Shown: piece after piece, positions 1 to 64,000 of the stretch
Numbering within the stretch: position 1 is the first letter of the stretch
How the letters are laid out: each line of letters begins with the position of its first letter
Virus record (IMG/VR): IMGVR_UViG_3300048590_000661
Span: 32,001-96,000 of that record
From: a virus
Length of the DNA stretch: 64,000 bases
Direction: 5' to 3' (one strand)
Position numbers and translations under genes: made by a program
The notes under the pieces: generated by a model
What the model saw: the letters and a program-made list of their open reading frames with translations, nothing else
The model's database searches: none
What the model was told of the DNA's origin: nothing

Positions 1-1
1 T

Positions 2-232
2 TTCAAGTGGGACGTTGCCGACCACGCCACCCGCAGCGCGACCGGCCAACTGTCGGCCTATTACACCACCACCGAGCACACGCCTGTCACCTGGGGCGCA
101 AACAGCGGCGGGGCGTTGCTCTCGTTTTATGATGTCGCCACACCGATTGCCCGCCAAACGCTGCCGCTTGGTGCGAGTAGTGACGATATTGTCAATGCAC
201 TGGCGAATTTGGGATTAACAAAACTTTCATAG
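2..232 (+). CDS. C-terminal end of a tail fibre/receptor-binding-like protein (5' partial)
   Basis: Frame 2 is open from the window edge to TAG 230-232: FKWDVADHATRSATGQ...LLSFYDVATPIARQTLP...IVNALANLGLTKLS*. The 'F....P.ARQT...AL..LGL' ending resembles phage fibre C-termini. The DNA is about 60% GC. Confidence 0.55.
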   Translation, partial: FKWDVADHATRSATGQLSAYYTTTEHTPVTWGANSGGALLSFYDVATPIARQTLPLGASSDDIVNALANLGLTKLS

Positions 233-308
233 TCGCAGCATCGCACACGCAAACAAGGGGATATGCTAACCATTAGCGAGTATTATGGATTAATTAGAGG
301 TTTTTATT

Positions 309-743
309 ATGACCACAGTTAATGAATTATTGTACCAAGAAAAGATTGACGATGCATATAAAGAATATCGTAATGAACCACGTAATATTATTAATTATGG
401 CGTTCGCCCTAATGCCCAAAAGTGTTTAGAGTCATATAATAGATTACAAATAGCCCTAGCTGGTGGTAACGATTCTATTATAGATATTTCATCTAAATCA
501 GAGGTGTTTTCGATTATTACATCTTCTGTACTACCTTTTATTGCTATATTGCAAAATGCTATGAAATTAATCATTGACACACCGATTTTTATTGACCAAT
601 TGGCGGCTATGCAAGGTATGGAAGTATTACCATTTTTAGGTGTTGGTTCAGATTCTATGATTACGCCAGAAGAATATGTTATATTGTTGTATGAGGCTAT
701 GACCTCTATTCAAAATGTGATCAGTATTTTAGAAAGTGAATAA
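309..743 (+). CDS. hypothetical phage protein (tail module)
   Basis: 144-aa ORF with GAGG ribosome-binding site, co-oriented with the tail genes. Confidence 0.6.
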   Translation: MTTVNELLYQEKIDDAYKEYRNEPRNIINYGVRPNAQKCLESYNRLQIALAGGNDSIIDISSKSEVFSIITSSVLPFIAILQNAMKLIIDTPIFIDQLAAMQGMEVLPFLGVGSDSMITPEEYVILLYEAMTSIQNVISILESE

Positions 744-746
744 TTT

Positions 747-923
747 ATGGCGGACTTGACCAAAGAGCAAATTAAAGAGTACCAACAAAAAATGGCGCAA
801 GAATTTTTAAAGGAATATAATGATTTATGTGAAAGAACTGGATTTGTATTAATTCCTTATGCCATAATTGATAATGAAGGTAGAATCAGGGCAGAGAACC
901 AAATTGGAGTGAAACCTAACTAA
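747..923 (+). CDS. small hypothetical protein (58 aa, not in ORF track)
   Basis: ATG747 MADLTKEQIKEYQQKMAQEFLKEYNDLCERTG...GVKPN*. It fills the gap and its TAA overlaps the next ATG. Confidence 0.6.
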   Translation: MADLTKEQIKEYQQKMAQEFLKEYNDLCERTGFVLIPYAIIDNEGRIRAENQIGVKPN

Positions 924-1336
924 TGGCAACAAATATTCGAGACGGACAAAGATTATCAGCTAAAGATGCTACCCCTAAAGGTGGTACAGCTTCTACTAGC
1001 GGTGACAACATCATTATCGCTGCTCCAGGTGAAGGAAAAGCTATTGACTTAATTACATGGTCATGGTGGAATAAAACCAATACAGAAACTTCCGTAATTC
1101 TTAAATCTGCTAGCATTGCTAATATTGATAACTATATTACTGATAAATTAGGTAATGGCAAACTATTTACTATTCCTGGCGGGTTTAAGGTTCAATTAGC
1201 AGAAAATGAGGCACTAGTGCTTAACTTAAGTGCAGCTAATGAGCATGGCTATTTTGTATTGTACCAAATTTATGATATTAGAAATGGGAAAGCAGATGAG
1301 GAAACGCAATACGATTATATTATAATGGCGTATTAA
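923..1336 (+). CDS. hypothetical virion-associated protein
   Basis: 137-aa beta-rich ORF, translationally coupled to the upstream gene. It may continue in another frame to 1488 (see findings). Confidence 0.6.
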   Translation: MATNIRDGQRLSAKDATPKGGTASTSGDNIIIAAPGEGKAIDLITWSWWNKTNTETSVILKSASIANIDNYITDKLGNGKLFTIPGGFKVQLAENEALVLNLSAANEHGYFVLYQIYDIRNGKADEETQYDYIIMAY

Positions 1337-1572
1337 TAGGTACAGAGCAAACTGTTAGTAATGTTGAAATAATTAGTAATACACGGCATGGCACTTTTTC
1401 AACTTATGAGCTTAATGAGTTTGATAATTTATTAATTTATGATAGCGGTGTTACTGGTACATACGATTCAATTTTAGATACGATATAATACAAATAACTA
1501 TAAATTTGGCATTCTTTACCCATTTTTGATACACTCTCTTTAGTACATATTATTAAAGAAAGGATATTGAAA

Positions 1573-1788
1573 ATGGGTAAAAATTTGGTAGTAATTGACT
1601 TAGAGAATTTACCAGAAGAGTTAGCCGTTGCGCATGACTTTTTTGTAAATAATATTTTAACAGAATATGTAAAATATTATACACATGGTAATAAGGCTGC
1701 TGGCGCACGGTTACGTAAAAATAGTTTAACACTTAAGAAGTTTGCAGAAAATTTACGCAAACAAGTACGTGAAGATTTAAATAAATAA
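1573..1788 (+). CDS. histone H1-like (Hc1-type) small basic DNA-binding protein
   Basis: GNKAAGARLRKNSLTLKKFAENLRK matches the GNKAAG.R.RK motif of the bacterial Hc1/histone H1-like family. AGGA lies 7 nt before ATG1573. Confidence 0.6.
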   Translation: MGKNLVVIDLENLPEELAVAHDFFVNNILTEYVKYYTHGNKAAGARLRKNSLTLKKFAENLRKQVREDLNK

Positions 1789-1794
1789 CTATAT

Positions 1795-2502
1795 ATGATA
1801 ATTAATGGGTATGACGTATCTATTAATAGAATATCTAATTATCTTTTATATGAAAAAATTATTAAATCTGATAAGTTTAATTCATTAATATATCCAGAAA
1901 TACCAAAAAAATGGGATGAAAAAAGAAAAGGGTGGTTAGAAAACCCAATGCATCCTGATTATTTACGTGATATAGATTTATATGAAATAGCTAAAAATAA
2001 TATTATTATAGATTTACTATTAGATGAAGTAGTTGAAATTAATATAAATTCTATTGACCAAAATGTTATTAATAGGCTTAAAAGAACTAGATTAACAGAT
2101 AATTTGAAATTAGGTATTCTAAAGCATATAATATTACAAAGTCCCAATGATATTAATAAGATAGTATACTCTACATTATTAACTGAAGCATTAGTATACG
2201 AATATATTGGATTAATTTCTATCACACGTAATGGAGTTGATATTTTAACACATGGGTTAAAGAACCCTGCTGATGCTCATATTGAAATATCACCTATTAC
2301 AGTTGGAGCATATGAGTTAGTTAGCCCATTGCATGAATATACAGCATGTATAGAGGCTAAATTAGATTGGAATAGTTGGTTAAATAATGGGTATGAGCTT
2401 AATGTAATGGCGTATACAATCGCTATTCACCGTTTAAATAAGTTAATAGACATCCACTCACAGGATGAAATTCAAAGTCAACAATCGAAAGGCAAGAAAT
2501 AA
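1795..2502 (+). CDS. putative tail assembly chaperone
   Basis: Lies upstream of the tape measure gene; helical; has NPMHPDY and a C-terminal 'W..W...AY.IA..R' pattern. Confidence 0.4.
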   Translation: MIINGYDVSINRISNYLLYEKIIKSDKFNSLIYPEIPKKWDEKRKGWLENPMHPDYLRDIDLYEIAKNNIIIDLLLDEVVEININSIDQNVINRLKRTRLTDNLKLGILKHIILQSPNDINKIVYSTLLTEALVYEYIGLISITRNGVDILTHGLKNPADAHIEISPITVGAYELVSPLHEYTACIEAKLDWNSWLNNGYELNVMAYTIAIHRLNKLIDIHSQDEIQSQQSKGKK

Positions 2503-2507
2503 TTAAC

Positions 2508-2930
2508 ATGGCAACTAAAACTAATGAAGTAAAGGCTGTAACCCTTAGTACTGGTGTAGAAGTTCGGTTTGAAGACCTTAATCAAAATACAATTCAAGAC
2601 CTAGTACTAACATCTTTTTCTGGTATGAATCTACAAAAAATGGATCAAGATGAAGTTTTGCAACATGGGGATAAATTAGTTAGATATAATACAACCCTTA
2701 TTCAAGAAGGGGTATATTTGGTAGGTAGTTTAGAAGATGCTATTAAAACAATTGGGCTATCTGCTAATTGGATGAAACAGCTACTTCGTAGCGGTAAGGT
2801 AGTAGATGCTCAATACTATGACCTTGACGATGATCGTGACAAGGAAATACTTTTCTTGCGGTATCATGCTTTTAAAACTGAGGAAGATTTTGCTAAACTA
2901 ACAGAGTATACATTAGGTGGTAATCGCTAA
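2508..2930 (+). CDS. putative tail assembly chaperone / hypothetical
   Basis: 140-aa ORF two genes upstream of the tape measure gene. Confidence 0.35.
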   Translation: MATKTNEVKAVTLSTGVEVRFEDLNQNTIQDLVLTSFSGMNLQKMDQDEVLQHGDKLVRYNTTLIQEGVYLVGSLEDAIKTIGLSANWMKQLLRSGKVVDAQYYDLDDDRDKEILFLRYHAFKTEEDFAKLTEYTLGGNR

Positions 2931-2933
2931 TTA

Positions 2934-3458
2934 ATGGGTTTTTCAAATGGGTTTAAGACACTAGTTAACAAGTTTAGTTGGGTTAAGTCTTTAACTTCTG
3001 GTTTAGATAATGAAGAAAGGGTTATTCGTAACCGCATTATGCCAGAACTTAGAGAGCTAGTGTCTAAATTTGATACTGATATACCCGTTGATTATGAAAA
3101 AATTGAAGATGGTGAATCTACTAGATTTACTATTGGACCAGTAGAAGGGGTATACTTCACTAGAGAAAGTGATGGTGATAGCATACCTACTTCTGCTTTA
3201 TTTAATTGGTTAAATGATGGCACTGATGTTAGACGTGTTATTTTCTTCCCTCCAGGTGAATATAAAAGAGAGTCAGAGCCTAACTCTTTATCAACAAGTA
3301 GTCAAGATAATTCCGGTGTTACAATCTATGCTAGTAAGAACTTTGATTTCCCTGGCATAGAAGCTAGAAATTGGACACGACTTTTAAGAGATAAATACCA
3401 AAGTGAGATTGAAAGAAGTTTTCTAACAGGTATTAAGCAATATCTGAGGGGTAAGTAA
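2934..3458 (+). CDS. putative neck/tail-completion protein (HK97 gp10-like)
   Basis: WLNDGT...FPGIEARNW resembles the 'E.GT...PG..A' motif of gp10-like proteins; directly upstream of the tape measure gene. Confidence 0.4.
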   Translation: MGFSNGFKTLVNKFSWVKSLTSGLDNEERVIRNRIMPELRELVSKFDTDIPVDYEKIEDGESTRFTIGPVEGVYFTRESDGDSIPTSALFNWLNDGTDVRRVIFFPPGEYKRESEPNSLSTSSQDNSGVTIYASKNFDFPGIEARNWTRLLRDKYQSEIERSFLTGIKQYLRGK

Positions 3459-6400
3459 ATGGCATTAGTTAAGAGTGGTTTAGAAATTGAAATTAAAGGT
3501 ATTAAACAAGCACTAGATGAACTTGGTATGTTAGACCGTATCCAAGATCAATTAGCTCTATCTGCTGATAATGTAATTATTACCATTAGTGGCATGAATA
3601 AATCTATTGGTGCCCTAAATCAAAAAACTGGAACACTTAATAATGCTCTTAATCCAGATAGGTTTACTAACTTTGGTAACGCTGCTAATATAGCAGATAG
3701 TAAATTAGATGGTTTTAGTCAGGCTGTTCAAGCAACAGTCCCACACTTAAGAAATATAGCAACGGCAAGCAATGACCTTAATACTAGTGGGCTTAATACC
3801 TTATCTAACCTACAGATTAAAGATGAATCTATTAGAATTGCTGCAACTAGTGTAGAAAAATTAAAGCAAGAATTTCAAGAGCTAAATGTTATTCTTGACG
3901 GTCCTGTTGTTAAAAATATTCAAGAATTTACGGCTGCATTATCGAAAGCTAATATTGGTAATGGGTCATTTGGTACAGAAATTAACCAATTAGCATTAGG
4001 TTTTAGAAAACTTAATGAAATTAAAGACTTAAGCGCGATATCTGCTAACCTAAATAAGTTCCTAGATGTACTTAGGCGATTATCGGCTATTGAAGTTGGT
4101 GGTGCATTATCTGATTTAGATAGGTTAGCCCCTGCACTTAAGGCTGCTGGTGATGGGTTTAGGGAGTTTAATAAAACCACTAATATAAAAAACACTAGTG
4201 GGTTAGATGGGTTTATTAATGTAGTTAAAGAAATTGCTAAAGTACCACTAACAAAAATTAGTGGTGAATTGCCTATATTTGCAGTAGCTTTAGGTACATT
4301 AGCAGAAGCATTTAAAAAGTTTGCATCTGGTGCTCCTGGTGAAAAATTACCTTCTGCATTAAAAGCTGTTACATTAGCACTATCTGAATTAGTAAAAATA
4401 TCCGCTAAAGATGCAGGTAAAGGGATTGTAGATTTAGGTACAGCATTAGGTAGCGTTGCTACGCCGCTATCTAATTTTGCTAAAGCTATGCGTGATTTTA
4501 CTACTGGTAAAGGTATTACAGATTTACCTGCTAGAGCTAAAGATATTAAGGCTGCAATGCTAGATATTCGCAATGCCTTTAATTTTAAAGACATAGATAC
4601 GTTAGCACCCAAACTTCAACAACTTTCACCAGCACTTAGAGATTTTGCTAATGCATTTAAAGCATTCTCTACTGGTAAAAATACAAACTCTTTACCTGCT
4701 AATATTGCAGCAGTTTCAAAAGCACTGAATGATTTTTCTAAAATAAAGTTAGGTGATTTATCTGCTGATTTAACAACTTTGGGACCAGGAATAGAAAAGT
4801 TAGCTTTAGCATTTAGGGCTTTTACTACTGGCACTAATATTGGTGATTTACCACAACGTATCCAAGCAATTGTTAACGCTATTAATTCACTTAAGAATGT
4901 TAGAATAGAAAGCTTAGGACCAGAGCTACAAAGTGTGGTAAAACCTTTAGGCGAATTTTTTGGTGCCTTTCGCCTATTTTCTGGTAGTGAAAAATTTGCC
5001 GATATTGGTAAGCGATTCGGTGAGCTTCAAAAGGGGCTTAACGATATTAAGAAGCTTAATTTAGGTTCATTTGCTAAAGAACTTAAAGAAGTTTCTGTAG
5101 GCTTAGAATCATTAGTTAAGGCAGCGGCTTTAGTAAATAGTAAAAACCTTAGTAGCATTAGCGCAACGCTTACTGCATTACGAGCAGAATCACAAAAAGC
5201 TACATTAGCTAATCGAGCATTAGCACTTAGTTATACCTATTTAATTAACCCAGTAAAAAATGTAGCAAATGGGCTAGGTGGGTTGGCGGCTGCTATTATT
5301 AGGCTACCAATTAATATTTTTATTAACCAGCTAAAATTCTTACGTGCAGTATTTATTGGTTTCCCAATTGCAGTATTAACTAAGGGATTTCAATTATTTT
5401 TTGGTGCTATTAATTTAGTACAAAAAGCATTCTCTGGTTTTTCTACGTTAGTAGCTAAAGTAGCTAATATATTTAAAGCGTTAAGCCAAACAATGAATAA
5501 CTTAGGTATTATTGTTAAAGCCTTATTATTCCCAATTGTTGCACTTGTTAATGCCTTCAATAGCATTATTAATGTTGGTAGTAAAGTATCCTCTATCTTT
5601 ACTGCATTTAAAGTAAATCAAGTTGCTAATGATACAAAAGTATTATCAGAGAACTTAAAAAATACTAATGTAGAACTAACTAAAACAGCAGCAACTACAA
5701 CTAGAGCTAATGCTGAATTTGTTAAAACCGATGCTGTATTAACACAAGTAGGACAAGAATCCCAACGGGCTACTACTGGTGTACGTGGCATGTCTGGTGC
5801 ATTATCGGCTATTAATGTAGCACAGGTTACACTATTAGGTTTAGGTATTGCTGGTGCTACTAAGAAAATATTAGCATTTGCTGCTGCTGCTAAAAGTTTA
5901 GAAGTCATTAGTAATGTTTTTCAACGCTTAAACATGGTAGTTCGGCAATTTGGTGGGCAAATAATTGGTGGCGCATTTGAGGCAACTAGTACATTTGAAC
6001 AACAAACCCTACAAATCACTTCGCTATTAGCTAAAGAATTTGTCAAGTTAGGTAAAGCTGGCAGTGTGCAAGAAGCTTTACAATTAGATGAGCTTAATGC
6101 GACATTTAATGAATCATTAGCCATTATTAAAAGACTAGCCATTGAAAGTCCTTTTGATAATAAAGATATTATTACAGTTTTTAGAATGGCATCTAGCTTC
6201 GGGTTTATGCGTGAAGAAGCTTTAGATATGACTAGGATCTTAACTGATGCTAGTGCTGCTTTAGGTTTAACAGGTAGTGATGCTTCTGAAATTGCTAAGG
6301 TATTTGGTCAAATTAAATCGTTAGGCAAGCTATTAGCTGGTGATGTTAATCAATTAGCCCAACGTGGTATTAATGTTAAAACCATCCTTAAAGATGTAGG

Positions 6401-9400
6401 CTTGACAATGGCCGATGTGCAAGGTGGTGCATTAGATGCTGATCAAGCTATCCAATTAATTCTTACCAGTTTAGATAGAGATTTTGGTGGAAGTGCTGCT
6501 AGAGCTACAAATACATTAGCTGGTCTAGCTAGTACATTTACTAGTCTTAGAGATGATGTTTTAAGGACTACATTTACCCCATTATTTGATGCACTTAAAC
6601 CATTTGGAGCAGAACTATTAGCACCATTTCAAAATACAGACTTCTTAGAAAAAGTAACACAATTTGGCGAGGTACTTAGAGATAATGTATTAGGGGTAAT
6701 AACGGGTATAGTTCGCCCCATTGTGTTCTTGACTACTGCCTTTATCAATTTACCAAAACCTATCCAACAAGCTATATTCTTTGCTGCTAAGTTTGCCGCT
6801 ACTGCATTAGCAGTATCTACAGCCGTAGCAGTAGTGCAAGCTGGTATAGTGCTTTTTGGTACTACTTTGGCATTTATCTTCAACCCTATTTCCCTTACTG
6901 TTGGTGCATTAATATCGTTAGCAACGGTTGCATATACTGGTCGTGAGGCTATCACTAGTTTTGCCAACGCTATTGGTGGGAGTATTTATGCTCGACTTTT
7001 AGACTTAGCTAAAGTATTCCCCGTTATTGGTAATGCGTTAAATGGGCTACAAAGTGTATTTATTAGGATTAAAACTGGGTTTAATTCGTTATTTGAGCCA
7101 TCCGAAGCTACAAAACTAGCTAGATCAGTTGATACCTTCGTTCAATCTACTAATACATCTTTATCAAGTACAACAGGTTCTTTTAATGAGGTATCTTTTG
7201 CTGCGAATACAACGGCAAAAGCGCTAGGGTTAACGGGCACACTAGCTAAGAATATGGTGGCTTCTTTTATTCCTATGCGTAGAGAGTTGTCATTAGTTGC
7301 CTTAACTGGTGAGCAAGTAACTGAAGCATTAGATATTAAACCAACTGGGTTAGAAAATACTATCTCAACAATTAGCACCAGTATTAATGGGTTTAATAAT
7401 AGTATTAATAATTTATTTAGCGGTATTCAAAACACTATTCAGCCTGGAATAGATGCCGTTAGCGCTGGTGCCAACTCAATAGTGGCTGCATTTAATACTG
7501 CTGGGGTAGAAGTTACAAGCATTGGGCAATCTATACTATTAATATTTGGTGGGATAGGGCAAACTATTCTTGATGAGCTAGGTAAACTAGGCACAGGAAT
7601 ATCAGAAAGGTTAGGCGGGTTAGGTACTTTCTTTGCAGACTTCTTAACTAGCGTAACCGACTTTGGTGGTGGGTTAATTGATGCCTTCTCGCAAGGTATT
7701 TTAACATCCCTTAACTATGTAGCCGATGCCCTATTAGCTATTGCAGAATTAGTAACCTTTTGGCTAGAACCTGGGAGTCCGCCTAGATTACTTCCTGACA
7801 TTGATAAATGGGGTGCTGGATTAATCCTATCATGGATTGATGGTATGACTGCAACTATCGGCCCCGCATTTCAAGGTTTGGGTGGTATTATTGAAAAAGC
7901 GGCTGCTGGTATATTTTCTGTATTTATAGCAATAGGTAAATTCACTTTCGATACCATTATTAATAGCATCATTGCATTTGGTGGAATATTTACCCAAGTA
8001 TTTTCTAGTTTAGTCGCTGTAGGCACTGCTTTTATTGGTCAAATAGCTTTAATATTTAACTTAATCGCTAATAGCTTTCTAGTAGCTATTGACCCTGCGC
8101 TATCTTTTAAAGATAAATTTATTCGTATCCTTAATGAAGTGGGTTATTTCATTAGTGGCACATTCGTAAACGTTGGTGTATTAGTAGCTAGTGTTGCGCA
8201 AGATATTGTTAACTCACTATTAATAGTTAGCCAGTTTGTCATTAATGAGTTTGTTATTGGTTTTAATGCTATTAAAATGATATTCCCACAATTAGATGGG
8301 TTATCAACAAGAATAGCAGATTTTTCTAATAAAAGCTTGGCTAATCTACAAACTTTTGGTAATGGTGCGGCCACATTCTTTGCAGACTTACTAGATACTG
8401 TTACAGACTATGGTAGTGCTTTAATATCAGCTTTTAGCGATGGTATTATTGGTGCGGTTTCTGTAGTATCACAAGCCCTTAGTTATTTAGGTGATCAAAT
8501 AGCATATTGGTTAGCTCCTGGTTCGCCACCTCGCCTATTGCCTGAAATTGATAAATGGGGTACTGCTGCGGCTGGTGAATTTCTTGGTGGGTTTAGTTCT
8601 GCTGATTTCAGCAAAATTGAAGATTTTGGTTCTACCGCTGAAAAACTTTTAGAGAATATTAACTTAGACCCTGGAATAGATATTAATTTTCAAGGCATAT
8701 TTGAGGGGTTTGCTGGCGCATTAGCTCAAGGTAGTTTAGGTGAAGATACCTTTGCCGAAGTTAGCGCAGTAGCCCCACAAGCGGCAGCAGAGCTTCAACT
8801 ATTAGCTAGCACATATTTTTCTGTAGAAGATGCTAGTAAAAAACTAGAAGAAGCTAATGAAAAAGTTGCGGCTAGCCAAGCTAAAGTAACGGAAGAAACT
8901 GAAAAAATAGCTGAAGCTACTAAAACATATGATGACCAAATTGCAGAATTAGAAGGTCGTTTAACTGATATTGATACTGCATCTACTTATGATGCTGAAA
9001 TTAAGAAAATTGCCCAATTACAAGATGTCATTAATTCACGTTATACAAGCGAGTATGAACAAATGCAAGCGCAACGTGAAATTGAAAAGATTCGTAATAC
9101 ACAACAGCTACGGCAACTAAAAGCCGCAAAAGCTGCAAATGAGGCTAATTTACGGGCTGCTGAAGCGGAACTATCTGCCAATGAAAAAATGGCCCAACAA
9201 AGTGAAAGTAATGTAGATAAATCACAAGAAGAATTAGATGCCCTTAAAGCTAGGTTAGACCTTGCTGCTAAATTTGCTAGTGAAAATAGTGGTCTTGGCG
9301 CTGATGGCTCATTAGGTGGTAGCGATGCCGATGAAGATGGCAAGAAGCTTAAAGGTAAAAAGATAAAAATACCTAAAGGTGAAGATTTAGTTGATGCCTT

Positions 9401-12400
9401 CGATTTAGATTCTGCCTTAGCAATAGGTGAAGCTGGGTTTGCTAACTTTAATAATAAAATTCGTACTGCTTTTGATGATTTTAGGGATAAAATTCAAGGG
9501 GTCCGTGATGGCGTTAATGCTTTCTTCGATAATATTAGGGAGAAATTTGGAAGGTTACAAGAAGTATTTAAACCAGTAACGGATGCAGTTTATAAACTAT
9601 TTACAAACACAAACTTCTTAAAGACTGCATTCGTTGCTTTAGGGGTTATTTTAGCTGGGCCATTAATAATTGGTGCATTAACTACATTAGCTACAATTAT
9701 CGGTGGAATTGTAATAGCTTTAGGCCCATTTACAGGAACTTTATTACTATTAACTGGTGCATTAGGTGGTGCTGGGTTTGGCGCATACTTATTAGGTCAA
9801 AATTTAGCAGAAGCTAGTGGGTTATTTGGTGAAAGTTCAGCAATACTAAATGATGTAGTCAATAGCCTATTGACGATAGGATCAACCATTGGTACAGTAC
9901 TGTCTAATTTTGGCAGCGGTTTTATTACTGGGCTATTTGCAGATGGTCAAACTTTCTTATCTGCAATTCTTGGTTTTGATGTAACAGACCTATCTACTAT
10001 TTCTGCTAGTTTAGGGAACCTAGCCGCCGAGCTTGTACAAGAGTTTATTAGGTTTAACTTAATAATATTCAAAAGCTTTACAGGGATACTATTAGGAAAT
10101 AACCCTATTGATACATTCTTAACTGAATTAACAGGCAAGGATTATTCTGGCACTTTTGAGCAATTTGCGACTAAATTAGGTAATGACTTACGTAATTATG
10201 TCATCAAAGCATTTAACCTTTTTGAGTCTAATATAGCTAGTAGTGGAGTATTAGCGGGTGTAACTAAAACTTTAGGAACCCTTATTTCTGAAGCATTTGC
10301 TAATTTAGGCAATGCCGTAGCTGGAGTTGCTAACTTTGATTTGTCTACTATCTCATTTGATTTAGGTGGCATTACCCTTACTGGTGGGCCAGAATTAGGC
10401 ACTAAATTAGCTGGGTTATTAGGCGAAAGTTTTAACTTCTTAACTACTATTGATTTTAGCACACCTGCTACCGTCATTCAAAGTACTTTTGAAACAGCCT
10501 TCAATACTATTCAACCTATCGTTAGCCAAAAATTCTTAGAATTTATGACGCTAGTATTTGGGTCAAATAGTCAAAGCGTTATTGATGGCTTAACTACTAC
10601 CCTAGATAATATTGGGTTAGCTTTTGATCGTCTTTTCAATAATATTAATAAGCAAGGGTTAGCTGGTGGTATTCTTCAAACTATCTTTGGTGATGGTGCA
10701 CAAGCTATCTTAGCTAACTTTAGTATTGCTCTTTCTGGTTTAGAATCTGTATTTGGCTTAGTAGGTAGCGCTTTTAATACATTCTTAGCCAATATTGAAG
10801 CTAGTGGATTAGCAGATAGCCTTATTAACTTAGGCAACCAAATACTATATGCTAGCCAAGAAATACTTAAATTAATTGGACCATTAGTGGCTGGTGCGGT
10901 AGGTGGAGCTTTTGTATTATTATTAGAAGTATTTAAAGAATTACCATTTATCCTAACTAATGTCATAGACTTATTTGCCAACTTATTTGAAAGAATAGGT
11001 AATATTGCGAAAGCTATTACAGATTTGGTATTAGGCAATATTAGTTTCGGACAATTTTTAAGTGAGTTCTTTGGTAATATCTTAGGTATATTCTCTGACA
11101 TTGGAGTCTTTATTGATGGTATTGGAGATAATATTGCTAATGCAGTTAAAGGGTTTATATCTACTATTGGTGATTTAATTGGTATTGATGTACAACCATT
11201 CTTAGATAGTTTTGGCTTTATTATTGACATTATTGCTGATATTACATCTAGCCTTCTATTAGGTTGGGTATTTAAGCTTGCTACCCAATTTAACCGCTTA
11301 ACCAATATTTTTACTAAAACCAGTAAGCCATTAACAGAATTAGATAAAGCATTTATCTTTATTGGGCAAAAGGTGGCAAATTTATTTACTGGTATTAGTA
11401 GATTATTTGGTAGCTTTGGAAAATTGGGCACCAGCATTAAAAATGTTTTACCATCTACTACTAGCTTTACTAATGCCATCAATACAATTGGTGGTTTAGC
11501 TGGAGGTGTATTAAAGGCATTTTTTACATTTGCTACATCTAGTTTTGCTAAGTTTAATGCCACATTATTGGGTGTACTAGGAATAGCACTATTATTAAAG
11601 AATGGCATCATAGAAACTTTCACTGCTATTCGCGATGGTATTTCAGAGAAAATTAATGCTATTAATACATTCTTTAGTGCATTAGAACTAACTAACCCAT
11701 TCGCTTCACTATCAACTGCTATATTTGGTGAAGAAGGGTTTGTTAGTAAAATACAAGCTGTACCTGCTAGTTTTGATGGCTTATTTGCTAGTGTCGTTAT
11801 TGCAAACCCATTAGCTTTCTTTGATGACTTTTTCCCATTATTCAAACTTGCAATAGGTGAAGTTCCTGGGTATTTCACAGGGCTATTAGATACAATAACA
11901 ATAGTTAACCCATTTGACGCACTTAATGACTTCTTATTTAGTGAAACTGGATTTGTGAGTAAAGTATTAGGAATTGGTTCTTCGTTCGTTACAACTGCCG
12001 AAGATATTACTGGGATTAATATTATTGACCCATTTGAAGCGATTAAAATTACGCTAGGGTTAGTAAAAATAGCAGTAGATGAAATTCCTGGGCTAATAAC
12101 TAATTTAAGTAAAGCAATTAATGAGTTAACTGTTACTGATGTATTTGCCGCTATTGCTGAATCTACAAACTTCTTAGTAGAAGGCGCACAAAACCTATTA
12201 GAAATAGATTTAAGCGGCTTTAGTAATGTATTTGCTCCTGTCACTGCTACAATTGATGGTCTAGTAGAGAAATTTAATAACTTAACACAAACCTTTAAAG
12301 ATGCAGCAAACTTAGTTCCTGGTATTAATATTGGTGGTGCAGAATTAAGTGGCGTAGAAGTTATTCAAGAAAAAATCAAGACGGAGTTCGGAAATACACC

Positions 12401-14276
12401 TGTATCCAGTGAACAAAAACTAGATTTAATTTTTGAAGACCCTAATCTAAGCACTAAAGCATCTGCATTATTACAAGAGTTTGAAACTGCCTATGATAAT
12501 GCATCTGGACCATTAGGCACAAACTTTGCTGCTATCAATAAAGAATTAATAGCAAAAGGGTTTAGTGCAGAAGACATAATAGCTGTAGCTAAGGCTGCTG
12601 GGTTATCAATTGAAGAAGGGTTTGCTGAAGGGTTTACATCTGATACTAGCGCTACAACTAGAGAAGCTAGAGCTTTAGCCACTAATACACTGTTAGAGCT
12701 AAAAGACGCATTAGGTATTCAATCACCATCTACCGAAGCAAAAGACCAAATTGGTATTCCTGTAGTGGAGGGTATTATTGAACCTTTCTCAGATACAACA
12801 CTTATTCAACCAGCTATAACGACATTAGTAAATAACTTACTAGCAGAGTTAACCGCACAAGTAGAAAGTAAATCTAACAGTATTAAAGAAGCCATCAACA
12901 ACGCTTTAACACCTAAATTTCAAGAATCTGGTGCGGAATTAGGTACAGCGCTAGCAACATCTACTGCTACAACACTATCTAATGCTGATATTCCAGTAGA
13001 ATTAACAACTGACTTTAATGCTATTGGTACAGAGTATGGTACTGCATTAGGTGGTGGCTTTACAACTGGTTTAGATACAGAGCTATCTAAATCTACTGGC
13101 TTGACTGGTATCACTACATTATTCAAAAATACATTCACTGGTATTACTGCTACACTTAATAAGTTTAAAATATCATTATCAACAAGTCTTAATGGTTTAT
13201 ACTCATCATTTAATCAAATCACAAGCACCTTTTCTACAAATATGATTAGATTATGGTCTGTTATGTTTGATAGTTTAATTGAACTAATGGAAGAATTTGT
13301 AGATGAATTTATAGAGCTATTAGAAGACTTTTTGGAAGCGATTACCACTAATGTAGAAGATATGTTTGATAATATCGTTAGTTTATTTGCATCTTTTATC
13401 AATAGTATTCTAAATAGCTATAGCGTATTTACGACAGAATTAGTACGGCTAACAACAGTAGCAGTTATTAATATTATTAACCAATTTAAGCGGTTAGAAA
13501 CAGAACTAGTACCTATTATAGAACGGGCTATTGATGCTGCTACTGCTGCAATGCGTAAAATAGTAGATGCCTTCCGAACAATTGGTACTGATGCTGTTGA
13601 TGCCTTTATTGAGCAAGTTGACACAATGCTTGATAGAACTGTTGGTGCTATAGACATATTTATTACAGAAATATTGGATCTATATAGTGGAACAGGTAGT
13701 ACAATTTACGCTGCTGGTCGTAGTATTGGTGTAAATTTTATTAATGGTTGGATATTTGGTATTGAAAGTAGATTACCTGCGCTATTAGTTGTAGTTGGTA
13801 ATATGGTTGATTCTATGGTTGCTAAAGTAGAGTCTGAATTGCTGATTGAATCACCATCAAGAGTTATGTTTAGACTAGGTGAGTTTACTGGTGATGGTTT
13901 AGCTATGGGTATCCAAAATAAAATTAGCGCAGTATCTAATAGCATGAAAATGTTAACTGATAGCGTCGTTAATAGTGGGTTTAAAAATAAAGTCACGAAC
14001 TTTATTAATAAAGATATATTTGGTACAATGAATAACATAAAGACGGAAGGGTTATTATCGATTCAAGGGGCTGCGCAACGTCACTTAATTGATATGAATA
14101 CTGGGCAAAATATTACATCATATAGTCCAGACTATCAACGGCTAATAGCTAGTAGCAGCAACGTTAGTAATAGTTATGTAACCAATAATAGTTATGCTAT
14201 GACCGTTAATACAAAGCAGGACCGTGTAGTGCCAATTAGACGAAAGTTCCGCACTATGGAATTTATAGGGGTATAA
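3459..14276 (+). CDS. tail tape measure protein (3605 aa)
   Basis: Very long Ala/Gly/Leu-rich amphipathic ORF with a tape-measure domain (ESPFD...FGQIKSLGKL..GDVNQLAQRGI), LGIQSPS/IESPSRV motifs and hydrophobic stretches. Confidence 0.92.
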   Translation: MALVKSGLEIEIKGIKQALDELGMLDRIQDQLALSADNVIITISGMNKSIGALNQKTGTLNNALNPDRFTNFGNAANIADSKLDGFSQAVQATVPHLRNIATASNDLNTSGLNTLSNLQIKDESIRIAATSVEKLKQEFQELNVILDGPVVKNIQEFTAALSKANIGNGSFGTEINQLALGFRKLNEIKDLSAISANLNKFLDVLRRLSAIEVGGALSDLDRLAPALKAAGDGFREFNKTTNIKNTSGLDGFINVVKEIAKVPLTKISGELPIFAVALGTLAEAFKKFASGAPGEKLPSALKAVTLALSELVKISAKDAGKGIVDLGTALGSVATPLSNFAKAMRDFTTGKGITDLPARAKDIKAAMLDIRNAFNFKDIDTLAPKLQQLSPALRDFANAFKAFSTGKNTNSLPANIAAVSKALNDFSKIKLGDLSADLTTLGPGIEKLALAFRAFTTGTNIGDLPQRIQAIVNAINSLKNVRIESLGPELQSVVKPLGEFFGAFRLFSGSEKFADIGKRFGELQKGLNDIKKLNLGSFAKELKEVSVGLESLVKAAALVNSKNLSSISATLTALRAESQKATLANRALALSYTYLINPVKNVANGLGGLAAAIIRLPINIFINQLKFLRAVFIGFPIAVLTKGFQLFFGAINLVQKAFSGFSTLVAKVANIFKALSQTMNNLGIIVKALLFPIVALVNAFNSIINVGSKVSSIFTAFKVNQVANDTKVLSENLKNTNVELTKTAATTTRANAEFVKTDAVLTQVGQESQRATTGVRGMSGALSAINVAQVTLLGLGIAGATKKILAFAAAAKSLEVISNVFQRLNMVVRQFGGQIIGGAFEATSTFEQQTLQITSLLAKEFVKLGKAGSVQEALQLDELNATFNESLAIIKRLAIESPFDNKDIITVFRMASSFGFMREEALDMTRILTDASAALGLTGSDASEIAKVFGQIKSLGKLLAGDVNQLAQRGINVKTILKDVGLTMADVQGGALDADQAIQLILTSLDRDFGGSAARATNTLAGLASTFTSLRDDVLRTTFTPLFDALKPFGAELLAPFQNTDFLEKVTQFGEVLRDNVLGVITGIVRPIVFLTTAFINLPKPIQQAIFFAAKFAATALAVSTAVAVVQAGIVLFGTTLAFIFNPISLTVGALISLATVAYTGREAITSFANAIGGSIYARLLDLAKVFPVIGNALNGLQSVFIRIKTGFNSLFEPSEATKLARSVDTFVQSTNTSLSSTTGSFNEVSFAANTTAKALGLTGTLAKNMVASFIPMRRELSLVALTGEQVTEALDIKPTGLENTISTISTSINGFNNSINNLFSGIQNTIQPGIDAVSAGANSIVAAFNTAGVEVTSIGQSILLIFGGIGQTILDELGKLGTGISERLGGLGTFFADFLTSVTDFGGGLIDAFSQGILTSLNYVADALLAIAELVTFWLEPGSPPRLLPDIDKWGAGLILSWIDGMTATIGPAFQGLGGIIEKAAAGIFSVFIAIGKFTFDTIINSIIAFGGIFTQVFSSLVAVGTAFIGQIALIFNLIANSFLVAIDPALSFKDKFIRILNEVGYFISGTFVNVGVLVASVAQDIVNSLLIVSQFVINEFVIGFNAIKMIFPQLDGLSTRIADFSNKSLANLQTFGNGAATFFADLLDTVTDYGSALISAFSDGIIGAVSVVSQALSYLGDQIAYWLAPGSPPRLLPEIDKWGTAAAGEFLGGFSSADFSKIEDFGSTAEKLLENINLDPGIDINFQGIFEGFAGALAQGSLGEDTFAEVSAVAPQAAAELQLLASTYFSVEDASKKLEEANEKVAASQAKVTEETEKIAEATKTYDDQIAELEGRLTDIDTASTYDAEIKKIAQLQDVINSRYTSEYEQMQAQREIEKIRNTQQLRQLKAAKAANEANLRAAEAELSANEKMAQQSESNVDKSQEELDALKARLDLAAKFASENSGLGADGSLGGSDADEDGKKLKGKKIKIPKGEDLVDAFDLDSALAIGEAGFANFNNKIRTAFDDFRDKIQGVRDGVNAFFDNIREKFGRLQEVFKPVTDAVYKLFTNTNFLKTAFVALGVILAGPLIIGALTTLATIIGGIVIALGPFTGTLLLLTGALGGAGFGAYLLGQNLAEASGLFGESSAILNDVVNSLLTIGSTIGTVLSNFGSGFITGLFADGQTFLSAILGFDVTDLSTISASLGNLAAELVQEFIRFNLIIFKSFTGILLGNNPIDTFLTELTGKDYSGTFEQFATKLGNDLRNYVIKAFNLFESNIASSGVLAGVTKTLGTLISEAFANLGNAVAGVANFDLSTISFDLGGITLTGGPELGTKLAGLLGESFNFLTTIDFSTPATVIQSTFETAFNTIQPIVSQKFLEFMTLVFGSNSQSVIDGLTTTLDNIGLAFDRLFNNINKQGLAGGILQTIFGDGAQAILANFSIALSGLESVFGLVGSAFNTFLANIEASGLADSLINLGNQILYASQEILKLIGPLVAGAVGGAFVLLLEVFKELPFILTNVIDLFANLFERIGNIAKAITDLVLGNISFGQFLSEFFGNILGIFSDIGVFIDGIGDNIANAVKGFISTIGDLIGIDVQPFLDSFGFIIDIIADITSSLLLGWVFKLATQFNRLTNIFTKTSKPLTELDKAFIFIGQKVANLFTGISRLFGSFGKLGTSIKNVLPSTTSFTNAINTIGGLAGGVLKAFFTFATSSFAKFNATLLGVLGIALLLKNGIIETFTAIRDGISEKINAINTFFSALELTNPFASLSTAIFGEEGFVSKIQAVPASFDGLFASVVIANPLAFFDDFFPLFKLAIGEVPGYFTGLLDTITIVNPFDALNDFLFSETGFVSKVLGIGSSFVTTAEDITGINIIDPFEAIKITLGLVKIAVDEIPGLITNLSKAINELTVTDVFAAIAESTNFLVEGAQNLLEIDLSGFSNVFAPVTATIDGLVEKFNNLTQTFKDAANLVPGINIGGAELSGVEVIQEKIKTEFGNTPVSSEQKLDLIFEDPNLSTKASALLQEFETAYDNASGPLGTNFAAINKELIAKGFSAEDIIAVAKAAGLSIEEGFAEGFTSDTSATTREARALATNTLLELKDALGIQSPSTEAKDQIGIPVVEGIIEPFSDTTLIQPAITTLVNNLLAELTAQVESKSNSIKEAINNALTPKFQESGAELGTALATSTATTLSNADIPVELTTDFNAIGTEYGTALGGGFTTGLDTELSKSTGLTGITTLFKNTFTGITATLNKFKISLSTSLNGLYSSFNQITSTFSTNMIRLWSVMFDSLIELMEEFVDEFIELLEDFLEAITTNVEDMFDNIVSLFASFINSILNSYSVFTTELVRLTTVAVINIINQFKRLETELVPIIERAIDAATAAMRKIVDAFRTIGTDAVDAFIEQVDTMLDRTVGAIDIFITEILDLYSGTGSTIYAAGRSIGVNFINGWIFGIESRLPALLVVVGNMVDSMVAKVESELLIESPSRVMFRLGEFTGDGLAMGIQNKISAVSNSMKMLTDSVVNSGFKNKVTNFINKDIFGTMNNIKTEGLLSIQGAAQRHLIDMNTGQNITSYSPDYQRLIASSSNVSNSYVTNNSYAMTVNTKQDRVVPIRRKFRTMEFIGV

Positions 14277-14278
14277 AA

Positions 14279-17035
14279 TTGCACAGAAATACATTAACTA
14301 AGCACAGACGACCCATAGATATACCAAATGGGTATATTCTTAACGAAAAAAAGAGTTATATATCGTATATTATTCCTGAAGATGGTGTAAATTTATTTTA
14401 CCCTAGTTCGGTTGGGTGGCAGTTTATTGGCACTAGTAATGGTGTACAACCATCCTATGATGACCCAATTTTTAATTTAAATCATTATAGAGTGACACCT
14501 ACCGCTAACCAAGAAATGTATACGGAAATGGGTGAAGAGTTAGAGCAAGGTAAAATATATACATTTTCTTTTTGGGCAAAACGTTTATCAACTGAAAATA
14601 CTATTGAAGCATATATAGGTAGTTATAACTCATTAGGCACACCATTAGGGTTTGGCACACCTTTTGGTGTTCGGTCATTTGAAGTTGATGAGTTTTGGAA
14701 TGCATATGAATTTCAATTTTATACTAGGCAAGTAGACCCAGCAGCTAGATACTTTTTTGTATTTAGATATCCTAATGGTGGTGAATTTTATTTAGATGGG
14801 TTCCAATTAGAACAAAAAGAATATAGAACTACCTATATTAATGGCGAATTAGGGCGCATTACCGGACAAGATTACTATGGTTGGGCGGGTGAGCCATATA
14901 ATAGCCCTAGTATTAGGAATGCTCATATTTCGGGTGGGCGCATTATGAATTTTGCCGATATTGGGTTTGATTTAATTAGCATGGAAGGGTTTGGGTTGCC
15001 AGATTTTAACCATAATATTATAGAGTTACCCGTTAACCCTATAGGACTTTATCAAGGCAGTACACCAGAGCAACGTGATATCACATTAGACTTTGTGTAT
15101 TATGCTACTGATATTGAAGATATGTTAACGGCTAGGCATAAGTTAATACGTCAATTAAAATCAGGTTTATTACATATCTATATTCAACTATTTAATTGTG
15201 AAACGCCAATAACAACAATTTACGAAACTACTTTATTGTATGATGGTGGAGCAGAACTAAATCTAGAAAGTTTATATGGTGAAAAAATAAGCCTAGACTT
15301 TACCACATTTGACCCATATTTATACAGAATAGGCGTTAATAGTAATATTCTTATTCCTACAAAATCTGGTAATGCTCAATTATTAGCCAATGCAAATGGT
15401 AATTGGACATCAATACCAACTGTATCAACTATTACAAATGACTGGATTAAAGCGCTTATTGGTCCAGATAAAAATTTATATTTACTAAAAAATGCTCCTG
15501 GTAATGGTGGTGGGTTCTTATTTAAATATAATGGAACTAATTGGACGGTATTATTGCGGTCTGGTAAAGCTGGGCAAATATTCACTGACATGGTTTTAGC
15601 GCCCGATAATGAAATATTTATTGTAGGTGATTTTGATATTATTGTGAGAGGTATTAATGGTGTAGTTGGCGTTAATGGATCTAATGTAAACTTTATTAAA
15701 TTTAATATCTTTAACCAATTAGTATTACCTGTAGCTGATGGTATGAGCATGGCATCTGGCAATTCTATTATTCATACTATTGTACCAATGGCTAATAATA
15801 AATTTTTTATTGGTGGTAAATTTAGCCAAATACAACCATATACTGATGTAGCACGAAAAATTGTTACAAATCATATGGCATTTTATAATAACAATAATAA
15901 TAGATTTGAAGTAATTACGCCTACTGGTATTACAGACGTTAATGGACAAGTTTTTGCAGCTATGCAGTATGAGGATACATTATATGTAGGTGGGTCATTT
16001 ACAGATAGTGCATTTAGTGCAAGTAACCTAATGAATATTAATAACATTAGTTCTAGTTCTGCAAATAATAGATCGAAATTGCCTGTTGGGAACCCTATTG
16101 GCACAATTTATGTCATTACTAAAACAAGGTATGGTGATATATATATTGGTGGGCAATTTACTGGGCCAAATATTGTTGGTGGGGCTTTTGAGGCAGATGA
16201 GTATATAAATGGCAATCTAGTTGTTAGTTTGGCTAGGGTTAACCATAATAGCCGTACACTTGATGGTATTGTTGGTGGCACAGTACTTAATTTTTCTAGT
16301 GCTACTAATGTGGCTGGTATTATATATGATATGGAAGTTGATGCTAATGACAAGTTATGGATAGTTGGGAATTTTGATTATTATGGAGATTTATTTCTTA
16401 ACGGGTTTAATGACCCTATAGATAATTTATTTGTCAATTTAAAACTAAGCACTAACTTTACAAAAAATACATCTTCTATTGCAACATATGATACAATACA
16501 AAAGAAGTGGCTAGCACCAGAAGTTATATTTGATGATAATAGAATAATTTATGATATACTATTAGCCAATAATGAGCAATACTCATCGAATATAGGTATA
16601 GAAGTTTTATTGGCTACTATTGGTGGTAATTATAAATCAATAAGAGAATTAACACTAGTAATAGATAATAATGCAGTAGCGGTTTATCCTGCCATATTGG
16701 TATTAGGCTCGTTTAACGGCGAATCTGTAGACCTATTAAATATTACGAATACGACGACAGGCAAACAACTATATTTTAATAAACTATTAGCTGGGTCGGA
16801 AGAATATTTAGTTGATTTACGTGGTATTCTTCCTAAAGTAACATCAAATTATTATGGAGTACAAAATGGACAGCTTTTATATGGGTCTAATGCAAAGCAA
16901 TTTTACCTTGTGCCTGGAACTAATAAATTAAAAATAGGCATAGACTTAAAAGATTTAACTACTAGTATAGATCCATTGACGGTATTTTTTATTTATCGAA
17001 ATAAATATCTTAGCATAGATAGTATGGTATCATAG
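14279..17035 (+). CDS. distal tail/tail tip protein with carbohydrate-binding and beta-propeller-like domains
   Basis: Follows the tape measure gene. N-terminal CBM-like region (YTFSFWAK...DGFQLEQ), Dit-like segment (RDITL...FTTFDPY), repeated YVGG.F blades and C-terminal LVPGTN. Confidence 0.75.
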   Translation: MHRNTLTKHRRPIDIPNGYILNEKKSYISYIIPEDGVNLFYPSSVGWQFIGTSNGVQPSYDDPIFNLNHYRVTPTANQEMYTEMGEELEQGKIYTFSFWAKRLSTENTIEAYIGSYNSLGTPLGFGTPFGVRSFEVDEFWNAYEFQFYTRQVDPAARYFFVFRYPNGGEFYLDGFQLEQKEYRTTYINGELGRITGQDYYGWAGEPYNSPSIRNAHISGGRIMNFADIGFDLISMEGFGLPDFNHNIIELPVNPIGLYQGSTPEQRDITLDFVYYATDIEDMLTARHKLIRQLKSGLLHIYIQLFNCETPITTIYETTLLYDGGAELNLESLYGEKISLDFTTFDPYLYRIGVNSNILIPTKSGNAQLLANANGNWTSIPTVSTITNDWIKALIGPDKNLYLLKNAPGNGGGFLFKYNGTNWTVLLRSGKAGQIFTDMVLAPDNEIFIVGDFDIIVRGINGVVGVNGSNVNFIKFNIFNQLVLPVADGMSMASGNSIIHTIVPMANNKFFIGGKFSQIQPYTDVARKIVTNHMAFYNNNNNRFEVITPTGITDVNGQVFAAMQYEDTLYVGGSFTDSAFSASNLMNINNISSSSANNRSKLPVGNPIGTIYVITKTRYGDIYIGGQFTGPNIVGGAFEADEYINGNLVVSLARVNHNSRTLDGIVGGTVLNFSSATNVAGIIYDMEVDANDKLWIVGNFDYYGDLFLNGFNDPIDNLFVNLKLSTNFTKNTSSIATYDTIQKKWLAPEVIFDDNRIIYDILLANNEQYSSNIGIEVLLATIGGNYKSIRELTLVIDNNAVAVYPAILVLGSFNGESVDLLNITNTTTGKQLYFNKLLAGSEEYLVDLRGILPKVTSNYYGVQNGQLLYGSNAKQFYLVPGTNKLKIGIDLKDLTTSIDPLTVFFIYRNKYLSIDSMVS

Positions 17036-17038
17036 TAT

Positions 17039-18211
17039 ATGAATATTAATGATTATAGTATTAATTTTTTTTCACCAGAAGGATATAAAATATATACCTT
17101 TAATGCTATTTATGAATTAGAATTTGGGCGTAAAAAGAACGATATTGGTGCATTATCAATCCTAATTCCTAATTTGGAACTATATAATATTAATGATTTT
17201 AAAAGAAATTGCACAGCAGAAATATACCGTGATGGAATTATTATTCCTGTATTATGGTATTTAAAAAAAGTTACAATTACAGAAGATAGTATAGAGCTTG
17301 TATTTTTCGATCATTTAACTCTATTAACCCAAAGGTATGTAACTTGGTACGAAGTAGAGTTTTTTAATTACCCATCACATATGCGATTGCCTAGTGATGA
17401 GCTTATACATGAAGTCATTAGAACAAATTATATTGATGTTCTAGACAATTTAGGATTCTCAGTTGATGCACCAGAGCCTATTAGTGATATGAATACTGAT
17501 GCTAGAGTAATTGACTTTAAATTAGTAGAGCCATTAGGCGTAGGTACTGTTATTGAAGATAGCTTTGCATGGCGTAAAGTTAGTGAAGTAGTTAAAAATA
17601 TCACTGAAACTGCCGAAACAAATGGCGAAAATATATGGTATGATTTTATCTATACCCCTAATGGTGATGGATTCACAATTGGGAATTTATCTTTTAGAAT
17701 ATGGTATAATATTAGAGGTAATGACAGGCGTATTAATAAATCTAATAACCCAGTAGTTTTTTCACCAGAATTGGGTAATTTATCAAACTATTCATTAGAA
17801 TTGGATTATGAAAATTATTATAACCAAGTCTATGTAGTAGCCAAAGAACTACCAGAATTAGATGACGGTGTTAATCTTGTTCGTATTGTGCCGTACCCTC
17901 AAGAGTATGAGTACGAAGGGCAAGAGTTAATTGAGCATGTAGAAATCCTTAATGATGAGGAAATCAACGAAGAGATTATGGAAGCGAAAGCTAAAACATT
18001 ACTAGCACAAGGTAAGCCTATTTCACGTTTAACAGGGGATATTATTCAAACCGACGATTATCAATTTTTTAGAGATTATAATTTCGGTGACAAAGTATCT
18101 GCTTATTGGCAAAATTTATTTTTTGAAACAGAAATAACGACTTATAATGTAACTGTTAGTGATACAGAAGAAATTCGCATTCCATTTGAAAATATAATAG
18201 GTATTAATTAA
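17039..18211 (+). CDS. siphovirus baseplate hub/minor tail protein (ReqiPepy6 Gp37-like)
   Basis: NDIGALSI...VVFSPELGNL...YNQVYV...F.RDYNFGDKV pattern; follows the Dit-like gene. Confidence 0.7.
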   Translation: MNINDYSINFFSPEGYKIYTFNAIYELEFGRKKNDIGALSILIPNLELYNINDFKRNCTAEIYRDGIIIPVLWYLKKVTITEDSIELVFFDHLTLLTQRYVTWYEVEFFNYPSHMRLPSDELIHEVIRTNYIDVLDNLGFSVDAPEPISDMNTDARVIDFKLVEPLGVGTVIEDSFAWRKVSEVVKNITETAETNGENIWYDFIYTPNGDGFTIGNLSFRIWYNIRGNDRRINKSNNPVVFSPELGNLSNYSLELDYENYYNQVYVVAKELPELDDGVNLVRIVPYPQEYEYEGQELIEHVEILNDEEINEEIMEAKAKTLLAQGKPISRLTGDIIQTDDYQFFRDYNFGDKVSAYWQNLFFETEITTYNVTVSDTEEIRIPFENIIGIN

Positions 18212-18213
18212 TA

Positions 18214-19383
18214 ATGGCGATTTCAATCAATTCTAATCAAATAACTAGTAGTATTAATGGGTTTGCTACATTTTTCGGGCTTAACCCGTTTTATTTTAAT
18301 TTTCTAGACCCTAGCTGTCTGTACCCTGTAACAGATATTTGTTTAGAATTTTGGTCACAAAATACCTATAATAGCACCAACGGGCTATCTATAGAACTAT
18401 TAAGCCAATTATTATATGAAGCAGAACTTGAAATTATGACATATTATGGCTTATCATTAGGCGCATGGATTGTTAATGAACGCCATAATTACCCAATAGA
18501 ATTGCGGCATGGGAATTATATTGTGCCTTATATTCATGATGTAGTTTTTAAAACAAAATATAAAATTGATTATTTTGGGCAGCGCAAATTCACACCAGTT
18601 GCCACAACTAATTTAACTTATGTAGATAATGATAGCGATACATATTCTGAAGCGGCAAGAATAACTTATACTATCCCTACAGGTAAATCTATTGAAGATA
18701 TTAAATTTTATTACCCTAACCATTTAGGCGAAAGTAATTATGAAATCAAAGATTATCGGCTTATTTCGCTTACGAATGATGTAGCAGTATTTGAATTTGA
18801 TGCGTGGAATTTGGTATCATTAAGTACGTTAACAAGTACAAAATTTAAAAATACTAAGGCACATAGCTTATGCAACCCTGCAATTTATCTTAGCACAATA
18901 GGGATTGGTTTTGAAGAAAAAGATAGTTGCTTACCTGATATAAAATTATTTTATAAAGAGGATGCATGTATTATTAACTGTGATTACGATAATGTTCCTG
19001 CATGTGGTATTAAAGTTTCAGACAACTTATTTAAACTAGCCTTGCAAAGTTATGATACTGAAACTGGGTGCGTAATTATTGATACTCCTACAGAAATTGA
19101 TTTATGTCAACGAATAGACTATATAGAAGTGAATTATCACACTAGCTCGGATAATAGTTATTTGCTGCAACATGCCATATACTATTTAGCAGCAAGTCGT
19201 TTTCCGTTACAAAATTGCCAATGTGACTGTATAAAAAATATATTTGGCACATTACAAAAAGATACTAGATTTAAAGAAAAAAATGCGGGCAATTACAATA
19301 CTTTTAACACTGACCAACGTAGCCCGTTTGGTACAAGAATAGGCGAATTAAAAGCTTACAACATTTTAGAAAATATTATCTAA
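18214..19383 (+). CDS. putative virion structural protein (head-tail adaptor-like)
   Basis: 389-aa ORF in the structural block with 'EAELEI..Y' and C-terminal 'SPFGTRIG'. Confidence 0.4.
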   Translation: MAISINSNQITSSINGFATFFGLNPFYFNFLDPSCLYPVTDICLEFWSQNTYNSTNGLSIELLSQLLYEAELEIMTYYGLSLGAWIVNERHNYPIELRHGNYIVPYIHDVVFKTKYKIDYFGQRKFTPVATTNLTYVDNDSDTYSEAARITYTIPTGKSIEDIKFYYPNHLGESNYEIKDYRLISLTNDVAVFEFDAWNLVSLSTLTSTKFKNTKAHSLCNPAIYLSTIGIGFEEKDSCLPDIKLFYKEDACIINCDYDNVPACGIKVSDNLFKLALQSYDTETGCVIIDTPTEIDLCQRIDYIEVNYHTSSDNSYLLQHAIYYLAASRFPLQNCQCDCIKNIFGTLQKDTRFKEKNAGNYNTFNTDQRSPFGTRIGELKAYNILENII

Positions 19384-19387
19384 AGTT

Positions 19388-19396
19388 TGCTATAAT
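19388..19396 (+). promoter_or_regulatory. extended -10 promoter element upstream of the lysis cassette
   Basis: TGCTATAAT (TGn-TATAAT) 40 nt before ATG19437; no clear -35. Confidence 0.35.
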
Positions 19397-19436
19397 ATTG
19401 TAAGGTCGTAAATATTAGCTACTTATAGGTGTTAAA

Positions 19437-19985
19437 ATGAGTGAAACCGAAAATAAAGAAGAAGTAAAGTTAGGTGGGATTTTGCCATCCATCTTTAATA
19501 GTGACAAAATCCCACGATGGTCATTAGGTGTCGCCGCTATCGTTATTGTATTAACGGTGTTATTTAATGGGCTAAATTTGGGCACCATTATTCAAAATAA
19601 ACTAGAAAATGATAACGCATTACAATTACAAATTATTAACCAGAGATATCAATCTGATTTACAAGCAATGAATACTTTGGTTAATCTTAATGAAGAATTG
19701 AATGACAGGCTACAAAACGTTTTAACTGCATACAATGAACAAGCAGTTACAAATAGCCAATTGAGCGATAGCAATTTAAAATTAAATCGTGAAGTAGATG
19801 CACTTAAAATTCAATTGAGTAGCAAGGACTTAGCTATCTCAGCTTTAGAACAGAGCAATAGAGAGCTTAATGATAAAGTATTATTATTAACATCTCAAAA
19901 TGAGGATTTACAGAAACAAATTGATACCCTTAATCGACGAATTGATACGTTATTCTCACAGATTCAGGAAGAACCACTACCATGA
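19437..19985 (+). CDS. membrane-anchored coiled-coil protein, holin/spanin-like
   Basis: One N-terminal transmembrane helix followed by a long coiled coil; overlaps the endolysin start (ATGA). Confidence 0.45.
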   Translation: MSETENKEEVKLGGILPSIFNSDKIPRWSLGVAAIVIVLTVLFNGLNLGTIIQNKLENDNALQLQIINQRYQSDLQAMNTLVNLNEELNDRLQNVLTAYNEQAVTNSQLSDSNLKLNREVDALKIQLSSKDLAISALEQSNRELNDKVLLLTSQNEDLQKQIDTLNRRIDTLFSQIQEEPLP

Positions 19986-22336
19986 TAGGTCCACATATTA
20001 TTAATGATAAGGCAAACTTAAGTTTATTACAAAAGTGGAACCCACCAGTTATTACTTTACTTGACCCTAATCCTGATTACTTGGTTAAAGTAAGAAATGC
20101 TGTGCCTGATGCTAAACTATTAGTTAGAATCTATATTCCTGACAATGAGGTCAGTGATGGAATTAAGACTAACCCAGTAGCATATGCTAAATATAGCCAT
20201 GACCTTACTATTCAAAAATATGGGCACGTTTTAACATCAATTGATTATGTTCAAATAGCTAATGAAGTATTACAACATAATGAAGAGTTAACACTACTAG
20301 CGAATTACGAATTAGAACGCATGAGATTAGCAGATGCATCTAAGCTATATAAGTGCGGTATTTTTGCCTTTTCTGTTGGCAATCCAGATGTGCCTAATTG
20401 GGAGCTTTATTTAAGTGGTGCACTAGAATATGCAGATAAGTATAATCATGTAGTCGTAGTGCATCAATATAGTAAACCACCAAGTATGTGGACACCTGGT
20501 CCTGATTGGCATATTCATAGGTTAGAACATAAAGTATTGCCATTATTGAGTAACTATACGTCATTGAAATATATCGTTGCAGAATATGGACTAGATGATT
20601 TACTTTATGGTAACGGCACAAAAGGCGGATATAAAAAGTTTATTTCGGCTGAAGAATACGCTAATCAACTTATTAATATAGGTTCATATATTTATCAATT
20701 TTCAGATAAGGTATTAGGGTATTGCATTTTCACGTTGGGAACTGGTAGTAGTGATTGGATTACATATGATATTAGTGGTGAAGTGGAAGGTATTTTAGCA
20801 GCATATTATGAGCAGAATAAAGTACTACCAAAATGGAGAAATAATACAACGATGACAAAATATAAAGTGCGAATAACCGCTAATGCTGGGTTAAACGTTA
20901 GGAGTAAACCAAATACTACTGCTCAAATAGTTGAAACTCTACTCAGTAATACAATTGTAGAAGTTACAGATTATAACAGTGAATGGCTAAAATATAATAG
21001 TGGTTATATTTTTAAAGCATATACAAGTTCTAATTTAACAGTGTCTACAAACGATAAATTAGCCGAGTACGCTAAAGCCAACGAGCTAGATAAATACTTA
21101 TTACAAGCTTTGACAAATATAGAGAGCGGAGCAAATGGGTTTCAAAATGGTAGATTACTAATTAGAGTTGAAGCACATTTGCTATTATCGGCTGCACCGG
21201 AACTTAGCCAATTTTTTAGTTACAACCCTAATAACCGATTTTTTGACCACTTTTTTAACGGGCAAAAATATCATGGCAACCAAGATAAAGAATGGCAAGC
21301 GTTTGATTTTGCTAGGCGCAAACATGCATTAGCTACCTATAATTCAACCAGTTATGGAAAATTTCAAATCTTAGGGTCTAATTATGCATCACTTGGGTTT
21401 AATTCTGCTGAAGATATGTTTAACTATTTATCCGCCAACGAAGATAACCACTACACGGTATTCTTTCGTTATTTAGAAAATTTTAATTTACTTCAACCAA
21501 TTCAAAATAAAGATTTTGTTGCAATCACAAGTATTTATAATGGTCCTGGTAATGTGGCACACTATTCTAAATTGTTAGAACAAGAATATAACCGTATTAA
21601 ACCTAAAGGCGATATAATAGAAGTGCCTGTAGAAATTCTAGAACCTATTATTATAGAGGATGAAAAGGAACCGGATGTGACAGAACAGCAATATAACGAA
21701 TTACTAGAACTAGTGATTAATAATTCTAATACCATTAATACTATTCTAGCAGTCATAAATAAGCTCAGTTTGCGCTTAGATAGTTTAGAAGCTTATATAC
21801 TATCAGAACCAGATAAAGAGCCTGTAGAGCCTGAGAAACCACCTATTAAACCTAGTAACGTAGACGTCGGCACTGGGCTAAAAGAGTTCTTTGATAAGGG
21901 TATTTTTAAAGTAAAACAAGGCAATGAATTTAAGTTAGTTGAAGTATTTTCTATTCAAGATGGAAGCTGGGATGTCTCTTCAAAAAGATTTTCAATAGAC
22001 CAACGCTTTAGAGATAAGTGGTTAAGACCAACTAATAGCCCTGAGTATATCGGAAGTGGCGATCACGCATTGAGTGTTTTAGTTGAAGATAAGGATGGTA
22101 ATCGACTTGAAAATGTTCCTATTACATTTAAATCAAATGGCGAACCGCCACTAATTGTTAATAGGGTTACAAAGCAAGGTAGCGGATATGAAAATCTAGA
22201 GCTTTATTCTGGACAGAATTTCAGTGAAACTAGTGGTGGTCCGTGGAGTGTTATTGTAGGTGATTTTGAATTTTCAGGTGGCGGAATGTATTCTAATCAT
22301 CACATTTCAACTATACTTATAATTCAAAAACAATAA
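19982..22336 (+). CDS. multidomain endolysin (GH-like N-terminal domain, SH3b, N-acetylmuramidase DUF3380-like, coiled coil, C-terminal domain)
   Basis: NE...H.Y...AEYG glycosidase-like barrel; GLNVRSKPNT SH3b; IESG...I.VEAH...STSYGKFQILGSNY...YNGPG muramidase. Confidence 0.85.
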   Translation: MIGPHIINDKANLSLLQKWNPPVITLLDPNPDYLVKVRNAVPDAKLLVRIYIPDNEVSDGIKTNPVAYAKYSHDLTIQKYGHVLTSIDYVQIANEVLQHNEELTLLANYELERMRLADASKLYKCGIFAFSVGNPDVPNWELYLSGALEYADKYNHVVVVHQYSKPPSMWTPGPDWHIHRLEHKVLPLLSNYTSLKYIVAEYGLDDLLYGNGTKGGYKKFISAEEYANQLINIGSYIYQFSDKVLGYCIFTLGTGSSDWITYDISGEVEGILAAYYEQNKVLPKWRNNTTMTKYKVRITANAGLNVRSKPNTTAQIVETLLSNTIVEVTDYNSEWLKYNSGYIFKAYTSSNLTVSTNDKLAEYAKANELDKYLLQALTNIESGANGFQNGRLLIRVEAHLLLSAAPELSQFFSYNPNNRFFDHFFNGQKYHGNQDKEWQAFDFARRKHALATYNSTSYGKFQILGSNYASLGFNSAEDMFNYLSANEDNHYTVFFRYLENFNLLQPIQNKDFVAITSIYNGPGNVAHYSKLLEQEYNRIKPKGDIIEVPVEILEPIIIEDEKEPDVTEQQYNELLELVINNSNTINTILAVINKLSLRLDSLEAYILSEPDKEPVEPEKPPIKPSNVDVGTGLKEFFDKGIFKVKQGNEFKLVEVFSIQDGSWDVSSKRFSIDQRFRDKWLRPTNSPEYIGSGDHALSVLVEDKDGNRLENVPITFKSNGEPPLIVNRVTKQGSGYENLELYSGQNFSETSGGPWSVIVGDFEFSGGGMYSNHHISTILIIQKQ

Positions 22337-22340
22337 ATAT

Positions 22341-22385
22341 AAGCACTAGCGAATAATATACTAAATAAAGTATTCGCTAGTGCTT
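22341..22385. terminator. 15-bp hairpin at a convergent gene junction
   Basis: AAGCACTAGCGAATA-N15-TATTCGCTAGTGCTT between the lysin and HNH genes, overlapping the HNH stop region. Confidence 0.65.
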
Positions 22386-23338
22386 TCTATATAATAATGT
22401 TCAAAAGCTTGTATTAATGCGTCCCTGTATTTCCATTCTTCCCCCATCCAAGTTTCTAATTCATTAAGGGTATTAGTCTTTGTTCCGTAAGTAGAATGAA
22501 AATTTTTGTGACACGGTTCGCAAAGCGTAATCAAATTTGAATGTTCATCAAATAATTTTAAATAAGTAGTTAAATCATAAATGTGGTGAACTGCTTTGCG
22601 ATGCTTCTTAGTTCCACAATTTTGACATTGGACATTGTCACGTTGACGAATTAATTTAACAGGCACTCTATCTCTGTAGTCTTTTTTAGTTGCGTTATCT
22701 AGCTTCTCTGCTTTCCAACTAGTACTTTTGCTACCCGAATTACTTTTATTTACATCAATTCGTAAGCATCCACATGATTTTGTCGTATTGCGTGATAGTG
22801 AGTGCCCGCTAACAATGACCTTACTACCACAATCGCATTCGCAATTATATTTCCACCCCTCGTTTTTTGTAATTTCATATCTACTAACTACTAATAATCG
22901 CCCAAATTTTTGCCCTGTTAAATCATTAGAATGAGCGCACTTAACACAAGAATAACTTTTGTTTTTATTTGTTAAACTAGAAATCTCAACTTTGTATAAA
23001 TTATTACACTTTAAGCATTTGCACGAAAAATATCTGCGTGACTTACCATCTTTGCCTACTTTTTTATCTAACTCTTCTATTACTTCCCAATTTTTAAATA
23101 TATCCCCAGGATTAATAACTAATTGCTTAGCTAATCCGTTACATTTTTTGCAGCAAAAATCAACATTAGGATTAACTAAACTACTAAGATAAATTGTATA
23201 ATTAATGCCACATTTCAAACATTTACACAAAAATGACCTAGACTTAACTCCATTTTCTGCACCACGCTTATCTACTTCCTCAATTACTTCCCAACTCTTG
23301 AATATATCTCCAGGTTTAACATCCCATTTTTGGGCCAA
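22361..23338 (-). CDS. HNH homing endonuclease, paralog family copy 1 (modules A-A-B-HNH)
   Basis: Two W.VIEE.DK...C.CL.C modules, one DLTGQKFGRL...KSCGC module, then RDNVQCQNCG...HHI...NLITLC..CH. Confidence 0.85.
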   Translation of the reverse strand: MAQKWDVKPGDIFKSWEVIEEVDKRGAENGVKSRSFLCKCLKCGINYTIYLSSLVNPNVDFCCKKCNGLAKQLVINPGDIFKNWEVIEELDKKVGKDGKSRRYFSCKCLKCNNLYKVEISSLTNKNKSYSCVKCAHSNDLTGQKFGRLLVVSRYEITKNEGWKYNCECDCGSKVIVSGHSLSRNTTKSCGCLRIDVNKSNSGSKSTSWKAEKLDNATKKDYRDRVPVKLIRQRDNVQCQNCGTKKHRKAVHHIYDLTTYLKLFDEHSNLITLCEPCHKNFHSTYGTKTNTLNELETWMGEEWKYRDALIQAFEHYYIESTSEYFI

Positions 23339-23363
23339 TACTTAACTCCTTAATAGAAACCAT

Positions 23364-23399
23364 ATAGAGATAATATCTAGTTAAAGATATTATCTCTAT
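23364..23399. terminator. 15-bp hairpin terminator
   Basis: ATAGAGATAATATCT-AGTTAA-AGATATTATCTCTAT followed by a T run on the + strand. Confidence 0.65.
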
Positions 23400-23494
23400 T
23401 TTTTATATCTAATTCTATCACCTCTACTAGCGGCTACACATGCACAATATACTATAATTGTAGCTATAAGTGGTGCTAGTAGGCATAGTAACAT
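23396..23494 (-). CDS. small membrane protein (32 aa, not in ORF track)
   Basis: MLLCLLAPLIATIIVYCACVAASRGDRIRYKK*; TAATG coupling to the upstream gene. Confidence 0.5.
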   Translation of the reverse strand: MLLCLLAPLIATIIVYCACVAASRGDRIRYKK

Positions 23495-23853
23495 TAGCTA
23501 ATATCTCTTTTGCTAACGTTAAAGTATGGATTTAGATATACATCGTCGGTCATTTTAAAACCTGCCGTTAGCATAGCAATAATAGCCTCACCATTATAAA
23601 TATATTCATCAAGTGATTTGGTTAGATGTTTAGCAATAACTTGGCTATTATGGTCACGATTAAAAGACTGAATTTTAGTGAATTTATTGGCGATAAAATT
23701 GGCGGCTTTAACTATTCGTGCCATAGATGTACTATCATAGAACTTTGCACGGTCTGCTTCCCATTCTTGTAAACTAGGGTAAAAACCATGTCCATTCATA
23801 GATACTTCTGGAAAGGTTTTAATTACTTCTTTGATGTCTGCTTCAGTATACAT
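23494..23853 (-). CDS. hypothetical phage protein
   Basis: 119-aa ORF with AGGAG ribosome-binding site. Confidence 0.65.
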   Translation of the reverse strand: MYTEADIKEVIKTFPEVSMNGHGFYPSLQEWEADRAKFYDSTSMARIVKAANFIANKFTKIQSFNRDHNSQVIAKHLTKSLDEYIYNGEAIIAMLTAGFKMTDDVYLNPYFNVSKRDIS

Positions 23854-23938
23854 GATATAATTTTTCTCCTGCTAAATAAACAACGTTACCTAATAAATAA
23901 CCTATTATTAATATTAATAATATAGTACTCATAAACTA

Positions 23939-24271
23939 TTATTCCAATAATCTATCTACAAATTCACAATCAAGTACTAATGTATATTTAATAACTTCAT
24001 TCTCACCTGGCGAAACGTTTGTTATTTCTAGCCTATCTGTTTTGCAATTTAAAAACTCATAGACTATATCACCATTATTAACGACAAATAAGTTACTTCC
24101 ATCAATAAAATGTTGCACATAATCTATCATTTCTTTTGTAAATACAGATAGATATACCACAGCATCGCCATCAGAAAATATTGTGATTTTATCAATCTCT
24201 GCTTGCTCTAGCTCTATTTTATCGTGGAATACTTTATTAGCAATATTTTTATAATATAGCATATTCATCAC
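23939..24271 (-). CDS. hypothetical protein
   Basis: 110-aa ORF in a tightly packed minus-strand operon. Confidence 0.55.
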   Translation of the reverse strand: MMNMLYYKNIANKVFHDKIELEQAEIDKITIFSDGDAVVYLSVFTKEMIDYVQHFIDGSNLFVVNNGDIVYEFLNCKTDRLEITNVSPGENEVIKYTLVLDCEFVDRLLE

Positions 24272-24800
24272 CTTTCAGAAAGTCATAGCCTAAGTCAATT
24301 AATAGTTGATATAATTCTTTACGAGTATTATTATGTAAAGATATTTTATTTAGGTTCTTTTGTAACCACTCTGTACTATCCCAATTACCTTGATATGTTC
24401 TATTAGCACCATGCCAATCTGCCACCATTTCTCTGATATACTTACTTGGCATTGCTAGGATGTATTTAGGTGAAATTACCCAATGTTCATGGTGGTGTGG
24501 GTTATGGATTACATGATGGTGCCAAGCATAACCAAACCCTAACTTAATTTCATCAGTTACATTCTCATAAGTAAATCGTTTAATATAATGTGGGAGTTCA
24601 TCATGATTTAATTTACTTAAGTCATGTATTGATAATAGATTTGGTATACCCCCAATTTTATTTCCAAATTCTATCACATATGACACATGCTGTATCAACC
24701 CATCAATATATTTACGAGTTAGATTATAGTCTATTTCAAACATATCTGTATAATATAAGACTGTTTCGTCTGTAATATCTAAAATAGGATTATTAACCAT
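24249..24800 (-). CDS. DUF5662-like HD-type protein
   Basis: HDLSK...AWHHHVIHNPHHHEHW...MP..Y..EMVADW motif. Confidence 0.7.
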   Translation of the reverse strand: MVNNPILDITDETVLYYTDMFEIDYNLTRKYIDGLIQHVSYVIEFGNKIGGIPNLLSIHDLSKLNHDELPHYIKRFTYENVTDEIKLGFGYAWHHHVIHNPHHHEHWVISPKYILAMPSKYIREMVADWHGANRTYQGNWDSTEWLQKNLNKISLHNNTRKELYQLLIDLGYDFLKGDEYAIL

Positions 24801-25215
24801 TAATAACTTCACTTTCATTAGTTAGATAATTATAGACATATATCTTTAACTTATGCTTCTTAGTTATTTTTAGCATATCTTTACTACCGCTTGACTTCCC
24901 ATCATAAATAAGAATTAAGGCATCTGCATATTCTGCCATTTGTCGGTTACGAACTGTACCTGCTGCTGCGTTATATTCCTTGCCAAACTTATTAAGTTTA
25001 CGTACAACAATTGGTAAGTCAAAATTATTCCACTCTGCTATGAATGGTTCTATGTGTATATCATTTGCAATGGCAAATTCTTCACCAAAACTATCTATTC
25101 CATCTGCTTTACCTGATACAACTTCTGTAATGTCATCTAAGAATGGACAACTATTCATACCACTTATGAAATCTGCATAAGTTGCATGTCTGCTACCCGC
25201 TATAATTGTTTTCAT
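24793..25215 (-). CDS. SLOG/YspA-like (DUF2493) nucleotide-binding protein
   Basis: MKTIIAGSR...EVVSGKADGID...AAG.VRNRQMAEYADALI..DGKS.GSKDM. Confidence 0.8.
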   Translation of the reverse strand: MKTIIAGSRHATYADFISGMNSCPFLDDITEVVSGKADGIDSFGEEFAIANDIHIEPFIAEWNNFDLPIVVRKLNKFGKEYNAAAGTVRNRQMAEYADALILIYDGKSSGSKDMLKITKKHKLKIYVYNYLTNESEVING

Positions 25216-25447
25216 AAATTTCTATATCTTTCTTTAATAATTGAATAGTAGTATCTTTCGCTGCGACGGTCCTATTAATGTCATTCATAATACTATGCCA
25301 CGTTTCAATTTCACTAATTAAGTCCGCAATAACTTCGTCTACTTCGTGTGCGTCATAATAATCGCCAATGTCATAATAGCTTCTTTCGTATTCGCCAGTC
25401 CATTGATTGTAAGACACATCAAATCGTCGCAAATTGTTCATTAGCAT
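25193..25447 (-). CDS. hypothetical protein
   Basis: 84-aa ORF overlapping the next gene in the operon. Confidence 0.55.
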   Translation of the reverse strand: MLMNNLRRFDVSYNQWTGEYERSYYDIGDYYDAHEVDEVIADLISEIETWHSIMNDINRTVAAKDTTIQLLKKDIEIYENNYSG

Positions 25448-25454
25448 CTGCTTT

Positions 25455-25658
25455 CTAAAGTATCAACCCTAATGCAATATAAAATATAAATACTACAACC
25501 ATAACAATAAAATACACAACCATAAAACATGCAGTTACATTACGTGCCTGTTTATAATGTTCTGCTCTAAAATACAAATGTAAAATTATATTCTGTAGCA
25601 ACATTCCAAGTAATATTAACAATACTACTACTGTCATAACTACTACTAATTCTATCAT
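25455..25658 (-). CDS. small membrane protein (2 TM)
   Basis: Two hydrophobic helices. Confidence 0.55.
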   Translation of the reverse strand: MIELVVVMTVVVLLILLGMLLQNIILHLYFRAEHYKQARNVTACFMVVYFIVMVVVFIFYIALGLIL

Positions 25659-25762
25659 AATTTACTCTTACTTACGCCACTGTTACACCATTCCTTATTC
25701 TATCATATAATACTATTTTATGGGAAAATCAACATAAATAGGAGTAGCAATAGTTATATGAA

Positions 25763-25948
25763 TTAACTCATATTTTTGCAAACACCCATTGCTACATATA
25801 GTGTCCATAACCCTAAAGTTAGGAACGCCCATCCAGCACCAAAAAAGTACCAAATAGATGCACTTAATAGTATCATTCCAATCCAAACAAAACACCCAGT
25901 AATAATTATTCTAGTATCTTCTTGTGTTGCTTTAGGCTCATTACTCAT
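25763..25948 (-). CDS. small membrane protein (2 TM)
   Basis: 61 aa with two hydrophobic segments, packed in the operon. Confidence 0.55.
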   Translation of the reverse strand: MSNEPKATQEDTRIIITGCFVWIGMILLSASIWYFFGAGWAFLTLGLWTLYVAMGVCKNMS

Positions 25949-25949
25949 A

Positions 25950-26153
25950 TTATAGATCCTTCCATACTTCTACAAATAAACCTTTAATATCTGACATTAC
26001 CGTGAATAGTGAAATTAGAGCTTTAATGTTCCCATGAATTTCAAATACTTCACTAACTGAAAAACTATTTAAATGGTCCATAAATGCTTGCTCTGCTTCA
26101 TCCGAATAAAACCTATCTTCCCATAATTTTAGTAGCTTAAGAAATCTTTCCAT
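25950..26153 (-). CDS. hypothetical protein
   Basis: 67-aa ORF with TAATG coupling. Confidence 0.55.
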   Translation of the reverse strand: MERFLKLLKLWEDRFYSDEAEQAFMDHLNSFSVSEVFEIHGNIKALISLFTVMSDIKGLFVEVWKDL

Positions 26154-26560
26154 TATCCTAATACCTTTCTAATTATTCCACTTGGTGTTTTATTAATTTT
26201 ACCTGATGGTATTTTTAATTCTTTGATTTTATTTAACCTTGTATTACCATTTATTTTTTCTTCAGTAATTGGTAATATATCTGCATACATTGGTAATGTA
26301 TTTAGATGAACAAACAATATTTCTTCTGCTAATTCTAAATCTTTTTCTAGCACATAAAACCCTAACCCATGCCCATCCATAAAAGTATTATCTATTGTAT
26401 CATAAATTGGTATATCATATTCTAAAAGTAATTGCTCAATATAAAGGCTTTTATATTGTGTTAACATTAAAAACTCTATTTTTTTAGTCTTTTTACCCAG
26501 CCTTTCAAAGAATAAAAGTATTATTAATAATGCAATAACTATACCACCAATAATAATCAT
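26153..26560 (-). CDS. membrane-anchored hypothetical protein
   Basis: N-terminal transmembrane helix, then IEQLLLEYDIP...FYV....ELAEEIL. Confidence 0.55.
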   Translation of the reverse strand: MIIIGGIVIALLIILLFFERLGKKTKKIEFLMLTQYKSLYIEQLLLEYDIPIYDTIDNTFMDGHGLGFYVLEKDLELAEEILFVHLNTLPMYADILPITEEKINGNTRLNKIKELKIPSGKINKTPSGIIRKVLG

Positions 26561-26841
26561 ACTATACCAAACGCTTCCTTAATAATACTAGCTGGCTTAT
26601 CTGGAATCATATAACACATATTACCCTTATGTGTAAAATGCTTGCCATGTTTGCGAAACATACTTATTACATTAGTATCTAATATTTTAATATCACTAAA
26701 TTCAAAAAGAACTTCATCTGAGCAAAAATCTACTATATCATTTCTTAGTTTTTCAGTGGCGCATAATAAGATATAGTCATCCGTACTATATTTAAAATAT
26801 ATTAGATATTCTGGCTCAATTTTTTGGCTGAAGAATTTCAC
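26557..26841 (-). CDS. hypothetical protein
   Basis: 94-aa ORF with 4-nt start/stop overlaps on both sides. Confidence 0.55.
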   Translation of the reverse strand: MKFFSQKIEPEYLIYFKYSTDDYILLCATEKLRNDIVDFCSDEVLFEFSDIKILDTNVISMFRKHGKHFTHKGNMCYMIPDKPASIIKEAFGIV

Positions 26842-27275
26842 AATATTATCCTAATATCTACTTTATGTTCTTCTGCAAACGTAACAAAACTTTGTTCTAA
26901 CCATTCAAATTCATTATTAATATTATCTAAAATACTACTGTGAAAAATTAAATTATATGGTGTATTATATGAATTAAAAATCATAATAAAATGCTCTAAT
27001 ACAGAAAACAATTCAGTTTCATTAATACGCTTATTTTTAATGCAATCTACAAATAAAATAAAGAAACAATTATCTTTTGGTGGAGCATATTTACATAAGA
27101 TACCATAATCTACTTCCCCCTCAAATTCGCGAATACTTACTGCATTTTCGCCATATAGACTAATTAAAGATTCTGGAATATATGAGGATTTAGGGTTTAA
27201 TCTTGAATACGATATCGGCGCAATAACTGTATCATTTTCTTGCAGTTTGTAATTAGTGCCCATTATTTTTATCAT
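26838..27275 (-). CDS. hypothetical protein, possibly a degenerate macro-like fold
   Basis: 145-aa alpha/beta ORF; only a weak resemblance to macrodomains. Confidence 0.4.
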   Translation of the reverse strand: MIKIMGTNYKLQENDTVIAPISYSRLNPKSSYIPESLISLYGENAVSIREFEGEVDYGILCKYAPPKDNCFFILFVDCIKNKRINETELFSVLEHFIMIFNSYNTPYNLIFHSSILDNINNEFEWLEQSFVTFAEEHKVDIRIIL

Positions 27276-27826
27276 ATTTTATCTAACCTTAGATGATTTG
27301 CATCAATAATACAATTATTAATAAAGAAAAGGATATAACAAATAGTACTAAATACTAGATTATTATATATTGGTAATAATATACTAAAATTAGTAGTAAC
27401 TAATAAATATACACCTATTGTCATAGTTAAGAAATATATATTTCTTAATAAAGTGCTCCATATATAACTATGGCTTAATTTATGTCGGTGTGGTATTAGT
27501 GAATATATTGACCAAAACAACATTGTAGTATATATAATTATTTGTTTAATAAGATTGGCTATCGGGTATGGAACCCTTAGATAATTACGCATAAAATAAT
27601 ATAATCCAATAGCCAATTCTGTTTCATTAATAGTAGCTACTTGTTGTTGGTCTAAATCTGGTCCATATAAATATCCGAATAATAATCCTAATATACAGCT
27701 TAAAAAGAATTGCCAAAAAAGAAAACCAAAAATCAAATAGGAAATTATGAATAATATAGAATAAAGTAATAACAGTTTTTTAATTAACTTTCTATTTGAT
27801 TTTTGGTGTACTTTACCGCTAGCCAT
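27272..27826 (-). CDS. DUF2227-like membrane metal-binding protein
   Basis: MASGKVH...GPDLD...IPHRHKLSH...H...D with transmembrane helices. Confidence 0.7.
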   Translation of the reverse strand: MASGKVHQKSNRKLIKKLLLLYSILFIISYLIFGFLFWQFFLSCILGLLFGYLYGPDLDQQQVATINETELAIGLYYFMRNYLRVPYPIANLIKQIIIYTTMLFWSIYSLIPHRHKLSHSYIWSTLLRNIYFLTMTIGVYLLVTTNFSILLPIYNNLVFSTICYILFFINNCIIDANHLRLDKI

Positions 27827-27828
27827 TA

Positions 27829-28038
27829 TTAACCGTCTCTTTCTTTAATCTTAAAATGATCTAATAGATAGCGTCTATCAATCTCTAATGGGATATTTCT
27901 ATCTTCTACTCTATCAGGAATAAACCGAAACCAGAAACCCTTATAATAAAACACTGAAATGCCATCTATAATGACCCCTGGTATTTTATAATCGTTAATA
28001 TATCCATAGATTTTTTTCAGTTTATGTAGCCCAAACAT
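27829..28038 (-). CDS. hypothetical protein
   Basis: 69-aa ORF overlapping the primase end. Confidence 0.5.
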   Translation of the reverse strand: MFGLHKLKKIYGYINDYKIPGVIIDGISVFYYKGFWFRFIPDRVEDRNIPLEIDRRYLLDHFKIKERDG

Positions 28039-28844
28039 GCCTTAATACTTTCATCGGACATTTCATCAGGCATAGTTTTATTAATAATAACCCTATGCGC
28101 TTGGTTGTTTGCTTTAATTTTCATACGCTTCTTATTAACCCTATCTAGTAAGTTACCGTGTCTATCAGTGTCATAATCGAGCATCCAAACTACGTTATCT
28201 AACCCACTTAAGTATTCAAACTGAGCATTAGTAGGCCCAAACGATAGCCCAGCAAATAGGTTATAACTAATGCCTACCTCTTTACTTACTTGCCAAAATC
28301 GCATAACTGACCAAGCACCCTCAAAGATAATAGTCTGATGTTCTGGATTAAATTCGTGTATATTCCAAAATGGACACGGTGTTTCTATATAAAGTTTTTT
28401 ATATTTTGGTTTGCGGTTAGCGTACCTAATTAATGAGCCTACTCTAATGTTACTTTCGTTTTTAATAGGGATAATTATGTCATCGTTAATGACTTCTAAA
28501 CCAAAATAACGAGCGGTTTCTTTATTGATATTTCTAGAGTTAATATAGGGCGTATATTTCTGCCGTCCTACTGTTTTCAAAAAGTCGTCATGGTCTAGTC
28601 TTTGGTCATTATTTGTGAATAAAATTGGATCAGCATTCTCTAAGTAAAACTGTTTTTCATCTTCAGAATAGTTATTATAATTTAACCAGTCCCCAATACC
28701 ACCACCAATATGAAGACTATACCACCACCACCTATTTTCTTCGGGCCAGATAATAAGGGAATCGTGTTGACTAGTTGATAAAATACCATTACCAACACGT
28801 ACTATTTGATATTGTTCTGCAATTAGGTTAACAAGATCGCTCAT
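28017..28844 (-). CDS. DnaG-like (Toprim) DNA primase
   Basis: HDSL.I.P..N.WWW.S...GG N-terminal domain, YINSRNI, IIIPI, FEG...D.D Toprim residues. Confidence 0.7.
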   Translation of the reverse strand: MSDLVNLIAEQYQIVRVGNGILSTSQHDSLIIWPEENRWWWYSLHIGGGIGDWLNYNNYSEDEKQFYLENADPILFTNNDQRLDHDDFLKTVGRQKYTPYINSRNINKETARYFGLEVINDDIIIPIKNESNIRVGSLIRYANRKPKYKKLYIETPCPFWNIHEFNPEHQTIIFEGAWSVMRFWQVSKEVGISYNLFAGLSFGPTNAQFEYLSGLDNVVWMLDYDTDRHGNLLDRVNKKRMKIKANNQAHRVIINKTMPDEMSDESIKACLGYIN

Positions 28845-28850
28845 ATCAAT

Positions 28851-28879
28851 ATTATACTACACTTTCTATAATTTGTCAA
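28851..28879 (-). promoter_or_regulatory. sigma70-type promoter for the primase operon
   Basis: TTGACA-17 nt-TATAAT on the minus strand. Confidence 0.75.
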
Positions 28880-29421
28880 GCACCACATTTTACGATGTGA
28901 ATCACCCAAAAGTAGTTGTTATGCCCTTCACTCATACTTATACCTATTTGGTTAGCTTCTTGAAAAAAACTTGTTAATCCTAACAATATATTTTTATGCC
29001 TTTGACTATTCATAAGTGAATTAAATGCTACTGTTGGGTCTTTTGTGCCAATTACTAAAACCTCAACGAAATTACCTTTATCTTCATAAGGAATTTTACA
29101 CCCGAACCTTTTAACAATTTCATTAGGATGCTCGCCTGTAGGACTGATATGCGTATAATAATTTTTAAGAGCCATATCATTAGTTTTATATGATGATGAC
29201 TTATATAAATTTTGGTTACAAGCAAGTACCCTTTTTTGTTCAGGATGCTTAATTACTAAGTTAAAAAACTCTAACTCATTATCAGTAAAATCACATGGGT
29301 TAGTTTTCTCCCTATTAAAAGCTATTGGTATATATGTAGTATATGGTAATGTATCGCCTTGCATATGTACTCCTGGTACTAGTACTATTAAAAATACTAG
29401 TACCGATAAAATATTTGCCAT
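28876..29421 (-). CDS. secreted CAP (SCP-like) domain protein
   Basis: Signal peptide; DMA..NYYTH.SP.G...E....G......LMNSQRH.NILLG...IGI. Confidence 0.8.
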   Translation of the reverse strand: MANILSVLVFLIVLVPGVHMQGDTLPYTTYIPIAFNREKTNPCDFTDNELEFFNLVIKHPEQKRVLACNQNLYKSSSYKTNDMALKNYYTHISPTGEHPNEIVKRFGCKIPYEDKGNFVEVLVIGTKDPTVAFNSLMNSQRHKNILLGLTSFFQEANQIGISMSEGHNNYFWVIHIVKCGA

Positions 29422-29500
29422 TATTTCTGGAAAACTATTACATTAGCAGGTAGCCCATCTAGCAGATATTCTACTTTATCTAATTGTAATTTTCAAGTAA

Positions 29501-30286
29501 TTAAATTTGACATGATTTTAAAACTCCCAATAATTCATTGCGATATTTATATTCTTTATTAGTAAATTTTTCTAAATCGTCTAATGTATTAGTTAGTTTT
29601 TTAGGGTATATTTTATGAAAGTCTTCATGGCAAGTTTTGCAAAGTGTGAGTAAATTATATGGCTCAAATTTTAAGTCTGGATAGGTAGCAAAATCAAATA
29701 TATGGTGAACTTCTAAATACCCGCTACATTGGTTACATTTTTGGCATGTATAACCGTCTCTTTCGCGAATTAATGGATTGATTTGTTTTTTTAATATGGC
29801 TCTATCTAATTCGTTTTGAGGGGATATTTTACTATCCCCCTTCCATTTAGGGCTTGCTTCACCAACATTTAACTTATTTCGATTTATTGTTACATCTCTG
29901 TTATAGCATCCGCAAGATTTTGTATCTCCATTTTTCAAACTAAACCCAACAATTACTTTTTCATTTCCGCATGTGCATTTGCATAAATAGTGCCAGTCAC
30001 TACTATTATTTTGTGAATGTTTTGCTATTACTGTCAATCTACCAAATTTTTGCCCTACTAATTCATCAGCTTTAATGGCGTGCCTTTTTGATGTGGCGCA
30101 ACTAGTGCAACAAAAACTATAAATTTTACTTGTTAAACTACTTAATGCAACATCATATTCTCTATTGCACAATAAACATTCACAACGAAAATATCTATTT
30201 TTGCATTTTTTATCTATCTCTTTAATTACTTTCCAATGTTTATTTGGAAGTACTTCACCTGTGGTAATCTCTATAATTCTGCGCAT
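29501..30286 (-). CDS. HNH homing endonuclease, copy 2 (A-B-HNH)
   Basis: WKVIKEIDK..RYFRCEC; GQKFGRLTV...TKSCGC; RDGYTCQKC...HHI...NLLTLC..CH. Confidence 0.85.
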   Translation of the reverse strand: MRRIIEITTGEVLPNKHWKVIKEIDKKCKNRYFRCECLLCNREYDVALSSLTSKIYSFCCTSCATSKRHAIKADELVGQKFGRLTVIAKHSQNNSSDWHYLCKCTCGNEKVIVGFSLKNGDTKSCGCYNRDVTINRNKLNVGEASPKWKGDSKISPQNELDRAILKKQINPLIRERDGYTCQKCNQCSGYLEVHHIFDFATYPDLKFEPYNLLTLCKTCHEDFHKIYPKKLTNTLDDLEKFTNKEYKYRNELLGVLKSCQI

Positions 30287-30290
30287 TTGA

Positions 30291-30740
30291 TTATTTTAAT
30301 TTAAATATTAATACATTAGCCGGCAATCCTTCTAATAAATATTCGACATCGGCAATTCGCAAATTACCAAGCCCAATTCCAGGGTAAACAATGCCAATTA
30401 ATTTACTTCTATTTGCATTAGCAAAAATTGTTAATTTACTTAGTGCAAATTTAATAATTTCTACACTACTATTGTCTTTAAAATGGTATTTAGTTTGTAA
30501 TGCTCCAATTCGATATTCTGAATTAAATATAAACCCATAAGAATATACACCATTAGTTTTCTTATAGTTAGCCATAATATCACTGCCTAAAAGTGATGGT
30601 AAATAGGGGTACATATCCTTGACTATCCTAGCTGTGCCAGCACCCATTACTAAGTGACCATTACTTTTAACAACACCATTACTTGTAAAACACTTTACAT
30701 CCACATTGGATGTATATAGGTCTTCATAGATTATGTTCAT
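30291..30740 (-). CDS. macro domain (ADP-ribose-binding/hydrolase) protein
   Basis: TSNG....G..VMGAGTA...YP...TKYHFK..S...PGIGLGNL. Start refined to MNIIYEDL. Confidence 0.8.
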   Translation of the reverse strand: MNIIYEDLYTSNVDVKCFTSNGVVKSNGHLVMGAGTARIVKDMYPYLPSLLGSDIMANYKKTNGVYSYGFIFNSEYRIGALQTKYHFKDNSSVEIIKFALSKLTIFANANRSKLIGIVYPGIGLGNLRIADVEYLLEGLPANVLIFKLK

Positions 30741-30744
30741 AGTT

Positions 30745-30999
30745 TTATTGATGATAGATATTTGGTAAATATAATTGACATACGCCATTAACCATATCTG
30801 TACACCCCTTTTCTGGTGTATTAGTGTTCGTTGGTAACGGTTGCAATGTAATACTAATCTTTGTGTTTGTTGGCGTTGGGGTTAACGTAAATAAACTAAG
30901 TGTAGGAGTAACTTGCACCATAGCCACACTATTTGTAAACCCACTATTCATAATTAATACTACAAACCCAATAGTTAGTAATGCTAAAAACTTATTCAT
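30745..30999 (-). CDS. small secreted Pro/Thr-rich protein with C-terminal LYLP motif
   Basis: Signal peptide, TPTPT linker, ends CQLYLPNIYHQ. Confidence 0.65.
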   Translation of the reverse strand: MNKFLALLTIGFVVLIMNSGFTNSVAMVQVTPTLSLFTLTPTPTNTKISITLQPLPTNTNTPEKGCTDMVNGVCQLYLPNIYHQ

Positions 31000-31014
31000 T
31001 ATATTCCTTTTCTA

Positions 31015-32220
31015 TTAAAAACCAGCTTGCCCTTCAAGCTCAACTAAATTATACCATTCTACTTTCATTTCATCCCAATTAAATTTAGCGTATATTGATG
31101 CCTTGTCACCATTCCTATTTTTACTACTATAATATTTGAAGTAATTTTCTCCATTAATGGTTACAGCACTACTAGCTGTCATATTGACTGCATCTTGCCC
31201 AATACTATATGCTAACCCTAAATCTTCTGGCGTAGGTTCATCCGTTTTTGCTGCCCCACGATTCCCTTGTGTAACTGCAAAAACAGGGATTTCATGGTTA
31301 AGCGTAAATAATCTAACGTCCCTGCTAACTTCACCTAATTGTACCGTTTTTTGTGATTGGTCAATTGCGTTTCCTTTACCCATTAAATGTAACCCATCAA
31401 TAGCAATAACATCAATTGGTGTATCTAAGTTCTCTAAAATAGGCAATAGTTGACTAGGGTGTGAAATTGTGCCAGCTACCTTAATACGTGGTCCGGTGTT
31501 CGTCTCAGAGTTAAGTGCTACTAATTTATTTCGCTGCTCATCTGTAAATTTTAAGTTGCGGAATAGTTTAGGATTAATCCCTAAACGCATAGCATCTAAC
31601 TTTGCAATAAATTCTCTAGGTGCCATTTCATTAGAGAATACTAAGATATTTTGGTTTTGTGTTTTGTGTAATTTATGTAGTAGATATAATAATAGATTAG
31701 TTTTACCATTCCCTAGCGCACCAAAGATAATATTATAATCACTACTGTGTACTCCACCGAATGTATCATCAAACCATTTAATACCAAATGGGATACGAGC
31801 AGATTCGTCTAGATGTAAATTGCGGTCAAAATCATCATAATCAATAATATCAATTCGTATTGGCTGGCATTTTTTTGTAATGTCTAACAAAAATCCAGGT
31901 TCGTAAATATTTTGTCCACTTTGTTGTGCATTGAGTATTTGGCTCTTAATATACCCTTCTTGTCTATCATTTATGATTGTATCTACAGCGTATTCCATTG
32001 GAATATCAGTTGCTAAATGGTCAATCCTAAAATGCTTATATTTTTCTTTGAATATATCTAATGAAGGTCGTTGGCCATAAATAGTAGCGAAGTCTTCGAT
32101 AAATTTAATATATTGTTTTTCAACTTCATTAAATAGTACTGGTGGGATTTTCTTTAAGAAAGTATATTCTTTTTTATCTTGTAGACCACGAACTAATAAG
32201 CTATTAAATGTGTACACCAT
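31015..32220 (-). CDS. dnaB: DnaB-like replicative helicase
   Basis: Walker A GALGNGKT, FSNEM, IAIDGLHLM, TQGNR, IGQDA, KNRNG. Confidence 0.85.
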   Translation of the reverse strand: MVYTFNSLLVRGLQDKKEYTFLKKIPPVLFNEVEKQYIKFIEDFATIYGQRPSLDIFKEKYKHFRIDHLATDIPMEYAVDTIINDRQEGYIKSQILNAQQSGQNIYEPGFLLDITKKCQPIRIDIIDYDDFDRNLHLDESARIPFGIKWFDDTFGGVHSSDYNIIFGALGNGKTNLLLYLLHKLHKTQNQNILVFSNEMAPREFIAKLDAMRLGINPKLFRNLKFTDEQRNKLVALNSETNTGPRIKVAGTISHPSQLLPILENLDTPIDVIAIDGLHLMGKGNAIDQSQKTVQLGEVSRDVRLFTLNHEIPVFAVTQGNRGAAKTDEPTPEDLGLAYSIGQDAVNMTASSAVTINGENYFKYYSSKNRNGDKASIYAKFNWDEMKVEWYNLVELEGQAGF

Positions 32221-32738
32221 TATTGAAACTTCTCCATAGAAAAAACCGCTGTATTATAATATGATTGTAATTCTTCAAAAGACTCTTCTGCTAAAGCAAC
32301 TTCTTCACTAGTATCATCAATATATTTAACTACATTAACAAATACATATGTAAATCCTTTATCAACTTTATAATTTTTAAAATTCATAAAATCACTAAGA
32401 TTATAGTCCCACCAAAAATCGTTAATAGGGCCGCATAAATACCATTCATTAATCTCATTTTTTAGTAATTCACTATTAAAAAATGAACCTGAAATAGTTA
32501 CTTTTAATCGTTTAATATACTTAACTTTACCTAATTTACTATTATCTACCAGTATTTCACCTTCGCCCATCACATGAGATAATCCTGTTGCCAATAATGC
32601 ATAATTTTCTAGCGACATTTTCATATCTACTAACTCATTACCATTAACACCATCGTAAATTCGCAAATATATATGGTCGCAATCCATATTACTATTTACT
32701 CTACTAATCGTAGCCTTTAGAGGAATACTATTGCCCAT
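32220..32738 (-). CDS. hypothetical protein
   Basis: 172-aa ORF coupled between dnaE and the helicase gene. Confidence 0.6.
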   Translation of the reverse strand: MGNSIPLKATISRVNSNMDCDHIYLRIYDGVNGNELVDMKMSLENYALLATGLSHVMGEGEILVDNSKLGKVKYIKRLKVTISGSFFNSELLKNEINEWYLCGPINDFWWDYNLSDFMNFKNYKVDKGFTYVFVNVVKYIDDTSEEVALAEESFEELQSYYNTAVFSMEKFQ

Positions 32739-35691
32739 ATAATTTAAACCTTTCCTTGAATTTCATGTAGACCTTATTAAACTCATCTTCTGTATAAGGT
32801 AAGCGATATACGCTTTCAGCTAACCCAAATGTGCGATTATTTCTAATCATATATTTTACACCCACGAATGTACCTGCTGGAATAGGTTCACTATTTTCAT
32901 TTACATATGTCCAGAAGTTTCCCATTGGATGTAAATTGTAACTTAAATAAGGATGCCCATTTTTAGTCTTCTTGGTTTTATGACTTTTTACGAACCCTAT
33001 TGCACTATACTGCTTATCAATGCTACCTTCAATTTTGTCTACAATAAATTTATTTGGAATGACAAACTGCATAGCATCAAATTGTAATTCCTCAAACCCG
33101 CCATCTGGAATTTCTTCAACCTTGAATACTTTTGTAATATCTTGTATATCAGGTAAGCCACCAATTTGATATAACCGTCTTAATGTTGACTTATTTACTT
33201 TACGACCATCTAGTCGTTTAAAATCTTCTAGCGTAGCAAACATCCTATCTTCTAGCATTTCCCTAGTTTCAATAATATGCACTACCCCTTTATCAGATAG
33301 TCGGTAAATAGTCTGTAGTGGCAAATAAATCTTTTTATCCTTTAGCTCATAATTATCAGTACTAACATTAATATGTGGTAATTCTATTGGAATATTATCT
33401 TGCACAGCATAATAAAGGATTTTTTGGGCATCTAAATTGCCGTTATGTTTGTCTACCTGTAATAATGCCGTGTAATATTCTGTTGGATAATGATGTAAAT
33501 ACCACGCATCTTTGATTGCGTGAAATGCGTAGGCGGCTGCGTGACTGCGGTTAAAACTATATCGAGTATGTGTAAGTAATTCTTTCCATACTTCATCTAA
33601 TAGGTGTTTATTCCAAGAATTAACAATACCTAAGTTCATGTATTCAACTTCTACAGCATCCTTTTCTTTGATCCAATCAGGGTCCGTTAATTTCTTTGCA
33701 GACTTTGGTGATAGAATACGTCTAGCCAAATCAGCACCTAATAAACCTGTACCAGTAATTAAGGCATAGATTGACATCACCTGTTCCTGGTAGATAATAA
33801 CGCCATATGTGTCTTTCAGAATAGCGTCAATTTCAGGATGAATAGTACGCTGTCCATTTTCTTTTAATTCGGCGTAAATTTGGGCGGTGCCTGCGTCTAA
33901 CGCCCCTGGTCTATATAGGCTAATGGCTGCTACAATATCATTATAATGGGTAGGTTTAATAGCCTTAGTAAGTGAACGAATACCATCACTAGCGTCTACT
34001 TGGAAAAAACCTAACATCTTACCTTTCTGAAATGTTTCTTGAAACATTTCTAGCGGATAATCTTCAGGATTTTTAGGTGGCATTACACCAGTCAAATTAT
34101 ACATCATTCGTTGACGATCAAGCTCACGAATACCTAGGATATCAATCTTTACTACCCCAATTTTACTAAGCTCTTTATCATTTCCTTCAGTAAGACTAAT
34201 AATGCCATTTTCTAGCGGTAATTTAATTGTGGTATTTGTAGAGCCTACCGCACCCGCATGTTGTCCACGTTGGCGAATTTGTCCAATACAAACATTATAG
34301 AATGTTTCGGCTTCTGGATATTCTTTAGCCAATACTTGAAATGGTTCGCAATCTTCTGTATTATCATATTCACAAATAAGTCGTTCTAGCTTACTAATAT
34401 CTTTAAATCCAGGAACAGAATCAATATCAAATACTCGAAAGATGTCATGGATTAAAGATTTATGTGAATAGCGAGAATATGTAGATACACCTACCATACC
34501 CCAACGCTTATTAAGGTACTCTAATACTTTATCACGTTGTAAAGTCTCGATATCTAAATCCACATCAGGGTAATCAGAACGACTAATATTTAAGAACCGT
34601 TCAAATAGAAGACCATATTGAATTGGATCGATGTCTGCGATTCCTAATAGGTAAATTAGATAACTACCACCACCACTACCACGTAAACTAACAAAGATGT
34701 TTTCACGTTGGCAGAATAACGCTAAATCATAAATGATATATAAGTAATCTAGGAATTTTTTAGATTCAAATACACCATATTCTAATTCAAACCTGTCAAT
34801 ACGCTCTTTACTATTACCATCATTACGAAGTTTATTTAGCAAGTAATCACGCATATTACTATATTCTTCATCTGTAATATGCGGTAATTGTGGCTCATTT
34901 GCTAAGTCAATCTTCTCTACGCTATCAGCAATAGTATTTGTTAATGTTAATGCGTCATCAATAAGTGATTCATATTCATTACCCATGTAATTCATGGCAA
35001 AGGTTTTCATTTCTTCGCCAGTCTTTACATATAGTTCACTACTTGAATAATCAAACCCTTTACGTGCTACTGTTAATTTAGGGTGTAGTGGTGCATATTC
35101 ACCTTTTGCAAAATGACAGTCGTTAGTAATAACAGGTTTAATAGCTAAATCATTACAGACTTGTAAAACGCGGTCTACATAGAGACTTTTATCGTCCATA
35201 GTAAACATTAGCTCACCGAATACGCTATTACGTCCATATGTATTAACAAGAAAATCTACATATTCATACCCTACATTATAATCTGACATAAATAAAGCAC
35301 TAGCTGGGCAACCTGTCAAAGTAATTAAATCAGCACTATATTCAACCATCATATCAGGCGTAATACATGGCTTCCCCCTATTCATGTTGCCTTGACTAGC
35401 GTTAGATAACTCAATCAAGTTATTAAGCCCATCTTTGGTTTTGGCAAGGATTGTAATATGGTTAGTTTTATCTTCCTTATAACGAAGATAGAACTCGCAA
35501 CCAAAGATGGGCTTAATGCCATGCTTTTTACATTGTAGCCAGTGTTGGACTAAATTACCTAACGTGCCATGATCAGTAATCGCTAACGCCTTCTGCCCAA
35601 TATTGGCTACATGTGTAATTAGGTCTTCAATGTTGCCCATACCATCAGGAGAAAATTCAGAATGACAATGTAAATGCACAAAGTCTAACAT
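32728..35691 (-). CDS. dnaE: DNA polymerase III alpha subunit
   Basis: PHP domain HLHCHSEFS...ITDHG, RGSGGGS, LLFERF, PDVDLD, HAG, KIDILG, YRPG, YQEQ, FNRSHA. Confidence 0.95.
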   Translation of the reverse strand: MLDFVHLHCHSEFSPDGMGNIEDLITHVANIGQKALAITDHGTLGNLVQHWLQCKKHGIKPIFGCEFYLRYKEDKTNHITILAKTKDGLNNLIELSNASQGNMNRGKPCITPDMMVEYSADLITLTGCPASALFMSDYNVGYEYVDFLVNTYGRNSVFGELMFTMDDKSLYVDRVLQVCNDLAIKPVITNDCHFAKGEYAPLHPKLTVARKGFDYSSSELYVKTGEEMKTFAMNYMGNEYESLIDDALTLTNTIADSVEKIDLANEPQLPHITDEEYSNMRDYLLNKLRNDGNSKERIDRFELEYGVFESKKFLDYLYIIYDLALFCQRENIFVSLRGSGGGSYLIYLLGIADIDPIQYGLLFERFLNISRSDYPDVDLDIETLQRDKVLEYLNKRWGMVGVSTYSRYSHKSLIHDIFRVFDIDSVPGFKDISKLERLICEYDNTEDCEPFQVLAKEYPEAETFYNVCIGQIRQRGQHAGAVGSTNTTIKLPLENGIISLTEGNDKELSKIGVVKIDILGIRELDRQRMMYNLTGVMPPKNPEDYPLEMFQETFQKGKMLGFFQVDASDGIRSLTKAIKPTHYNDIVAAISLYRPGALDAGTAQIYAELKENGQRTIHPEIDAILKDTYGVIIYQEQVMSIYALITGTGLLGADLARRILSPKSAKKLTDPDWIKEKDAVEVEYMNLGIVNSWNKHLLDEVWKELLTHTRYSFNRSHAAAYAFHAIKDAWYLHHYPTEYYTALLQVDKHNGNLDAQKILYYAVQDNIPIELPHINVSTDNYELKDKKIYLPLQTIYRLSDKGVVHIIETREMLEDRMFATLEDFKRLDGRKVNKSTLRRLYQIGGLPDIQDITKVFKVEEIPDGGFEELQFDAMQFVIPNKFIVDKIEGSIDKQYSAIGFVKSHKTKKTKNGHPYLSYNLHPMGNFWTYVNENSEPIPAGTFVGVKYMIRNNRTFGLAESVYRLPYTEDEFNKVYMKFKERFKLYGQ

Positions 35692-35700
35692 AAGATTCCT

Positions 35701-37005
35701 TTAGCTCATCGTTTCCAAGTCTACAAATTTTTCACTTTGTTTTGCAATACCTTCAGCTTCAGAAAACATATTACTTTTGAATTTCACAAAATTACATGCT
35801 TCTGTATTATCGTTACGCACTACTACCCCTTCAAGTAAGCCGCCATATGAATAAGGGTTAGCGTTGCAATATTCTAGTACTTTATCCACAATTTCTTTTG
35901 GATTACCTGAATAAATGAACTGGTCTACTAATGGAACAAATAACAGGTTACGTGCTTCACAATATGTCATCAGTTCTTCATATGTGTATTCATAATGCTT
36001 ATCATATGGAAAATCTACCGTAATACGATAAACTACTACCTTATATTCTCCAGGTTGACAACCGTAGTCATAATGGTATTGTTTACCATCTAGAGTATGA
36101 ACAGGCATAATAGGTTTGCCATTAGGTAAATAGCCTACAATTTCATAATATACTGTGTGAAAACTTGGTGTGTGCTCAATTAGGCTATTATGGATATCTA
36201 CTCGCCAATCTTCGCTTCCATAATATCCCTCTGGAAGCATTTTATTTAAATAGGAATCAAACACGATTCTTCGGCGGCTACCAGATTGGGCTACTGGAAT
36301 TTGAATTTCACTAGTAAACTTAAAATCTAGATTCCATGTCCAATATTCTTTATTCCAGGGTCTAACTAACTTTGTTAAAAAGAAACGCCCAGTTCGCCCA
36401 CTCGTACCATGCCATTTTTCTGTAATAGTAATCTTGTCACCTTCTTTAAATTTACCTAGTGCATGAACAAGTTGTGGCGTGTCAATATGTTCTTGGATTT
36501 GAGAGATACCAATTACTTTAGGTGCAAAGAATTTGCGAATCTTATTAAGAATACTAAAACGGCTTTTCTTGCTAGGATTACTAACGATATTAATATATTT
36601 CTTTTCAGCAGGCGTAAGGTATTTATTACATAAATGGCGGCCATCTAATTCAGATACTAATTGACCTTCATTTAAATTATAAGAGGAATCTAACTTAAAT
36701 AAAAACCCTTCGCTATATTCACCACGCAACTTAAGGATTTTAACTTTCCCATTAGCCTCAAAGAACCCGTTCCATTTTTCATCCAAGTTATCGGGGTTTT
36801 TGCGATATAGTTTATGCTCTTTTAAGAACCAATCCGATATTTGTGTATCTGGCATAAAATATAAACAAATATCACCATGATTATAGATTCCTTTTTGGAT
36901 AGCAATTTGTGCGCCATTAAAACGATATAATTCTAATTTATCCGCGTTCGGATGGGGAAACTTATTAGTTTCATCAATCGTAATTACTAATGCTTCGTAT
37001 GCCAT
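35701..37005 (-). CDS. RNA ligase (DRB0094/Rnl-like with N-terminal OB domain)
   Basis: HPNADKL...KLRG..SEG N-terminal domain; TEKWHGTS adenylation motif; YYEIVG; EGVVVR; K.K. Confidence 0.85.
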   Translation of the reverse strand: MAYEALVITIDETNKFPHPNADKLELYRFNGAQIAIQKGIYNHGDICLYFMPDTQISDWFLKEHKLYRKNPDNLDEKWNGFFEANGKVKILKLRGEYSEGFLFKLDSSYNLNEGQLVSELDGRHLCNKYLTPAEKKYINIVSNPSKKSRFSILNKIRKFFAPKVIGISQIQEHIDTPQLVHALGKFKEGDKITITEKWHGTSGRTGRFFLTKLVRPWNKEYWTWNLDFKFTSEIQIPVAQSGSRRRIVFDSYLNKMLPEGYYGSEDWRVDIHNSLIEHTPSFHTVYYEIVGYLPNGKPIMPVHTLDGKQYHYDYGCQPGEYKVVVYRITVDFPYDKHYEYTYEELMTYCEARNLLFVPLVDQFIYSGNPKEIVDKVLEYCNANPYSYGGLLEGVVVRNDNTEACNFVKFKSNMFSEAEGIAKQSEKFVDLETMS

Positions 37006-37007
37006 AA

Positions 37008-37238
37008 TTAGCCTTTCGTTTCTTGAAAGAAAGAGGTAAACAAATAAACCAACCTAAATGTTAATTGTCGTTTATTTGCATAATCAAAAATACTATACCA
37101 AGTGAGTGAACCTTTATCGCTAATACTGATTTCTGCAATATTAAAATCTAGTAGTTTAGCGATAGTAATCGCCTCAACACTTGTTGGGAATACATTAATA
37201 AATTTATTTTTAATTTCGTTTTCTAGCGGCATATTCAT
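37008..37238 (-). CDS. stand-alone effector-associated domain (EAD1-like) protein
   Basis: Helical pattern F..VFPT..EA..IA..L.F....I.......W.SIF..A.K......LV resembles EAD1; recognised by eye only. Confidence 0.5.
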   Translation of the reverse strand: MNMPLENEIKNKFINVFPTSVEAITIAKLLDFNIAEISISDKGSLTWYSIFDYANKRQLTFRLVYLFTSFFQETKG

Positions 37239-37320
37239 AGCCTTTTTGAAATAAAAAAGAAAGAATAAATTAATAATATTTTTTCTTATACTTGCAATTC
37301 TATTCCATATTATATAATAG

Positions 37321-37626
37321 TTAAATCAAATACTGATAAATAGCCTTCTTCAAATTACTATCTAAGTCTAAAAATCCTCTTGGGAACTCTTCACGGTTTG
37401 CTTTATCTTTGCTTAACCGGATTACTTTATCTTCATATAAGAACACTACTTGATTTTGGTGAATATCACCTTGCGCTACCGCTAAATAGACTCGCCAAAA
37501 AATATTTTCAGTAGAGAAAACTAACTCTGTACTAGAATCTTTATGTGCAAGTACCCTGCGATTCACATCTTCAATTTCCCAATCGTTGACAGCAATACCA
37601 TCTTTACTGTATCTCATTTTAATCAT
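37321..37626 (-). CDS. hypothetical protein
   Basis: 101-aa ORF with ATGA overlap. Confidence 0.6.
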   Translation of the reverse strand: MIKMRYSKDGIAVNDWEIEDVNRRVLAHKDSSTELVFSTENIFWRVYLAVAQGDIHQNQVVFLYEDKVIRLSKDKANREEFPRGFLDLDSNLKKAIYQYLI

Positions 37627-37949
37627 AATTTAGTTAAAATTTCCTTTGCGTCTTTAGCATCTAATATGGCAATGTCTTCCATCATTTGTCCACTGTCATC
37701 AAGCAATACGCCAAACAATAGTCTATTATTAATAGGCATTAATTTAACGACTACTAAATTACCATGTTTATCATAAAAACTATATTGATAGTCATATGGT
37801 AAATTCTGATTAATAAATCGCATTAATGTATGTTTGATATACTCTACATCAGAAGTACCTAAAATAGCTGGTATTGCTGTATAGTCTGTGTGGTATAGCC
37901 CAATTTTAATATTTAAGTCAGAGTGAACTACTATGAAATTATCTTGCAT
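37623..37949 (-). CDS. hypothetical protein
   Basis: 108-aa ORF in the operon. Confidence 0.55.
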   Translation of the reverse strand: MQDNFIVVHSDLNIKIGLYHTDYTAIPAILGTSDVEYIKHTLMRFINQNLPYDYQYSFYDKHGNLVVVKLMPINNRLLFGVLLDDSGQMMEDIAILDAKDAKEILTKL

Positions 37950-38419
37950 GTTTTAGGTAGCCTTTCTAACTTATTTTTGTATATAACCATTGCGATTGCA
38001 TCAGTATGATTATTTGTTAGTTTAGGAAGTTTATAATACTCTTTTAAATATTCCCAAATAACCATTTTCTTTTTGCTTTTTTTATGTTTAGTTGCAGCTA
38101 GTTTTTCTTTAAGGTCAAATGTTTTTATGAACCAACTTTGATAACTAGTTGGGTTAATTAATTCTATTTTTTTATCTAATTCTAATAATTTGAATTTAAT
38201 ATACCCAATTCGCTCTACTAAACTATTTATGGTGGCACTACTATTACCACTACCAAAATAGACAAACTGTTCAATAAGAACGTCTGTATCTTTGCCAACA
38301 AATTTATTGATAGCTTTGAATTGCGTAATAGGGTTAACACTAGCGATTTCAGTAACCGTTAGACTATTACGATTATATTTACATAACCCCGTAGTAGTAG
38401 CAATATCTAACGCTATCAC
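37931..38419 (-). CDS. RuvC-like Holliday junction resolvase
   Basis: IALD....G...IEQ...P..Y....K......N.TDAIAM RNase H-fold catalytic pattern. Confidence 0.7.
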   Translation of the reverse strand: MIALDIATTTGLCKYNRNSLTVTEIASVNPITQFKAINKFVGKDTDVLIEQFVYFGSGNSSATINSLVERIGYIKFKLLELDKKIELINPTSYQSWFIKTFDLKEKLAATKHKKSKKKMVIWEYLKEYYKLPKLTNNHTDAIAMVIYKNKLERLPKTCKIIS

Positions 38420-38742
38420 TCAAACACACTTGTGCTTTCTAGAATCTGCTCAGATTGTATAATTTCTGGTAAAACTTCTTTTTTATATATAGTATTTCCA
38501 TCTACAGAAACGCCTAATACCTCATTAGTACATTTATCTAAAGTTATTGTACCTGTAATAACTACTGGCTTATTAAGGATTTTTTGTTCTGTAGTAGATG
38601 AAGAAAACACACCATATATAATCATGTTGTCAAATGATGTAGTTTCTATCCAACAATCTTCTTCTTGTGCGTTACCAATATTGTTAACTAATAATAAATA
38701 ACCTAACAAAATTGCTAATGTAATCGTTAATGGTACTTTCAT
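38416..38742 (-). CDS. secreted hypothetical protein
   Basis: N-terminal signal peptide ending GNA. Confidence 0.55.
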   Translation of the reverse strand: MKVPLTITLAILLGYLLLVNNIGNAQEEDCWIETTSFDNMIIYGVFSSSTTEQKILNKPVVITGTITLDKCTNEVLGVSVDGNTIYKKEVLPEIIQSEQILESTSVFE

Positions 38743-38753
38743 GGTTTTCCCTT

Positions 38754-38791
38754 GCCTAGCTAGGTAGATATATCTTTTTACCTAGCTAGGC
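38754..38791. terminator. 13-bp hairpin after the ssb-like gene
   Basis: GCCTAGCTAGGTA-N12-TACCTAGCTAGGC. Confidence 0.55.
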
Positions 38792-38809
38792 TAACATCAA
38801 AATATTATA

Positions 38810-39661
38810 CTAAAAGTCAGTTTGCTCACTCTTTTCTAACTTAACGTTTGTAAATACGTTATATCGCTCAACGAACTCTTCCCACGTTAACCCTGTTAAT
38901 CCTGTAATATAGGCACGCACATTATCAGGGTTATATTCACCGCCATTTACTTCCATAAACAACTTTTCAATACCAGAAATTGCATGGGTATGAAGTGCTG
39001 TTACTACTTCATTAAAATCAGGGAAGCTACTAACATCAACAAACGAAAGAACTTCACTGCGGTACTTTTCGTTGTTGTTCTTATTCAACAAATCCTTTGT
39101 TATCTTAAATACTCGCCCGAACATATCAGCATTATCAGAATCTAGAATAGCATCGCGAGTAGCTTCAGACTGGATCTTTTGCATGACACTATCTGTTACA
39201 ATAAGTACCATTGCTTCGCCGTTGGCGATATCATAAGTCTTGCCTGTTTTATTCACCAAAATCACAGGCAAAAACCAATCCGTTTGTGGGCGAGTTTGTG
39301 CAAAACCCTTTCCTTGCCAAATCTGTGCCACACGGTCTGCGCTTTGATCCTTTGCTTTAAGATGTAAACCTAAATCTTCAATCGGATCACCCTTACCAGT
39401 ATGCAACCATTGAACATACTTTGAAGTAGTATCAGGTACTTCATGTACATAAATAGAACAATAGCGCTTAGGAAGCGGTGGATGCTCCATAGCCATTAAT
39501 GAATCATCATCCAATTGCAACCCTTTATCACCTACATTCTTACCAAAGAGCGCTACAAAATAATAGTCGCCTTTAGAGAACTTTTCATTTTTGCCACCAC
39601 CAAAATTCTGATATTGTACTGTTGGAGCCATTTTAGGTCGATTTTGAAGAAAACTTGCCAT
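38810..39661 (-). CDS. putative single-stranded DNA-binding protein
   Basis: 283 aa, own consensus promoter and downstream hairpin, located in the replication block, acidic/aromatic end (EQTDF). Function is inferred from context. Confidence 0.4.
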   Translation of the reverse strand: MASFLQNRPKMAPTVQYQNFGGGKNEKFSKGDYYFVALFGKNVGDKGLQLDDDSLMAMEHPPLPKRYCSIYVHEVPDTTSKYVQWLHTGKGDPIEDLGLHLKAKDQSADRVAQIWQGKGFAQTRPQTDWFLPVILVNKTGKTYDIANGEAMVLIVTDSVMQKIQSEATRDAILDSDNADMFGRVFKITKDLLNKNNNEKYRSEVLSFVDVSSFPDFNEVVTALHTHAISGIEKLFMEVNGGEYNPDNVRAYITGLTGLTWEEFVERYNVFTNVKLEKSEQTDF

Positions 39662-39782
39662 TTTATTATTTATCCTTTTCTTTTAATTTAATGAGTTTGA
39701 AATATTTTTTTAGTATTTTAGTTTAATGTTTAATATATTTTTGTCGTTACTTTTCTCCTTCATAAACGTCTTTCGTCTCTAT

Positions 39783-39811
39783 ATTATACCACAGAACCAC
39801 TAAATTGTCAA
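39783..39811 (-). promoter_or_regulatory. sigma70-type promoter with extended -10
   Basis: TTGACA-17-TATAAT, with TGTGG immediately before the -10. Confidence 0.8.
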
Positions 39812-39814
39812 GCT

Positions 39815-40252
39815 TTAGTTTTGCTCCACAGGAATACCATAATTAGTGGATTTAATTTTCTCAACAGTTTCTTGGTTAAGTGCCACTCGCCTGTCATAAT
39901 CATTATACATAGTAGGGTTATCAAACCATAAATCATCAAAATCTTTATATTTATCTGGTTCTAAATCTTGGTGAATAAGAACCATTAAATTCCACATGGC
40001 AGCAGTCAAATGCATACTATCAGGAAAATCATTGTCATACATTTCACCAGCTAAATATGCCATAATATGCCGCATAGCACTATTAACTAAAGTAGATTTC
40101 TTTTGCCCTAATGCCCAATTCGGCACCCCATCTGGCGTATTAGGGTATTTTAAACTACCATAGGTTGTATGCTTCATTAATTCAATGATAGTCGACGGAC
40201 TAATACCTGTAAATTCAACTTTAGTTGTATTATAACGTAGTGATTTATTCAT
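39815..40252 (-). CDS. dATP/dGTP diphosphohydrolase (DUF5664-like)
   Basis: YGSLKY...NW..G...SAMRH..AY..GE..D.....HL.AA.WN. Start refined to MNKSLRYN. Confidence 0.75.
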   Translation of the reverse strand: MNKSLRYNTTKVEFTGISPSTIIELMKHTTYGSLKYPNTPDGVPNWALGQKKSTLVNSAMRHIMAYLAGEMYDNDFPDSMHLTAAMWNLMVLIHQDLEPDKYKDFDDLWFDNPTMYNDYDRRVALNQETVEKIKSTNYGIPVEQN

Positions 40253-40460
40253 GTTTAACGACCACATTTCTAGGGTTAATAATGGTATACATTTCAAACG
40301 ATTCGCTATTATAAATAACAACAATATCTAAATTAGTATTTGAGTAATTAGGGATGTATACTTTACCATTTTCACTACTAGTAAATTGAATAACACCATC
40401 TACATCAATAAACGCTACTTGTCGCCAATTATCTTTATAGTATTGTATGTCTTTTAGCAT
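40245..40460 (-). CDS. hypothetical protein
   Basis: 71-aa ORF in a packed operon. Confidence 0.5.
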   Translation of the reverse strand: MLKDIQYYKDNWRQVAFIDVDGVIQFTSSENGKVYIPNYSNTNLDIVVIYNSESFEMYTIINPRNVVVKHE

Positions 40461-40462
40461 AA

Positions 40463-40684
40463 TTATTTATCCAGTTTCGTAATTTCAAAATAATCATAAG
40501 TTGCTAGCATTATTTTAGTCTCCCAATTCATATCATATTTAATATACAGTAATTTATTTTCTAAATCAATGCAATAAAATAAATTAGTAACTACAAGGTT
40601 TTCTTTAATACTAGTCCATTCTTTATTTACCCAGTATTTAACTGCAATAGCTTTATCCCATACAATTGTCATAGTTTTACTCAA
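40463..40684 (-). CDS. hypothetical protein
   Basis: 73-aa ORF in a packed operon. Confidence 0.5.
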   Translation of the reverse strand: MSKTMTIVWDKAIAVKYWVNKEWTSIKENLVVTNLFYCIDLENKLLYIKYDMNWETKIMLATYDYFEITKLDK

Positions 40685-40886
40685 TTCTATAGTTAGAAAA
40701 TTTAACTAAACTAACAAACCCATTAATATACTCACATTCGATTTCATCATATTCCATTGGGTCTTCACCAGAATCAATTACATTATTAAACATTTCTAAG
40801 TCATCAGTTAACACTACATACCAATGATTATTATTATCAGTCGTTGCTACATATTCTTTAATATATGTACTTGTTTGTTTTTTCAT
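40677..40886 (-). CDS. hypothetical protein
   Basis: 69-aa ORF with D...HWYVV motif. Confidence 0.55.
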   Translation of the reverse strand: MKKQTSTYIKEYVATTDNNNHWYVVLTDDLEMFNNVIDSGEDPMEYDEIECEYINGFVSLVKFSNYRIE

Positions 40887-41260
40887 TCCATATTGCCCAT
40901 CATAAAATCAATACCAACTAACGTTGCAAGTCTATATAAATCGTCCTTTAATGCCGCAGTCGTTAAAACATTAACGATCACAAACCCAGCTACAATAACA
41001 ACATCTGCGTCATTTGTAATAGGCGTAGTAGACAGGTAAAGTTGAGAATTTTCCTTCATCAAACGTAATGTATCTGTATTATCCAATACTTTTTCTACTT
41101 CATCCGTTGCAACCATTAGTGATGCTTCTGGTGGGCATCCAATACCAGTACCAGTAATCATACAGCCTAGTTTAAGGGCAGTTTCTTCATTAAAGACATA
41201 ATTATTAACAATACACTCTGCATACCACTCTAATTGTTCTAGTTTGTTAGTATAGTTCAT
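40883..41260 (-). CDS. hypothetical protein
   Basis: 125-aa ORF with purine-rich ribosome-binding site. Confidence 0.55.
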   Translation of the reverse strand: MNYTNKLEQLEWYAECIVNNYVFNEETALKLGCMITGTGIGCPPEASLMVATDEVEKVLDNTDTLRLMKENSQLYLSTTPITNDADVVIVAGFVIVNVLTTAALKDDLYRLATLVGIDFMMGNME

Positions 41261-41276
41261 GATATTTTCTTCTTTC

Positions 41277-42113
41277 TTAAATAGATAAATTATTTTCTAA
41301 GACTTTTCGATACTGAATACCAATACTTAAATTCCCCGACAATTTCGGAATGTACTCCGAAAACTTGACTTGGTGTTCAAAAGGTGACATATGTTTATCT
41401 AGCCATAGTTTATCATGTAAACTTTTATCACTTTTCAACTCTGATAGCTTTTCTTGTAGACTATAGCTTGTCCTAGCACATCTAGCAGAACTAATGGCTA
41501 ATTGATCTTCAATAAAATAATACGTTTCAGATTGCGTAATAAATGGTAGATGCCATTCGCCTTCCTTTAATATGGTAGGTTTTTGAGTTGTTAAAATATA
41601 TTTAATTTGCCGAGTAGGAACCTGAATTTCAAATTGAGCATTATATGAATCACGTAATGTAATAAAATTGTCCCATTCACTAGCCGTAACAAGATAATCA
41701 ATATAGGCAAATGGCTCAATTAGTCGGTTGGTGTATTGCTTGCTATACCCCATCTTATCTAATAGATAACCATGCGCAATTGCAAAGAAACGTGCAGACT
41801 TCCAGATTAGTTTAGCGAACTCAGCATGGCAACTAAAGTCAAATTTAGAAGTTTGCATTCCCTTATGATTAAATGGAAATAATTCTGGTACATAACTGGC
41901 ATCTTTTGCTAATGTAGAAAAACGCTTTGCTCTAGAAGACGAAACTGACCGTGACATTACTCGATGGACGTTAAATTCACTCAGTACTATTCTAGGCAGC
42001 CTAATTAGAAAAGTAGACACTCGTTTGTTTAGAATTTGACTGTCAGCGATTAACTTCGTAGTAATCTTATCTTCATAAAGATAATCAAATACTTCAAATG
42101 GATTAGTGTTCAT
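41277..42113 (-). CDS. thyX: flavin-dependent thymidylate synthase
   Basis: EFNVHRVMSRSVSSSRA, NRLIEPF, AQ.EI, SARCARTSY, HMSPFEH. Start refined to MNTNPF. Confidence 0.85.
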   Translation of the reverse strand: MNTNPFEVFDYLYEDKITTKLIADSQILNKRVSTFLIRLPRIVLSEFNVHRVMSRSVSSSRAKRFSTLAKDASYVPELFPFNHKGMQTSKFDFSCHAEFAKLIWKSARFFAIAHGYLLDKMGYSKQYTNRLIEPFAYIDYLVTASEWDNFITLRDSYNAQFEIQVPTRQIKYILTTQKPTILKEGEWHLPFITQSETYYFIEDQLAISSARCARTSYSLQEKLSELKSDKSLHDKLWLDKHMSPFEHQVKFSEYIPKLSGNLSIGIQYRKVLENNLSI

Positions 42114-42360
42114 GTAATTTCCAGTGTCGCTTTGCATAAGGTGGTAAAGTCTCAATATGAAAATTATATGGGTTTAATAAAATAGGAATACAAAGTGCCA
42201 ATTCAAAGGTACTAATATCTAATTGTGGTGCCCATAAATATGTGTTAGCCGATTGTATTTTTAATATTGATAGGGATGGATAACTATCTACATCAACAAT
42301 ATATCTGTTATCTAATTCATCTTTTTTAATGTTAATATTCATCGTATTCGTTCTTTTCAT
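42103..42360 (-). CDS. hypothetical protein
   Basis: ORF in the operon. Confidence 0.45.
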   Translation of the reverse strand: MKRTNTMNINIKKDELDNRYIVDVDSYPSLSILKIQSANTYLWAPQLDISTFELALCIPILLNPYNFHIETLPPYAKRHWKLHEH

Positions 42361-42574
42361 TTGGTAAACATGCTAAGAAATCACCAATTAATAAGTCTCT
42401 TTGTACAAAGTTACTTTGAGTACTATATCGATTTACTAAATCAATACACAAATGTAAAATGTCTAGCCTAGCAGCATTTTCACTATCACTTCCAAGATAA
42501 TCTTCAAAATGGTCTACACAATCTTCTAAATCGCTCAATGTATTTTCAAACCTGCAATAACTCATGTTAGCCAT
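42332..42574 (-). CDS. conserved hypothetical phage protein
   Basis: MANMSYCRFENT..DL.DC N-terminus; AAGGA ribosome-binding site. Confidence 0.65.
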   Translation of the reverse strand: MANMSYCRFENTLSDLEDCVDHFEDYLGSDSENAARLDILHLCIDLVNRYSTQSNFVQRDLLIGDFLACLPNEKNEYDEY

Positions 42575-42638
42575 TAGTATATATCCTTTTCTTTTTCTTC
42601 AAGAAAGTCAGGGATTAAATATCGCATTAATTTTAACG

Positions 42639-43166
42639 TTACTCATAGTGATAATCACTTTCTAGCCCATCACAATTAAGTAACGATTCAATATCATACT
42701 GGATTTGACCTATTAGTTTGCGGTATGGTGGATGAATATTAGCGGCTGCTTCTAATTTGTCATAAAGCATATCTAACTTTTCCATGCCTTTATCTGGCTT
42801 ATCTTCATTAATAATGACACAACGTTCTGTAGCGAATCGCATAATATTTAATGTATAAATTATATGCTTAAGCGATACATTTTTGCATAACACTTCTGAT
42901 CTATTATAATCGCTAATTGTCCACAACGTCCACAAATCACTTACATATGTTTCTACTTTTACACTAATCGCTAATGAATTTTTAGGCAGTGAACTAATAT
43001 CATATTTATGTTTTGGTGCGTTATCTACAATATAACACTCATTATATTTAAATTCATCTAATAAAGTAAGAGAAATTACGACATCTTCTAAATCGCCTAG
43101 TAATTCATCATACTCATCCTCTTGATTTTTTGGTAGGCTAGTCAAGTATTCTTTTAAAGTTTGCAT
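42639..43166 (-). CDS. hypothetical protein
   Basis: 175-aa ORF in the operon. Confidence 0.55.
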   Translation of the reverse strand: MQTLKEYLTSLPKNQEDEYDELLGDLEDVVISLTLLDEFKYNECYIVDNAPKHKYDISSLPKNSLAISVKVETYVSDLWTLWTISDYNRSEVLCKNVSLKHIIYTLNIMRFATERCVIINEDKPDKGMEKLDMLYDKLEAAANIHPPYRKLIGQIQYDIESLLNCDGLESDYHYE

Positions 43167-43168
43167 TG

Positions 43169-43399
43169 CTATTTACTTTCTAGTGCAGAAAGCTCTAAAA
43201 TTGTAACACCATGTACGTGGTCAATTAATTCTATACTATAGCTATTATAACTATCCCTATCAAACTTAAACGCAATAGTATATTGTTCTTTAGCTAATTC
43301 TGCCAGTGTTAATAGACTATTATGCCCAGCAGTACCATGATTAAAAAATTTTTCATAGACTAATGCAAAAGCGATTTCTTTTAGTTGTCGTTCTGTCAT
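43169..43399 (-). CDS. hypothetical protein
   Basis: 76-aa ORF with F.HGT.GHN motif. Confidence 0.6.
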   Translation of the reverse strand: MTERQLKEIAFALVYEKFFNHGTAGHNSLLTLAELAKEQYTIAFKFDRDSYNSYSIELIDHVHGVTILELSALESK

Positions 43400-43401
43400 A
43401 A

Positions 43402-44001
43402 TTAACCTTCCATTTCTTGATAATTCATAATCACAACTTTATCATACCCAAATGTAGCAGCTAAATCCTGCTCCCAAAAGTTAATAACTTTGTAAGTTAA
43501 AATATTATCTTTCGTTCTAAAATTCACAACCGCATTTCCAAACCCCCAACCTTTACCATCTTTGCCCTGGTATGAAACAAAAAAATCTCTAAAAGGTAAC
43601 TCGTCACCTATTTTAATTTCGTTATTCAGCCAACTAGTATCAGGGTTTTCTGTTACCTGCAAATATAATGAGTAACAGAACATTAAGATATCTTCCATCG
43701 GAATACTTCTGCCACGCTCAAAATATACACTAGAATGAAACCAAAATCTAGCGTTATCATGCCATCCGCCAAGCTCACCACTCCAAAAATCTTCTACATT
43801 AGCTACTAACCCTGTAAATGGACAAATAGCTATTTCATCAAACTCGCCGTTCATAGCTTGGTAAACTGCATATTTGAATAGTTCGTCGTCGGGATACTCG
43901 CATTCCATGTAATATTTAAATACATCATTTGATATATCTGATGACACAAACCCCAAGTTTGTCTTTTCAATATCTAAGTTTGGGTCAATATTATAGTTCA
44001 T
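43402..44001 (-). CDS. hypothetical protein
   Basis: 199-aa ORF overlapping the methylase end. Confidence 0.6.
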   Translation of the reverse strand: MNYNIDPNLDIEKTNLGFVSSDISNDVFKYYMECEYPDDELFKYAVYQAMNGEFDEIAICPFTGLVANVEDFWSGELGGWHDNARFWFHSSVYFERGRSIPMEDILMFCYSLYLQVTENPDTSWLNNEIKIGDELPFRDFFVSYQGKDGKGWGFGNAVVNFRTKDNILTYKVINFWEQDLAATFGYDKVVIMNYQEMEG

Positions 44002-44806
44002 AAGTTTGGTTCCTAATCATTAATTCTTTAACAAAATTATCGCTTTGGCTATTAATACTGTAATGTATTCCATCTACTGTTTTAATATTTGCAAAATCAG
44101 AATATAAATCTAATACCGCTTGACAATTATCATATGATAGAACCCATGAAAAATTAGCAGTTTTTAAAGCGGCCGCTAATTCATGATGGTCATCACTACT
44201 AAACCCATGACTATATAATTTATTACCTTTACCATAATAAGGTGGGTCAATATAATACATAGCGGCCGTTCTATCCATAACATCTAAATAGTTCTTATTA
44301 CTTACTGTTACACTTTCCATTAATGGTGCAATAGTTTTTATTTTATTAACTATCCTCTTAGGGTTCCACCTACAGTCTATTTTATAATTAGACCCCTGAT
44401 TAATACCACCTATAGGGCTACCAGCTTTTTCACCTAAGCCAGAGAAAGACATTTGATGTATTGCAATTTTCATAAAAGCTAAATATACAATATCTGGTGG
44501 ATATGCATCCATATTTAGCTGATCTTTAAATTCAAAGAAAGATTCTACAGTAGGTAGAAAATCATTAATTAACTCGCATAGTTCATTGGGGTAATTTTTT
44601 ACGCTATACCAAATAGCATATATTCCTAAATTAGCATCATTAATATAGTATTCTTGAAATTTTTTATTTACTAATAAATTAAGAAATACAGCACCAGAAC
44701 CAACAAAAGGTTCTACATATAAGTTTTTATCATAATCTAGAAGAGTAAGGATTACATTTAATAACTTACTTTTACCACCAGGATATCTAAAAAATGGTTT
44801 TGTCAT
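43991..44806 (-). CDS. DNA adenine methyltransferase (D12/Dam family)
   Basis: RYPGGKS, YVEPFVGSGAV, IND, YIDPPYY, VLSYD. Confidence 0.9.
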   Translation of the reverse strand: MTKPFFRYPGGKSKLLNVILTLLDYDKNLYVEPFVGSGAVFLNLLVNKKFQEYYINDANLGIYAIWYSVKNYPNELCELINDFLPTVESFFEFKDQLNMDAYPPDIVYLAFMKIAIHQMSFSGLGEKAGSPIGGINQGSNYKIDCRWNPKRIVNKIKTIAPLMESVTVSNKNYLDVMDRTAAMYYIDPPYYGKGNKLYSHGFSSDDHHELAAALKTANFSWVLSYDNCQAVLDLYSDFANIKTVDGIHYSINSQSDNFVKELMIRNQTYEL

Positions 44807-44853
44807 ATCTTTGCTTTCTATGCATATGATAACAAAATCGTGGTATAGATACT

Positions 44854-44882
44854 ATTATACCACGATTCTTTAGGTTTGTCAA
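44854..44882 (-). promoter_or_regulatory. sigma70-type promoter for the methylase operon, overlapped by a 12-bp inverted repeat
   Basis: TTGACA-17-TATAAT; AATCGTGGTATA-N8-TATACCACGATT at 44836-44867. Confidence 0.75.
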
Positions 44883-44904
44883 TGGGGAAGTTTGGGGGGA
44901 TGGA

Positions 44905-45930
44905 CTAAAGTAATTTGAGTATAGAGTTTCTAGGGTGGAAATAACCATTATCATCTGCTTCAAATTTATCTATACACATATTAAATGGCAGATATGGTTT
45001 ATTGATAGCTTCTAGAATTTCGTCTTTATCGTCTACTCTATTGTATGCAATTTCAATATATTTATAATCATTTCCTAGAACTGCACCCATTTTAATCTTA
45101 TCATTTTTTTGAGTTTCTTCTAGCGTACCCCAATGTGGTGGTGGCGTTTCATAATGTTGTTCGCCATGAACTTCTATTACACAATGGTGGTCTGGTAAAT
45201 AGAAATCGAACTTACGCCTTTCAACACCATCAATATCGAAACGTTTTTGTGTTTCAAATTTTATATTATTTTGTATTAAAATTAACGCGACTTTGGCTTC
45301 ATATGACGATGCATAGTTAGCAGAAAATTCTTTATTTTTTATACTCTCTGTAGTTCTTCTATGATAATTAATATGGCGTTTAGTAATTGATTTACATACT
45401 TTACATCTGCAAGTTTTATTCATAAATGCATTGAAAGTTATACTATCTGTAGTTTCACAAACCCTGCAAGTATATGTAATTTTTCTATTTTTATATGTAA
45501 TATTATATAATAACCCACCAAATTCTAATGCTTTATTTAGCGCATCTGACAACCATTCTTCATCTGGTTTCATGCGACCATCAACAACACAATATGGACA
45601 ACCAGTATTATTCATGAATATACTTTGTACAGAAGTTTCCCATGATTTATTGCAAGTGTTGCATTGCAATGTTATCCTATCTCTTTTCTTAACACCTTCT
45701 ATATGTACTATAGAAAATAAACCTGTCATTAATTCATGAGCATGACTAATACTAGTTGGTAATTTACGAGTACAGCCTGCGCAAACTGTACGCGTCAGTA
45801 ATCGACCAAAACGTGTAGTAGTAACATACCCACACTCTAAACAAGAAAGGGCGCATTCTGTATTATACATAAGTTCGCCATCATAAGAAAAAGAAACAGG
45901 AATTTGTAACATTGCAATGCGGTCAATCAT
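44905..45930 (-). CDS. Zn-ribbon repeat plus PD-(D/E)XK/DUF559-like endonuclease (probable homing endonuclease)
   Basis: Several CxxC pairs, then ETQKRF...FDFYLP...IEVHGEQHY...NDKIK. Confidence 0.7.
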   Translation of the reverse strand: MIDRIAMLQIPVSFSYDGELMYNTECALSCLECGYVTTTRFGRLLTRTVCAGCTRKLPTSISHAHELMTGLFSIVHIEGVKKRDRITLQCNTCNKSWETSVQSIFMNNTGCPYCVVDGRMKPDEEWLSDALNKALEFGGLLYNITYKNRKITYTCRVCETTDSITFNAFMNKTCRCKVCKSITKRHINYHRRTTESIKNKEFSANYASSYEAKVALILIQNNIKFETQKRFDIDGVERRKFDFYLPDHHCVIEVHGEQHYETPPPHWGTLEETQKNDKIKMGAVLGNDYKYIEIAYNRVDDKDEILEAINKPYLPFNMCIDKFEADDNGYFHPRNSILKLL

Positions 45931-45938
45931 ATATTTTC

Positions 45939-46856
45939 CTATCCGATACTACATGCGGACCATCCGCAATTAGTACAGTGTTCACAACCTTCAGCAAATA
46001 CTACGTTAGAATTATCACACCCACATTTAGAAGTATTTAAGTTAGTAGGGTTTAACTCGCTAAATTTCTTCTTAATTTCAGTGCCATTATTAAGAACTTG
46101 TGATGTACGACTGCCATCACGATATACTGTAATACCTTTACAGCCTAATTTCCAAGCCTTGATAAATCCTTGATAAACATCTTCAACAGTGGCATCATTT
46201 GGTAAATTAATAGTTTTACTAACACCACTATCAACATATTGTTGCGCTACAGCTTGTGTATTAATATGCTCATCAATAGAAACAGACTTAGGGCCAATTA
46301 CACTGCGGAAATACTCTTTATCGTTATCTTCATGGCTGATATAATAAGTTTGCCCTCGCTCATCTATTCTGGTAAAAGAACCAGAAAAAATAGGCTCACA
46401 ACCACCACCCAATAAATTAGCAATATGGCTAATACTGCCAGTTGGTGCAATTGACTGGCAAGTAATGTTGCGTCGATTTACATGAATACATTTTTCTGGA
46501 ACACCACGCAATCTACCTAACATTTCTGATTCATTATAACTTACTTGTTGAATTTTGTCAAGAATTTTAGCCAATAGATCTAATGCATCTTGGCTACCAT
46601 ACGCTAATTTCATTTTTAATAGTAAATCAGCATAACCCATAATACCTAACCCAATTGGGCGAAATTGCTCGTATTTATTTTTGAACTTATCATTAGGAAA
46701 AGTGTTAGTAGTACCAACGTTATCTAGAAAAATTGTTGTACGTCTAATTACTCGCTCTAATTCGTCGTAATCAAACTCCCCATTTACAAAGAAATCTTTG
46801 TGGTTTAAATTAATGCTACCTAAATTACAACTTAGGTATGGTGGTAATGGTTGCTC
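45939..46856 (-). CDS. nrdJ: class II (B12-dependent) ribonucleotide reductase, 3' exon
   Basis: EQPL...CNLGSINL, RPIGLGIMG, IAPTGSIS, VDSGVSKTIN, KGITVYRDGSR, C-terminal Zn ribbon GC..C..CGWSAC. Confidence 0.9.
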   Translation of the reverse strand, partial: EQPLPPYLSCNLGSINLNHKDFFVNGEFDYDELERVIRRTTIFLDNVGTTNTFPNDKFKNKYEQFRPIGLGIMGYADLLLKMKLAYGSQDALDLLAKILDKIQQVSYNESEMLGRLRGVPEKCIHVNRRNITCQSIAPTGSISHIANLLGGGCEPIFSGSFTRIDERGQTYYISHEDNDKEYFRSVIGPKSVSIDEHINTQAVAQQYVDSGVSKTINLPNDATVEDVYQGFIKAWKLGCKGITVYRDGSRTSQVLNNGTEIKKKFSELNPTNLNTSKCGCDNSNVVFAEGCEHCTNCGWSACSIG

Positions 46857-47730
46857 CATTTTACTTATATTACTATAAGGATTGGACTATATCTTCATAA
46901 TTTTTAATACTTGTATAGTATTTAAAAATATGTTCCGCACTCGATAAAGTATTGTCAAATCTTTTGTCAGTTTTGTAAAATAACCAAGTCTTGTATTGAA
47001 AAGTAGGTGTGATATATGGGAAAACAAGGTCAATAAATCTTTGCAATCCGTTGCCAATAATTTTAACTCTTGGGTTCCTACTACGACCAGTATTACTAAC
47101 TACTGTTTTGAATGTCAGATTGTATTTTTCATTCATAAAATTAGAGAAATAATCCAATTCATTAAATGAAAAGCTTTCTAAACATAACCACCCAATATTT
47201 TGTATTTTATCTGCTCGCCTATTTTTTGCATGTTCTAAATATCCATCACCCATCCATATATATGCCAAACATCTAGCATCAATTTTATGTACAACATCTT
47301 TCGTAAGTTCTTTCTTACCATCTGGATAACACCAGTTCGCAAACTTATCGAAGTATGCTGGATAACTAGCCACCATTTTATATGTGTACACACCGAATCG
47401 TTTATCGAAATAATCATTTTTCCAAATCTTTTTATCACTATTTGGAAATTGAATAAATAAATCAGCACAGTGATTGCGAAAATCTGAATATTTAGATGTT
47501 AAACAAAACCTATTTTTGTAATCAATATACCCATCACTCAATACAAGACCTAATACAGACTGTTTAATTTCACTTGACGTTAACATTCTTTTCCTTTGAA
47601 TAGAATTATTTATAACTTTATCTTTAGTCTCTGAACCTTCCTTAACGTATTAAGGATTGGCTGCTGATTGCCCGCTTAGGGTTTCCAGCAATTCACGGAA
47701 TTTTTTACATGCGGCAAGCGTTTACCGATG
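46857..47730 (-). mobile_element. group I intron (874 nt) in nrdJ
   Basis: P AATTGCTGGAAA (47682-93), Q AATCAGCAGC (47660-69), R GTTCAGAGACTAAA (47624-37), S AAGATATAGTCC (46884-95), P9 with GTAA loop and terminal G. IGS GCCGCATG pairs with exon CATGTGGT, giving U-G at the splice site. Splicing restores NPCG|EQPL. Confidence 0.93.
46873..47586 (-). CDS. intron-encoded LAGLIDADG homing endonuclease
   Basis: VLGLVLSDGY and LAYIWMGDGY motifs; lies between R and S and reads through S. Confidence 0.85.
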   Translation of the reverse strand: MLTSSEIKQSVLGLVLSDGYIDYKNRFCLTSKYSDFRNHCADLFIQFPNSDKKIWKNDYFDKRFGVYTYKMVASYPAYFDKFANWCYPDGKKELTKDVVHKIDARCLAYIWMGDGYLEHAKNRRADKIQNIGWLCLESFSFNELDYFSNFMNEKYNLTFKTVVSNTGRSRNPRVKIIGNGLQRFIDLVFPYITPTFQYKTWLFYKTDKRFDNTLSSAEHIFKYYTSIKNYEDIVQSL

Positions 47731-48474
47731 ACCACATGGATTAGTAGCATAAATCTTTTCACCAGCTTCTTTATATGGTGTATTATTATTAATGGTATCA
47801 GAAAACAATAACCCTGGCTCACCATTTGACCAAGCATTAAGAGCTAGCTTATAAAGTAACGCTGCTTCTTTGCTTGTGTCATTACTAACCGCTTTTTGCA
47901 TAAATTCATCTGTAGTCATCATTGACTGATTAAAATTATATAAATCACCCTCTTGACGATTCTTTTTAAGATTAATGAAGTCCTCAATATTAGGGTGTTC
48001 ACAATCTAATGTAACCATGAGCGCCATTCCGCGAAAACCTGACTGCGTCATCATATGCATACCTTTTGACACTAATTCAGCATATTTTAATGGACCATAC
48101 GCGTACCCATGACTACTGCCATTTACTTTAGCCCCTTCATATCGAATAAAACTACCAGTAAACCCGCAACCACCGCCACGTTTAGCTACTTCAGCAATAT
48201 CTTTAAGTGTTTCAAAATGGTCTTCTAAAGTATCTTCAGTTGGTCCAACTACAAAACAAGCTTGTTTACCAGCATTAGGTTTGCCACTATTCACTAAACA
48301 AGGTGAATTAGGTAAAAACTTTAAGGTTAGCATATCGTTATATACTTCTGAATAATATTCTGGCTCATCGCCTAAAATATTGTCATTATGCACACGACTA
48401 ACTAACCCTTCCCAATTTTCCCCTGGCATATAATATCGTTGTTTCAATAACTTTTCAGCATTTTCAGATAACAT
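47731..48474 (-). CDS. nrdJ: class II ribonucleotide reductase, 5' exon
   Basis: FLPNSPCL, ACFV, GGGCG, RG.ALM, HP.I.DFI, FN.S, GEPG, TNPCG. Confidence 0.9.
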
Positions 48475-48554
48475 CTTTTCCCCTTATAAATTGCTTTAAA
48501 ATATAAAAATAGAGGCTAAGATGCATACCCCTAGCCTCACTTTGTTGGACTTTT

Positions 48555-48584
48555 ATTTTACCACATTAACTATACTTCTGGCAA
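48555..48584 (-). promoter_or_regulatory. promoter for nrdJ
   Basis: TTGCCA-18-TAAAAT with TGTGG extension. Confidence 0.5.
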
Positions 48585-48594
48585 GAAATTTAGC

Positions 48595-49404
48595 TTAAAG
48601 ATTTATGCCTTTTAATATATTAGCAATAATATCAACTGTCCACCCATTACCAATTGCTTTGTATCTATTTGATTTTTTAATGCATGATGTATACCCTATA
48701 GGCAATGTTTGTAATTCTTCACATTCTTCAGGCGTAAGTATTCTAGTTAATATTTTATCTTTCTTTAATTTTTCAAAGCTTGTCGCATTTGCCAATGTTA
48801 TATCATTAATAACTCGATATTTAGTGCCTGGAGATTGTGCTGCTAACGTAGGATATTTTCTATAGAATTTAATTTCATCAGTTACATAGCCATGTCCTAA
48901 ACGATACAGCCATCCATCATAATATAAATTCTTTTCTTCAATATAATTAATTGGTATATTTGTCCAGTATAATCTTACTCTATTTTGTTTAGACACTAAA
49001 CTTGAATTTATTTTTATCGGATTCACACCTAAATATGTAGTTATTATATCTTGATATTGTTGTTTCATATTAACATTTTCCAATAAAAAATACTTAGGCT
49101 TACATTCGTCCAATATACGAACAAATTCAAAAAATAATTTACTCCTTTCATCTTCAAAATTTAACCTTTGTCCAGCAATAGAAAACCCTTGGCATGGACT
49201 ACCACCAATAAGTATATCTATTGGTGGTAATTTATTTACAACTTGCACATTTCCTAATTGTATTGTTTTTGGAAAGTTATACATCGTTACTGCACATGCA
49301 TGTTTATCTATTTCAGATGCATAATAGTTACTAATAGGTAAATTTGCTCTATGCAAAGCTAACTGCCCACATGAGATCCCGTCAAATAAACTTAACACAT
49401 TCAT
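48595..49404 (-). CDS. DNA cytosine-C5 methyltransferase
   Basis: LSLFDGI, GGSPCQGFS, LENV, Q.R.R, R.LTP.E...LQ, GNGW. Confidence 0.92.
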   Translation of the reverse strand: MNVLSLFDGISCGQLALHRANLPISNYYASEIDKHACAVTMYNFPKTIQLGNVQVVNKLPPIDILIGGSPCQGFSIAGQRLNFEDERSKLFFEFVRILDECKPKYFLLENVNMKQQYQDIITTYLGVNPIKINSSLVSKQNRVRLYWTNIPINYIEEKNLYYDGWLYRLGHGYVTDEIKFYRKYPTLAAQSPGTKYRVINDITLANATSFEKLKKDKILTRILTPEECEELQTLPIGYTSCIKKSNRYKAIGNGWTVDIIANILKGINL

Positions 49405-49440
49405 AATTAGCTATTCCAACTTACACGCTTACGCATTTTA

Positions 49441-49920
49441 TTATCCTCTCTTAATAAATGGCATAATTAAGCCAATAGCTTCTTTACCATGTCGAATCAC
49501 TAATGGCAATGTTGGTTTTTTAATATAAAATGTTAATTCCGAATATACTTTATTTAATTTACCTAACATAGCCACAAAGTAAGCGTTGATATATGTTTGA
49601 TTACTTTCATCTGCATCGCAAAAACGACAACAAGGATTAGTATAAAATAGCTTTACATCATTCGTCAAATACATTTGAGTATTATTCTCTAATGCTGGGT
49701 TTAATACTAAGCCACTATCAAATACTAAACCAGTGTCATTAATCTTTTGTACTACATTAGGTTCATACTTAGTTTGAAGCATCCAAAAACCATTAGTAGT
49801 CCATCCGTCATGCCGCTTTAAATTAGTATAATCAGCACGCACTTTACTAGCAGTGGGATTAAATATAGTTGTAATATTTTTTAGTGTAGACGTATCAAAA
49901 CTTAGAATTGTGTTGCCCAT
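49441..49920 (-). CDS. hypothetical protein
   Basis: 159 aa; WTTNGFW and C-terminal GLIMP. Confidence 0.55.
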   Translation of the reverse strand: MGNTILSFDTSTLKNITTIFNPTASKVRADYTNLKRHDGWTTNGFWMLQTKYEPNVVQKINDTGLVFDSGLVLNPALENNTQMYLTNDVKLFYTNPCCRFCDADESNQTYINAYFVAMLGKLNKVYSELTFYIKKPTLPLVIRHGKEAIGLIMPFIKRG

Positions 49921-50243
49921 TATATATTTTCCTTAGTTACGATTCCATATTCATCATTAATTGCCAATAATTCTAAATACTCAATTTCATCAATAGGGTC
50001 TTCGCCAGTCCCATTATAAATTTTACAAATTACTTTTTTTAGCTTATTATTTTTATTTGGTCTGCTACCAATACCATCACAAACTTTACATAGCTTAGTA
50101 ACGTTAATGCTTTTTTCTGTATCGGGATAAAGCTCTGTATAATATTTATGATAGTAATCTGCCCTCGCTTTAATTTGTTTTATAGTTTCGGCTGAAAACC
50201 CTACTACACTACTATTGTTATTTAAATACCATACAGAGTACAT
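49920..50243 (-). CDS. hypothetical protein with DnaJ-like Zn-finger remnant
   Basis: CKVCDGIG...CKIYNGTG. Confidence 0.5.
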   Translation of the reverse strand: MYSVWYLNNNSSVVGFSAETIKQIKARADYYHKYYTELYPDTEKSINVTKLCKVCDGIGSRPNKNNKLKKVICKIYNGTGEDPIDEIEYLELLAINDEYGIVTKENI

Positions 50244-50249
50244 ATGTGT

Positions 50250-50732
50250 TTATCCTTTAACCAGTGGTAATAAAGTAATGTTATTTAATTCATAGTTTAA
50301 TACACCAAACATACTAGTAGATAACACCATATAATGCCCTTCAATTTCTACAGTAATATTAATAGCAGTTACGTAGTTATTATCAAACACTTGCATAACA
50401 GGGTTATCTAAATTAATTAAATAGATATCTTCTGTATTATCACCCAATAATGTAAGGTTGATGGTATCACCAATTTCTTTTTCACCCAAGTAATACTCTG
50501 TTGTAGATAAAACTGTTGGTGGAATATCAAATTGATATACATCACCTTCGCCATGAACTGTAATATGTGATGTTTTAATATATTGATAGTGATTTTGAAC
50601 ACGAATCAAGAACCCAGTATAACCACTTTCTAATACATAGCTATTATCACCACTACCTAAATAAGAAATATTGGTACTTGGTGATAGCGGGGTTAGTAAT
50701 AGTGCTATTGCAAAAATAATATTTAACATCAA
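50250..50732 (-). CDS. secreted protein, paralog of 51605-52231
   Basis: Signal peptide; ISYLGSGDNSYVLESGYTGFLIR; ends TLLPLVKG. Confidence 0.65.
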   Translation of the reverse strand: MMLNIIFAIALLLTPLSPSTNISYLGSGDNSYVLESGYTGFLIRVQNHYQYIKTSHITVHGEGDVYQFDIPPTVLSTTEYYLGEKEIGDTINLTLLGDNTEDIYLINLDNPVMQVFDNNYVTAINITVEIEGHYMVLSTSMFGVLNYELNNITLLPLVKG

Positions 50733-51079
50733 ATACTCTCTTCCATAATTGGCGCAATATGATCTTCCATAACATATAACGGCTTTAAATACCGATTATT
50801 GCCATTTTTTAAAATTTGTACCATATGACATGTAATACTTTCTTTAGTTACAAAGTTACTTTCTCGACTACTAGTTTCCCAATCGCGATAATGCTCCCAG
50901 TATCCAGATTTAACGACATTAAAACCAAGATAAATACCTTTTAGCGGCTTATTAAGTTCCTCACTTACCCATGATACCTTATCGCCATTTTTTACCTTAT
51001 TTAGGTAGCCTGTAATTTCTACCTGTTGACCGATCTTAAAACTCATAAATCTCACACTTTCTAATAGTTGCCATTCCAT
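50729..51079 (-). CDS. hypothetical protein
   Basis: ORF in the operon. Confidence 0.55.
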   Translation of the reverse strand: MEWQLLESVRFMSFKIGQQVEITGYLNKVKNGDKVSWVSEELNKPLKGIYLGFNVVKSGYWEHYRDWETSSRESNFVTKESITCHMVQILKNGNNRYLKPLYVMEDHIAPIMEESI

Positions 51080-51248
51080 ATTCCATACGTTGAATACTGT
51101 TTAAATCTTTCCAAATGGGTCTATATTTTTCTAGTTCCCCATTAACGCAAGCTTGATATTCTAGTGATGGTGGCGGGTTAGGATTTTTAAACATTGTACA
51201 CCCTTGAATACTAAATGTTAGAACAATCGCCAAAACATATTTAAACAT
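51036..51248 (-). CDS. putative lipoprotein
   Basis: Signal peptide with IQGC lipobox-like motif. Confidence 0.5.
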   Translation of the reverse strand: MFKYVLAIVLTFSIQGCTMFKNPNPPPSLEYQACVNGELEKYRPIWKDLNSIQRMEYGMATIRKCEIYEF

Positions 51249-51328
51249 ATTATAATAATCCTAAGAACCATAAAATGCTAGTGATACTGCCAATGAAGTA
51301 TAAAGCTAATAAGAAATATTGTAAAATT

Positions 51329-51601
51329 TTATTTCTGTGCATTAAGCCACTCTTGTAAAATGTCATTACTAAATAATGTATTAATAGGGATACAAACATC
51401 TTCGCCAGTATATTTACCTCTGGCTACAAAATATTCATGCGTATATTTAAAACTATTATCCCAATCAACTAATCGATCCATAATATTAGCCCTATTAATC
51501 TCCCAGATTACTTCTAAAATACGAGTATTAATATCGTATTCTATTTCTTCTAGTTTCTCTTTTAAATATAGTGCATAACTAATTGTGGCTTTAGTAAACA
51601 T
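51329..51601 (-). CDS. hypothetical protein
   Basis: 90 aa with AAGGAG ribosome-binding site. Confidence 0.55.
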   Translation of the reverse strand: MFTKATISYALYLKEKLEEIEYDINTRILEVIWEINRANIMDRLVDWDNSFKYTHEYFVARGKYTGEDVCIPINTLFSNDILQEWLNAQK

Positions 51602-51604
51602 ACT

Positions 51605-52231
51605 CTACTCCTTAATACTCGAAAGTCCTTGTTGTTGAGTGGCGATAGGCATATATACACCATATAATTTAGGTTCTAACTCATCACCAATATTACTACC
51701 TGTTGTAATACAAGCTTTAACGAACCCAATAGAATCATGAGTACGAATAGTATATTCATCAGTTACTTGCACATGGAAAGTAATATAACTAACCATCCCG
51801 TTATTATATGTTGAATATACATGCCCGTCAATAGTACTTACTAACTCTGTTAAGCGATTATCATTTTCATTGTCGTCATCGATAATAACAATATCTAATT
51901 TAGTACCTGCTTGCAATGTACCTAAATTAATTTGGTCATCATATAAAGTCACCAAAGTTTCTGTAAAAGAACTACTAGCCCATACTCTATTATTCCGATG
52001 ATTAATTTCTACAGTATTTGCATTAACTTTCGTAATCTTAAATGGACGAGTAGTTTTTACTAAAAATCCATTGTATCCGCTAGGCAATACATACGTATTA
52101 ATACCTTCACCTAAAAAGGTAATATCAGGTAAAGTACACGAATTAGATTTTGCATTAGTTTGAAATGCAGAGAAAAGTATAGCAGCCGCTATCAGAATTA
52201 AAACGAACATAATACGGATAAAGAGCCTCAT
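51605..52231 (-). CDS. secreted protein, paralog of 50250-50732
   Basis: Signal peptide; ITFLGEGINTYVLPSGYNGFLVK; near the C-terminus VYMPIA. Confidence 0.65.
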   Translation of the reverse strand: MRLFIRIMFVLILIAAAILFSAFQTNAKSNSCTLPDITFLGEGINTYVLPSGYNGFLVKTTRPFKITKVNANTVEINHRNNRVWASSSFTETLVTLYDDQINLGTLQAGTKLDIVIIDDDNENDNRLTELVSTIDGHVYSTYNNGMVSYITFHVQVTDEYTIRTHDSIGFVKACITTGSNIGDELEPKLYGVYMPIATQQQGLSSIKE

Positions 52232-52248
52232 AATTTACATTCTTTCTT

Positions 52249-52479
52249 TTAATAAAGTTTCTTTAATTGATATACCTCATCATCCATTAACATATATGCA
52301 GGATATGGTAGAAACGATACACCACCAATGGTTTCGTAAATCCAAACTATACAACAATATTCTACATTTAATCGTTTATAAGAATCTATACACTCACTAA
52401 ATGCACTAAAGTAGGGGTCTGTGTCAAGATATTTTTGCGTAAGCTGTAGCCGATATAAAATATAATTTTCTTTTTCCAT
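52249..52479 (-). CDS. hypothetical protein
   Basis: 76-aa ORF. Confidence 0.5.
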   Translation of the reverse strand: MEKENYILYRLQLTQKYLDTDPYFSAFSECIDSYKRLNVEYCCIVWIYETIGGVSFLPYPAYMLMDDEVYQLKKLY

Positions 52480-52486
52480 AATTATA

Positions 52487-52984
52487 TTAGCTACTTTCCA
52501 ATTTACATTTAGAAGCTACCCCACTTTGTTCTACACCAAATGTAAAAATATGAAACTCATAATCACATTCGGTAAGGCTATCAAAAATCACCATTTGGTA
52601 AAATGGTTCTTCTAACTCTTCGCTATTCAAATGTGTAAATCTAATCACGATAGCATTAGTATATAACCATTGATAGTTTCCACTAAAAACACCTGCTGTA
52701 TTGTTAGCTAAGATATGCAAATCTTTATCTAACTTAAATAGTGGATTATCTTCTACATACCACGTACCGTAAATGTTCTCATCAGTTAGTAATGGCATAT
52801 AAAATGTACTATCATATTCGCCGTTATAGATTACGGCTTTTGGTCTACTTCCACTTAGGAAATATAAATCATTTGCGCCTTCTGTGCCTACATACATATT
52901 AAAATATGAATTAGATAGATCAGGGTGAGTATTACAACCTACTAAGGTTAAAGTAAGTGCTAGTACTACTAAAAATTTATTCAT
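52487..52984 (-). CDS. lipoprotein
   Basis: MNKFLVVLALTLTLVGC lipobox. Confidence 0.7.
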   Translation of the reverse strand: MNKFLVVLALTLTLVGCNTHPDLSNSYFNMYVGTEGANDLYFLSGSRPKAVIYNGEYDSTFYMPLLTDENIYGTWYVEDNPLFKLDKDLHILANNTAGVFSGNYQWLYTNAIVIRFTHLNSEELEEPFYQMVIFDSLTECDYEFHIFTFGVEQSGVASKCKLESS

Positions 52985-53189
52985 CTAACATTTTCTCCAA
53001 TTGTTTAATTTGCTTATGTTTTTCGTCTAACATATTTTGTTGCCATTGTTGAAGTTGATCTATTGCGTAAATGTATTTTACTATCCCTTCGTTAAGTGGG
53101 ACACCTAATACTTTGAAGGCAAACTCTAATTGCTTTACAAGCTCATCTATTTTATTTTGGATTACGGTCTGTTCAAAATCTCTGTTCAT
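52977..53189 (-). CDS. hypothetical coiled-coil protein
   Basis: Start refined to MNRDFEQ after GGTGG. Confidence 0.5.
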   Translation of the reverse strand: MNRDFEQTVIQNKIDELVKQLEFAFKVLGVPLNEGIVKYIYAIDQLQQWQQNMLDEKHKQIKQLEKMLDE

Positions 53190-53259
53190 AGTGCCACCGT
53201 TAGTAAAAAGATAAGTGTTACGATACCTGCTAGGATGTTGAATATTGTGTATTGCATAG

Positions 53260-54015
53260 TTATGACTCACTTTCTGAATAGTATTTATTATACTCTATTA
53301 ACAACTCTTCTCGATACTGGTACTCATGACCTAACCATGATTCTAGGTCGGCTAGGGTGTTGGATAGCTTGGGTAAATAAATTATATGAAAATTTCTAAT
53401 GTGACAATCTTCACATAAAGTAATTAGGTTACTTTCTACACCCCTTAATTCTGGATAAGTAGAGAAGTCGTAAATGTGATGCACGTTTAGATCACCACCA
53501 TATTTAGTACAGTTTTGACAAGTGTAATTATCACGATCACGTATTCGTGGTAAAATTGTTTCAAATATTCTCCCACGAATTATTGAATGTAGTGGTGTTA
53601 TACCACCTTGCCAATTAGAACCTAATTCGCCAGTTCTAGAGCATGACCCACAACAAAAACATTGCGATTGGCTTCTTAAATTACTTAATAAATTGTTGTA
53701 TATATCCCCACATCTTAAACATCGACAAGTAAATTGACGTTGACCACATCTTTTTTCAATTTCTTCTATAATTTCCCAATCTTTTATCACTTTGCCAGGA
53801 GGCATATCTATTCGTAAGTTGAGCATAGCACAAGGTTTGCATGAAAACCCTTTGTGTGGACGCACTAAGTTACTTATTTTTAATTTATATAAATCACCAC
53901 ACAGTAAGCATTCACACAAAAATAACCGCTCTTTTCCTGTTTTATCTAATTCTTCGGTCACTTTCCAGTTTTTAAATACATCACCAACATTTATTGCTCG
54001 TTTTCTATTAGGCAT
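53260..54015 (-). CDS. HNH homing endonuclease, copy 3 (A-A-HNH)
   Basis: Two W...EE..K...F.C.CL.C modules; WQGG; RDNYTCQNC...HHI...NLITLC..CH. Confidence 0.85.
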   Translation of the reverse strand: MPNRKRAINVGDVFKNWKVTEELDKTGKERLFLCECLLCGDLYKLKISNLVRPHKGFSCKPCAMLNLRIDMPPGKVIKDWEIIEEIEKRCGQRQFTCRCLRCGDIYNNLLSNLRSQSQCFCCGSCSRTGELGSNWQGGITPLHSIIRGRIFETILPRIRDRDNYTCQNCTKYGGDLNVHHIYDFSTYPELRGVESNLITLCEDCHIRNFHIIYLPKLSNTLADLESWLGHEYQYREELLIEYNKYYSESES

Positions 54016-54030
54016 TATTATTAATAAATA

Positions 54031-55116
54031 TTATCCCTCACTTTCCATAAAAGAACGAAGTGCATACAAGTTACTAAATGGTACAATTCCAAATTCAGGG
54101 TGCAATACCCAACCAATAGCTGTTGTCTTATTACTTTCGCTGAACCCACGTCGCTTGCTATAATCATCATATCGCTTATAAGTATTTGTTAAAAAGGCAT
54201 AATTAGTTTCACCACGAATATTAAATTCTCTAATTAAACTAGATGAATGAATATGTGCCCCTGCCCAAATTTTAGCATCATATGACATGTTTTTGGCGTT
54301 CCGCTCAATTGCGTGAGTAGGATTAAATTGTGAAAATCCATTCCAAATATGACGTAGCACCACACCGCAATGATTAAAATATGGTGTTTTAATACTCAAA
54401 AATAATTCATCATTATCATAGAAACAATTACTCTTAATCTCATTTAGCATATTTAAATTAACATCTAATCCAGAATATGCCTCGCTCCACGCGTTATGAT
54501 TACCCGAAACGAATGCAATTAATCGGTCCTTAATTAGATTCATATACTTACGAGAAATTGCCGCTTCTTCCTCAATAGTGAATCGTCTGTTATGAGAAAT
54601 ACTAGTTGTCCAGTTGCCAATAAAGTTATTACTTAAATCACCATTATGTAAAAACCAACAGTTATCAATACTATTAACTAACTCTGCTTCTGTAAACATT
54701 CCCTTAATATCGGTAGCAGTACCTTTTCCACCTCCTAGGTGCTGATCGCTGGCTAGCACAAATGCCACTGGACCATTAGTATCAATTTCAAAAGTATTAC
54801 TCTTAGCTAAGTTAGCTCTTTCGTCTACTTTGTCAAAGTGACTTACCATCTCCGCATAGAGCTTTTCTTCATCGATTTCATTAGCTTGAATTTCAACCGT
54901 TAAACCAGACATATGAGTAACAGTCTTTTTCACTACCTCACTAATCGCTAAATTAAGCTCACTACTCTCTTCTTGCCGTCGCCGCCATTGGCGTAAACTA
55001 TACCCTAATTCTGGTAGTTTTTCTTGTAGATGTTCATATACTGCTTTTTTAGTAGGGAAACTATTAATGGCGAATTGTGAAAGATATTCGATTACGGCTT
55101 GCTCATTATATTCCAT
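54031..55116 (-). CDS. calcineurin-like metallophosphoesterase
   Basis: SDQHLG, NGDL, SGNH, RH, GAHIH motifs. Start refined to MEYNEQ. Confidence 0.8.
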   Translation of the reverse strand: MEYNEQAVIEYLSQFAINSFPTKKAVYEHLQEKLPELGYSLRQWRRRQEESSELNLAISEVVKKTVTHMSGLTVEIQANEIDEEKLYAEMVSHFDKVDERANLAKSNTFEIDTNGPVAFVLASDQHLGGGKGTATDIKGMFTEAELVNSIDNCWFLHNGDLSNNFIGNWTTSISHNRRFTIEEEAAISRKYMNLIKDRLIAFVSGNHNAWSEAYSGLDVNLNMLNEIKSNCFYDNDELFLSIKTPYFNHCGVVLRHIWNGFSQFNPTHAIERNAKNMSYDAKIWAGAHIHSSSLIREFNIRGETNYAFLTNTYKRYDDYSKRRGFSESNKTTAIGWVLHPEFGIVPFSNLYALRSFMESEG

Positions 55117-55135
55117 GTTAGTTAATTTATCTTTC

Positions 55136-55366
55136 TTATGATCTGTATACAATTGGTAATTTGTACGCCATCTTAATCGGCGTAATTCCATCTAACTTAG
55201 AAGCTAAATATTCTACAAAACACTTAGGGCAAAATACGCTATCTTCTTCATCGATAATAATTTGATTCTTGTAATCTACTCGCATAGTAGCGGTAATATA
55301 TTCATTTTTATCAGCGTCATGTAAAGCCCCACATGATTCACACTTGACTGCTTGAATTGTTTTCAT
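55136..55366 (-). CDS. small Zn-binding protein
   Basis: CESC...CPKC. Confidence 0.55.
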   Translation of the reverse strand: MKTIQAVKCESCGALHDADKNEYITATMRVDYKNQIIIDEEDSVFCPKCFVEYLASKLDGITPIKMAYKLPIVYRS

Positions 55367-55367
55367 T

Positions 55368-55559
55368 TTATTCTACCTCATAATATGGGTTATATAATTC
55401 ATCTTCCAATTCATATTCACCATTACAAATGTCACAACAGTTTTCACACACATCTTCATTTTTGCTATTTGTATGAATATCTTCTAACTCTTTCCAATTA
55501 GGTAATCTTAGTTGTTTGCTGCATTCGTAGCAGTAGATACTTCCATCAATTTTTGGCAT
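55368..55559 (-). CDS. small Cys-rich protein
   Basis: CYEC...CENCCDIC. Confidence 0.55.
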   Translation of the reverse strand: MPKIDGSIYCYECSKQLRLPNWKELEDIHTNSKNEDVCENCCDICNGEYELEDELYNPYYEVE

Positions 55560-55561
55560 AA

Positions 55562-55921
55562 TTACAAACTTTCTAACTTAGATTCTGTATTGAACAGAAT
55601 ATTATTTACAGACTCACCATGAACTAAAAACCAGAACCGCCTATTATAATTAGCTAATCTATTTACATAAAGGTTATATAAATTATGCTGCCGATTATCG
55701 AGTATTGTAAGGGTTAGCGTTTCATTGCTACTTTTTTCTATATATTTTAATATTTGCTTTTGTGTGGGTAGATTAAACTCTTTAGTTTTAGTAGTTAAAA
55801 TAACATGGTTTAAATAAATATTGTCAGTTGCTATTCCTTTATGAATTAAAATAAACCCGTTGTAATTTGTTACATACTTACTGTCTAAAGTATTAATTAA
55901 TTCATAGCTAATTTGGTTCAT
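55562..55921 (-). CDS. hypothetical protein
   Basis: 119-aa ORF just downstream of the tRNA-like 3' end. Confidence 0.5.
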   Translation of the reverse strand: MNQISYELINTLDSKYVTNYNGFILIHKGIATDNIYLNHVILTTKTKEFNLPTQKQILKYIEKSSNETLTLTILDNRQHNLYNLYVNRLANYNRRFWFLVHGESVNNILFNTESKLESL

Positions 55922-55941
55922 ATTAATGTTTTCTTATTCAG

Positions 55942-56430
55942 TGAGCTAGAAGAGAGTCGAACTCTTACGCCAAGTGTCGGTAAAACTATGGCAATTAGGA
56001 CATAATAATTGTAAATTTTCAATCACATTATTCGTTCTATCACCGTCAATGTGATGTAATTCTAACTTAATTGGATAATCCAACCAAGTTGTAAGCTTAC
56101 ATTCTTCGCATTGATTGCCACGCTCGTTAATTAGATGTTTACGAAAATTATACGCTCTGGTATAAGTAGACCAATCTTTTAATTGCCTGCCCTTACTCCA
56201 TAATTGTCTAGTCCAATGATCTGTATTTACATTTAATAATTGTAATTTACGATTCATATTAGCATAATTACCACCAACAGGTTTTAGTCCTACGCCCTTG
56301 AGTAACCCTGCCATTGACTTAACATTCTTTGCAATTTCTATTATATCTTCATCTGTATAATTAACAATCCGCTTTGGCATCTAAAGTAAATTTTACTCCT
56401 TAATCACGTCTACCATTCCACCACTAGCTC
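55942..56430 (-). ncRNA. tRNA-Leu-like cloverleaf with the anticodon loop replaced by an HNH endonuclease ORF
   Basis: 5' half GAGCTAG-TG-GTGGAATGGTAGACGT-G-ATTA(A)GGA (56430-56397). 3' half TCCTAAT-T-GCCA..TGGC-GT-AAGAG-TTCGACT-CTCTT-CTAGCTC-A (56000-55942). Perfect 7-bp acceptor stem and 5-bp T stem, Leu-type D loop and long variable arm; no anticodon and no encoded CCA. Confidence 0.8.
55946..56380 (-). CDS. HNH endonuclease (different family from the five paralogs), embedded in the tRNA-like RNA
   Basis: YTDEDII...GLKPVGGNY N-terminus; CEEC...LELHHIDGDRTNN...NLQLLCPNCHS. Confidence 0.9.
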   Translation of the reverse strand: MPKRIVNYTDEDIIEIAKNVKSMAGLLKGVGLKPVGGNYANMNRKLQLLNVNTDHWTRQLWSKGRQLKDWSTYTRAYNFRKHLINERGNQCEECKLTTWLDYPIKLELHHIDGDRTNNVIENLQLLCPNCHSFTDTWRKSSTLF

Positions 56431-56460
56431 AACTTAGCTATTTACTCGCCTATAGCCACT

Positions 56461-56489
56461 ATTTTACCACAGGTTGAAAAGTTTGTCAA
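56461..56489 (-). promoter_or_regulatory. sigma70-type promoter driving the tRNA-like/HNH transcript
   Basis: TTGACA-17-TAAAAT with TGTGG; predicted start about 24 nt upstream of the cloverleaf G1. Confidence 0.75.
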
Positions 56490-57064
56490 GGGGCAACTTT
56501 ATGGTCTGGATAATAGGTATAATAAGCAATTAATAGTTCATTTCTGTATTTATATTCGTAACCTAACCAGCTTTCAAGATCAAATAGTGTATTAGTTTTA
56601 TTATTTGGATATATTTTATGAAAATCATCAACATGACAGTGTTTACATAAAGTAATGAGATTGCTTTCTATACAACTTAAGTCTTTATAATTTTGCATAT
56701 CATAAATATGATGGCAATGTAATTCAGTGTTTTTAGCACCACAATTTTGGCATGTGTTACTATCTCTTTTGCGAATTCTAGACCTCATTTTTTTAATTAT
56801 TTTTTTTCTGTCTTTTTCATTTTTTATTGCAATCCCACCTTTCCAAGAATTAGAGCTGTTACCAGAAGCCTTTTCCTTTCGATAACACCCACACGATCTT
56901 GTACTTCCCCTGGAAAGACTATTACCAACTATTATTTTTTCATTGCCACAATCGCAAATACAATTATATTCCCATTGTTGGTGTTTATTCACAGAATGTT
57001 TACTAATAACAGTTATCCTTCCAAATTTTTGCCCTGTCAAATCTTTACAGCTTGAATAAGTCAT
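56486..57064 (-). CDS. HNH homing endonuclease, copy 4 (B-HNH)
   Basis: DLTGQKFGRI...TRSCGC; WKGG; RDSNTCQNCG...HHI...NLITLC..CH. Confidence 0.85.
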   Translation of the reverse strand: MTYSSCKDLTGQKFGRITVISKHSVNKHQQWEYNCICDCGNEKIIVGNSLSRGSTRSCGCYRKEKASGNSSNSWKGGIAIKNEKDRKKIIKKMRSRIRKRDSNTCQNCGAKNTELHCHHIYDMQNYKDLSCIESNLITLCKHCHVDDFHKIYPNNKTNTLFDLESWLGYEYKYRNELLIAYYTYYPDHKVAP

Positions 57065-57084
57065 AATACCCCAATATAGTACTC

Positions 57085-57167
57085 ATGAGACACTAAATTA
57101 CAAGTTCAGCGCTTATGTTTTACGCCTGAATTTTTATTATTCTGGTAGTTGTAATTTAGTGTCTCAT
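57085..57167. repeat. 19-bp perfect inverted repeat
   Basis: ATGAGACACTAAATTACAA (57085-57103) and TTGTAATTTAGTGTCTCAT (57149-57167). Confidence 0.8.
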
Positions 57168-57250
57168 CTGTCTTATTTTTGATTTTATAGGTGTAAATCA
57201 ACAAGACAGATAGCTATTTTTATCTGTCTTGCATCTGTCTTATCTGTCTT
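57166..57250. repeat. iteron-like ATCTGTCTT repeats, candidate replication origin
   Basis: Direct copies at 57166, 57222, 57233 and 57242 and an inverted copy at 57203, abutting the D5-like helicase stop. Confidence 0.7.
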
Positions 57251-58715
57251 GTAAATTACTTAAACATCTTGCTTGTTTGCCATTAATATAAGACTTCGTA
57301 TTAATGCACCCCTTTTGAACAAAATATTGTGTAAACTCTCTTTTATATCGTGGTTGTTCACAATTTTCTAAACACCAATCTTCATACTCTTCATAAAGTT
57401 TACTAAAGAGAACTAAGTCGTTTCTATCTTTAGTAATTGTGTAATTGTACTCAGTAAGGAAATGCCCAATAGTATCTTGTTTGGCTACCATTTCATTAAG
57501 GGCATCAACTAATACTTGTGGGATATCCGGCAGTCTACCTAAGCTAAAATATTCGATAGCACCTTCAACAAACCAATGTAAAATACCTTCAATTTCTGAA
57601 ATTAGTTTATCTTCACGATCAAAGTCAATTACACTATAACCTTTAAATACTGGAATAATAATAAACCGATTAAAAAATGCAGGGTCTAGTACATCACCAA
57701 TAATCTCAAAGTTTGAAGCAATTACTAACTTAAATTTAGGCTTAATTAGTATTGGTTGCTTATTCTTTTTAGCAGCAGTAATCTTTTCTCTACCGCTAAT
57801 ATCTTTAATTAATGCCGCATTATATGTAGCATTTCTATCTGGCTCACTAACCGCCACTACTCGCTTAAATCTACTTTCAGCTAAATCAAACCCTTGATCA
57901 TTGTTTTTGCTTCTGTCTCGCGAAATAGAATTAAAGGGCAATTTAAAAAACAACTCATCAAATAATTTATCTAGGATATTAATAAATAGTGATTTACCAG
58001 AATCTTTTTCGCCAGTTAAAAATAGTGATTTCTTTTCCCTATTCCCACCAATTAATAGATACCCTAATAATACTTTAATGAAGTTTTTTACTTCTGGAAC
58101 ATCATAGTGTTTAATTAATTCAGATAGTTGTTTTTCCCATAATGAATAGTCATAAGCTTTATTTTGTTCATATGGAATATCAATCATGTAATTAATCATA
58201 TAACTAGAAGAGTGTGGTAATAATTCACCAGTCTTTAGATTAATAATTCCACTAGTAGTATTAAATAATGTGTCTAATTCGTTAGCCTCAAATACTTCTT
58301 CTTTAATATTTATTCTAGTTTCCTTCAAAAAGAATATAGTAATATTATTAATCCTATTAGTGGTTATTTCACAATTAGCTAATAGACTATTTAACTTGCT
58401 AATTTTATCTTTTAATTCTCGTTTATTATTATCATCTAAATTTTGAGAATAAAGAATGCTATTAAGTTTACTAAGTTCTGAAATTACTAATTTTGCTCGT
58501 AATTTTAATGTTTCAATAACACATTGTTGCAACTTATCTTTAGCTTGATATGGTGTCCAATATTTTTCATAAACAAGTAAAGTACTAGTTAAATCAATCT
58601 CTTTAAATAAATACCCATAAATTTCATATAGACATTGGTAATGCCCAAAATCATTTTCACTACTGTACAATAATGTGTCACGTTGCTTTTCACTTAGACC
58701 AACTTCGTTATTCAT
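57240..58715 (-). CDS. D5/P4-family SF3 helicase (no obvious primase domain)
   Basis: D5_N-like (FN...G.INLKTGEL..H), Walker A GEKDSGKS, V.VSE, IK.ISG.E.I.A, ASN, and a C-terminal winged-helix-like region. Confidence 0.85.
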   Translation of the reverse strand: MNNEVGLSEKQRDTLLYSSENDFGHYQCLYEIYGYLFKEIDLTSTLLVYEKYWTPYQAKDKLQQCVIETLKLRAKLVISELSKLNSILYSQNLDDNNKRELKDKISKLNSLLANCEITTNRINNITIFFLKETRINIKEEVFEANELDTLFNTTSGIINLKTGELLPHSSSYMINYMIDIPYEQNKAYDYSLWEKQLSELIKHYDVPEVKNFIKVLLGYLLIGGNREKKSLFLTGEKDSGKSLFINILDKLFDELFFKLPFNSISRDRSKNNDQGFDLAESRFKRVVAVSEPDRNATYNAALIKDISGREKITAAKKNKQPILIKPKFKLVIASNFEIIGDVLDPAFFNRFIIIPVFKGYSVIDFDREDKLISEIEGILHWFVEGAIEYFSLGRLPDIPQVLVDALNEMVAKQDTIGHFLTEYNYTITKDRNDLVLFSKLYEEYEDWCLENCEQPRYKREFTQYFVQKGCINTKSYINGKQARCLSNLQDR

Positions 58716-58785
58716 TTTCGTTTCCTTTTAAATTTGGCAATTTTACTAGTTGTATAGTATATTACCAATAGACGGTAGTTTTGTG

Positions 58786-58813
58786 TACCCTGCTAGTTAG
58801 CCCTAGTAGGGTA
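58786..58813. terminator. hairpin downstream of the RHH gene
   Basis: TACCCTGCTAG-N6-CTAGTAGGGTA (one G-U pair as read on the + strand). Confidence 0.5.
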
Positions 58814-58993
58814 TTATTTTTCTAATACGCTTTCTAGTACTGCTAATGAACCTAAATCACTAAACTCCTTAGTTAATTCTTCTGTAATTAGGTCATCCAA
58901 TAGTTTGACCATACTACACCCTCTTAATGCAGCGAGTACCTTTACTTTCTTTAGCGTACTCACCCAAATCTTCGTTGTTACTTGCGGTTCCAT
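58814..58993 (-). CDS. ribbon-helix-helix-like regulator (59 aa, not in ORF track)
   Basis: MEPQVTTKIWVSTLRKVKVLAALRGCSMVKLLDDLITEEL...; AAGGA ribosome-binding site; own promoter. Confidence 0.65.
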   Translation of the reverse strand: MEPQVTTKIWVSTLKKVKVLAALRGCSMVKLLDDLITEELTKEFSDLGSLAVLESVLEK

Positions 58994-59039
58994 TATTCTT
59001 CCTTTACTATGTTAGACTGTTAATATTGCCTACATACAC

Positions 59040-59069
59040 ATTATACAACACATACCATAGTTTTGTCAA
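59040..59069 (-). promoter_or_regulatory. leftward promoter of a divergent pair
   Basis: TTGACA-18-TATAAT. Confidence 0.7.
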
Positions 59070-59126
59070 ATAAGTGTATGCGGTTAGAGTAAAATACTTA
59101 TTATCTACTAATTAAAATATTCCCTA

Positions 59127-59155
59127 TTGACAACTATAGGAATGTGTGGTATCAT
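59127..59155 (+). promoter_or_regulatory. rightward promoter of a divergent pair
   Basis: TTGACA-17-TATCAT with TGTGG. Confidence 0.7.
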
Positions 59156-59215
59156 ATATAAGATAATTAATAGTAGTATTAATCTAACCAATAATTAAAA
59201 AGAAAGATATATAAC

Positions 59216-59620
59216 ATGATTGAATTAAAGATTGTAGCAACTAGCGTAGCTGACTTAAACACCCAATTAATGAATATGCTAGGTATTTACCCTACTTGTG
59301 ACGAATGTAGTAATGAGGAAGAAGAGTATTCATGTGATTGTGAAGAGTGTAAGGCTAACCGTGAAGTAGAAGCGCCAGATCATTTTATTGATTGGCTGTT
59401 TAATACCACTTACCACGATACTGAAGGGTTTGCGATTTCGATTAGCAAGGCTTATGATGAATACTTTGAATATTATAAAGTAAAATGTCAAGAAGTCAGT
59501 CTTAATGAGGAACCATTAGATATTGAAGACTTTACTGGACTAATGTTAGATAATGGTTTTTATCTCGTTAATACAGATTGTGATAGTTTTTTTGTATTAG
59601 ATGAGACTTATGCACAGTAA
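59216..59620 (+). CDS. protein with Cys-rich linker and a D5 C-terminal-like winged-helix domain
   Basis: SKAYDEYFEY...EEPL...FT..M...G resembles SKLYEEYEDW...EQP....FT..F...G at the helicase C-terminus. Confidence 0.5.
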   Translation: MIELKIVATSVADLNTQLMNMLGIYPTCDECSNEEEEYSCDCEECKANREVEAPDHFIDWLFNTTYHDTEGFAISISKAYDEYFEYYKVKCQEVSLNEEPLDIEDFTGLMLDNGFYLVNTDCDSFFVLDETYAQ

Positions 59621-60167
59621 TGCTAATATTATTTTAGATAAATTTGCCATATTATTTTCTAGCATATTAACTAACACGGAAACTATTAGGTATTTTTTAT
59701 TAACGACTAAACTGAGAAGGATCGATATTAAGGTATTTAAGATCCTTTCTCAGAATATCCTTAATAAAATAAAATTAAACTTTAGTAATAATATCCTAGC
59801 TAACTGGAACAGTTTTTTACTTCTTCTAACACTATATTCAGTAGATAAAGGGATAATAGATTGTGAGGAAGGTGATATTATTATTTATTCCTTTCTAGAT
59901 AGGTATATGTTTGATAAAGAGTCGTATTATGAAGCCCAGGAAGATTGGGTAGAGATATGCAATATGAGTAATGAGATAGAGTATAACTTCCTACAATTTA
60001 TTATGGCGACATTATGTGAAAATAAATATGATTATGCCTTCGTGAATAGTTTTCTAGATGATTTAGATAGTGAATTTAGGGAAAAGATACTAGGGTTTGT
60101 TTACAAAAATGAGCGAGTAAGACAAGGGTTTGATGAATATATCGCTAATATAGAAAATGAGAAATAA
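59601..60167 (+). CDS. hypothetical protein
   Basis: 188-aa ORF with TAATG coupling to the next gene. Confidence 0.55.
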   Translation: MRLMHSNANIILDKFAILFSSILTNTETIRYFLLTTKLRRIDIKVFKILSQNILNKIKLNFSNNILANWNSFLLLLTLYSVDKGIIDCEEGDIIIYSFLDRYMFDKESYYEAQEDWVEICNMSNEIEYNFLQFIMATLCENKYDYAFVNSFLDDLDSEFREKILGFVYKNERVRQGFDEYIANIENEK

Positions 60168-61024
60168 TGGAACAAATTACGAACGCAGAATTTAGCAGTC
60201 TTAATAATATTATTCATAATGGCTTATATGGCATTAAGAAAACTTACATCGATAAGAAGCGAGATTATGCCACTGGTAAAAATGCAGGGTATTGCCCTAG
60301 AATGGCTTACTTAAATTCAAAGATGGAAAATGAGGTTACGTTAGAAGCTTTACCACTTGTTACAGCTTCTATGGGTAAGGCTTATGAAGATATTATGCTT
60401 AAGTCATTACAAGAACAAGGCACATTATTTGGGTATGATTTAACCTTGAATAATAATACGTTTCCAGTACCGCACTTAAATTTTTATGGCACAATTGATG
60501 CAGTAGTAAAAGATGATAATGAAAAGTTATTTGTAGTAGACTTCAAGACAAAAAACTCAGTAGATGATGATACGAAAGCTACACCGGCAGATATTGCACA
60601 ACTATCTTCTTATTGTGCATTAACTGGCTTACCTGGAAGTTTAATCTATTTATCACGCAAGGTCAATGAGAGCTATAACACTATTGGGTATAAAGTTGTC
60701 CAACTTGATATTGATTACAAACATATTCTCCATATCATGTTCTTTTCTAGCCTATGTATTAGAAATAATATTTTGCCACCAAAGCCAAAGAATTTCAAAA
60801 AAACTGTCCACTGCTCATACTGTTCATTTTTACCATTTTGCTATGAGGATAAAGAAATCCCATTTGCCTATAATAATGTAACTAAAGAAGCCTATGAGGA
60901 AAGTGAAAAATACGCAATAGATTACTTTACTAATATTGACGAGCATCGAGAACGTTTTATTAATAAGGTAAAAAGTAACGAATTACGTGGATATTACTTT
61001 AAGTCTCTTGAAGAAAGAAATTAA
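60167..61024 (+). CDS. Cas4-like PD-(D/E)XK exonuclease
   Basis: YCPR, GTIDA...VDFKT, QL..Y, C-terminal HCSYCSFLPFC Fe-S motif. Confidence 0.8.
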   Translation: MEQITNAEFSSLNNIIHNGLYGIKKTYIDKKRDYATGKNAGYCPRMAYLNSKMENEVTLEALPLVTASMGKAYEDIMLKSLQEQGTLFGYDLTLNNNTFPVPHLNFYGTIDAVVKDDNEKLFVVDFKTKNSVDDDTKATPADIAQLSSYCALTGLPGSLIYLSRKVNESYNTIGYKVVQLDIDYKHILHIMFFSSLCIRNNILPPKPKNFKKTVHCSYCSFLPFCYEDKEIPFAYNNVTKEAYEESEKYAIDYFTNIDEHRERFINKVKSNELRGYYFKSLEERN

Positions 61025-61030
61025 CCTATC

Positions 61031-61339
61031 ATGAAAGTATCCGTAAACGTAGAAGATTGGGAAAATAACTATATAGAGTTTCATGAATCTGATACATGGA
61101 ATATGGATAGTATTTTAGGCTACATAATTCTTAATTCGCTAATTGAGTTTCGTAAACACGCTACAGAAGGAACACCACAGGGGATAGAAAGTAATGATGA
61201 ATGGTTAGTTATTTTAGATAGCATGATTAGTAGTTTTGATTTGATTCAAGATGATATTATGAACTATCACGACCATGAAGAAACTATCAACTTAGGTCTT
61301 AATAACTTCGCTAAGTATTTACCTAGTTTGTGGACATAA
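61031..61339 (+). CDS. conserved hypothetical phage protein
   Basis: DTWNMD..L...W..ILD.MI..F...GL..FAKY...LW. Confidence 0.65.
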   Translation: MKVSVNVEDWENNYIEFHESDTWNMDSILGYIILNSLIEFRKHATEGTPQGIESNDEWLVILDSMISSFDLIQDDIMNYHDHEETINLGLNNFAKYLPSLWT

Positions 61340-61647
61340 ATATGATTAAAGAAAATATTAGTATTGATGAAGTAGTAACATTATTAAATGAAATGCTTTC
61401 GTTAGATATTGGCGCTACAGCCGCCTTATTAGCAAATAGGGTGCCATGTAATAGTGATTTAGTTAACCATCCAACTATTCAAGTGGATACCCAACATGGG
61501 GTTTATTTTGTTGGATTACTAGGTGTAATTAATGGGTTATTTGGTGTAAACGAAGATAATCAAGGCGCAATAGGGTATGTATTTGAAGACGATTATAATA
61601 GTGGTGGACGTAAATTAGTTAGGTTTCAAAAAATGAAATATGATTAG
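61330..61647 (+). CDS. conserved hypothetical phage protein
   Basis: RVPCN..L..HPTIQV...VGLLGVINGLFG. Confidence 0.65.
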   Translation: MDINMIKENISIDEVVTLLNEMLSLDIGATAALLANRVPCNSDLVNHPTIQVDTQHGVYFVGLLGVINGLFGVNEDNQGAIGYVFEDDYNSGGRKLVRFQKMKYD

Positions 61648-61726
61648 TTTAAGTTTTGAAATAGATGGGTACTTTTGGTAGACTAGTGGTAGGTAACGTA
61701 AATAACTATTCAGGAGAAGAATAAAA

Positions 61727-62047
61727 TTGTTTAATCTATTTTCAAATATTGACGTTTTAGCAAAGAGTATCCAAGATTTAGTAACTCGCATCACTACATT
61801 TACCAATTCTCTTACGACTACGCTTAATGCGTTAGTTGAAAAAGTTGATAATTTAGTTGAAACGGTTACTGACGAAATTGAAGATTTTGTAGAACCTATG
61901 CCAGTTGTTAATATCAAACTCGAAGACGGAACTGTATTTTCAAATGCAGTAATTTCTATTGATGAGGGTCTACTAAATATTTCTGTTACTGATGGCGAAA
62001 AAACAGAATTATATGTAACTAATCTTGGCTTCATTGCTAAAGTTTAA
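61727..62047 (+). CDS. hypothetical protein
   Basis: TTG start after AGGAG; followed by a terminator. Confidence 0.55.
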   Translation: MFNLFSNIDVLAKSIQDLVTRITTFTNSLTTTLNALVEKVDNLVETVTDEIEDFVEPMPVVNIKLEDGTVFSNAVISIDEGLLNISVTDGEKTELYVTNLGFIAKV

Positions 62048-62093
62048 TAAATTAATACACTAATAGCTGGTTACTATTAGTGTATTAATTTAT
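62047..62093. terminator. 20-bp hairpin, probable bidirectional terminator
   Basis: ATAAATTAATACACTAATAG-N7-CTATTAGTGTATTAATTTAT between convergent genes. Confidence 0.75.
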
Positions 62094-62851
62094 GTATTAT
62101 AATATTCGTTGTATATTTCTAATAGTTCATTACGATATTTGTATTCTTTACCCATCCAATCTTCTAAATCGGTTAGGGTATTAGGTTGTCTATTTGAGTA
62201 AATATAATGAAAATCATACATATGGCAGTTTTCACATAACGTGACGAGATTCGCTTCTTCAAATCTTAATTCAGTGTAATTGCTAAAATCAAAGATATGA
62301 TGACAATTTAATTCGGCACCTTGCATATTACATTTCTGACAAGTAAATTCGTCTCTTTCACGAATAATAGGGTTTATAATAGAAGATAAATAATTTCTAT
62401 CTATTCTATTTCTTCCAGTTATCCCGCCCTTCCAAAAATTACTGTTTTCACCAGAATGAGCGCTAATAAGTCTTTCTTTATGGTAGCACCCGCACGAAGT
62501 AGTGTTAGAACTTTGTAAATTATTGCCGCGAATTACCTTTTCATTACCACAATCACAAATACAATTGTAGTCCCACCTACCACGGTTATATTGTGAGTGT
62601 TTGCTAATAACTATTAAACGACCAAATCTTTGCCCTGTTAAATCATTAGAGTGAGCGCAAGACCGACAGCAAAAACTATTGTTTGTCTTTCTTAATTCAT
62701 TTAATCCAATTTCATAATTTTTCCTACATAACATACATTCGCATAAAAAATATCTTTCTTTTCCTCGTTTTTCTGTTTCTTTAATTACTTTCCAATGTTT
62801 ATTGGGAAATGTATCACCTGGATTAATTTCTATTTTCTTTCTACCCATCAT
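62090..62851 (-). CDS. HNH homing endonuclease, copy 5 (A-B-HNH)
   Basis: WKVIKE..K..RYFLCEC; DLTGQRFGRL...TTSCGC; WKGG; RDEFTCQKC...HHI...NLVTLC..CH. Confidence 0.85.
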   Translation of the reverse strand: MMGRKKIEINPGDTFPNKHWKVIKETEKRGKERYFLCECMLCRKNYEIGLNELRKTNNSFCCRSCAHSNDLTGQRFGRLIVISKHSQYNRGRWDYNCICDCGNEKVIRGNNLQSSNTTSCGCYHKERLISAHSGENSNFWKGGITGRNRIDRNYLSSIINPIIRERDEFTCQKCNMQGAELNCHHIFDFSNYTELRFEEANLVTLCENCHMYDFHYIYSNRQPNTLTDLEDWMGKEYKYRNELLEIYNEYYNT

Positions 62852-63005
62852 TTACCTCAATACCATTTTTTTCAGCATAGTCACGAATGGCGAGTTCTAG
62901 AATAGAGGGTTTCGTAATATTCAGTTTTTCAGATAGTTTTTCTAATAACTTCTTTGCCTTGACTGAAAAACGGATACTAGTTGGGTCTGCTTTATTGATC
63001 TTCAT
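62841..63005 (-). CDS. ribbon-helix-helix-like regulator (54 aa, not in ORF track)
   Basis: MKINKADPTSIRFSVKAKKLLEKLSEKLNITKPSILELAIRDYAEKNGIEVNDG*; AGGAG ribosome-binding site; overlaps the HNH start. Confidence 0.7.
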   Translation of the reverse strand: MKINKADPTSIRFSVKAKKLLEKLSEKLNITKPSILELAIRDYAEKNGIEVNDG

Positions 63006-63044
63006 ATTTTCTCCTAATAGAATAAGTATTTATTACATAGCTAC

Positions 63045-63073
63045 ATTGTAACACATTATGGATTATTTTGCAA
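63045..63073 (-). promoter_or_regulatory. promoter for the RHH-HNH cassette
   Basis: TTGCAA-17-TACAAT. Confidence 0.55.
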
Positions 63074-63089
63074 ATTAATAATTACATGC

Positions 63090-63118
63090 TTGACTTATTT
63101 TAGTTTTTGATGTATACT
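63090..63118 (+). promoter_or_regulatory. promoter for the NADAR gene
   Basis: TTGACT-17-TATACT. Confidence 0.6.
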
Positions 63119-63160
63119 ATTCATATCAATCAAAGTTAATCTTTTAGAAAGCAGAATACC

Positions 63161-63667
63161 ATGATTACAGATTTTAGTTTAGATGGTCGTCATTGGTTCC
63201 TTAATAACTATTCAATTTCACCTCTGATTATTAATCAAGAATATTTAGCCCCAAGTATTGCACATGCTTTTCATGCTCTAATGGCTGCTACGCCTAAAGA
63301 TATGGTTCGCATTGTTACTGCTAGAACGCCAAGTGAAGCTACTAGAATGGGGTTAAAATTACTACGTGAAGGTAAAGTTCGGAAAGACTATAATGAAGTA
63401 TTTTACAACACAATGAAACAGTTAATTAACCAGAAGTTCAATAAACCAGAGTTTAAAGAGCTATTATTAACTACTGGTGATCAACTACTTCTTAATGTTA
63501 ACGAATATTCAGATCGCTATTGGGGTGTTGTTATTGAATTACCTAATTATGCTAGTTTAGACCAATTAGGTAATGTAAGTATTGGGCCACAATATGTAGG
63601 CTTTAACAAGTTGGGCAAGCTAATCATGGAAGTACGTGAAGAGCTAAAGGAAGAAAATCATGTTTAG
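63161..63667 (+). CDS. NADAR (YbiA-like) family protein
   Basis: FLNNY...S.AHAFHA...P.EA.RMG...KF....KELLLTTGD...DRYWG...G.NKLGKLIMEVREEL. Confidence 0.85.
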   Translation: MITDFSLDGRHWFLNNYSISPLIINQEYLAPSIAHAFHALMAATPKDMVRIVTARTPSEATRMGLKLLREGKVRKDYNEVFYNTMKQLINQKFNKPEFKELLLTTGDQLLLNVNEYSDRYWGVVIELPNYASLDQLGNVSIGPQYVGFNKLGKLIMEVREELKEENHV

Positions 63668-63956
63668 CAAACCAGTATATGAATTAGATATTTCCCACGA
63701 ATTTAGTAATTTAGCTGCCCAATTAGATGATGAATTAACTTCACATGATAGTTTTAGGTTTTATTCTGGTAGTTATGATATTAGCCCTAAAATAGACGCA
63801 GTACATAATTGGTGTTTAGATAGTAGTGTTCCCACAAACTATAAAGTAGGAAATGAGATGATTCTATTCCTACATAAATTAGAGATATATGATTTTACTT
63901 TACCGTCTGATTTCCTTTTATTCTTAATTAAGCCCGACCTAGTTTTTGGTGCTTGA
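63660..63956 (+). CDS. hypothetical protein
   Basis: 98-aa ORF overlapping the NADAR end. Confidence 0.5.
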   Translation: MFSKPVYELDISHEFSNLAAQLDDELTSHDSFRFYSGSYDISPKIDAVHNWCLDSSVPTNYKVGNEMILFLHKLEIYDFTLPSDFLLFLIKPDLVFGA

Positions 63957-63981
63957 CAACCGTTTCAAAGTGTGGTAAACT
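63953..63981 (+). promoter_or_regulatory. sigma70-type promoter at the window edge
   Basis: TTGACA-17-TAAACT with TGTGG. Confidence 0.65.
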
Positions 63982-64000
63982 ATATACGTGGCGTTACTGG

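Follow-up and report, generated by a model that had tools for sequence, protein, structure and literature searches.

The window, a 64,000-nt stretch of a viral genome (IMG/VR record IMGVR_UViG_3300048590_000661, positions 32,001 to 96,000), carries on its minus strand a gene for a predicted HNH homing endonuclease, flanked on both sides by the two ends of a tRNA-Leu gene (Table 1). The insert between the tRNA halves consists of the HNH open reading frame and 16–24 nt. Upstream lies a sigma-70-type promoter sequence. An earlier sequence-only reading had described it as a consensus promoter with a leader of about 24 nt, and our analysis bore this out: the site scored 11/12, the top of 14 promoter-like sites scanned in 55400-57200, and it is among nine genome-wide matches to TTGACA-N16-18-TAnAAT, most of which have TTGACAAA and TGTGGTATAAT in common. 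The stop codon of an upstream gene encoding a 192-aa HNH protein is located inside the −35 hexamer of this promoter; on its other side the locus is bordered by a 119-aa open reading frame.

Table 1 Features of the locus in window coordinates
Feature	Position	Strand	Remarks
Sigma-70-type promoter (predicted)	56489-56461	−	TTGACA, 17 nt, TAAAAT; TG before the −10 hexamer
Untranslated leader (predicted)	56460-56431	−	about 24 nt if transcription starts, as we presume, about 7 nt past the −10 hexamer
Putative tRNA-Leu 5' remnant, positions 1-26	56430-56405	−	acceptor strand, U8 G9, D arm, G26
Acceptor 5' strand GAGCTAG	56430-56424	−	followed by TG, then the D arm
D arm GTG-GAATGGTAGA-CGT	56421-56406	−	
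Junction and leader ATTAAGGAGTAAAATTTACTTTAG	56404-56381	−	between G26 and ATG
AAGGAG	56401-56396	−	15 nt upstream of ATG
HNH homing-endonuclease gene (predicted)	56380-55946	−	144 aa, own ATG
GGCGT, W-R codons	55971-55967	−	agrees with how tRNA-Leu variable arms usually end
Putative tRNA-Leu 3' remnant	55966-55942	−	T arm, acceptor strand, discriminator A
T arm AAGAG-TTCGACT-CTCTT	55966-55950	−	stem 5/5, loop TTCGACT
Acceptor 3' strand CTAGCTC	55949-55943	−	7/7 Watson-Crick with GAGCTAG
Discriminator A73	55942	−	

The flanks retain an acceptor stem, a D arm with G18 and G19, a T arm with a T-psi-C loop and A73, all features of tRNA-Leu. The sequence-only reading had gone further and reported every arm of a Leu-type tRNA in order; the four elements just listed held up, whereas the anticodon stem and the variable arm were not confirmed. 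The D stem contains one G-C pair and two G-T wobbles, at the place where relatives have GTG/CAC. The 16-nt D-arm pattern TGGYGRAANGGYAGAC matched the window once, at 56408-56423, with 0.00 matches expected from 100 shuffles, and of 160 homolog loci nine hold the exact D-arm 16-mer TGGTGGAATGGTAGAC, several of them verified as tRNA-Leu genes or exons. When the whole 124.6-kb genome was searched with a tRNA-Leu profile (nhmmer), the top match was the 3' remnant (E = 0.065, model positions 54-84). Artificial joins of the two halves were called as tRNA by ARAGORN at default settings in 512 of 1760 cases; the positive joins carried at least 20 different anticodon labels, and no junction stood out. 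On the unjoined sequence ARAGORN called no tRNA at the locus, either by default or with introns allowed, the latter run at default threshold finding nothing in the window, and Rfam gave no tRNA or intron family match at E ≤ 10 in 54000-58000. With a lowered threshold, ARAGORN reported c[55941,56430] with a class-I fold, alongside nine other unchecked low-threshold calls. Because the acceptor strands are complementary at 7/7 positions, the two flanks would represent a single gene, and an origin from two neighboring tRNA-Leu genes, each with a deletion of its own, was rejected on the same ground. Judged by their sequences, both flanks are tRNA-grade and come from one tRNA.

The middle of the tRNA is a different matter. 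An anticodon stem and a variable arm can be drawn, as the sequence-only reading did, but the putative anticodon-stem 3' strand TCCTAAT and variable arm TGCCA...TGGCGT are the codons of C-P-N-C-H-S-x-T-D-x-W-R and fall on the family-wide HNH motif CPNCH..TD.WR. The codon choices are ordinary: among 147 homolog genes, CCTAAT occurs in 29, TGCC in 42 and TGGCGT in 5. The proposed cloverleaf implies a variable region of 27 nt. ATTA stands directly after G26 and TAAT directly before TGCC, both in the correct tRNA register, for which we estimate, by our own reckoning and not from a tool, a probability by chance alone of roughly 1–3%. Taken together with the counts for TGCC and CCTAAT, the coincidence is not trivial, and the register of ATTA and TAAT with G26 and TGCC is suggestive of a tRNA origin. 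At the other end, the Arg codon after the Trp is CGT, in a TGGCGT shared by only 5 of the 147 homolog genes, and many tRNA-Leu variable arms end in GGCGT; these five nucleotides are the likely 3' junction of the insertion.

Neither an intact anticodon arm nor a ribozyme was found. No anticodon stem-loop can be drawn in the junction between G26 and the ATG, which also lacks ...GACTT, the 5'-exon end of intron-bearing relatives. Of the intron-type junctions ...CUU| and |AAAA, neither is present at the locus, and a complete cloverleaf with a UAA anticodon stem-loop was not obtained. The earlier view that a group I core would not fit here proved correct: a group I core profile had no match at the locus, and Rfam Intron_gpI had none at gathering in the window. 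With the anticodon arm and the true variable arm probably lost and no ribozyme present, no tRNA would be made from this gene. A bulge-helix-bulge intron of the archaeal type was rejected, the promoters being of the bacterial sigma-70 type. Elsewhere in the phage, a group-I-core-like sequence is present at 47624-47702 of the window, inside a split ribonucleotide reductase gene.

The inserted gene has the properties of a complete family member. Its 144-aa product, a normal length for the family, scored above the Pfam cut-offs for HNH_3 (27.4 bits, cut-off 24.8) and HNH (24.0 bits, cut-off 21.4), its HH...N...H and CxxC...CxxC motifs are intact, and all 24 invariant columns are kept in an alignment of 33 proteins that includes it. 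The best homologs share 60–72% identity over 91–100% of the protein. The AAGGAG about 15 nt before the ATG, noted earlier as Shine-Dalgarno-like, was confirmed. The stop codon TAG lies within the acceptor strand, and the last six codons and the stop are spelled by the T arm and the acceptor strand. It had been proposed that the tRNA 3' half dual-codes the conserved HNH end. Dual coding with real tRNA arms does exist, and is limited to K-S-S-T-L-F-stop, with S-S-T-L-F after K139 as the T-arm/acceptor overlap; the conserved end, however, stops at W-R-(K), and the tail beyond it is lineage-specific rather than family-conserved. The identical 144-aa protein, T-arm-coded tail included, was found on three contigs, and thus the allele persists.

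To place the locus in its family, we collected 1543 homologs of the HNH protein (E ≤ 0.001) and surveyed the context of 149 loci with distinct HNH genes; the viral and metagenome set comprised 160 loci and the bacterial set 80. Split tRNA-Leu halves flank the HNH gene in 30 of the 149 distinct loci, an intact tRNA-Leu lies no more than 100 nt upstream in 32, abuts or overlaps the HNH stop in 27, and is found nearby on the opposite strand in 13, while a group-I-core-like sequence occurs within 400 nt of the gene in 69. At least one of these five scored contexts was seen in 131/149. The suggestion that a homing nuclease had fused into its tRNA target allele is therefore supported by comparison: family members are tied to tRNA-Leu, often sit within tRNA-Leu(UAA) introns, and have left tRNA-Leu fragments elsewhere. 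ARAGORN with introns at default threshold called a tRNA spanning the HNH gene in 42 of the 160 viral and metagenome loci (33 of them Leu) and in 34 of the 80 bacterial loci (27 of them Leu(taa)), with introns of 678–945 nt. Junctions of the split loci read ...GACTT| at the 5' exon and ...GTAAG|AAAATC at the 3' side, and the HNH gene occupies two different places within these introns, in either orientation. That tRNA halves flank the HNH gene in other loci, which the sequence-only reading had asked to be checked, is borne out; by sequence, an ordinary intron inside a normal tRNA appears to be the family norm, and a one-off decayed insertion fits the locus in the window.

The assignment of these introns to group I has two sources. 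Rfam Intron_gpI scored above gathering in 4 of 20 homolog loci tested, and a core profile seeded on the four Rfam-positive segments matched in 74 of 160 loci. In ten split homolog loci Rfam Intron_gpI gave no match at E ≤ 0.001, and our own core profile did match there, so that the group I label of those ten rests on this profile together with recognizable sequence motifs. The motifs shared by homolog introns, AAUUCGG..., CCGAGCCAAG and GUAGAGACUAGAC, resemble what we take to be the Azoarcus/Anabaena IC3 type.

Several homolog loci come close to the arrangement in the window without reproducing it. In the window, 21 nt separate the catalytic His codon and the T arm, versus 99–482 nt in 33 other split loci. 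Outside intact tRNAs, none of 267 other HNH motifs has a T arm this near, the next nearest lying at 55 and 99 nt. Two loci (L045 and L109) have 5' and 3' tRNA-Leu fragments around the HNH gene plus an intact tRNA-Leu. Another (L082) has, by eye, a 5' tRNA-Leu fragment only, and a search for a matching 3' fragment found none; in a fourth (L099), a 3' fragment with variable arm, T arm and acceptor begins at the stop codon. These sequences indicate that ribozyme-less scars recur in the HNH family.

Collectively, we consider it likely that the locus is an insertion scar: a homing endonuclease gene that targets tRNA-Leu genes would have disrupted one such gene of the phage, and the tRNA would be dead. 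The HNH gene would lie between positions 1–26 and about 48–73 of one tRNA-Leu, whose anticodon arm and true variable arm would be gone; a ribozyme is absent. The nuclease gene would now be driven by the former tRNA promoter, with a reading frame continuing through the T arm to a stop in the acceptor strand. Its source would be the family of HNH genes found, in phages and bacteria, in putative group I introns at U34|A35 of tRNA-Leu(UAA) or free-standing beside tRNA-Leu, and from these contexts we infer cleavage of intact tRNA-Leu(UAA) genes by the enzyme, close to the anticodon. Several points weigh against a scar. The remnants are very clean: acceptor and T arm are free of mismatches and the D-stem wobbles are kept, as would be expected if the event were recent or if the fold were under selection. 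The tRNA register of ATTA and TAAT, the persistence of the allele on three contigs and the ten split loci that Rfam Intron_gpI did not match also count here. No relative of this phage that could show an empty allele or decay over time was found: blastn against 50,697 phage records gave a single 68-nt match, under the neighboring HNH gene; exact-word scans of viral contigs with a 491-aa primase/helicase-like protein and a 386-aa protein found no relative; tblastn with the 491-aa protein reached at most 26% identity; and an exact 31-nt pattern from the 3' junction matched no viral contig.

As to how the scar arose, the route that we tentatively favor is that a free-standing HNH cassette was copied directly and imprecisely into a break in the resident tRNA-Leu. 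A less likely route starts from a tRNA-Leu(UAA) whose intron held the HNH gene close to its 5' end; one deletion would then have taken the ribozyme and exon positions 35–47 and fused TGGCGT, the W-R codons, with the GGCGT that closes the variable arm. The microhomology at this TGG/GGCGT junction fits a deletion, and the 50 nt between tRNA position 1 and the ATG in the window compare with 55 nt in one intronic locus (L096) and 67–70 nt in four others (L106, L020, L036 and L053), in all five of which the core directly follows the open reading frame. Against the deletion, the 5' part in the window lacks the ...GACTT end of 5' exons, and in the closest loci by identity (L001, L002, L008 and L082; 60–61%) the HNH gene stands free next to an intact tRNA-Leu; an intronic position is seen only for L004-L006 (57%), where the reading frame occupies another place in the intron.

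Beyond a scar, the sequence-only reading had taken the locus for a tRNA-shaped mRNA whose bases are constrained by the protein and the fold at once, a claim for which we found no support; that the locus yields a functional mRNA with tRNA ends appears improbable. RNase P and 3' trimming would set the ends of such a transcript, CCA and perhaps leucine would be added, and the topology would resemble that of tmRNA. The minihelix of acceptor and T arm, spanning about 440 nt, would stabilize, gate or time expression of the nuclease, selection keeping clean the ends of a topology that had arisen by accident from a homing event. The perfect 7-bp acceptor, the perfect T arm, A73, the strong promoter about 24 nt upstream, the presence of the allele on three contigs and the tRNA register of ATTA/TAAT and TGCC/GGCGT all agree with this, and the acceptor helix is closed in both the MFE and the centroid folds of the 489-nt RNA. 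The same prediction, however, leaves the T arm unformed, and at z = −1.56 the RNA is no more stable than its shuffled versions, 6 of 100 of which reach an equally good fold. Each ribosome would unwind the T arm and acceptor that hold the last six codons and the stop. The 3:70 pair is G-C rather than G-U, ARAGORN -m called no tmRNA, and Rfam gave no tmRNA match. The arrangement does not recur in the family, with no T arm this close in any of the 267 other HNH motifs; the stretches taken for an anticodon stem and a variable arm are codons of conserved protein residues, and no relatives were found among which covariation could show. If true, this reading would describe a nuclease mRNA with protected tRNA-like ends, possibly charged with leucine.

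It is less probable still that a tRNA is made by unrecognized splicing, whether through a novel small ribozyme, protein-dependent cutting and rejoining, or a trans-acting ribozyme. The flanks are intact, and the phage has the core-like sequence in its ribonucleotide reductase gene, but the anticodon loop is on neither side of the insert, none of the positive joins was singled out among their many anticodon labels, no intron family matched at the locus, and a protein gene as long as is normal for the family takes up the whole insert. That the resemblance is due to chance or to an assembly error, with which the lack of a default tRNA call by ARAGORN or Rfam would agree, is scarcely credible in view of the D-arm pattern, its identical 16-mer in nine homolog loci of which several are verified tRNA-Leu, the 7/7 acceptor, and the protein with its T-arm-coded tail on three contigs. 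The insertion scar remains the reading that we prefer.

Several known systems share part of this arrangement. In 1990, Xu et al. and Kuhsel et al. reportedly described tRNA-Leu(UAA) genes of cyanobacteria and plastids whose anticodon loop holds a group I intron. The homolog loci share with these the host gene and the insertion point, ...CUU | AAAA..., whereas the window, without ribozyme or anticodon loop, does not hold an intron-bearing tRNA gene. Classical tRNA-Leu introns, to our knowledge, carry no open reading frame, unlike the introns of the homolog loci, which hold an HNH gene. For a known homing endonuclease of a different tRNA gene, both home and presumed target are likewise the anticodon region; the likeness is one of location, and the gene in the window has no surrounding intron. 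Similarly, the ribonucleotide reductase of an Aeromonas phage is reportedly encoded by a gene that a free-standing homing endonuclease interrupts (Friedrich et al. 2007, 'Genes in pieces'). There, too, an endonuclease gene without intron or intein splits its host gene in two; by the title, that split gene retains function, whereas a tRNA without an anticodon arm cannot decode. tmRNA has the same topology, with tRNA-like 5' and 3' ends (acceptor and T arm) around an internal reading frame, but the locus lacks G3:U70, pseudoknots, a resume codon and a tag, and its reading frame begins at an ATG of its own and encodes an ordinary enzyme of 144 aa.

By itself the locus is probably a scar, and its value lies in the series to which it belongs. 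It is the clearest case found of a nuclease gene placed directly in its presumed target without a ribozyme, the frame ending within the T arm and acceptor. One HNH family thus occurs in four settings: free-standing beside tRNA-Leu, within tRNA-Leu(UAA) group I introns (two positions, either orientation), combined with a replacement tRNA in a cassette, and naked in the gene. The series could make the union of homing endonuclease genes and introns, long debated, directly testable. In the full-text literature searched, whose coverage mostly excludes subscription journals, we found no account of phage tRNA-Leu introns that carry an HNH gene, and novelty is unproven. An excerpt of a 2014 review (PMC3984707) places all phage group I introns then known in protein-coding genes, despite the many tRNA genes of phages.

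The free-standing members of the family have counterparts in phage tRNA clusters. SegB of phage T4 is a GIY-YIG enzyme, not an HNH enzyme. Excerpts of two papers (PMC13096335, PMC2988022) describe free-standing homing endonuclease genes in such clusters, T4 SegB among them. SegB-type genes are wedged between tRNA genes, and many HNH-family reading frames likewise abut or overlap a tRNA; SegB-type genes leave the neighboring tRNAs whole, whereas the gene in the window splits one. Annotated examples are g201 of Synechococcus phage S-CRM01, beside tRNA-Leu, and gp94 of Rhodococcus phage Dorin, between tRNA-Glu and tRNA-Gly.

In the split locus, the two parts of a tRNA-Leu lie on either side of an HNH nuclease gene, within a virus genome recorded as a single 124,598-bp sequence with 33% G+C. 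The acceptor 7-mers, GAGCTAG and CTAGCTC, are complementary throughout, the T arm is perfect, and the TAG stop codon of the HNH gene falls within the acceptor 3' strand.

Features of the split locus, its upstream neighbours and a second interrupted gene (window positions)
Feature	Position	Strand	Basis
Sigma-70-type promoter, TTGACA-17 nt-TAAAAT with TG	56489-56461	minus	score 11/12, best in the neighbourhood
Leader, ~24 nt	between promoter and tRNA 5' part	minus	sequence
tRNA 5' part, GAGCTAG-TG-GTG-GAATGGTAGA-CGT-G	56430-56405	minus	sequence
24-nt stretch with AAGGAG, 15 nt before ATG	after tRNA 5' part	minus	sequence
HNH ORF, 144 aa	56380-55946	minus	Pfam HNH_3 and HNH, both over cut-off
tRNA 3' part, AAGAG-TTCGACT-CTCTT-CTAGCTC-A	55966-55942, at ORF end	minus	sequence
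Second HNH gene, 192 aa	56486-57064	minus	Pfam HNH, 22.4 bits
Primase/helicase-like gene	57240-58715		
Split ribonucleotide reductase-like gene	45939-48474	minus	
Reductase N-terminal ORF, ends ...ATNPCG	47722-48474	minus	
Group-I-core-like match between reductase halves	47624-47702		core profile, E=1.4e-7
237-aa ORF between reductase halves	46873-47586	minus	
Reductase C-terminal ORF, begins MEQPLPP...	45939-46859	minus	

The acceptor, D arm, T arm and discriminator exceed chance. A 16-nt degenerate D-arm pattern matched the window once, at the split locus, with 0.00 matches expected from 100 shuffles, and the exact 16-mer was found again in 9/160 viral and metagenome homolog loci, several of which proved on inspection to be tRNA-Leu genes or 5' exons. 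A tRNA-Leu profile drawn from 53 distinct phage sequences had its best match genome-wide on the 3' part of the locus (E=0.065, model positions 54-84). Given 1760 artificial joins of the two halves, each at a different pair of points, ARAGORN at default called a tRNA in 512 under at least 20 different anticodon labels; the arms are therefore tRNA-grade, with no defined anticodon region. The unaltered locus yielded no gene with ARAGORN at default, without or with introns. Rfam at gathering returned nothing for the whole window, and at E≤10 over 54000-58000 gave two unrelated weak matches and no tRNA or intron. An ARAGORN call, c[55941,56430], appeared only at lowered threshold, alongside nine other unchecked calls, and its fold is class-I, unlike that drawn in the sequence-only reading.

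That reading had placed every tRNA arm around the gene; its promoter, acceptor, D arm, T arm, A discriminator and HNH ORF stand, but its anticodon stem and variable arm coincide with conserved HNH codons. The stem ATTA(A)GGA/TCCTAAT and the arm TGCCA...TGGCGT are drawable, and the 3' strands of both are codons of C-P-N-C-H-S-F-T-D-T-W-R, the motif conserved at the C terminus of a very large HNH family (1543 matching proteins at E≤0.001, with 60-72% identity for the best). Alignment of 33 members gave the consensus LLCPNCHSxTDNWRxxK, in which C127, N129, C130, H131 and T134 do not vary and R138 is almost invariant, and codon choice is ordinary among 147 distinct homolog genes (CCTAAT in 29, TGCC for Cys-His in 42, TGGCGT in 5). 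Conservation ends at W-R-(K). Only the tail S-S-T-L-F is genuinely encoded by T-arm and acceptor-strand sequence, and it is not conserved, so the proposed shared constraint of protein and fold is confined to this tail and does not extend to the conserved HNH end. Only two others among the 118 top homologs having the motif carry a tail that a T arm could encode. ATTA directly after G26 and TAAT directly before TGCC are in correct tRNA register, which is mildly surprising, and TGCC...GGCGT agrees with the usual borders of tRNA-Leu variable arms; for the register coincidence alone, noticed post hoc and with a bulge and a 27-nt "variable arm" allowed, we estimate a 1-3% chance.

The HNH family is tied to tRNA-Leu genes. 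We sampled 80 homolog loci from viral contigs, 80 from metagenomes and 80 from bacterial genomes. Among 149 loci with distinct HNH genes, tRNA-Leu halves flanked the gene on both sides in 30, an intact tRNA-Leu lay ≤100 nt upstream in 32, an intact tRNA-Leu abutted or overlapped the stop codon in 27 or lay nearby on the opposite strand in 13, and group-I-core-like sequence occurred within 400 nt in 69; 131 had at least one of these features. ARAGORN with introns, at default, called a tRNA with a 678-945-nt intron spanning the HNH gene in 42/160 viral and metagenome loci (33 called Leu, the rest mislabelled) and in 34/80 bacterial loci (27 called Leu(taa)), and in about 25 more loci a free-standing HNH gene closely followed a tRNA with an ORF-less intron of 180-240 nt. 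Intron junctions fell after ...GACTT and between ...GTAAG and AAAATCC. Rfam Intron_gpI exceeded its gathering score in 4/20 loci tested and matched 0/10 further split loci at E≤0.001; a core profile seeded on the four positive segments matched in 74/160 loci, directly after the ORF or split around it, giving two ORF positions in the intron.

Long introns with HNH genes at the tRNA-Leu(UAA) anticodon include L020, L033, L102, L004, L067, L163 and L172; the ORF occupies the two places in both orientations, and some such loci lie on multi-megabase bacterial contigs. Free-standing forms occur in annotated phages, immediately after a tRNA-Leu in Synechococcus phage S-CRM01 and between tRNA-Glu and tRNA-Gly in Rhodococcus phage Dorin. 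Phage contigs with this family also bear tmRNA genes, with Rfam scores of 126 and 101 bits (L021 2074-2446; L053 550-933; L074 2042-2526), and one of these contigs has a sub-threshold GOLLD RNA match (81 bits versus a gathering score of 150).

The window's locus clearly descends from a tRNA-Leu gene. Its catalytic His codon lies 21 nt from the T arm, versus 99-482 nt in 33 other strictly detected split loci. Of 47 T arms within 125 nt of 268 HNH motifs across all loci, 44 belong to intact tRNAs; the three others are in the window (21 nt), L099 (55 nt) and L093 (99 nt). The core profile had no match at the locus, the 5' part lacks a ...GACTT end, and neither side of the insert holds an anticodon loop; the locus therefore fails the tests of an intron-bearing tRNA gene. 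The profile's one significant match in the genome lies 8 kb off, in the split ribonucleotide reductase-like gene, where Rfam at gathering made no call; that insert is probably a group I intron with a homing endonuclease gene.

Related scars were found elsewhere in the family. In L045 and L109, a 5' fragment reaching the anticodon loop and the matching 3' fragment of one tRNA-Leu flank a cassette of HNH gene and intact tRNA-Leu(taa) without ribozyme. By eye, L082, among the closest relatives (60% identity), has a 5' tRNA-Leu fragment ~60 nt upstream of the HNH start codon, and its HNH stop overlaps an intact tRNA-Leu that is unrelated to the fragment; a 3' counterpart of the fragment was looked for there and not found. 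In L099, a 3' tRNA-Leu fragment (variable arm, T arm, acceptor, A) begins at the stop codon. Thus, imprecise copying into or beside tRNA-Leu genes recurs. P0023, a 65% identical homolog known from peptide only, ends ...FRNRKRLVPTVEFESTL, the tail expected from one frame of a T arm, ~45 nt past the His codon, and may be a second case like the window's. ORFs of the L013 group (L013/L246-L248) run without a stop into the downstream tRNA-Leu and on through all of it, with tails such as ...RRVGSSPTFGIPL; HNH proteins predicted there by gene callers may therefore be inflated. The peptide tail of P0109, one of the two homologs with a T-arm-codable end, suggests similar read-through of a whole tRNA.

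In the most likely mechanism, judging from where its gene lies, the HNH enzyme would cut tRNA-Leu(UAA) genes near the anticodon, and break repair would then copy the nuclease gene into the tRNA gene. In the window's phage, tRNA-Leu positions ~27-47 would thereby have been replaced, leaving the former tRNA promoter to drive a reading frame that continues through the T arm and stops in the acceptor strand. The junction probably lies between TGG and CGT-AAGAG. Few family members use CGT for this Arg (TGGCGT in 5/147), and variable arms commonly end in GGCGT. Direct landing of a free-standing cassette has a little under an even chance, and is favoured because the closest relatives are free-standing; a single deletion removing the ribozyme from an intron-borne copy is possible but rather doubtful, and has in its favour that the ATG lies close to tRNA position 1 (50 nt in the window, 55-70 nt in several intronic loci). 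By whichever route, the resulting tRNA cannot decode. A homing nuclease fused into its tRNA target allele had been offered as a third alternative, and the family tie (131/149 loci) and the recurrent scars support it. The headline proposal, a working mRNA with tRNA ends, we consider very improbable. The flanks are unusually clean, the acceptor helix is closed in the predicted MFE and centroid folds, and the identical protein, tail included, occurs on three contigs, but the T arm is absent from the predicted fold, whose energy is ordinary (z = -1.56), and translating ribosomes would have to open both the T arm and the acceptor strand. Positions 3 and 70 form a G-C pair, neither ARAGORN nor Rfam matched a tmRNA model, and the architecture is unique among the loci examined. 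No relatives of the window's phage were found in the phage records and viral contigs searched.

Published accounts already describe phage tRNA clusters that contain homing endonuclease genes, group I introns of tRNA-Leu(UAA), a nuclease encoded in an intron and directed at the anticodon region of a tRNA, and endonuclease genes that divide their host gene with no intron around them. The new element in the window is a tRNA gene that houses a homing endonuclease gene without a ribozyme, the reading frame of which finishes in the T arm. The family-level pattern may be less known. A 2014 review placed all phage group I introns then known in protein-coding genes, although phages have many tRNA genes (PMC3984707). 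In the full-text literature searched, which lacks most subscription journals, no account of phage tRNA-Leu introns with an HNH gene was found. The split locus is itself most likely a scar, yet it forms part of a striking natural series.

The unrelated-looking 192-aa HNH gene lies directly upstream of the 144-aa one, its stop codon within the -35 hexamer of the latter's promoter; two nuclease genes therefore follow the primase/helicase-like gene in tandem. Nine near-identical promoters of this consensus, TTGACAAA...TGTGGTATAAT, occur across the genome, this one among them, with examples at genome 102111(+), 91069(-), 88489(-), 76882(-) and 71811(-). A similar one, TTGACAA...TGTGGTAAACT, lies ~75 nt ahead of the only intact tRNA gene, the sole ARAGORN tRNA in the genome, Ile-UAU, just beyond the window edge at genome 96051-96124.
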